IMG/VR virus record: IMGVR_UViG_2671180846_000017
Span: 1-4,156 of that record
DNA from: a virus
Taxonomy: Duplodnaviria > Heunggongvirae > Uroviricota > Caudoviricetes
Direction: 5' to 3' (one strand)
Length of the DNA stretch: 4,156 nt
This document shows positions 1 to 4,156 of the stretch, piece by piece; positions within the stretch are counted from its first letter, which is position 1, and each line of letters begins with the position of its first letter. The notes under the pieces are model-generated. The model was not told where the DNA came from. It did no database searches and saw only the letters and a list, made by a program, of their open reading frames with translations. The translations under genes were made by a program, and so were the position numbers.

Positions 1-266
1 TGGCGCTTATTGTTCGCCAGCAGCGGCTGAAATTAAGCCTGTCCGGAAGGCTGGCGATAAAGATTATTGCCGAGCCACCGGATAAGCGCCGCCGTGACCT
101 GGACAATATTCTGAAAGCGCCACTGGATGCGCTGACGCATGCGGGAGTGTTAATGGACGATGAGCAGTTTGATGAAATCAATATCGTTCGTGGTCAGCCA
201 GTATCTGGTGGACGTCTGGGGGTGAAGATTTACCCCATAATGCTTGAAGGGCTGGTCAAAAAATGA
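1..266 (+). CDS. rusA: RusA-family Holliday junction resolvase, C-terminal portion (5' end lies outside the window)
   Basis: Reading in the frame starting at nt 3 gives ...IKIIAEPPDKRRRDLDNILKAPLDALTHAGVLMDDEQFDEINIVRGQPVSGGRLGVKIYPIMLEGLVKK, ending at TGA 264-266. This aligns with the C-terminal half of E. coli RusA as recalled from memory ([32 protein letters not shown]...KGGRLELTI), including the acidic DLDN and DD catalytic positions. Its stop overlaps the start of the next gene (ATGA, 263-266), as expected for a rusA-Q pair in lambdoid phages. Confidence 0.85.
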   Translation, partial: ALIVRQQRLKLSLSGRLAIKIIAEPPDKRRRDLDNILKAPLDALTHAGVLMDDEQFDEINIVRGQPVSGGRLGVKIYPIMLEGLVKK

Positions 267-1084
267 AACTGGAAGATTTACCGAAATACTACTCCCCAAA
301 ATCCCCCGGCCTGACTGATGCATCGGCCTCAACGTCGAAAGATACGCTGAGTATCACTGATGTGATGGCCGCGCAGGGCATGACACAGAATTGGGCTGAG
401 ATGGGGTTTTCTGCGTTCCTTGGGAAAATGGGCATTAGTATGAATGACAGAGAGCGGGCAACAGAATTGCTGACAGAATATGCACTCAGTCGGTGTGATC
501 GCGTGGCGGCGTTAAGAAAACTCCCGGCAGAAATAAAACCGGCAGTGATGCGTATTATGGCTTCGTATGCGTTTGAAGATTATGCCCGTAGCGCGGCGAG
601 CAAAAAACAGTGCCCCTGTTGTCACGGAAAAAAATTTATTGAAAGCGAGGTTTTTACAAACAAGATCCAGTATCCGGATGGTAAGCCGCCAGTGTGGGCA
701 AAGTGCACAAAAGGCGTGTATCCGTCTTACTGGGAGGAATGGAAAAAAGTCAGGGAGGTGGTAAAAGTTGCCTGTCCGGAGTGTGGAGGGAAGGGGGAGG
801 TTTCCACCGCCTGTAAAGATTGTCGTGGGCGCGGTGTTGCCATTCATCGTGAAGAGTCGGTAAAACGTGGTATGCCTGTTATCAGAGACTGCCAGCGTTG
901 TGGTGGTCGTGGCTATGAAAGATTACCTTCAACGGAGGCATTTAATGCCATATGTAATGTAACCGATGCCATATCTCTTGATACATGGAAAAAAACAGTT
1001 AAACGTTTTTACGATACGCTGGTGGTGCAGTTTGATATTGAAGAAGCATGGGCAGAACAACAACTGAAAAAGGTGACCAGATAG
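263..1084 (+). CDS. Q: Late-gene antitermination protein Q (lambda Q family) with expanded Cys-rich zinc-binding region
   Basis: A 273-aa ORF that is collinear with lambda Q as recalled from memory: YYSPKSP vs FHSPKSP, TDVMAAQGM vs TDVMAAMGM, FLGK vs FCGK, YAFEDYARSAAS vs FAYADYCRSAAT, CQRCGGRGYERLPSTEAF vs CGRCKGVGYSRMPASAAY, TWKKTVKRFYDTLVVQ vs TWSRTVKPLYDALVVQ, and a C-terminal VTR in both. It sits immediately downstream of rusA and immediately upstream of a lambda-like pR'/qut. It is about 65 aa longer than lambda Q because of an insertion in the zinc-finger region. Confidence 0.85.
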   Translation: MKLEDLPKYYSPKSPGLTDASASTSKDTLSITDVMAAQGMTQNWAEMGFSAFLGKMGISMNDRERATELLTEYALSRCDRVAALRKLPAEIKPAVMRIMASYAFEDYARSAASKKQCPCCHGKKFIESEVFTNKIQYPDGKPPVWAKCTKGVYPSYWEEWKKVREVVKVACPECGGKGEVSTACKDCRGRGVAIHREESVKRGMPVIRDCQRCGGRGYERLPSTEAFNAICNVTDAISLDTWKKTVKRFYDTLVVQFDIEEAWAEQQLKKVTR

Positions 1085-1089
1085 CTTTG

Positions 1090-1129
1090 TTGATTTTTCC
1101 CGAATCTGTGGTAAATTTGCCCTAACGAT
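1090..1129 (+). promoter_or_regulatory. Late promoter pR' with Q-utilisation (qut) / sigma70-dependent promoter-proximal pause element
   Basis: -35-like TTGATT (1090-1095), 16-nt spacer, extended -10 TGgTAAATT (1109-1117). The segment GGTAAATTTG...AACGATGGG (1110-1132) closely matches lambda pR' (GGGTAAATTTGACTCAACGATGGG, from memory). By the same spacing the predicted transcription start is A1124, and the -10-like pause-inducing AACGAT lies at 1124-1129. It is positioned directly after the Q stop codon. Confidence 0.6.
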
Positions 1130-1164
1130 GGGCGTTTTATGCCTGACGTTAGAAGATTTTTTAC

Positions 1165-1188
1165 ACCCGTCGCCAGGCGGGTTTTTTT
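1165..1188 (+). terminator. Intrinsic (rho-independent) terminator, tR'-like, downstream of pR'
   Basis: GC-rich hairpin ACCCG (1165-1169) / CGGGT (1178-1182) with loop TCGCCAGG, followed by a run of seven T (1182-1188). It lies about 60 nt downstream of the predicted pR' start, matching the lambdoid arrangement in which Q-modified RNA polymerase reads through tR'. Confidence 0.6.
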
Positions 1189-1291
1189 ATGACTGAAATC
1201 ACGCCAGTACAGTAAACGCGCTGGTGGTTGTGAATACCGGTCTTTCAGCTTGCTGGCTTTTTCGACAAGAGTTATTGGTGTGTCACGTTAA

Positions 1292-1684
1292 CCGGAAAAA
1301 GGAAAGTTTGAGAAACGCGATCTGGCACAGGCGGTTATTAATGCTGCCTACCTGGTGGCCTGTGCAGATGGTGAATGTGAGGCTTCCTAGAAAGCGAAGA
1401 TCGAACAGGTACTGCGTAATCAGCCTGCGCTGTCCGCGTTTACGTCAGAAATTAATGCGATTAGCGCAACCATTATCGGTCAGCTGGATACGAACTTTAA
1501 AATTGGTCGTCGTGCGGCGTTACGTGAGATCGAGGATGTGAAACACGATACGCGTGAAGCGGAAGATGTGCTGGATGTGGCGGTGGCCATTGCGGAGGCA
1601 GACGGCGAAATTGAGCCGGAAGAGCGCAAGGTGCTGGAAGAGATTGCCGGTGTTCTGGGTCTTCGTCTGGAGAATCACCAGTGA
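1292..1684 (+). pseudogene. TerB-family (tellurite-resistance TerB-like) gene remnant: N-terminally truncated with an in-frame amber codon
   Basis: A single frame translates as PEKGKFEKRDLAQAVINAAYLVACADGECEAS*KAKIEQVLRNQPALSAFTSEINAISATIIGQLDTNFKIGRRAALREIEDVKHDTREAEDVLDVAVAIAEADGEIEPEERKVLEEIAGVLGLRLENHQ*. It carries two ADG-acidic TerB-type motifs and aligns with E. coli TerB from memory (KKFMQGTVAVCARIAVASDGVSSEEKQKMIGFL...AVAKSDGNFDDDEKSAVREIAIALGF). The TAG at 1388-1390 falls where TerB has Glu. The frame is closed by TAA at 1289-1291 with no ATG between that stop and the TAG, and the roughly 25 N-terminal residues expected upstream are absent from this frame. Confidence 0.55.
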
Positions 1685-1797
1685 CGGTAAAACTGCGCCT
1701 GGCTGTGGCTGCACTCCTGCTGTTTCTGGTGGTGATGGTGGATTTCACCAGCAGAATCATGTCGGTGCTGGCGGATGGGGTGCTGGTCTGCGGCATT
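1681..1797 (+). CDS. Small hydrophobic (signal-peptide or transmembrane) protein, N-terminal part only; 3' end lost in the N-gap
   Basis: GTG start at 1681 overlaps the TerB-remnant stop (GTGA, 1681-1684), with GGAG 8 nt upstream (1669-1672). Translation is MTVKLRLAVAALLLFLVVMVDFTSRIMSVLADGVLVCGI..., a basic N-terminus followed by a hydrophobic helix, using E. coli-preferred codons (CTG, GTG, GCG rich). The reading frame runs into the N run at 1798, so its length and C-terminus are unknown. Confidence 0.35.
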
Positions 1798-1847
1798 NNN
1801 NNNNNNNNNNNNNNNNNNNNNNNNNNNNNNNNNNNNNNNNNNNNNNN
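1798..1847. other. Run of 50 N (assembly gap or masked sequence of unknown true length)
   Basis: Directly visible: 50 consecutive N characters. The ORFs that the six-frame track shows crossing it (poly-X) are artefacts. Confidence 1.
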
Positions 1848-2012
1848 CAAAAGTGTTGTTTCTGTTTTTCTCAAACTATCATCGTTATCCCTTTATTTCC
1901 GGCTGCGCATGGCGTGGCCTTTTTTTACGACCAGCCACTGGCAGATGGCCATCCTGTAATTTGATTCCGGTTCCGGCTTTTTAACTCTGTTCCTGTACAC
2001 GGGAGAAATTCG

Positions 2013-3950
2013 ATGTCGATTAAACATTATGATGTTGTCAGGGCGGCGTCGCCGTCAGACCTTGCGGAAAAGCTGACACAAAAACTGAAGGAGGGGTGGC
2101 AGCCATTTGGCAGCCCGGTGGCCATCACGCCTTATACTCTGATGCAGGCCATTGCGGCGGAAGGTGATGTCACCACACCTGTGTTGGTGAAGCCGTCGGA
2201 TGGAGAAGGCACAGTAATCAGCGCCACCAGAGACCCGGAGTATTACTTTGTTGTGGTTCTGGCGGGGCAGTCAAACAGCATGGCATATGGTGAAGGCCTT
2301 CCGCTGCCGGAGACATATGACCGTCCGGACCCGCGCATTAAGCAGCTGGCGCGTCGCAGTACGGTGACACCGGGCGGTGTCGCCTGTAAATATAACGACA
2401 TCATTCCGGCGGACCATTGTCTGCATGATGTGCAGGACATGAGCCGCCTTAACCATCCGAAAGCGGACCTGTCAAAGGGGCAGTACGGAACCGTGGGGCA
2501 AGGGCTGCATATCGCCAAAAAATTGCTGCCGTTTATACCGGCGAATGCGGGCATTCTGCTGGTTCCGTGCTGTCGTGGTGGTTCAGCGTTCACCACCGGA
2601 GCCGATGGCACATACAGTGACGCGAGTGGTGCCTCGGAGAATTCAACCCGCTGGGGTGTGGACAAGCCGCTGTATAAGGACCTTATCGGTCGAACAAAAG
2701 CAGCACTGAAGAAGAATCCGAAAAATGTGCTGTTTGCCGTGGTGTGGATGCAGGGGGAATTTGATTTTGGCGGTACGCCGGCAAATCACGCAGCACAGTT
2801 TGGTGCGCTGGTTGATAAATTCCGTGCAGACCTGGCGGATATGGCAGGTCAGTGCGTCGGTGGCTCTGCTGGCGGTGTTCCCTGGATCTGTGGAGATACG
2901 ACGTATTTCTGGAAGCAGAAGAACGAATCCTCGTACCAGACGGTGTACGGCAGCTACAAAAACAAAACGGAAAAGAATATCCATTTCGTACCGTTCATGA
3001 CCGATGAGAACGGGGTGAATGTGCCGACGAACAAACCGGAAGAAGACCCGGACATTCCGGGTATCGGATATTACGGTTCGAAATGGCGTGACAGCTCAGC
3101 CACCTGGACGTCACAGGACAGGGCGAGCCATTTCAGCGCCTGGGCACGCCGTGGGATTATTTCCGACCGTCTGGCAACGGCGATTTTGCGCCATGCGGGA
3201 AGAGTGGCGCTAAACGCGGGGGCATCATCGACAGTATCAGAGGTGCGCCCGTCATCGCCTTCCGGTGCAGAAGCCACAGGCGTCACAACACTGCTCTCTT
3301 ACCTTGCCAGCGAGTCAGAGGGAAGCCTGAAAGTACAGGGATGGTCAGCCAGTGGCGGCAGGGCAGAAGTGGTCAGCGATGCGGAGGGAACCGGAGGTAA
3401 GGCAGTGAAGCTGACCAAGGAAGCCGGTAAAAGCAGCTGGGTGCTGGAGTACGCCGCGGGCAACGGTGCGGCTCTGTTACAGAAAGGGGGGCAGATTCGC
3501 TGCCGCTTTAAGGTTTCGGGAGCGCTGGCTGCGAACCAGTATGTTATGGCGTTTTACTGGCCGGTCTCTTCACTGCCACAGGGCGTTGCCCTGACCGGAG
3601 ACGGGGGGAATAACCTGCTGGCAGCGTTCTACATCCAGACAGATGCAAAAGACCTGAATGTGATGTACCACAATGCGAAAGTGGCGACAAACAACCTGAA
3701 ACTGGGAACCTTTGGCGCATTTGATAACGAATGGCATACGCTGGCTTTCCGCTTTGCCGGGAATAACAGCCTTCAGGTGACGCCGGTTATTGATGGTCAG
3801 GATGGCACACCGTTCACGCTGACGCAGTCACCGGTCAGTGCATTTGCGGCGGATAAACTGCATGTGACAGACATTACCAGGAATGCGACTTACCCGGTAC
3901 TGATAGACAGCATTGTGGTGGAAGTGAACAGCACAGACACTGCGGCATGA
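2013..3950 (+). CDS. nanS-p: Prophage-encoded sialate O-acetylesterase, NanS-p type (DUF1737 N-terminal domain + SASA/SGNH esterase domain + C-terminal putative carbohydrate-binding domain)
   Basis: A 645-aa ORF with SD GGGAG 7 nt upstream of the ATG. It has the GQSNS motif (aa 85-89; Ser87 codon at 2271-2273) and WMQGEFD (aa 245-251), both characteristic of the sialate O-acetylesterase (SASA / YjhS-NanS) family. The N-terminal approximately 60 aa resemble a DUF1737-type domain. Size and three-part architecture match the NanS-p esterases found between the stx locus and the lysis genes of lambdoid/Stx prophages. It ends with a double stop, TGA TAA (3948-3953). Confidence 0.85.
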   Translation: MSIKHYDVVRAASPSDLAEKLTQKLKEGWQPFGSPVAITPYTLMQAIAAEGDVTTPVLVKPSDGEGTVISATRDPEYYFVVVLAGQSNSMAYGEGLPLPETYDRPDPRIKQLARRSTVTPGGVACKYNDIIPADHCLHDVQDMSRLNHPKADLSKGQYGTVGQGLHIAKKLLPFIPANAGILLVPCCRGGSAFTTGADGTYSDASGASENSTRWGVDKPLYKDLIGRTKAALKKNPKNVLFAVVWMQGEFDFGGTPANHAAQFGALVDKFRADLADMAGQCVGGSAGGVPWICGDTTYFWKQKNESSYQTVYGSYKNKTEKNIHFVPFMTDENGVNVPTNKPEEDPDIPGIGYYGSKWRDSSATWTSQDRASHFSAWARRGIISDRLATAILRHAGRVALNAGASSTVSEVRPSSPSGAEATGVTTLLSYLASESEGSLKVQGWSASGGRAEVVSDAEGTGGKAVKLTKEAGKSSWVLEYAAGNGAALLQKGGQIRCRFKVSGALAANQYVMAFYWPVSSLPQGVALTGDGGNNLLAAFYIQTDAKDLNVMYHNAKVATNNLKLGTFGAFDNEWHTLAFRFAGNNSLQVTPVIDGQDGTPFTLTQSPVSAFAADKLHVTDITRNATYPVLIDSIVVEVNSTDTAA

Positions 3951-3951
3951 T

Positions 3952-3987
3952 AAAAAAACCGCCAGCGACAGGAATGGACGCTGGCGG
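3952..3987 (-). terminator. Perfect 9-bp GC-rich hairpin with a U-tract on the minus strand only; candidate intrinsic terminator for leftward transcription
   Basis: CCGCCAGCG (3959-3967) and CGCTGGCGG (3979-3987) are exact reverse complements around an 11-nt loop. On the + strand the hairpin is preceded by A7 (3952-3958) and followed by TGGTGATACC with no T-tract. On the - strand it is therefore followed by U7, the canonical intrinsic-terminator layout. Confidence 0.4.
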
Positions 3988-4085
3988 TGGTGATACCTAT
4001 GGAGAAAAAATAAAGGAACGATACTTTCGTACTCTGGTTTTTTAATGAAAACAGTTCTTATTGTCAACAATAACGGAAAGAAATT

Positions 4086-4156
4086 ATGACATTTCTGAAC
4101 CAGTTAATGCTGTACTTCTGTACGGTGGTCTGTGTGCTGTATCTCCTTTCGGGTGG
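4086..4156 (+). CDS. Small membrane protein, N-terminal part only (window ends); probable lysis holin by position
   Basis: ATG at 4086 with a weak SD (GGAA, 4075-4078). Translation MTFLNQLMLYFCTVVCVLYLLSG... is strongly hydrophobic. It sits immediately downstream of nanS-p, where lambdoid phages place the holin gene S. The holin assignment is positional; I do not recognise the sequence itself. Confidence 0.45.
   Translation, partial: MTFLNQLMLYFCTVVCVLYLLSG

Follow-up and report, generated by a model that had tools for sequence, protein, structure and literature searches.

Introduction

Q antiterminators are assigned to families by their Pfam domains, with PF03589 corresponding to Q-lambda, PF06530 to Q21, and PF06323 to Q82 (Yin et al. 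2022, PMC9388147). In lambda, the Q-binding element (QBE) is located in the promoter spacer region (PMC9388147; PMC6266700). A late switch of the same family is laid out in the P22 record BK000583, which annotates a late promoter (P late/P R'), a lambda-like qut, the 5' nucleotide of the RNA, and a terminator (t late/t R') that is antiterminated by the gene 23 protein. In Q933-type Stx phages, a pR'-tR' RNA named StxS binds Hfq and regulates rpoS and stx1 (PMC7547250). A Q protein of 273 amino acids is listed as 'uncharacterized' in the literature on STEC, where nanS-p of Stx2a phages was reported to rise by 1-2.4 log upon mitomycin C treatment (PMC10462455). Small RNAs of the STnc100/PasD and Esr41/EcOnc33 kinds have been found as abundant Hfq-bound RNAs in ordinary uninduced cultures (PMC4104026; bioRxiv 10.64898/2026.05.13.724894).

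Here we compare with these systems a window of 4,156 nucleotides, which is the whole stretch at positions 1 to 4,156 of IMG/VR virus record IMGVR_UViG_2671180846_000017. The window represents the late-regulatory part of a lambdoid prophage. Positions 1090-1188 very probably constitute the late-gene cassette, made up of pR', a Q-binding region, a pause element, and tR', of the Q gene that ends at position 1084.

Layout of the window and distribution of the module

The window carries the following genes and gene fragments.

1-266: 3' end of rusA (PF05866)
263-1084, plus strand: Q antiterminator gene, 273 aa, Q-lambda family (PF03589; match to chain Q of 7UBM)
1322-1684, plus strand: TerB-family pseudogene, cargo 3' of tR' (PF05099, E 1.3e-7; in-frame TAG at 1388-1390)
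From 1681, into a run of N at 1798-1847: DUF3927 ORF
1848-1926, plus strand: tail and terminator (1901-1919 plus T7) of an STnc100/PasD-type sRNA gene (terminator scan)
2013-3950, plus strand: nanS-p sialate O-acetylesterase, a late-operon passenger gene (DUF1737, SASA, and DUF6645 domains)
3950-4033, minus strand, convergent: candidate for a small RNA resembling Esr41 (28 bits and E 0.021 against the Rfam Esr41 model, under the gathering score)
4087-4156, plus strand: start of the holin gene (lysis cassette), a predicted target of Q read-through

The nanS-p gene (2013-3950) and the holin gene (from 4087) are late genes 3' of the cassette on the same strand; the RefSeq annotation of O26:H11 strain 11368 has a class II holin at the homologous position. 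The TerB-family gene is annotated in RefSeq as a pseudogene with an internal stop, and because this cargo is a pseudogene the copy may sit in a decaying prophage.

Positions 1-1797 match prophages of O26:H11, O103, and other STEC at 99.9%, and at least 474 complete E. coli genomes match 80% or more of this part, module included. STEC genomes carry up to 14 related places each, many of them within cryptic prophages. A 201-bp stretch around the cassette is 100% identical in the Stx2a phage Stx2_EH1910, deposited as a complete phage genome, and there a methylase gene, tRNA genes, and stx2AB follow it downstream. The left and right halves of the window map to different prophages in one strain, so that a scaffold join is possible; such a join is without effect on 1090-1188.

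The Q gene belongs to the Q-lambda family

The Q protein matched PF03589 with an E value of 4.7e-50, and a phmmer search of PDB sequences matched it to the Q-lambda structure 7UBM chain Q with an E value of 9e-41. Its residues 1-113 and 182-273 align to residues 1-113 and 116-207 of Q-lambda. When the window Q was used as a tblastn query, lambda Q and P22 gp23 both appeared at 41% identity. Judged by these matches together with the assignment of PF03589 in PMC9388147, the protein belongs to the Q-lambda family, as the initial annotation had called it. A reading of PF03589 as the family of the phage 82 Q is ruled out by PMC9388147 and the 7UBM match.

Relative to lambda, the window Q has an insertion of 68 amino acids at the start of the zinc-ribbon 'arm', which adds two CxxC motifs. 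The four zinc cysteines of lambda, corresponding to C184, C187, C210, and C213 of the window protein, are invariant. The 273-aa reading frame is intact in 76 of 78 related loci.

Promoter and pause element

The −35 hexamer of the predicted promoter starts 6 bp past the Q stop codon. The elements that follow on the plus strand are these.

1090-1095: pR' −35 hexamer TTGATT (invariant in 49 distinct clade sequences; 16 bp 5' of the −10)
1096-1111: promoter spacer TTTCCCGAATCTGTGG, candidate Q-binding element (97% conserved in the clade)
1109-1110: extended −10 TG, inside the spacer
1112-1117: pR' −10 hexamer TAAATT (identical to lambda and P22)
1118-1123: discriminator TGCCCT, variable (75% conserved)
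1124-1132: predicted start A1124 and sigma-dependent pause element, AACGAT then GGG (AACGATGGG; identical to lambda and P22)

The −10 and pause region had been described as nearly identical to that of lambda pR', and the comparison bears this out. The strings GGTAAATTTG and AACGATGGG are found at 1110-1119 and 1124-1132, and the lambda counterpart reads GGGTAAATTTGACTCAACGATGGG, with 20 of 23 bases identical to the window from GGTAAATTTG through GGG. Written in full, the window has TTGATT-N16-TAAATT-TGCCCT-AACGATGGG and lambda has TTGACT-N17-TAAATT-TGACTC-AACGATGGG. The geometry from the −10 to the pause element is thus the same in both, with a discriminator of 6 nt. The first A of AACGAT is taken as +1, and the same A is annotated as +1 in P22.

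We estimated how often the composite motif would arise by chance in a window of this base composition. TAAATT-N6-AACGATGGG occurs once in the window, and 0.01 chance matches are expected even with 2 mismatches allowed. A generic promoter scan did not list the site, which scores 8 of 12 matches at a threshold of 9; lambda pR' scores 9 of 12. Hexamers of a sigma-70 promoter are present and are 98-100% conserved, and positions 1090-1117 are predicted to form such a promoter. On the lambda geometry, and from the fit of G(+8)...T(+17)G(+18) to the elemental pause consensus, a pause is expected near +16/+17 (1139-1140).

Terminator and leader RNA

Downstream of the pause element lie the following features, also on the plus strand.

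1133-1156: leader body (97% conserved)
1157-1162: U-rich tract (U6), 5' of the terminator
1165-1188: tR' intrinsic terminator, stem ACCCGTC/GGCGGGT, loop GCCA (terminator scan; T7 tract at 1182-1188)
1124-1188: predicted Q-independent leader RNA of about 65 nt (62-66 nt in 63 of 64 scored clade loci)

The terminator scan called ACCCGTCGCCAGGCGGGT at 1165-1182, followed by T7, and the tR' hairpin has a dG of −12.0 kcal/mol. From A1124 to the end of the T-tract at 1188 there are 65 nt, and lambda gives 193 nt by the same measure. The initial annotation had placed the terminator about 60-65 nt past A1124 and had quoted 194 nt for the 6S RNA of lambda; both figures agree with ours. Folding of 1124-1188, which it had proposed as a check, is in keeping with a hairpin followed by U7 and gives −21.3 kcal/mol (z = −2.8) for the complete leader.

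A second predicted hairpin, at 1124-1150, keeps its pairing in 93.5% of alignment cells with almost no compensatory change. We rejected it as an established structure on the grounds of the near-zero count of compensatory changes and the uncompensated variants of the pause hexamer. Throughout the family, a CGTT with complementarity to the 5' AACG is retained; its position is +20-23 in lambda, P22, and HK225, and +24-27 in SfV, Qin, and the window. Because the pause-hexamer variants are uncompensated, an RNA hairpin formed by CGTT and AACG is not established.

Several other candidates in this region were set aside. A second 'terminator-like' call at 1118-1134 straddles +1 and has the variable discriminator as its 5' arm, and we take it as chance. 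A 22-codon ORF from the ATG at 1128 is broken in frame by 1-nt indels in relatives, and its lambda and P22 versions have 2 and 6 codons. An Rfam search of the leader gave no family match, the best being suhB/mmgR with 20.5 bits and an E value of 0.6; this hit, together with the Leu/Trp leader models that appeared in relatives, was regarded as sub-threshold noise.

Conservation among relatives

We collected 80 IMG/VR loci that encode a Q protein of the window type at 90-100% identity, and aligned the region 3' of Q. The alignment yielded 39 distinct sequences of 125 nt and 49 distinct sequences of 350 nt. Conservation, measured as the mean majority-base fraction, was as follows.

−35 hexamer: 1.00
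Promoter spacer: 0.97
−10 hexamer: 0.98
Discriminator: 0.75
Pause hexamer: 0.94
GGG: 1.00
Leader body (+10 to +33): 0.97
Terminator stem arms: 0.98 and 0.90
Terminator loop: 0.77
T-tract: 0.98
Downstream flank: 0.69
Q coding sequence, last 150 nt: 0.86

The discriminator is 6 nt long throughout, with a single exception of 7 nt. The natural forms of the pause hexamer are AACGAT, AATGAT, AACTAT, AATAAT, AAAGAT, AATTAT, and AACAAT. Within the window clade it changes at positions 3 and 4 only, and positions 1, 2, 5, and 6 are invariant along with GGG. When the window and SfV clades are taken together, pause positions 2, 5, and 6 and GGG are invariant, as are T1, A2, and T6 of the −10 hexamer. What both clades leave untouched are the decisive −10 and pause positions, GGG, and the core of the terminator. 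Positions 2 and 6 of the pause hexamer are the equivalents of the −11A and −7T captured by sigma region 2 in −10 recognition.

In the tR' stem, one C-G pair is replaced by a compensatory A-U pair, and the C-to-T change seen in the window itself is tolerated as a G-U wobble. Other clades have unrelated hairpins at an equivalent distance from the start. The sequence elements, the pattern of their conservation, and their fixed linkage to the Q gene are direct observations, and the pattern is what one would expect if promoter, pause element, and terminator all function, and not if the likeness were accidental. The leader body is more conserved than the 3' coding region of Q (97% vs 86%).

Leader length in the Q-lambda family

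The initial annotation had set the short leader against the 6S RNA of lambda, implying that a leader of about 60 nt is an oddity. This does not hold within the family. In P22 the start at 37887 and the terminator at 37917-37945 give a leader of about 59 nt. HK225 and mEp237, whose Q proteins are 57-63% identical to the window Q, have leaders of 55 nt, and the HK225 record marks the terminator; SfV, with a Q of 250 aa, has a 65-nt leader and an annotated terminator. In E. coli K-12, the same cassette follows ydfT in the cryptic prophage Qin. Leader lengths among IMG/VR loci were distributed as follows.

Window clade: 62-66 nt in 63 of 64 scored loci
SfV clade: 63-65 nt in 72 of 77
Phages with a Q 99-100% identical to lambda Q: 189-193 nt in 36, and 55-59 nt in 38

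The long 6S RNA of lambda is one variant among several, and a short leader is at least as common.

The spacer stays with Q when leaders are exchanged

Each Q clade has a promoter spacer of its own, which remains with Q when leaders are swapped. The spacer regions read as follows.

Lambda and P22: TTGACTT(A/T)TTGAATAAA(A/G)TTGGG
SfV and Qin: TTGCATTTTTCAAAAAATATGG
Window and HK225: TT(G/T)A(T/C)TTTTCC(C/G)GAATCTGTG

The AACGATGG joint is where Q clades exchange modules of leader and terminator, which measure 55, 59, 65, or 193 nt. One locus (L232) has an SfV-type Q and spacer joined to the 193-nt leader of lambda, and another (L115) has a lambda-type Q and spacer joined to a 55-nt leader of HK225 type. 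Within the window clade, the sequence splits into at least 3 unrelated modules right past the T-tract. Many Stx2 phages that have other Q genes carry the window's terminator and the first ~100 nt of its flank (1161-1260) at 87-91%, and in those phages the homologue of 1161-1260 is the 3' end of the StxS region.

The covariation of spacer and Q, together with the exchange of leaders, fits a Q protein that would read the DNA of the spacer and the paused complex and would be indifferent to the identity of the terminator. The spacer at 1096-1111 is accordingly our candidate for the Q-binding element. Because this spacer differs from the QBE of lambda and the window Q carries the 68-aa insertion in its arm, the geometry of the contact between Q and DNA may differ from that in lambda. 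We regard the comparison of spacers and leaders as modestly useful for studies of lambdoid mosaicism, and unsurprising to a specialist.

Downstream genes and their dependence on induction

It had also been predicted that all genes downstream in the window depend on induction. As far as the late genes that encode proteins are concerned, this is in line with the reported induction of nanS-p (PMC10462455), but the prediction does not extend to two genes of small-RNA type that have apparent promoters of their own.

The first, of the STnc100/PasD type, lies between tR' and nanS-p. Its body is mostly hidden by the run of N at 1798-1847, which stands in for about 200 nt present in close relatives. 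In an unmasked relative (L013), an STnc100 (RF02076) match of 102 bits at 3093-3259 runs into the sequence found at 1848-1926 of the window, and in O26 strain 11368 a match of 148 bits is present at the homologous place, followed by AgvB. PasD/STnc100 was also considered as the identity of the leader and rejected, the Rfam match being ~700 nt further downstream, after the DUF3927 gene, and not at 1124-1188.

The second, the Esr41-like candidate, lies between nanS-p and the holin gene. It has its own promoter-like site, TTGACA-17-TAAAAA (4064-4036), and a terminator. Its position is that of the Hfq-bound EcOnc33 in Sakai Sp6, and of PasA/PasC.

Proposed mechanism and alternative readings

Promoter activity, pausing, Q binding, and read-through at this locus are what we infer from the family (PMC9388147), with an analogue in Stx phages (PMC7547250). 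RNA polymerase holoenzyme would start constitutively at about A1124. Region 2 of sigma-70 would then re-bind AACGAT/GGG on the non-template strand, so that the complex would be held near +16/+17. Without Q, polymerase would escape the pause and terminate at the hairpin and U7 (1165-1188; end at 1186-1190), releasing an RNA of ~65 nt. After induction, Q would bind the spacer at 1096-1111 and load on the paused complex, which would become resistant to terminators. Polymerase modified in this way would pass tR' and transcribe the cargo region, nanS-p, and then the lysis genes.

The alternative that survives best is compatible with this late switch. It holds that the 65-nt pR'-tR' RNA (1124-1188) serves in lysogens as a constitutive, Hfq-binding, trans-acting sRNA similar to StxS. 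StxS provides the precedent, and the terminator and flank of the window are homologous to its 3' end; however, the terminator module alone is shared, and the StxS body and seed region are absent. The hairpin with its U7 end, preceded by the U6 tract, resembles an Hfq-binding module, but the leader has no Rfam family match, and HnrS, a prophage sRNA of 66 nt, maps elsewhere, between the Rz and terminase genes. The conservation of the leader body from +10 to +33 exceeds that of the Q coding sequence and extends beyond the pausing region of lambda; it could, however, reflect needs at the level of DNA, either pause escape or Q loading. The free swapping of leaders between clades argues against an essential, clade-specific function of the RNA. 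We consider this role for the leader rather unlikely. If true, it would mean that sRNAs arising as by-products of late promoters are general to prophages of the Q-lambda family and not peculiar to Q933 Stx phages, and its reach would be hundreds of EHEC and EPEC genomes, and even Qin of K-12.

A second alternative, to which we give about half that weight and which we deem improbable, takes the cassette as an inert relic in a defective prophage, in which Q is absent or dead and tR' keeps the late region silent. The TerB pseudogene, the up to 14 related places per STEC genome with many in cryptic prophages, and the cassette of the cryptic Qin prophage, homologous to this one and with a weakened T-tract (TTTTG), are all in keeping with it. 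Nevertheless, the Q reading frame is intact here as in nearly all of the related loci, the functional positions of the promoter, the sigma-dependent pause element (SDPE), and the terminator are selectively conserved relative to neighbouring bases, and an identical module lies upstream of stx2a in the complete-genome phage Stx2_EH1910.

That there is no promoter at all, the hairpin being the terminator of an early transcript that includes Q and the likeness to lambda pR' being fortuitous, is hardly credible: the generic promoter scan did pass over the site, but the motif has a chance expectation of 0.01, the −35, −10, SDPE, and GGG are invariant while adjacent bases drift, and the arrangement is the very one annotated in P22 as P late, qut, and t late.

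The reading of 1090-1188 as the late-gene cassette of the adjacent Q gene has its practical value in annotation, as it marks the start of Q-dependent late transcription in a type of prophage that is common in O26, O103, and other STEC. The Q-lambda assignment, together with a defined pR', pause element, and tR', offers concrete sites to mutate in studies of toxin expression.

Comparison with known systems

StxS of the Q933-type Stx phages (PMC7547250) resembles the predicted leader in being an RNA that ends by termination of transcription from a constitutive late promoter in lysogens, and its terminator hairpin, T-tract, and downstream flank are homologous to 1161-1260 of the window. The StxS precursor is 258 nt long and is processed to 74 nt (PMC7547250), and the Q protein there has 144 amino acids and belongs to another family. 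For the StxS body and seed region we found no counterpart in the window, where only the terminator hairpin and flank align. HnrS (EcOnc10-12; 66 nt, a multicopy prophage sRNA, PMC13502914) was rejected as the leader since it lies in the wrong place; the coordinates of EcOnc10 and EcOnc11 put them between the gene for the Rz endopeptidase and those for terminase, on the other strand from the late genes (Sp10, Sp12). The Sakai EcOnc list, which excludes peaks within 100 nt of a genomic feature (PMC7547250), has no Hfq peak 3' of a Q gene of the Q-lambda family.

Lambda shares with the window the Q family and 20 of 23 bases from GGTAAATTTG through AACGATGGG. It differs in its leader of 193-194 nt, in its long compound terminator hairpin of −26 kcal/mol, and in its promoter, which has TTGACT as the −35, a 17-bp spacer, no extended −10, and another QBE sequence.

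SfV, Qin of K-12 (ydfT/quuQ), HK225, and mEp237 are like the window in having a long-form Q of the Q-lambda family, of 250-276 aa, and the same cassette, with leaders of 55-65 nt. HK225 and mEp237 share the window spacer TTTCCCGAATCTGTG, although the terminator of HK225 differs. The spacer of SfV and Qin differs from that of the window and reads TTTTCAAAAAATATGG, and the T-tract of Qin is degraded to TTTTG.

The late region of P22 (gene 23, pR', qut, and tR') matches the window in the Q family, TAAATT, the 6-nt discriminator, A as +1, and the AACGATGG pause element, and both have an intrinsic terminator and a short leader, of 59 nt in P22 and 65 nt in the window. P22 differs in its promoter spacer and in a terminator hairpin that is unrelated in sequence, and its gp23, of 207 aa, is without the 68-aa arm insertion of the window Q. 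The cassette is an uncharacterised member of a textbook late-switch system, whose short-leader layout is already annotated in P22, SfV, and HK225.

Modular organization of the leader region

The body of the predicted leader RNA (1133-1156) was 97% conserved among relative loci carrying a window-type Q antiterminator gene, compared with 86% for the 3′ end of the Q coding sequence. When the window leader was compared with those of lambda, P22, HK225, SfV and the K-12 Qin prophage, a CGTT whose sequence is the complement of the 5′ AACG was found throughout the Q-lambda family, at +20-23 or +24-27; the hairpin that this pairing would form had no supporting compensatory changes. Two IMG/VR loci are natural chimeras. 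L232 (2020) carries the 193-nt lambda leader behind an SfV-type Q and spacer, and L115 (1902) carries an HK225-type 55-nt leader behind a lambda-type Q and spacer. The shared sequence AACGATGG serves as the joint at which the Q/Q-binding element module and the leader/terminator module recombine.

Continuity of the window and candidate small RNA genes

Downstream of the leader, the following features were identified.

1322-1684, plus strand: TerB-family ORF, broken by an in-frame TAG at 1388-1390
1848-1926, plus strand: tail of an STnc100/PasD-type sRNA gene with a strong terminator (1901-1919 and T7)
3950-4064, minus strand: candidate Esr41-like small RNA (Esr41 match of 28 bits with E 0.021, under the gathering score)

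In RefSeq, the homologous TerB-family locus is likewise marked as a pseudogene, interrupted by an internal stop. A run of 50 N from position 1798 stands in for about 200 nt present in close relatives, comprising the end of a DUF3927 ORF and most of the STnc100 (RF02076)/PasD-type sRNA gene. STnc100 scored 102 and 148 bits in these relatives (loci L013 3035-3312 and L010 5356-5545), and in L013 a promoter-like TTGATT...TTAAAA lies upstream of the gene. Judging from sequence matches, the window may have been assembled by joining scaffolds across prophage repeats, because its two sides, 1-1797 and 1848-2100, both match strain E2865 at 99.9-100% identity but map to separate positions on the chromosome, near 2.51 Mb and near 1.24 Mb. 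In IMG/VR loci L013-L023, a contiguous arrangement across the N-run position was found, with 97% identity.

The Esr41-like candidate is convergent with the sialate O-acetylesterase gene nanS-p, and has a promoter-like site (TTGACA-17-TAAAAA) and a terminator consisting of a hairpin and T7. Its position is the reported place of the Hfq-bound EcOnc33 (Sakai Sp6), and also of PasA/PasC.

Comparison with lambda, SfV and Qin

The window Q protein differs from that of lambda in its arm.

602-805: 68-aa insertion in Q (residues 114-181), located where the zinc-ribbon arm of Q-lambda starts

The arm with its insertion contains four CXXCXGXG-like repeats (C116/C119, C171/C174, C184/C187 and C210/C213), which resemble the DnaJ two-zinc module (30.6 bits, below the Pfam cutoff). 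The arm insertion is shorter in the Q of SfV and Qin. Since the lambda arm touches the far end of the Q-binding element and sigma region 4, the DNA-contact geometry of the window Q may be different from that of lambda. The cryptic Qin prophage of E. coli K-12 has retained the same cassette of promoter, AACGATGGG and terminator after ydfT (L253 2860-2960, minus strand of the record), with cspF and cspB in the cargo slot and a T-tract shortened to TTTTG.

Follow-up and report, generated by a model that had tools for sequence, protein, structure and literature searches.

A TerB-family cargo pseudogene with an amber codon and a 5′ deletion in the late-regulatory region of a lambdoid prophage

The window, by which we mean the whole 4,156-nucleotide stretch of DNA analysed here, is the late-regulatory region of a lambdoid prophage. 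Its features are as follows, with the supporting evidence in brackets.

3–266, + strand: 3′ part of rusA, a Holliday-junction resolvase gene (Pfam RusA PF05866, E = 3.9e-9; labelled RusA family protein in matching finished genomes)
263–1084, + strand: late antiterminator Q, 273 aa (Pfam Antiterm PF03589, E = 4.7e-50; labelled antitermination protein in finished genomes)
1090–1189, + strand: putative pR′ and tR′ region (promoter-like TTGATT at 1090–1095 and TAAATT at 1112–1117; hairpins at 1118–1134 and 1165–1182)
1190–1305, + strand: conserved post-tR′ leader (collinear with the MS20674 locus, L004 1–575, at 90% identity; includes the FFDK triplets at 1258–1269)
1303–1305, + strand: junction AAA of the deletion, where the leader meets TerB codon 17/18 (BLAST segments against L004)
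1304–1684, + strand: TerB/TciA-like pseudogene remnant, codons 18–143 plus stop (Pfam TerB, E = 7.6e-15; PGAP label)
1388–1390, + strand: amber codon TAG in place of GAG, Glu46 (alignment to intact alleles)
1538–1684, + strand: residual 48-aa ORF with a GTG start, the C-terminal third of TerB (ORF list; phrog_3920 match)
1681–1797, + strand: first 39 codons of a TciB-like/DUF3927 small membrane protein (Pfam DUF3927, E = 3.4e-11; remainder masked by the N gap)
1798–1847, no strand: run of 50 N (about 199 bp in finished genomes, by alignment to B19374 and CB9615)
2013–3950, + strand: nanS-p-like sialate O-acetylesterase, 645 aa (Pfam DUF1737, SASA and DUF6645), forming the downstream edge of the cargo slot

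The promoter-like element in 1090–1189 is laid out as TTGATT, 16 nt and TG-n-TAAATT; it is conserved and is followed by two hairpins. We regard the pR′ assignment, made from sequence and position, as putative; the promoter scan did not flag the element because it matches the consensus at only 8 of 12 positions. A terminator scan found two terminator-like hairpins in the tR′ region, each with a T-run after it, and the pR′/tR′ region is almost identical in MS20674 and phage Evi. This layout would produce a short terminated leader transcript, a type that gives rise to regulatory sRNAs in Stx phages (StxS).

On the downstream side, the N gap corresponds in finished genomes to sequence in which the DUF3927 gene ends and which includes most of a match to an STnc100-family sRNA (Rfam RF02076, locus L001 3769–3941, 100.8 bits); in MS20674 the same intergenic region carries STnc100 twice in tandem, along with an AsxR match. 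According to a 2026 preprint, STnc100 is related to the PasD sRNAs, located beside the sialate esterase gene, and TerB (PF05099) is one of the conserved neighbours of PasA and PasC, which are prophage sRNAs. Window 1901–1929, upstream of the esterase gene, contains a strong terminator-like hairpin, GGCTGCGCATGGCGTGGCC, with T7 after it, and 3′ of the gene, at 3950–4080, the intergenic DNA is AT-rich; by position, the two are candidate Pas-type sRNA sites flanking the esterase gene. The gene itself shares 92.8% DNA identity with the YjhS-like ORF46 region of the Stx2 phage Min27. A 105-aa ORF in the +1 frame (1224–1541) was set aside as spurious, its Arg-rich composition marking it as an off-frame read-through of TerB sequence.

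The original prediction had placed an open frame, closed upstream by TAA at 1289–1291, from position 1292 to TGA at 1682–1684, with TAG at 1388–1390 and the FFDK triplets at 1258–1269 in another frame, and all of these coordinates are correct. The frame from 1292 translates as PEKGKFEKRDLAQAVINAAYLVACADGECEAS, a stop, KAKIEQ... and finally IAGVLGLRLENHQ before the terminal stop. TerB homology begins at 1303/1304 (codon 18) rather than at 1292, the codons of 1292–1303 being leader sequence that is in frame by chance. When the 130-aa translation, with TAG read as Glu, was searched against Pfam, it matched TerB (PF05099) over profile positions 2–109 of 118 with E = 7.6e-15 and a score of 55.7 bits, far beyond chance given the cut-off of 24.4 bits; the proposed family membership is therefore correct. 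Both ADG-acidic motifs can be recognised, ACADGECEAS, followed by the stop in place of E46, and AEADGEIEPEE, and the first is destroyed in the window in that its Glu is the TAG codon. Two such acidic DG...E motifs presumably make up the metal-binding site of TerB. The remnant shares about 92–98% DNA identity with the TerB genes of the MS20674 and OkiPb01679 loci (L004 and L003) and is 99% identical to the allele of phage Evi. Because the start and codons 1–17 are gone and codon 46 is amber, the window copy is a TerB-family pseudogene and not a functional member of the family. Identity as an anti-phage defence family was rejected, since PADLOC returned only a sub-threshold match (PDC-S48, E = 0.0035) and NCBIfam only weak matches below cut-off, for example DjlA, with 28.6 bits where the cut-off is 162.

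Comparison with related prophages confirmed that the amber codon replaces a conserved Glu through a GAG to TAG change, as had been proposed: GAG stands at this codon in every one of the 83 full-length intact alleles examined. In the first DGx5E acidic motif, Glu46 is the conserved Glu; its counterpart in the solved Klebsiella TerB (2JXU) is likewise a Glu. It lies seven residues past Asp39, a spacing equal to that between Asp117 and Glu124 of the second motif. Neither the window nor the related loci yielded a suppressor tRNA in ARAGORN; the tRNAs of the related loci are limited to Ile/Met(CAU) and Arg, and the window has none. On these results suppression or recoding of the codon was rejected. 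Upstream of TAG the window offers just one candidate start, a GTG at a distance of 11 codons.

The N-terminus and start codon have indeed been lost, in that codons 1–17 are absent from the window copy. A deletion or a frameshift had been suggested as the cause; the deletion stands, as a clean loss of about 1.9 kb, and the local frameshift does not, because the BLAST segments of leader and TerB are collinear with their counterparts on both sides of the junction. Window 731–1305 (Q, pR′/tR′ and leader) corresponds to L004 1–575, and window 1303–1787 (TerB from codon 17/18 on) to L004 2501–2985. Relative to MS20674, about 1,925 bp are missing, comprising a 65-aa ORF, a DNA methyltransferase gene, three tRNA genes (tRNA-Ile(CAU), read by ARAGORN as Met, tRNA-Arg(UCG) and tRNA-Arg(UCU)) and TerB codons 1–17. 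In undeleted prophages the leader runs on as ...GGGAAAAAGACATG, also given as ...CCGGAAAAGGGAAAAAGACATG, into the start of the small 65-aa ORF, and the leader at 1190–1305 ends within the ribosome-binding region of that ORF. Both parental breakpoints carry AAAAAG, which fits a microhomology-mediated illegitimate deletion; the junction sequence in the window is GGAAAGTTTGAG.

This arrangement also accounts for FFDK, which had been taken for an N-terminal TerB fragment. Although an alignment with MAFFT gave a weak similarity to the TerB N-terminus, collinearity with the post-Q leader overrules a frameshifted N-terminus: the triplets are part of the conserved post-tR′ leader and not a TerB remnant, because the same leader is present in prophages whose intact TerB lies 1.9 kb downstream. 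Many complete genomes match the leader segment alone (query positions 1–116), where no gene is annotated.

Intact alleles, which had been proposed as the appropriate comparison, are present in related prophages, including E. coli MS20674 (WP_001304604.1) and the phages Evi and PPyecE_EH1910. They encode 143 aa from an ATG start, begin MFGIFKKKTRRAAAEIKKFEKRD... and have GAG at codon 46. The PPyecE_EH1910 gene is labelled 'TciA/TerB-like protein', and the Evi allele matches the full length of the profile phrog_632 ('tellurite resistance', moron category) with E = 1.7e-69, while its partner orthologue matches phrog_1470 ('TciB-like') at 4e-30. The intact allele also matches the PDB entry of TerB, 2JXU, with E = 4.4e-8 over residues 14–137, and homologues in Erwinia jumbo phages are about 70% identical. 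The partner DUF3927 protein is 55 aa long in finished genomes, and its GTG start overlaps the TerB stop (GTGA). Homology suggests that the intact protein is a cytoplasmic TerB-domain protein with acidic motifs that acts with a small membrane partner. By homology to TerB and TciA, its role would be membrane-associated and metal-binding, in stress or exclusion; modulation of envelope or ion stress and the exclusion of colicins or phages are conceivable functions. A full-text literature search found no functional study of the module.

The original prediction had also located the gene in the slot that Stx phages use for stxAB. In MS20674 the order is Q, a hypothetical ORF, methyltransferase, three tRNAs, TerB, DUF3927 and esterase; in the Stx2a phage Min27 it is Q, ileZ, argN, argO, stx2A, stx2B and the yjhS-like esterase. 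Homology between the two stops 43 nt before stx2A and restarts 46 nt after stx2B, and the tRNA flank is common to more than 200 Stx2 phage records. The intact pair thus sits between tRNA-Arg and the nanS-p-like esterase, where Min27 has stx2AB, and the claim is accurate for the intact allele because both the gene order and the homologous flanks match. In the window, the tRNA side of the slot was lost with the deletion.

To place the lesions in order, loci were classified by pairwise alignment, covering the 80 top-scoring IMG/VR relatives, 88 TAG-bearing IMG/VR contigs and the loci from complete genomes. Full-length alleles with GAG numbered 83. TAG was combined with the window-type junction at about 51 loci and with an A6-to-A7 frameshift at codons 7–8 at about 32, and was the sole lesion at three to four; the combination of GAG with the junction was found at none (0 of 83 GAG alleles). 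TAG came first, since it is combined with three different 5′ states and the deletion is absent from all GAG alleles, and the allele classes indicate that two different secondary lesions arose in separate TAG sub-lineages. An example of the A6-to-A7 homopolymer frameshift is found in OkiPb01679 (L003 2451–2480).

The description of the gene as a decaying cargo gene is borne out by relaxed selection in the TAG lineage and by lesions in the partner gene. Among intact alleles, variant codons comprise 16 non-synonymous and 80 synonymous cases, which indicates strong purifying selection. TAG-private variants, in comparison, number nine non-synonymous to five synonymous (Fisher p = 4e-4; neutral site ratio 3.2:1), a shift indicative of relaxed selection on TAG-lineage alleles, the test itself being no more than indicative with 14 TAG-private substitutions in alleles that are related and recombining. 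The private changes include D39N, at the Asp of the first ADG motif. Moreover, the DUF3927 partner is truncated or frameshifted at 25 of 84 TAG loci (~30%) versus 5 of 78 GAG loci (~6%), a contrast that may be inflated because the intact IMG/VR loci were picked by best score, which favours unbroken genes. These partner-gene lesions point to decay of the whole module. The truncated form of DUF3927 in TAG-lineage loci is 43 aa long. At the boundary of the two genes, the last TerB codon of the window (1679–1681) is CAG (Gln), in place of the CTG (Leu) of all intact alleles; this L143Q change, one base before the DUF3927 GTG start, is confined to a sub-lineage of 11 loci.

The profile phrog_3920 (48 positions, 'unknown function') matches residues 96–143 of the intact protein exactly, the same segment that the residual 48-aa ORF encodes. 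This ORF is probably not expressed, though it is called as a gene in some phage annotations: the Shine-Dalgarno-like GAGG at 1532–1535 is just 2 nt from the GTG at 1538. Selective retention of the ORF was rejected, as the density of TAG-private non-synonymous changes in codons 96–143 (H98R, D105E and L143Q) is the same as upstream. The profile appears to have been built from pseudogene fragments, and the C-terminal ORF, being such a fragment, is not to be handled as a gene family.

A megablast search with window 1085–2012 located the region in 2,449 of 5,426 complete E. coli genomes, with at least 80% query coverage in 326; the top matches were mostly O157:H7, O55:H7, O103 and O45 strains. With allele-specific megablast probes against the same genomes, the TAG allele was counted in 577, at up to five copies per genome, and the GAG allele in 755. 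The window-type junction together with the TerB remnant is present in 475 genomes. From Q to the DUF3927 gene, B19374, CB9615 and E2865 agree with the window at every base of the TAA, of the TAG and of all that lies upstream, and E2865 is 100% identical over window 1190–1690 (501 nt). In these three strains PGAP annotates a 'tellurite resistance TerB family protein' as a pseudogene with an internal stop, and RefSeq carries the pseudogene flag in all four finished genomes whose annotation was read (B19374, CB9615, E2865 and OkiPb01679). The allele is already known as a RefSeq pseudogene and the family is known too, so that the finding is an ordinary one.

We consider it about 93% probable that window 1304–1684 is the non-functional remnant of a 143-aa TerB-domain phage cargo gene that was killed by the TAG codon and then lost its 5′ end in the ~1.9-kb deletion. 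The possibility that the lesions are errors of a draft assembly and that the gene is really intact had been raised because the N run at 1798–1847, 110 bp away, points to a draft or masked source; however, the same TAG, TAA and junction recur base for base in finished genomes, including the identical E2865 sequence, the TAG is found in 577 complete genomes and 88 IMG/VR contigs, and PGAP calls the internal stop independently. Sequencing error is thereby refuted, and an intact gene at this locus is next to inconceivable. It is very unlikely, too, that the gene still functions, whether by read-through or suppression of the amber codon or through the 48-aa fragment, which would start at GTG 1538, retain ADGEIEPEE and act with the TciB-like protein. 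Such function would agree with a frame that stays open from TAG to the normal stop, with the calling of the 48-aa ORF often enough to earn its own PHROG family (phrog_3920), and with the commonness of the allele (577 genomes). Against it stand the deletion of the ATG and codons 1–17, which leaves only a GTG 11 codons before TAG, the lack of any suppressor tRNA in the ARAGORN results for the window and related loci, and the cramped 2-nt spacing of GAGG at GTG 1538, as well as the mostly non-synonymous character of the TAG-private substitutions (H98R, D105E, L143Q and D39N among them), the independent secondary disabling lesions and the concurrent decay of the partner gene.

A different question is why a dead allele should be so frequent. 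Positive selection in EHEC-type lineages may have favoured inactivation, for instance if the gene was redundant with the chromosomal ter island, conflicted with it or interfered with prophage induction, and the dead allele may then have spread by recombination among co-resident lambdoid prophages. Selection and recombinational spread would explain how the dead allele came to rival the intact one in frequency (577 versus 755 genomes, with up to five copies per genome), and the predominance of O157:H7, O55:H7, O103 and O45 strains among the top matches fits this setting. Yet the frequency is confounded by heavy clonal sampling of EHEC and by hitch-hiking with a successful prophage module, and intact alleles show no repeated independent knock-outs; since all TAG alleles share one mutation, TAG had a single origin. 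We hold selected loss to be improbable.

On the preferred reading, that of a cargo gene killed by TAG and then truncated, the ancestral locus would have carried the TerB and TciB-like/DUF3927 pair in the late operon, past Q, pR′, tR′ and three tRNAs and before nanS-p. In a first step, the Glu46 codon changed from GAG to TAG; in a second, about 1.9 kb was deleted between the short A-rich AAAAAG repeats, so that the leader now adjoins TerB codon 18. By its position, the remnant is most likely still transcribed from pR′ under Q control as part of the late transcript, but it yields no TerB protein. Some read-through of the amber codon at a low level, or initiation at the internal GTG at 1538, is conceivable. 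The persistence of the remnant is due to its place in a prophage module that is widely shared and recombining. As such, the locus is a case of routine prophage cargo-gene decay and of low importance in itself. In the context of prophage mosaicism, it illustrates that the stx slot of Stx-like prophages can carry a TciA/TciB-type module instead of the toxin, and the natural TAG and deletion alleles offer ready-made null controls for the intact TciA/TciB-like module.

Among known systems, the nearest are the PGAP TerB pseudogenes of O55:H7 CB9615 (G2583_RS28545) and E2865 (EL389_RS13495), which are 98–100% identical to the window copy and represent the same allele, with the same internal stop, the same 5′ truncation and no substantive difference. 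The stx2AB cassette of Min27 is equivalent in position only, the TerB gene being unrelated to Shiga toxin in sequence or function. Klebsiella TerB, from the terZABCDE operon for tellurite, phage and colicin resistance and with an NMR structure (2JXU), has the same domain and two DG-acidic motifs; in contrast to it, the present gene shows low identity, is phage-borne and inactivated here, and is without TerC, TerD, TerZ and TerE partners. Of the named relatives, TciA from phage P1 comes closest, the tciA regions of P1 being 39–51% identical to the intact allele. Unlike P1, the present module shows no tciC-like third gene and the window copy is a pseudogene, while the P1 genes are named by homology only. 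The P1 module lies between the dmt and ban genes and the present one in a lambdoid prophage late operon. In P1, tciA-tciB-tciC has Asn and Thr tRNA genes upstream and Ile-CAU downstream (L176 1565–3225); the P1 and prophage modules alike adjoin tRNA genes, and tciA and tciB show the same kind of stop/start overlap as the prophage pair.

Follow-up and report, generated by a model that had tools for sequence, protein, structure and literature searches.

A small ORF cut by an assembly gap in an Escherichia coli lambdoid prophage belongs to the DUF3927/TciB family and to a module with the TerB family gene upstream

A short open reading frame (ORF) that begins on the stop codon of a TerB gene remnant and runs into an assembly gap raises the question of what it encodes, whether it belongs together with its upstream neighbor, and what can be said of the part that the gap conceals. 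The window, by which we mean the whole stretch of 4,156 bases that was analyzed, is the start of the late region of an E. coli lambdoid prophage. A first-pass annotation of the same DNA had described the ORF as a small hydrophobic partner that arrived with a TerB-like gene as one module, and had not recognized its product. Here, we place the ORF in its genomic context, identify its family, and weigh what the family and the neighboring gene suggest about its function.

The ORF lies downstream of Q, at the site of stxAB in Stx phages

The window opens on the 3' end of a RusA gene (up to position 266), followed on the + strand by the gene for antiterminator Q (263 to 1084; Pfam Antiterm PF03589, 168 bits), which is annotated as an antitermination protein in the closely related locus L001. 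A terminator scan found a hairpin with a T-run 3' of Q on the + strand (1165 to 1182), and going by its position after Q this element is likely tR'. Next on the + strand are a TerB family pseudogene, tciA (1304 to 1684), and the ORF in question, tciB (1681 to 1797), which stops at an assembly gap of 50 N without strand (1798 to 1847). The first bases past the gap are the low-confidence 3' tail of a + strand match to STnc100 (1848 to 1876), placed by the Rfam match in the related locus L024. Further along the + strand is a gene for a prophage carbohydrate esterase with DUF1737, SASA and DUF6645 matches in Pfam (2013 to 3950), which the annotations of L003 and L024 call a SASA family carbohydrate esterase, and a DUF1378 gene starts at 4086.

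If the hairpin is tR', tciA and tciB would belong to the Q-dependent late transcript. On the + strand, a promoter scan detected no sigma-70-like site between Q or its terminator and the tciB ORF, and positions 1092 to 1130 seem to resemble the -10 and pause region of lambda pR'. The first-pass annotation proposed that the ORF is expressed by read-through from pR', and this anatomy of Q, terminator and lack of a + strand promoter makes the proposal plausible. In Stx phages the slot after Q and the terminator holds stxAB, whereas here it holds the tciA-tciB module; in prophages of the window's type, tciB sits in this slot 5' of STnc100.

The reading frame is open, conserved and under selection

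The ORF begins with a GTG (1681 to 1683) that overlaps the TGA (1682 to 1684) closing the frame of the TerB remnant, giving GTGA at 1681 to 1684. A Shine-Dalgarno-like GGAG lies on the + strand within the last tciA codons, 8 nt 5' of the GTG (1669 to 1672). From the GTG, 39 codons remain open, VTVKLRLAVAALLLFLVVMVDFTSRIMSVLADGVLVCGI, until the run of N. Lys4 and Arg6 precede a hydrophobic stretch at residues 7 to 20, and the codons are E. coli-like as far as 39 of them can show, with CTG for seven of eight leucines, GTG for seven of nine valines and one rare AGA. The overlapping start with its Shine-Dalgarno sequence, the basic N-terminus leading into a hydrophobic helix and the codon usage are thus as they had been described from the sequence before.

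Judged by its length, a 39-codon frame is within the reach of chance (P about 0.14 at local composition), and it is homology and selection that mark this one as a real gene. Nei-Gojobori dN/dS over codons 2 to 48 of 18 loci had a median of 0.24 in frame versus 0.87 and 2.15 in the shifted frames, and by this measure the tciB frame is under purifying selection. The ATG starts of TciB from phages P1 and Pollock fall in the same alignment column as the window's GTG. Other family members keep a GGA at the position of the GGAG in their own junctions, where it also codes for a conserved Leu-Glu or Leu-Asp of TciA. The length probability is what would favor an untranslated frame left open by accident, but the conserved start position, the selection specific to this frame and the Pfam and PHROG matches given below leave that explanation practically no credence, and we ruled it out.

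The ORF product is a DUF3927/TciB family protein

Although the product had been reported as unfamiliar, it is a homologue of phage P1 TciB and a member of both DUF3927 and PHROG 1470. The 39-residue fragment matches Pfam DUF3927 (PF13064) at 43.4 bits (E 3.4e-11, profile positions 2 to 37 of 53), against a curated gathering threshold of 25 bits. Running the search on the complete product, a step that the first-pass annotation had suggested, was made possible by identical relatives that supply the missing residues: the completed 55-residue protein scores 62.3 bits on DUF3927, and this completed sequence matches PHROG 1470, ‘TciB-like inhibition of cell division or resistance to colicin’, at E 4e-30, with residues 1 to 54 aligned to profile positions 1 to 54 of 54.

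Nucleotide comparisons lead to the same family. By Megablast, positions 1200 to 1797 recur with 100% identity in numerous complete genomes of STEC, in which the ORF is annotated as a DUF3927 family protein, and the window's 117 nt of tciB match the genes so annotated in L001, L003 and L004 at 100%. In O26:H11 strain 11368, tciB is a gene of 168 nt with a 55-residue product, MTVKLRLAVAALLLFLVVMVDFTSRIMSVLADGVLVCGIVVLLWPVIKRNSLHNA, which is WP_000216636.1 (NC_013361.1 1888254-1888421). This gene is identical to the window at all 117 readable nucleotides, has the same GTGA overlap with a TerB family pseudogene and has the same Q upstream; no difference between the two is detectable, the window lacking the last 51 nt owing to the gap. 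In phage JLK-2012, a pair of identical type is annotated tciA/tciB.

The residues invariant in the family and common to P1 TciB are K4, D21, F22, S24, L30, D32, G33, L35, V36, P45 and K48. All nine of the N-terminal ones, K4 through V36, are encoded in codons 1 to 39 of the window. The remaining two, P45 and K48, fall at gap positions; they are present in L001, L003 and L024, and the L004 and L005 alleles stop at codon 44.

The family has few members and a limited spread. Of 1.84 billion cluster representatives, a profile search matched 116, nearly all of 20 to 90 residues, and a word-indexed search returned 224, of which those with a source name were almost all from E. coli. A four-sequence alignment used as the query of a genome contig scan recovered 14 loci, and the same scan with Pollock TciB as sole query returned none. 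NCBIfam gave no match to TciB. Neither did the known anti-phage defense models of PADLOC, on which TciA matched PDC-S48 marginally (E 0.0035).

Judged by sequence, then, the ORF is one already known: it belongs to the catalogued family DUF3927/TciB, whose function is assigned by homology only, and it shows no departure from that family. With good confidence we read it as the first 117 nt of tciB, encoding a 55-residue, very hydrophobic DUF3927 protein; together with tciA, whose product is a soluble TerB-domain protein, it makes up a cargo module of two genes. Real as the finding is, it is an ordinary one, and its effect is mainly a tidying of annotation, in which an ‘unknown’ ORF becomes DUF3927/TciB.

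The TerB family gene upstream is a pseudogene

The first-pass annotation called the upstream gene a TerB remnant, which a 5' deletion, an internal stop and a RefSeq pseudogene call all bear out. Homology to intact tciA copies starts at position 1303 of the window, with codons 1 to 17 missing, and an in-frame TAG stands at 1388 to 1390, where intact copies have GAG. From position 1303 on, the pseudogene is 95.8% identical to the intact tciA of L003. DNA identical to the window's tciA is annotated in RefSeq as a TerB family pseudogene with an internal stop.

What tciA encodes where it is whole can be read from the intact copies. Intact TciA matches Pfam TerB (PF05099) at 60 bits and aligns with the solved TerB structure PDB 2JXU at E 4e-8. 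It also gives weak, sub-cut-off matches to DjlA (NF006948, E 1e-6) and to DUF533, the family of YebE (E 3e-5). No part of TciA is a hydrophobic segment. Because tciA is dead in this prophage, whatever translational coupling it had with tciB is lost, and translation of tciB would rely on its own GGAG.

tciA and tciB are linked stop to start across diverse phages

Among 22 related loci, 19 have a TerB family ORF that ends exactly at the start of tciB, through junctions of GTGA, TGATG or TAATG. Since this stop/start linkage is shared so widely, the ORF and the TerB gene can be taken as inherited in one module, as the first-pass annotation had supposed from a single junction; its call for a search for conserved synteny of the two genes in other prophages finds its answer in the same 19 loci. 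The module occurs in P1 (a myovirus phage-plasmid), in Pollock (a virulent N4-like podovirus), in Fostie and other lambdoid phages, and in prophages of Pseudescherichia, Enterobacter, Franconibacter, Rosenbergiella, Buttiauxella and Pantoea. Its carriers thus extend from P1-like phage-plasmids through many lambdoid prophages of pathogenic E. coli to virulent N4-like phages.

Three loci depart from the pattern. In phage 434, TciB follows a 247-residue membrane protein with no Pfam or TerB match. In the other two, L017 and L022, tciA is missing and tciB is degraded as well. Pfam assigned no family to the neighbors of TciB in phages 434, P1 (TciC), Pollock and Fostie, and no conserved third component emerged. 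No true natural fusion of TerB to DUF3927 was found among the 116 cluster-representative matches. The three longer matches were considered as fusions and rejected: P0128 is a phosphatase chimera, P0173 an ABC-ATPase chimera, and P0168 a read-through of a frameshifted tciA/tciB.

Going by homology and gene order, the module here is tciA-tciB, already named from phage P1. Lobocka et al. 2004 (J Bacteriol 186:7032) reportedly gave the names tciA-tciB-tciC in that phage, where the three form a run of abutting genes and the record notes give their function ‘by homology’. P1 TciB (YP_006541.1) shares its Pfam and PHROG family with the window's protein, is 50% identical to it, has 54 rather than 55 residues and carries the same invariant motif, and its start likewise abuts the stop of a TerB family gene. 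The two modules differ in that P1 has the third small gene, tciC, which the window lacks; that the module is flanked by tRNA genes and ban in P1, whereas the window's lies after Q; and that tciA is intact in P1 but a pseudogene here. In a genome-wide CRISPRi screen, P1 tciA, tciB and tciC were non-essential (PMC10695390). The genome note on Pollock calls the role of TciA in a lytic phage unknown and derives the name from TerB, encoded in the ter cluster of R478 (PMC4319500).

Complete genomes indicate what the gap hides

That the ORF is cut by the gap, as first described, is an effect of the assembly alone, the relatives encoding 55 residues. In L003 (strain OkiPb01713) and L024 (strain 03_3013), both flanks of the gap are contiguous, with exactly 199 nt between them in place of the 50 N, and these 199 nt are identical at 196 positions. 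They comprise tciB codons 40 to 55 with a TGA, a short spacer and the core of the STnc100 sRNA. The sequence expected in the gap from these relatives is GTGGTATTGCTGTGGCCGGTGATAAAAAGAAACAGCCTGCATAATGCTTGA, followed by STnc100. In the gap region of the relatives, STnc100 (Rfam RF02076) scores 103 to 105 bits against a gathering score of 47; the match spans L024 2804 to 2976, and L024 position 2948 corresponds to window position 1848. The truncation of the ORF is thus an assembly artifact of a multi-copy prophage segment, and a known sRNA is concealed along with the end of tciB.

The sequences left and right of the gap could in principle come from different, similar prophages, joined wrongly in scaffolding, which would make the downstream context foreign to the ORF. 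Positions 1 to 1797 are 99.94% identical to L001, whereas the right half is 71% identical to L001 versus 99.4% to L003, and genomes that carry this type of tciB have it at six places in the median, which is a typical cause of contig breaks and likely the cause of this one. However, 644 complete genomes have one place that covers at least 80% of positions 1250 to 2150, and in the top-ranked places both gap flanks are joined, as two segments separated by about 1,050 nt, which makes the scaffold join plausible. L024, moreover, shares the tciA pseudogene and the esterase type of the window, and has an intact tciB and the spacer of 199 nt between them. On this evidence we consider a mis-join improbable.

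The hidden part of tciB contains the one position at which close relatives were seen to be recurrently damaged. The only recurrent lesion among them, in L004 and L005, is a TGG to TAG change at codon 44, which yields a 43-residue allele. Over the first 117 nt, L004 is identical to the window and L005 98% identical, and both carry the stop. Of 701 E. coli records, 93 hold exact copies of the TAG allele and 595 the intact one. Codon 44 lies inside the gap, so the intactness of the window's tciB cannot be read from the window, and the earlier statement that the ORF has no lesion does not follow for this copy. More likely than not, tciB is intact beyond the gap. Since its tciA is dead and the end of its tciB cannot be read, this window is ill suited to a study of tciAB function.

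A lesion-free tciB would not in itself signal selection. The segment of pseudogene and tciB is 99 to 100% identical in 208 records, and the absence of lesions is accounted for by this recency. The window's TciB would be an orphan beside a tciA pseudogene, made solely from its own GGAG and GTG on late transcripts that depend on Q. Rather than a working unit, it is probably a leftover, recent enough not to have decayed yet.

TciB might instead be a stand-alone small membrane effector, acting in superinfection exclusion, membrane protection or toxicity and selected here in spite of the dead tciA. An intact 55-residue allele does stand beside the tciA pseudogene in several complete genomes (L001 and L024 among them), phage 434 has TciB without a TerB gene, and the ORF has its own GGAG. 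Against this, the near-identity of the 208 records has allowed too little time for decay, so that intactness says little; truncated 43-residue alleles occur in the same background (L004); and where tciA is missing, in L017 and L022, tciB is degraded too. Taken together, these points make such an effector unlikely, if not negligibly so. A bolder form, to which we give slightly less weight still, holds that TciB is self-sufficient, that each lambdoid prophage of an STEC genome contributes one of its roughly six copies, that it has been retained where tciA was lost, and that it alters the behavior of the inner membrane during prophage induction. If that were true, it might exclude superinfecting phages or pore-forming colicins, or tune lysis or Stx release, all from the cargo slot in which Stx phages hold stxAB. 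We favor the reading of the window's TciB as an orphaned half of the tciA-tciB module, and consider below how the whole module might work.

TciB may hold TciA at the inner membrane

The first-pass annotation inferred a small membrane-type product, and the completed protein agrees with it. TciB has a GRAVY of 1.43, with hydropathy peaks at about residues 7 to 20 and 33 to 46, and charges at the ends and in the middle alone (K4 and R6; D21, R25 and D32; K48 and R49). The invariant residues in and around the middle segment read D-F-T/S-S ... L-x-D-G-x-L-V. AlphaFold2 modeled TciB as a single continuous helix (residues 3 to 54, pLDDT 89) rather than a hairpin.

Such a profile also invites a comparison with holins. 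TciB has the size, the two hydrophobic segments and the charged C-terminus of a holin-, antiholin- or pinholin-like protein of lysis timing, and in lambdoid phages it lies between Q and the lysis cassette. Yet no holin family was matched in Pfam or PHROGs, a separate annotated holin is encoded downstream in these prophages, the gene in P1 and Pollock lies outside the lysis cassette and is tied to tciA, and tciB is dispensable in P1. A lysis-timing role therefore seems very improbable.

We have just as little confidence that the N-terminal helix is a cleaved signal peptide from which a short peptide is exported. A basic n-region followed by a hydrophobic h-region would suit that idea, and the record of the P7 homologue annotates a sig_peptide. 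However, at 39 of 54 residues the P7 feature is implausibly long; it is a computed annotation, which we judge an artifact. The segment at residues 33 to 46 is also as hydrophobic as the first, which fits retention in the membrane, and the most conserved residues lie between and within both hydrophobic segments.

We tentatively prefer a mechanism in which TciB, in the inner membrane, tethers TciA, and the pair acts in lytic growth, a proposal built by analogy that we rate at somewhat below even. TciB would insert in the inner membrane via segments at about residues 7 to 20 and 33 to 46, with K4 and R6, and K48 and R49, on the cytoplasmic side, probably as a hairpin with both termini inside. Coupled translation would give TciB in a fixed ratio with TciA, and TciB would serve as the membrane anchor or partner that places the TerB-fold TciA at the membrane. 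The pair may then act in lytic growth on membrane-related stress or exclusion. We counted against this mechanism the single helix in the AlphaFold2 model, the lack of a TerB-DUF3927 fusion among the 116 cluster-representative matches, the occurrence of TciB without TciA in phage 434, and the non-essentiality in P1.

The analogy draws on known TerB-like proteins. In DjlA, a TerB-like domain comes directly after a single transmembrane helix (bioRxiv 10.1101/2024.08.29.610257), and going by DjlA and YebE (DUF533), attachment to the inner membrane is common for TerB-like domains. In those two proteins the anchor is part of the same polypeptide as the TerB-like domain, whereas here we infer that TciB would provide it in trans. 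A parallel in gene arrangement is TerB-TerC of the ter operon of IncHI2 plasmid R478, which confers resistance to tellurite, phage and colicin: as proposed here, a soluble TerB-fold protein and an integral membrane protein are encoded together. TerC differs in that it is large, crosses the membrane several times and shares no sequence similarity with TciB, and the other ter genes, terZ, A, D, E and F, are absent here.

As to when the pair would act, the position after Q and the terminator and the presence of the module in virulent phages point to lytic growth. In a P1vir transcriptome preprint, induction of tciA, tciB and tciC was altered in a Δhfq host, which indicates that the genes are at least transcribed in lytic growth. 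We counted both the carriage by virulent N4-like phages and this change of the P1 transcripts during P1vir infection in favor of a lytic role.

Loss of the conserved TciA N-terminus

The window lacks 1,549 bp that strain OkiPb01713 (L003) has at 1506-3054, and the junction of this deletion lies at window 1303-1305 with an overlap of 3 nt. Lost are a 65-aa ORF, an HTH-domain gene, three tRNA genes with anticodons CAT, TCG and TCT, and codons 1-17 of the TerB-family gene tciA, which persists in the window as a pseudogene. The portion missing from this pseudogene is exactly the conserved TciA N-terminus, M(F/L)GI(F/L)KKK, a short, basic, amphipathic-looking segment that is kept from P1 to lambdoid phages. 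TciA of the N4-like phage Pollock has a longer N-terminal variant, MGLFGFGKKK. The loci compared are L003 3005-3060, L006 1316-1370 and L008 1291-1360.

The C-terminal third of the pseudogene holds a plus-strand ORF of 48 codons (1538-1684), with an SD-like GAGG just 2 nt from its GTG start. PHROG 3920 is a family of 48 residues whose match is confined to this C-terminal fragment, indicating that such fragments have been annotated as genes in phage records.

Sequence flanking and concealed by the assembly gap

The left part of the window (1-1797) is 99.94% identical to the E. coli O26:H11 11368 prophage (L001), while the right part (1848-4156) is 99.4% identical to L003 and only 71% identical to the O26:H11 prophage. 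The window is a mosaic. Despite this pattern, both gap flanks are found contiguously in hundreds of complete genomes.

The gap also conceals the core of a known prophage sRNA, STnc100 (Rfam RF02076). The sRNA is matched with 103-105 bits at 3605-3777 in L003 and at 2804-2976 in strain 03_3013 (L024); its place in the window is 1798-1876, comprising the gap and the 29 nt that follow it, and here the match shows only as a weak 3' tail. STnc100 is followed in the O26:H11 prophage by AgvB on the opposite strand.

The slot that holds tciA-tciB, which takes up all of window 1085-2012 and corresponds to L003 1285-3914, is the stxAB slot of Stx phages. Its order runs from Q through a terminator, tRNA genes where present (Ile/Arg/Arg), cargo, STnc100 and a nanS-p-type esterase to the lysis genes. 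For stx2, STnc100 has been reported 75 nt downstream (PMC12370729).

Alleles, copy number and partners of tciB

The DUF3927 gene tciB has a recurrent nonsense allele, TGG to TAG at codon 44, seen in two close relatives of the window (L004 2010-2012; L005) and yielding a 43-aa product (WP_001344632.1); the equivalent position falls inside the window's gap. Among 701 E. coli records, 93 contain an exact copy of the TAG allele and 595 have the intact one. Among complete E. coli genomes, the window's tciB type is found at a median of 6 and a maximum of 10 places per carrying genome, presumably one per lambdoid prophage.

In phage 434 (L007 1612-2844), TciB is preceded not by a TerB gene but by a 247-aa predicted membrane protein, for which a Pfam search returned no match; a membrane protein of 62 aa comes after it. 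DUF3927 thus seems to have another set of partners in this phage.

Other signals in the window

Positions 1092-1130 (TTGATT...GGTAAATTTGCCCTAACGATGGGCG) bear some resemblance to the -10 of lambda pR' (TAAATT) and to AACGAT, the sigma-70 pause element in the qut region; a consensus promoter scan made no call there. Directly past the esterase stop, the minus strand (3950-4027) weakly matches Esr41, an sRNA of EHEC; the score of 28 bits (E 0.086) is far below the gathering score of 102, and the match is probably not significant. A second terminator-like hairpin and T-run (GGCTGCGCATGGCGTGGCC TTTTTTT) occupies 1901-1919 on the plus strand, past the gap and ahead of the esterase gene, and in the equivalent region of L003 and L024 RefSeq annotates a fragmentary 'hypothetical protein' pseudogene on the minus strand.

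Follow-up and report, generated by a model that had tools for sequence, protein, structure and literature searches.

A 50-base N run in the late region of an E. coli lambdoid prophage very probably conceals the end of tciB and the 5' part of an STnc100/PasD-family small RNA

The window analyzed here, a stretch of 4,156 bp, corresponds to the late-gene regulatory region of an E. coli lambdoid prophage (Table 1). The two hairpins with T-runs that directly follow the Q gene probably represent the late-operon tR', where Q antitermination takes place; an Rfam search of this hairpin region (1085-1190) gave sub-threshold matches only (suhB, STnc370). tR' is also the site of short transcripts from pR', StxS of Stx phages being an example. 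The tciA gene found further downstream carries an in-frame TAG at 1388-1390 and its homologue is flagged with an "internal stop" by RefSeq. The next gene, tciB, is interrupted by the only N run of the window, which counts exactly 50 bases, as the preliminary description of this DNA had reported; with the ATG of nanS-p at 2013, the 165 bp at 1848-2012 are left without an annotated gene. The nanS-p product matches the Pfam families SASA (44.5 bits), DUF1737 (56.7 bits) and DUF6645 (248.2 bits), and it is named "SASA family carbohydrate esterase" in RefSeq. In this prophage type, DUF1378 and DUF826 are located between the esterase and the holin genes. Since these two intervene before the holin, PasA, if present, would be located outside of the window; when we looked for PasA or PasC in 3941-4156 by comparison with the intergenic region of E2348/69, no significant similarity was detected.

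Table 1. Features of the window and, numbered from the first hidden base ("hidden nt"), of the interval that closed homologous loci carry at the position of the N run
Feature	Position	Strand	Remarks
rusA, 3' end	up to 266		Pfam RusA
Q antiterminator gene, 273 aa	263-1084		Pfam Antiterm, 168 bits
Two terminator-like hairpins with T-runs, directly after Q	1118-1134 and 1165-1182 (within 1085-1190)		probably tR'
tciA (TerB-family) pseudogene	~1322-1684	+	Pfam TerB, 32.4 bits (translation of 1391-1681)
tciB (DUF3927 small membrane protein), first 39 codons	1681-1797	+	GTG start at 1681; interrupted by the N run
N run, 50 bases	1798-1847		placeholder
tciB, last 16 codons and TGA	hidden nt 1-51		reads VVLLWPVIKRNSLHNA plus stop
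-35-like TTGATT	hidden nt 48-53		putative promoter element
-10-like TTAAAA	hidden nt 71-76		putative promoter element
sRNA, first 115 nt, structured core	hidden nt 85-199		bounded by GCAUGGUG...CACCAUGC
sRNA, visible 3' part, 79 nt	1848-1926	+	STnc100/PasD family
nanS-p leader	1927-2012	+	Shine-Dalgarno GGGAG at 2001-2005
nanS-p, phage 9-O-acetyl sialate esterase gene, 645 aa	2013-3950	+	DUF1737, SASA and DUF6645
DUF1378 ORF	starts at 4087

The preliminary description had considered that the true length of the gap may differ from 50 bases and had proposed a comparison with complete genomes, which indeed resolved the content of the gap. As a query against complete-genome records, we used 450 bp centered on the gap (200 bp, the 50 N and 200 bp). 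This query matched 850 records, 645 of which (644 genomes, E. coli) carried both flanks in one place. To read the length of the interval, 45 of these two-flank places were sampled evenly along the ranking: the span was 599 bp in 27 of them, 600 bp in 17 and 601 bp in the last one. Compared with the 450-bp query, these spans correspond to an interval of 199-201 bp, and not 50 bp, in 45 out of 45 places, while direct extraction gave 199 nt in each of five closed loci (L001, L002, L004, L006 and L009). The split between 599-bp and 600-bp spans matches a polymorphism in a T-run downstream of the gap, with seven Ts in the window, L002 and L009 and eight in L001, L003 and L004. A reverse query was then built from the closed L001 sequence (465 bp, in which the 199-bp interval is preceded by 100 bp and followed by 166 bp of flank) and was found as one contiguous stretch in 645 records (644 genomes), 322 of them at ≥99% identity, so that the number of records is the same for the two flanks and for the contiguous interval. 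Two of the closed loci are particularly close to the window: L002 (NZ_AP042644) is 100% identical to it over 1303-1797 (495 bp) and 1848-2012 (165 bp), and L009 (O145:H28 12E115) is 100% identical over 1551-1797 and 1848-2600. The flanks of the gap belong to a multi-copy prophage repeat: the number of matching places in a genome is 5 at the median and reaches 10, which would explain why a short-read assembly broke at this position. The arbitrary length of the N run is thus that of a scaffold placeholder in a draft assembly, and the mystery attached to it is an assembly artefact.

In the closed homologous loci, the interval starts with the last 51 nt of tciB. The completed gene encodes a 55-aa protein (WP_000216636.1) that is annotated in every closed locus and that matches Pfam DUF3927 with 62.3 bits over positions 2-50 of the 53-position profile. 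These 51 nt are the only real coding sequence of the interval: other ORFs, which might have pointed to a protein-coding moron, are at most 61 aa long, lie inside the sRNA described below and have their frame shifted by the T7/T8 polymorphism, and the peptides from two of them gave no Pfam match. No tRNA was found either by ARAGORN (in the window and in L002 3400-4000) or with the Rfam tRNA model (in L001 and L002), and the closed interval contains no tandem repeat. Concerning the suggestion that a hidden gene, tRNA or repeat may be located in the gap, it therefore turned out to be right for the end of a gene, to which a known sRNA has to be added, and wrong for a tRNA, a toxin, a new moron or a tandem repeat; the tRNA prediction that had been called for gave nothing with ARAGORN in the window.

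Upstream of the 5' end of the sRNA, every variant that we compared keeps the same layout, in which TTGnnn is followed after 17 nt by TTAAAA (TTAGAA in one variant) and then, after 7 or 8 nt, by a G. This promoter-like layout is kept in the tciB-type, stx1-type, stx2-type and JLK-2012 contexts despite their differing surroundings, and we propose that it may function as a dedicated σ70-type promoter whose -35 element would overlap the stop codon of tciB. The two observations behind this proposal are the conserved TTGnnn-17-TTAAAA layout and the mapped 5' end of PasD2 (see below); a scan of the closed interval with a strict σ70 consensus returned no promoter, the -10 element being weak (TTAAAA/TAAAAA).

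The remainder of the interval belongs to an sRNA of the STnc100 family (Rfam RF02076, gathering score of 47 bits), which is known from prophages of gammaproteobacteria. In closed loci of the window type, the STnc100 match scored 103.4 bits in L001 and L002, 104.7 bits in L004 and L009 and 100.8 bits in L006; it begins at hidden base 56, covers the full length of the model and ends at the base equivalent to window position 1876. At the equivalent position relative to the esterase gene, L005 and Stx1a/Stx2a phages scored 146-187 bits. A search of the window alone gave no STnc100 match, either at the gathering threshold or at E≤10, since about 115 of the 194 nt are N and only the last ~29 positions of the model are visible; the few weak Rfam matches that the window did give (asX2, mir-1260b and others) were far below their own thresholds and were disregarded. 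Judging from the model match, window-type elements are members of RF02076. They share with other STnc100 RNAs the closing stem GCAUGGUG/CACCAUGC, the CCCCC...GGGG, GGRUUCAG/CUGAAYUC and CCGGGAGGCACCCGG hairpins, and the slot after a moron (stx or tciAB) and before nanS-p. They differ by a shorter central variable arm (a match of 173 nt, versus 202-216 nt in L005, L007 and L008), by a score of ~104 bits instead of 146-187 bits in L005 and Stx phages, by a 3' hairpin of the model that aligns weakly to 1856-1876 while the real terminator is 25 nt further on, and by a terminator of the PasD type rather than of the GGGGC...GCCCC type of L005 and L008. Using RNAalifold on seven variants, the closing stem and the three hairpins were recovered, with compensatory pairs at 83-105 (GC/AU) and 87-101 (AU/GC/UA), which is modest support from a small sample. 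Folding of single sequences was unexceptional (z = -1.0 for the 194-nt RNA and z = -0.6 for 1848-1930), and the Rfam closing stem is absent from the minimum free energy (MFE) structure of the full RNA.

STnc100 RNAs have already been described in Stx phages. In an Stx2 phage, STnc100 is located 75 nt downstream of stx2 (PMC12370729), where it overlaps the Hfq-binding sRNA EcOnc27/sRNA103 encoded downstream of stx2B (PMC12711010), whose overexpression raised fimZ and espA transcripts according to work cited in PMC12711010. A second relative is PasD. PasD2 of EPEC E2348/69 is Hfq-dependent and was mapped by RNA-seq to NC_011601 741157-741328 on the plus strand (Pearl Mizrahi et al. 2021, PMC8550237 Table S6). 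PasD1 and PasD2 are abundant, give discrete Hfq-dependent Northern bands of 172-173 nt and have many RIL-seq partners in the core and accessory genome; EcOnc13 is the EHEC homologue of PasD (PMC8550237), and a literature search on EcOnc13 within a limited library returned nothing. Zhu, Shabalina and Storz (bioRxiv 10.64898/2026.05.13.724894) concluded that PasD and STnc100 have a common ancestor, and they also located pasD directly upstream of the sialate esterase gene.

The slot of PasD2 is that of the gap, with a DUF3927 gene on one side and a SASA esterase gene on the other, and PasD2 could be aligned with the window-type element at both ends. Its first nucleotide corresponds to the G in GCATGGTG / GCATGGTGAATCC (hidden base 85), and its last one to the final T of the run that follows the hairpin GGCTGCGCAT(G/T)GCG..GCC, which corresponds in the window to the hairpin at 1901-1919 and the T-run at 1920-1926. 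From these two ends, a length of ~194 nt is expected for the window-type RNA, of which 115 nt are hidden and 79 nt visible. The two RNAs resemble each other in their 5' end sequence GCAUGGUGAAUCC and in their terminator GGCUGCGCAU.GCG..GCC with its U-run, and their nanS-p leader and promoter-like upstream region are nearly identical. The core of PasD2 is, in contrast, shorter (172 nt versus 194 nt overall), without the separate CCGGG/CCCGG hairpin, and PasD2 is below the STnc100 gathering score, unlike window-type elements with their ~104 bits. The experimentally validated PasD2 (L010 1658-1829) is therefore missed by Rfam STnc100 at the gathering threshold when window-type elements are detected, showing that Rfam-based annotation labels some members of the family and misses others. 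A further difference concerns the PasD seed UGUGAG, located immediately 5' of the terminator (PMC8550237 fig. S5), which is replaced by CUUUAU in the window type, where ...CCCUUUAUUUCC precedes the terminator; the tail of the window type also carries a 13-nt insertion. With its seed replaced and this insertion, PasD targets cannot be transferred to the window-type RNA, for which a different target set is expected. From these alignments, the window-type element is a relative of PasD and not PasD itself, and it is intermediate, having a multi-helix core of the STnc100 type and a tail and terminator of the PasD type.

The 165 bp that follow the N run are fully accounted for by the tail of this sRNA, its terminator and the nanS-p leader. 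The tail at 1848-1900 is U-rich and mostly unpaired, and the equivalent region carries the seed in PasD. Although this region had been described as having no clear terminator, a canonical intrinsic terminator is found at 1901-1926, with an 8-bp stem (six G-C pairs) and a 3-nt loop at 1901-1919 directly followed by the seven Ts, and its stem is predicted for 1848-1930 by the MFE as well as by the centroid fold. The leader at 1927-2012 is 100% identical in L002 and L009; its GGGAG is located 7 nt before the nanS-p ATG, and scanning its plus strand revealed no σ70-like promoter.

Altogether, it is very probable that the N run hides about 199 bp (199-201 bp) consisting of the end of tciB, a promoter and the first 115 nt of a ~194-nt STnc100/PasD sRNA. 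Closed in the strain of the window, the sequence across the gap would be expected to read GTGGTATTGCTGTGGCCGGTGATAAAAAGAAACAGCCTGCATAATGCTTGA, then ...GCATGGTGAATCCCCCTGTGCGGAGGGGC...CACCATGCTTTGCCA, and to contain GCATGGTGAATCCCCC...CACCATGC. We infer the content of 1798-1847 in this strain wholly from homologues, and a small residual chance exists that its gap departs from the norm of 199-201 bp. The preliminary description was thus correct in supposing that the gap hides genetic content, most likely the 3' end of tciB, a promoter and ~115 nt of sRNA; its alternative, that the N run stands for only a few bases without coding capacity, does not describe the closed loci, where the interval is not trivial and its content is catalogued.

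The gap had also been placed exactly at the toxin/moron position, which is imprecise. In the Stx2a phage L008, the order is tRNA-Ile/Arg/Arg, stx2A, stx2B, STnc100 and esterase, while it is the same three tRNAs, tciA, tciB, STnc100 and esterase in L004, L006 and L009. From these matching gene orders, the stx-equivalent slot is tciA/tciB (~1322-1797 plus the first 51 nt of the gap), so that only these first 51 nt of the gap are in the slot and the rest, which is most of it, is just downstream. The window otherwise has the backbone of the moron region of Stx phages (Q, cargo, STnc100, nanS-p, DUF1378 and holin), but its cargo is tciA (pseudogene) and tciB instead of stx, and a tRNA block and an HTH gene are deleted from it, a variability that is not seen inside the gap. 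Indeed, window 1-1305 corresponds to L004 501-1805 and window 1303-1797 to L004 3355-3849, with a junction at 1303-1305, and the 1549 bp in between (L004 1806-3354), present in L004, L006 and L009, are missing from the window. Besides the first ~50 nt of tciA, whose loss leaves this gene 5'-truncated, the deleted segment contains tRNA-Ile/Arg/Arg and two genes, one of them small and hypothetical, the other encoding an HTH domain; the deletion is common to the window and L005 (O145 RM9154-C1). That the tRNA block may be hidden in the gap was ruled out, since these tRNAs are upstream of tciA in relatives and deleted here. The window is also a mosaic of prophage haplotypes: 1-1302 is nearest to L004/L005 (99-100%), identity is complete with L002 over 1303-2012 and with L009 over 2013-2600, and L009 is the nearest locus from 2013 onward. 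Such mosaicism is typical of lambdoid recombination and the gap is not specially involved in it.

We then considered what else the gap and its right flank may represent. One scenario is that the gap of this particular strain hides larger or different content, for instance an IS element, an additional moron or an STnc100 variant like that of L005. This would explain why the assembler failed to bridge a gap whose length is, by definition, not given by its Ns, and there are precedents: L005 shares the left 1797 bp with the window at 99.2% before continuing with a different sRNA variant and spacer, and transposases interrupt the pasD2-esterase-pasA region in 28 loci, compared to 248 for the commonest arrangement (bioRxiv 10.64898/2026.05.13.724894 supplement). 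We nevertheless consider it very unlikely, since all 45 sampled two-flank loci have 199-201 bp, both-flank and contiguous-interval records are equally numerous (645), the right contig starts with the window-type tail (1848-1900) that is absent from L005, and the multi-copy nature of the element alone explains a break in a short-read assembly. That the contigs ending at 1797 and starting at 1848 come from two prophages of one genome and were joined into a chimeric scaffold appears highly improbable: even if the window is a mosaic and each flank has several copies in a genome, the one closed haplotype of L002 covers both sides of the gap without a mismatch over the 495 bp on its left and the 165 bp on its right, and the same adjacency is found in 644 genomes. 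Should the join still be wrong, the contigs would nonetheless end inside tciB and inside the sRNA, and the annotation of 1848-2012 would be unchanged.

The right flank might instead be coding, either because a protein gene with its body in the gap ends at TGA 1962-1964 or because a minus-strand ORF at 1893-2027 is real, a possibility that we regard as practically negligible. The plus-strand frame is open, as the preliminary description had noted, and reads ...FPAAHGVAFFYDQPLADGHPVI* (ORF 1554-1964), but it is not the C-terminus of a gene hidden in the gap: in closed loci it is at most 54 aa long, begins at a GTG that falls within the sRNA hairpins and runs across the terminator, and the T7/T8 polymorphism makes it differ between near-identical loci. 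On the minus strand, PGAP/RefSeq annotates a partial "hypothetical protein" pseudogene at 1893-2037 in every closed locus (for example at L001 3839-3982), overlying the sRNA terminator and the start of nanS-p, and JLK-2012 has the CDS PP_43 there. However, PGAP itself flags this feature as frameshifted/incomplete, and neither the peptide of the plus-strand frame nor the 44-aa minus-strand ORF matches a Pfam family. Since it lacks a Pfam match and is antisense to the sRNA, the minus-strand annotation is probably an inherited artefact. A last scenario accepts the RNA element but gives it another role: the STnc100 core may act mainly in cis in the late transcript, as a processing, stability or leader element for nanS-p. 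Its invariable position, after stx or tciAB and with the esterase gene following directly, would suit such a role, as would its highly conserved multi-helix core, which is unusual for Hfq sRNAs, and the lack of a nanS-p promoter between the sRNA and the gene. This scenario nevertheless seems unlikely when considering that PasD is a discrete Hfq-dependent band of 172-173 nt with many RIL-seq partners (PMC8550237), that a strong terminator separates the element from nanS-p, that the conserved promoter-like layout is positioned exactly at the mapped 5' end, and that EcOnc27/sRNA103 is bound by Hfq and changes fimZ and espA levels when overexpressed (as cited in PMC12711010).

In lambdoid late operons, nanS-p is transcribed from pR' by a Q-modified, terminator-resistant RNA polymerase. 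The terminator and the promoterless nanS-p leader fit such Q-driven transcription. Starting from the length and content of the gap in homologues, their Rfam membership, the terminator and the alignment of both ends with PasD2, homology with PasD1/PasD2 and EcOnc27 suggests how the trans-acting sRNA that we favor may work, in terms of promoter use, Hfq dependence, action in trans and read-through. In a lysogen, the sRNA would be made from its own promoter and would end at the 1901-1926 terminator; Hfq would bind and stabilize it via the U-tract of this terminator, and the unpaired stretch directly 5' of the terminator would serve for base-pairing in trans with mRNAs. Upon prophage induction, Q-modified RNA polymerase coming from pR' would read through the terminator into nanS-p and the lysis genes.

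The locus is an ordinary one, in which the sRNA always precedes nanS-p and whose hidden content, a known sRNA and the end of a known small gene, is already catalogued. It is rather unlikely, but conceivable, that the window-type element, which 644 complete E. coli genomes carry, is a functionally distinct and uncharacterized member of the family with its own target set, or that its nearly invariant core is a protein- or ligand-binding module and not just a passive scaffold. More generally, copies of STnc100/PasD-family sRNAs can go unseen behind the fixed-length N runs of draft STEC/EPEC genomes, so that surveys of sRNA copy number on draft assemblies will undercount them. This family is of clinical interest, since SNPs in the STnc100/EcOnc27 region downstream of stx2 are among the features that predict HUS (PMC12711010). 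Concerning its taxonomic range, a scan of 596 Gb of genome contigs for GCATGGTGAATCCNCC was uninformative: among the matches listed, only chance ones in unrelated phyla were found, with ~1,000 chance matches expected (an estimate based on 15 specified bases and 596 Gb). Finally, in the Stx1a phage L007 (LC645428), an Rfam match to AgvB, the anti-GcvB sRNA, was observed at 3189-3248 on the minus strand, with 56.6 bits for a threshold of 56; it lies on the strand opposite to STnc100 and abuts its 3' end.

Follow-up and report, generated by a model that had tools for sequence, protein, structure and literature searches.

An intact nanS-p gene in the late region of an stx-less prophage of Escherichia coli O26:H11 05-6544

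Does an intact nanS-p gene with no stx operon in sight represent an unusual, toxin-free setting for this esterase, and is stx really missing beside it? The locus analysed here (the window) is the complete 4156-bp scaffold of a draft genome (280 contigs), that of the human STEC strain E. coli O26:H11 05-6544, which is on record as stx1+ eae+. No stx sequence was found within the 4156-bp window. As this strain illustrates, a short draft scaffold without visible stx tells nothing about the stx status of the strain. The absence of stx is limited to the prophage that carries nanS-p and, because the host strain is stx1+, the copy seen here is a paralogue that a second prophage carries, and its host is not a non-toxin organism. 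The scaffold carries, in order, RusA, Q, a TerB pseudogene, a DUF3927 ORF, a 50-N gap, nanS-p and DUF1378, a late-region context that matches that of annotated prophages. Its features are as follows.

3..266, plus strand: RusA Holliday-junction resolvase gene, 3' portion only, truncated at the contig start (Pfam RusA, E=4e-9).
263..1084, plus strand: late antiterminator Q of the 273-aa type, with DnaJ-like CxxC zinc fingers (Pfam Antiterm, E=5e-50).
1165..1189, plus strand: terminator-like hairpin and T-run about 80 nt 3' of Q (7-pair stem, 5 GC pairs, TTTTTTT tail).
1303..1684, plus strand: TerB-family pseudogene that lacks its 5' end and is interrupted by an in-frame TAG at 1388-1390 (Pfam TerB, E=1e-7, last 48 codons).
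1681..1797, plus strand: small membrane ORF of the DUF3927 / TciB-like kind, its first 39 codons only (PF13064; PHROG 1470 'TciB-like', E=2e-20).
1798..1847, no strand: scaffold gap, a run of 50 N between the DUF3927 ORF and nanS-p.
1901..1926, plus strand: terminator-like hairpin and T-run about 90 nt 5' of the nanS-p start (8-pair stem, 6 GC pairs, TTTTTTT tail).
2013..3950, plus strand: nanS-p, ATG start, stop included, 645 aa (1938 nt); WP_054632219.1 / KPO33309.1.
2022..2162, plus strand: DUF1737 domain, aa 4-50 (Pfam, E=2e-15).
2223..3191, plus strand: SASA/SGNH esterase domain, spanning aa 71-393 (matched to NanS 3PT5 by phmmer, E=1e-116).
3279..3932, plus strand: C-terminal lectin-like jelly-roll domain, aa 423-640 (PDB 6YP6 'NanS-p', 99% identical, E=1e-139).
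3959..3978, minus strand: hairpin past the nanS-p stop, a terminator on the minus strand only (site 3971-3959, TTTTTTT tail).
4086..4156, plus strand: 5' portion of a DUF1378 ORF, truncated where the contig stops; first of the genes leading to the lysis cassette (Pfam DUF1378, E=2e-11).

The nanS-p gene and its product

NanS-p is a well-known enzyme, carried by phages, that deacetylates the sialic acids of mucus. The nanS-p ORF is real and intact, and all four SASA catalytic blocks are kept. A Shine-Dalgarno sequence, GGAG, lies 7 nt 5' of the ATG. An identical 645-aa protein is on record, named SASA family carbohydrate esterase in RefSeq, and its 90% cluster is large (n=4397). The Pfam SASA model PF03629 scores 44.5 bits over aa 80-276 (cut-off 24.8; E=1.8e-11). 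No NCBIfam model matches the protein, and its PHROGs assignment is phrog_143, annotated 'unknown function'. The sequence-only reading had described an intact NanS-p-type SASA esterase with DUF1737, the motifs GQSNS and WMQGEFD and catalytic Ser87 and His residues. All of this was borne out, with exact coordinates, the motifs at aa 85-89 and 245-251, both Pfam domains and the NanS match significant, and Ser87 and His373 kept in the alignment.

When aligned to the chromosomal NanS protein, block I corresponds to G85-Q86-S87-N88 (GQSNS, facing 17-GQSNA-21), block II to R188-G-G-S-A-F193 (120-RGGSAF-125), block III to W245 followed by M246-Q247-G248-E249-F-D, ending at 251 (178-MQGEFD-183), and block V to R370-A-S-H373-F-S (R..SHFS-303), the NanS block positions being those given in PMC10792757. 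Ser87 is encoded by TCA at 2271-2273 and His373 by CAT at 3129-3131. An Asp two residues ahead of this His is absent from block V, likewise in NanS. Traits of the SASA family are a GQSN motif that supplies the nucleophilic Ser together with the neighbouring Gln of an inverted oxyanion hole, and a (H)QGE motif that replaces the classical block III Asn (PMC9487903). Two substitutions, S307 and V635, are private to the window copy; eight other copies compared in full have T and A at these positions, both of which lie outside the catalytic blocks.

The C-terminal third had been regarded as a separate and poorly characterised domain. The first half of this description stands, with the domain starting at about aa 423, and the second does not as far as structure goes, since the structure 6YP6 is available for a nearly identical domain. 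The Pfam DUF6645 core covers aa 489-607 (E=1e-74). The published description gives this region of NanS-p a lectin-like jelly-roll fold and proposes a sugar-binding site in it, whose residues Y510, Y515, Y540 and F611 are invariant across the aligned NanS-p alleles. The sugar site of aa 423-640 is thus putative, as proposed from the structure of the near-identical domain. According to PMC10462455, a SASA domain flanked by DUF1737 and by an extra C-terminal domain is the characteristic NanS-p architecture. The window protein has both flanking domains, and its gene is located in a late region, 3' of Q and 5' of the lysis genes.

Frequency and role of nanS-p outside stx loci

The non-stx context is the majority state for nanS-p. 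Among 5426 complete E. coli genomes, the C-terminal domain had matches at 2330 places versus 1103 stx operons, with up to 8 such places in single genomes. The nanS-p alleles of EDL933 (7/7) and O104:H4 (5/5) are all prophage-borne and all give active esterases, according to published work. NanS-p of non-stx phages enables growth on Neu5,9Ac2, and mitomycin C induction raises nanS-p expression (PMC10462455). An intact NanS-p in a toxin-free prophage of an STEC is therefore confirmed as the usual situation, one already described. The unusual non-toxin context implied by the sequence-only reading did not survive: the strain is stx1+, the TerB-DUF3927-nanS-p junction is present in 646 of the 5426 complete genomes, places matching the domain outnumber stx operons, and non-stx alleles, those of EDL933 and O104:H4 among them, have been published.

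We consider it very probable that the gene is one of several nanS-p paralogues of 05-6544, located in the late region of an stx-less lambdoid prophage, and that its product acts as a sialate O-acetylesterase. Judging from the literature and from the position of the gene, Q made on prophage induction would allow transcription from pR' to pass the terminators at 1165 and 1901 and reach nanS-p. A signal peptide region before DUF1737 is probably lacking, and the protein would be released by phage lysis. Its identity to other alleles, and what is reported of them, suggest that NanS-p would hydrolyse the C7/8/9 O-acetyl esters of mucin sialic acids, converting Neu5,9Ac2 to Neu5Ac. The deacetylated sugar would become usable and, by extension from published work, every further copy would contribute to growth on it. 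In addition, DUF1737 at the N-terminus may tether the enzyme to phage capsids, as in phi24B. The host prophage may be defective, with TerB decayed and the tRNA/HTH segment deleted, and its remainder lies outside the 4.2-kb scaffold, so that neither expression under Q nor release through lysis is assured.

A different emphasis, which we hold to be possible but rather doubtful, is that NanS-p is chiefly a virion component: DUF1737 would dock hexamers on capsid hexons, and the esterase and lectin-like module would act on mucus or acetylated surface glycans during phage spread. A 2026 preprint (bioRxiv 10.64898/2026.04.10.717836) identifies the NanS-p homologue gp84 of phi24B as an abundant capsid-decorating protein with DUF1737 as a capsid-binding hexamer. 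DUF1737 hardly varies over its first 31 residues in any of the alleles compared, and nanS-p always lies in the late operon, adjoining lysis and head genes, both of which are consistent with such a function. However, the phi24B anchor loop, for which the preprint lists a Tyr42 'tooth', Gly54 and a SISSP cleavage motif, is replaced in the window by a shorter and different loop, TPY41T ... DVTTP, in which a Tyr is present (Y41) and DVTTP stands where phi24B has SISSP. A second SSP-type motif, PSSPS at 413-417, is conserved in the window NanS-p. Furthermore, N-terminal residues 1-105 are found unchanged in two long-tailed prophages whose head modules are unrelated to each other and dissimilar to that of phi24B, which makes a capsid-specific fit doubtful. 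In a small sample, blastp (E<=1e-3) gave no matches among the terminases and capsid proteins of phi24B and of comparison loci L008 and L009, nor between the portals of phi24B and L008. One head type was found with two DUF1737 loop types.

This pattern of heads and N-termini does not obey a strict one-allele-one-capsid rule, nor does it amount to proof of promiscuous binding. Residues ~32-75 might form a swappable capsid-adaptor cassette, or DUF1737 might recognise something that HK97-fold hexons have in common, and the esterase would then decorate long-tailed toxin-free capsids as well; we regard this extension as unlikely. A virion function and the nutritional explanation are compatible and not mutually exclusive. 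Under the extension to long-tailed capsids, the many nanS-p paralogues of EHEC would chiefly serve the virion, as equipment aimed at mucus, and not the nutrition of the host. The finding on the DUF1737 of phi24B raises the question of whether alleles with another anchor loop, in unrelated long-tailed prophages, are also present on virions. The divergent N-terminal putative capsid-binding domain is the one loose thread of an otherwise known NanS-p case.

Less probable still, and in our view improbable, is that this copy is a silent and redundant passenger, carried by a cryptic prophage that is decaying and no longer undergoes induction, and contributes nothing measurable. The pseudogene state of TerB next door and the loss of 1549 bp relative to comparison locus L001 would agree with decay, and the number of places matching the C-terminal domain in single genomes with redundancy. 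On the other hand, the 1938-nt ORF is intact with all catalytic residues, Q is intact, and the prophage-borne alleles reported for EDL933 and O104:H4 were active without exception.

The gap and the genes around nanS-p

The RusA fragment is collinear with annotated RusA genes in comparison loci L001 and L002. Q is assigned to PHROG 127/25523, 'anti-termination protein Q-like'. A Q of this length, 273 aa, has also been reported from one Stx2a prophage. The position of the hairpin at 1165..1189 would fit tR' of the late operon, by analogy with the pR'/qut/terminator arrangement annotated in 933W and phi24B. A promoter scan of the window revealed no pR' at the scan threshold. In relatives, DUF1378 is followed on its 3' side by DUF826, a class II holin and lysozyme, and the collinear loci also carry Rz and a terminase.

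Positions 1303-1797 align to L001 8855-9349, where TerB is intact (8805-9236). Compared with L001, the window is without 1549 bp that contain a hypothetical gene, an HTH gene and three tRNAs. TerB is also marked 'internal stop' in O145 RM9154-C1, and both the 1549-bp deletion and the TerB stop are common to this genome and the window. The complete DUF3927 gene measures 168 bp in L001 and L006, the window copy being cut by the scaffold gap. The sequence between Q and nanS-p very probably represents a decayed tciA/tciB-like (TerB/DUF3927) moron together with an STnc100-type sRNA. The sequence-only reading had correctly seen a TerB remnant and a small ORF without stx 5' of nanS-p; it overlooked the 50-N gap.

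This gap deserves attention, because an N-run adjoining nanS-p needed to be ruled out as a place for concealed stx, and because the TerB/Q arm and the nanS-p arm are connected only by the scaffold join across it. Its flanks align to L001 positions 9349 and 9549 and are collinear with L001 and L006 over 199 bp. Rfam RF02076, STnc100, matches L001 at 9405-9577 with 104.7 bits. A scan of the window itself at the Rfam gathering threshold gave no match, the tRNAs and sRNA of L001 being either deleted or inside the gap. Draft contig L005, which encodes the identical NanS-p, has an STnc100-type sequence in the gap region that is 100% identical to L001 and L006. Wherever the junction occurs in the 646 complete genomes, both flanks are found ~680 bp apart for a query of 531 nt, which corresponds to 199 bp across the gap, and stx is never annotated beneath it. 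Read from these alignments, the N-run almost certainly takes the place of some 199 bp of unremarkable sequence, comprising the end of DUF3927 and most of an STnc100-type sRNA, and not for stx.

The join itself can be judged from the nanS-p side. Over its whole length the right arm is 99.4-99.9% identical to non-stx prophages, and its first part, 1848-2019, matches non-stx prophages only. Matches to the Stx phages L013 (an O26 Stx1a prophage), BP-4795 and L003 (Stx2a EH2201) start only at 2020, and those to 933W and phi24B only at 2235, apart from a weak 87% stretch at 2000-2104; identity to all five is lower, at 96.6-97.9%. Concealment of stx in the N-run is rejected because of the collinearity with L001 and L006, the spacing without stx in 646 genomes and the L005 sequence, and a chimera with the Stx1 prophage of the strain is rejected because of the non-stx match from 1848 onward, against a later start and lower identity for L013 and BP-4795. 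Although 05-6544 is stx1+, the scaffold is short and comes from a 280-contig draft with the gap directly 5' of nanS-p, and mis-joins arise readily between paralogous prophage regions, these same observations make it extremely improbable that the absence of stx is an assembly artefact, with stx1AB in the gap or the TerB arm misjoined to nanS-p of the Stx1 prophage.

Comparison with known systems

The comparison with nanS-p alleles of EHEC prophages, which the sequence-only reading had called for, supported its assignment. The NanS-p proteins of 933W (L0105 / z1466) and phi24B (vb_24B_21 / gp84), for which activity or structural work is on record, likewise have 645 aa and three domains, and aa 106-645 are 98.7% identical to the window protein (533/540), none of the 7 substitutions falling in a catalytic block. 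The SGNH/SASA blocks and the Y510/Y515/Y540/F611 site are common to all three, and nanS-p lies likewise between Q and a DUF1378/DUF826/holin lysis cassette. In contrast, identity over aa 1-105 is no more than 52.8%: in the window protein the loop in the second half of DUF1737 is shorter and lacks SISSP, and the linker differs. Overall identity to 933W L0105 is 91.0%. The 5' neighbours also differ, with tRNAs and stx2AB in 933W and phi24B and the TerB/DUF3927 remnant in the window. The closest full-context relatives of the window are long-tailed prophages, not 933W-type podoviruses.

Copies from non-Stx prophages of complete genomes are nearly identical in sequence: those of O145:H28 12E115 (WP_000023293.1) and OkiPb01713 (WP_106907365.1) are identical at 643/645 and 642/645 positions. 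Their loci have the same DUF3927 / STnc100 segment 5' and the same genes 3' but differ from the window in that TerB is intact and neither the HTH gene nor the three tRNAs have been lost. The NanS-p of Stx1 phages (BP-4795 YjhS and the Stx1a prophage of O26 RM10386) has the same DUF1737 type, with aa 1-57 nearly identical, and nucleotide identity is 97.5% from window position 2020 onward. However, these phages have another linker (aa 58-75), stx1AB ~500 bp 5' and unrelated sequence before the start codon. The window has no stxAB between Q and nanS-p, unlike 933W, EH2201, BP-4795 and the O26 Stx1a prophage.

The chromosomal NanS (YjhS, 3PT5) has a homologous esterase domain with identical block I-III motifs and a Ser-His pair without the block V Asp. 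Its 337-residue chain is matched by aa 71-393 only and has no counterpart of DUF1737 or of the jelly roll. NanS is chromosomally encoded and belongs to the nan regulon, whereas NanS-p is phage-borne.

Identification of the nanS-p gene and its product

The single long open reading frame of the window was identified as nanS-p, at exactly the coordinates proposed in the sequence-only reading. A Shine-Dalgarno sequence, GGAG, is located 7 nt upstream of its ATG. The features of the window and the Pfam domains of the product are as follows.

3-266: RusA, 3' part
263-1084: antiterminator Q, 273-aa type
1165-1182: terminator-like hairpin
1303-1684: TerB-family pseudogene
1681-1797: start of a DUF3927/TciB-like ORF
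1798-1847: run of 50 N
1901-1919: second terminator-like hairpin, upstream of nanS-p
2013-3950, plus strand: nanS-p, 645 aa, ATG start
NanS-p aa 4-50: DUF1737 (E=2e-15)
NanS-p aa 80-276: SASA (E=2e-11, exceeding the gathering score)
NanS-p aa 489-607: DUF6645 (E=1e-74)
4086-4156: start of a DUF1378 ORF

These domain matches are far beyond chance. In a search of solved structures, aa 71-393 matched NanS/YjhS (PDB 3PT5, E=1e-116) and aa 423-640 matched 'NanS-p' (PDB 6YP6, E=1e-139, with 2 differences in 218 residues). The NanS blocks 17-GQSNA-21, 120-RGGSAF-125, 178-MQGEFD-183 and R..SHFS-303 (PMC10792757) have as counterparts in the translated ORF GQSNS (85-89), RGGSAF (188-193), MQGEFD (246-251) and R370-A-S-H373-F-S, the first and third being motifs already named from the sequence. 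By this correspondence the nucleophile is Ser87 and the base His373. Pfam, the 3PT5 match and the blocks thus uphold placement in the SASA/NanS family with the Ser/His residues retained. SASA proteins are set apart from other SGNH hydrolases by a Gln adjoining the Ser and by a QGE motif, and the block V Asp is absent from NanS (PMC9487903), as it is from the window protein. The identical protein has a database entry as a 'SASA family carbohydrate esterase' (WP_054632219.1 / KPO33309.1), in a 90% cluster of 4397 members.

The C-terminal domain had been described as separate, probably carbohydrate-binding and poorly characterised. The first two points agree with published work; the third is true of function, sugar binding being a proposal at the stage of published work (PMC8065619), but not of structure, which is available as 6YP6. 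The proposed sugar-site residues Y510, Y515, Y540 and F611 are all invariant in a protein alignment of the alleles compared.

The gene is therefore correctly identified, and its situation is ordinary and already described. Far from being unusual, nanS-p without stx is common: of 5426 complete E. coli genomes, 722 carry the C-terminal-domain segment, at 2330 places in all (median 3, maximum 8), against 743 places for stx2AB (602 genomes) and 360 for stx1AB (349 genomes), so that at least 1227 copies cannot adjoin a toxin operon. EDL933 is reported to have seven nanS-p alleles and O104:H4 five, every one of them carried by a prophage and giving an active esterase (PMC8065619).

Gene order and late-operon context

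In collinear complete genomes, the DUF1378 gene is followed in turn by DUF826, a class II holin, lysozyme, Rz and terminase; this places the window in a lambdoid prophage's late operon. Relative to the OkiPb01713 locus (L001), 1549 bp are absent from the window (L001 7306-8854, junction at window ~1305), comprising one hypothetical gene, one HTH gene, the tRNA-Ile/Arg/Arg cluster and the 5'-terminal 50 nt of TerB; the same stretch is deleted relative to 12E115. The leftover TerB frame carries a TAG at 1388-1390, so the 'TerB remnant and small ORF' originally recognized upstream of nanS-p are confirmed, the latter as the start of the DUF3927 ORF. Since O145 RM9154-C1 harbours the identical deletion and TerB stop, the junction represents a variant that was inherited or arose by recombination, as opposed to faulty assembly. 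TerB and DUF3927 (1303-1797) resemble a tciA/tciB-type moron (PHROG 1470, 'TciB-like inhibition of cell division or resistance to colicin') in which TerB is dead and the start of the small ORF intact.

The nanS-p gene is intact, retains all catalytic and proposed sugar-site residues, is near-identical to reference alleles, and follows Q and both terminator-like hairpins, with the lysis genes downstream of it. It would be transcribed from pR' via Q antitermination, which is consistent with increased nanS-p expression under mitomycin C (PMC10462455). The enzyme would be released through phage lysis and could hydrolyse 7/8/9-O-acetyl groups on mucin sialic acids, which may then become a usable carbon source.

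The 273-aa Q carries DnaJ-like CxxCxGxG zinc fingers; a 273-aa Q unrelated to Q933 and QO111 is reported in one Stx2a prophage, of strain 00-3076 (PMC10462455). Directly after the nanS-p stop, a hairpin with a 9-bp stem (3951-3990) has a T-run on the minus strand only and would stop antisense rather than late transcription. A 44-aa minus-strand ORF (1893-2027) overlapping the nanS-p start is probably not a gene; its RefSeq counterpart is a 'hypothetical protein' pseudogene fragment without both termini (L001 9595-9738), and the copy in L006, a further collinear non-stx relative, is also marked frameshifted (9484-9626).

The sequence gap and the absence of stx

The window is the entire 4156-bp scaffold LDYN01000126.1 (assembly GCA_001309465.1) of E. 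coli O26:H11 strain 05-6544, an stx1+ eae+ isolate from a human, assembled in 280 contigs (LDYN00000000; PMC4563881; PMC6266700). The organism is thus a Shiga-toxin producer, and the non-toxin context first proposed holds for this short scaffold and its prophage, not for the strain.

The N-run, which had escaped the sequence-only reading, sits exactly at the expected stx position. Its flanks align to L001 9349 and 9549, 199 bp apart. With a gap-spanning 531-nt query, both flanks were found together in 646 of the 5426 complete genomes, the span always being ~680 bp; no stx is annotated between them in these 646, where the annotations are limited to TerB, DUF3927, one hypothetical gene and the esterase. 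The piece missing from the window comprises, in L001, the DUF3927 end and a match over the full length of the STnc100 sRNA (Rfam RF02076, 104.7 bits, L001 9405-9577). In L005, a second draft contig encoding the identical protein, STnc100-type sequence matching both L001 and L006 at 100% identity directly precedes the point where the window resumes. Flank spacing, the 646 genomes, L001 content and L005 all argue against a hidden stx. In close relatives STnc100 separates the TerB/DUF3927 moron from nanS-p; in the window only its last ~29 nt remain (1848-1876).

That this nanS-p is the copy of the strain's Stx1 prophage is ruled out. The right arm (1848-4156) is matched over its full length by non-stx prophages, at 99.4-99.9%. 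In the O26 Stx1a prophage, BP-4795 and a Stx2a phage the match begins only at 2020, and in 933W and phi24B only at 2235, all at 96.6-97.9%.

Mosaic alleles and comparison with the phi24B capsid-decorating protein

The protein shares 91.0% of its residues with 933W L0105 and phi24B vb_24B_21, but the differences are spread very unevenly: 52.8% identity over aa 1-105, against 98.7% over aa 106-645, where none of the 7 substitutions falls in a catalytic block. NanS-p is a sub-domain mosaic with recombination breakpoints inside the gene (window 2013-2330 = aa 1-105). The DUF1737 core (aa 1-57) is common to Stx1 phages and prophages (BP-4795, O26 RM10386), the linker (aa 58-75) to the non-stx RM9154 copy, and aa 106-645 are near-identical across all alleles examined. 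About 150 nt at the 5' end (DUF1737) match many non-STEC E. coli, including ST131, at ~91% identity. The genes concerned carry the label 'DUF1737 domain-containing protein' or 'SASA family carbohydrate esterase', and the remainder of nanS-p is unmatched; this suggests that the DUF1737 capsid-binding module is fused to other partners there.

Two long-tailed prophages, L008 (17834-24524) and L009 (4588-9465), carry alleles with 99.5-99.7% protein identity to the window protein. Its N-terminal 105 residues are identical in both. Their head genes are DUF1441/terminase/ClpP-capsid fusion in L008 and HNH/TerS/TerL/645-aa capsid in L009; blastp found no mutual similarity among the capsid and terminase proteins of L008, L009 and phi24B, nor between the L008 and phi24B portals. 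Late-region cassettes and head modules move independently. L002 has another DUF1737 loop type and shares its packaging genes with L001.

Capsid binding by the window allele is putative, on a comparison covering a small sample of prophages. In phi24B, the NanS-p homologue gp84 is an abundant capsid-decorating protein, cleaved near SSP motifs, whose DUF1737 sits as a hexamer on the central hexons of the T=9 capsid with Tyr42 as anchor (2026 preprint, bioRxiv 10.64898/2026.04.10.717836). In the window protein DUF1737 is conserved over its first 31 residues, but the anchor loop is of a different, shorter form (TPY41T). DVTTP stands in place of SISSP, and the second motif, PSSPS (413-417), is retained.
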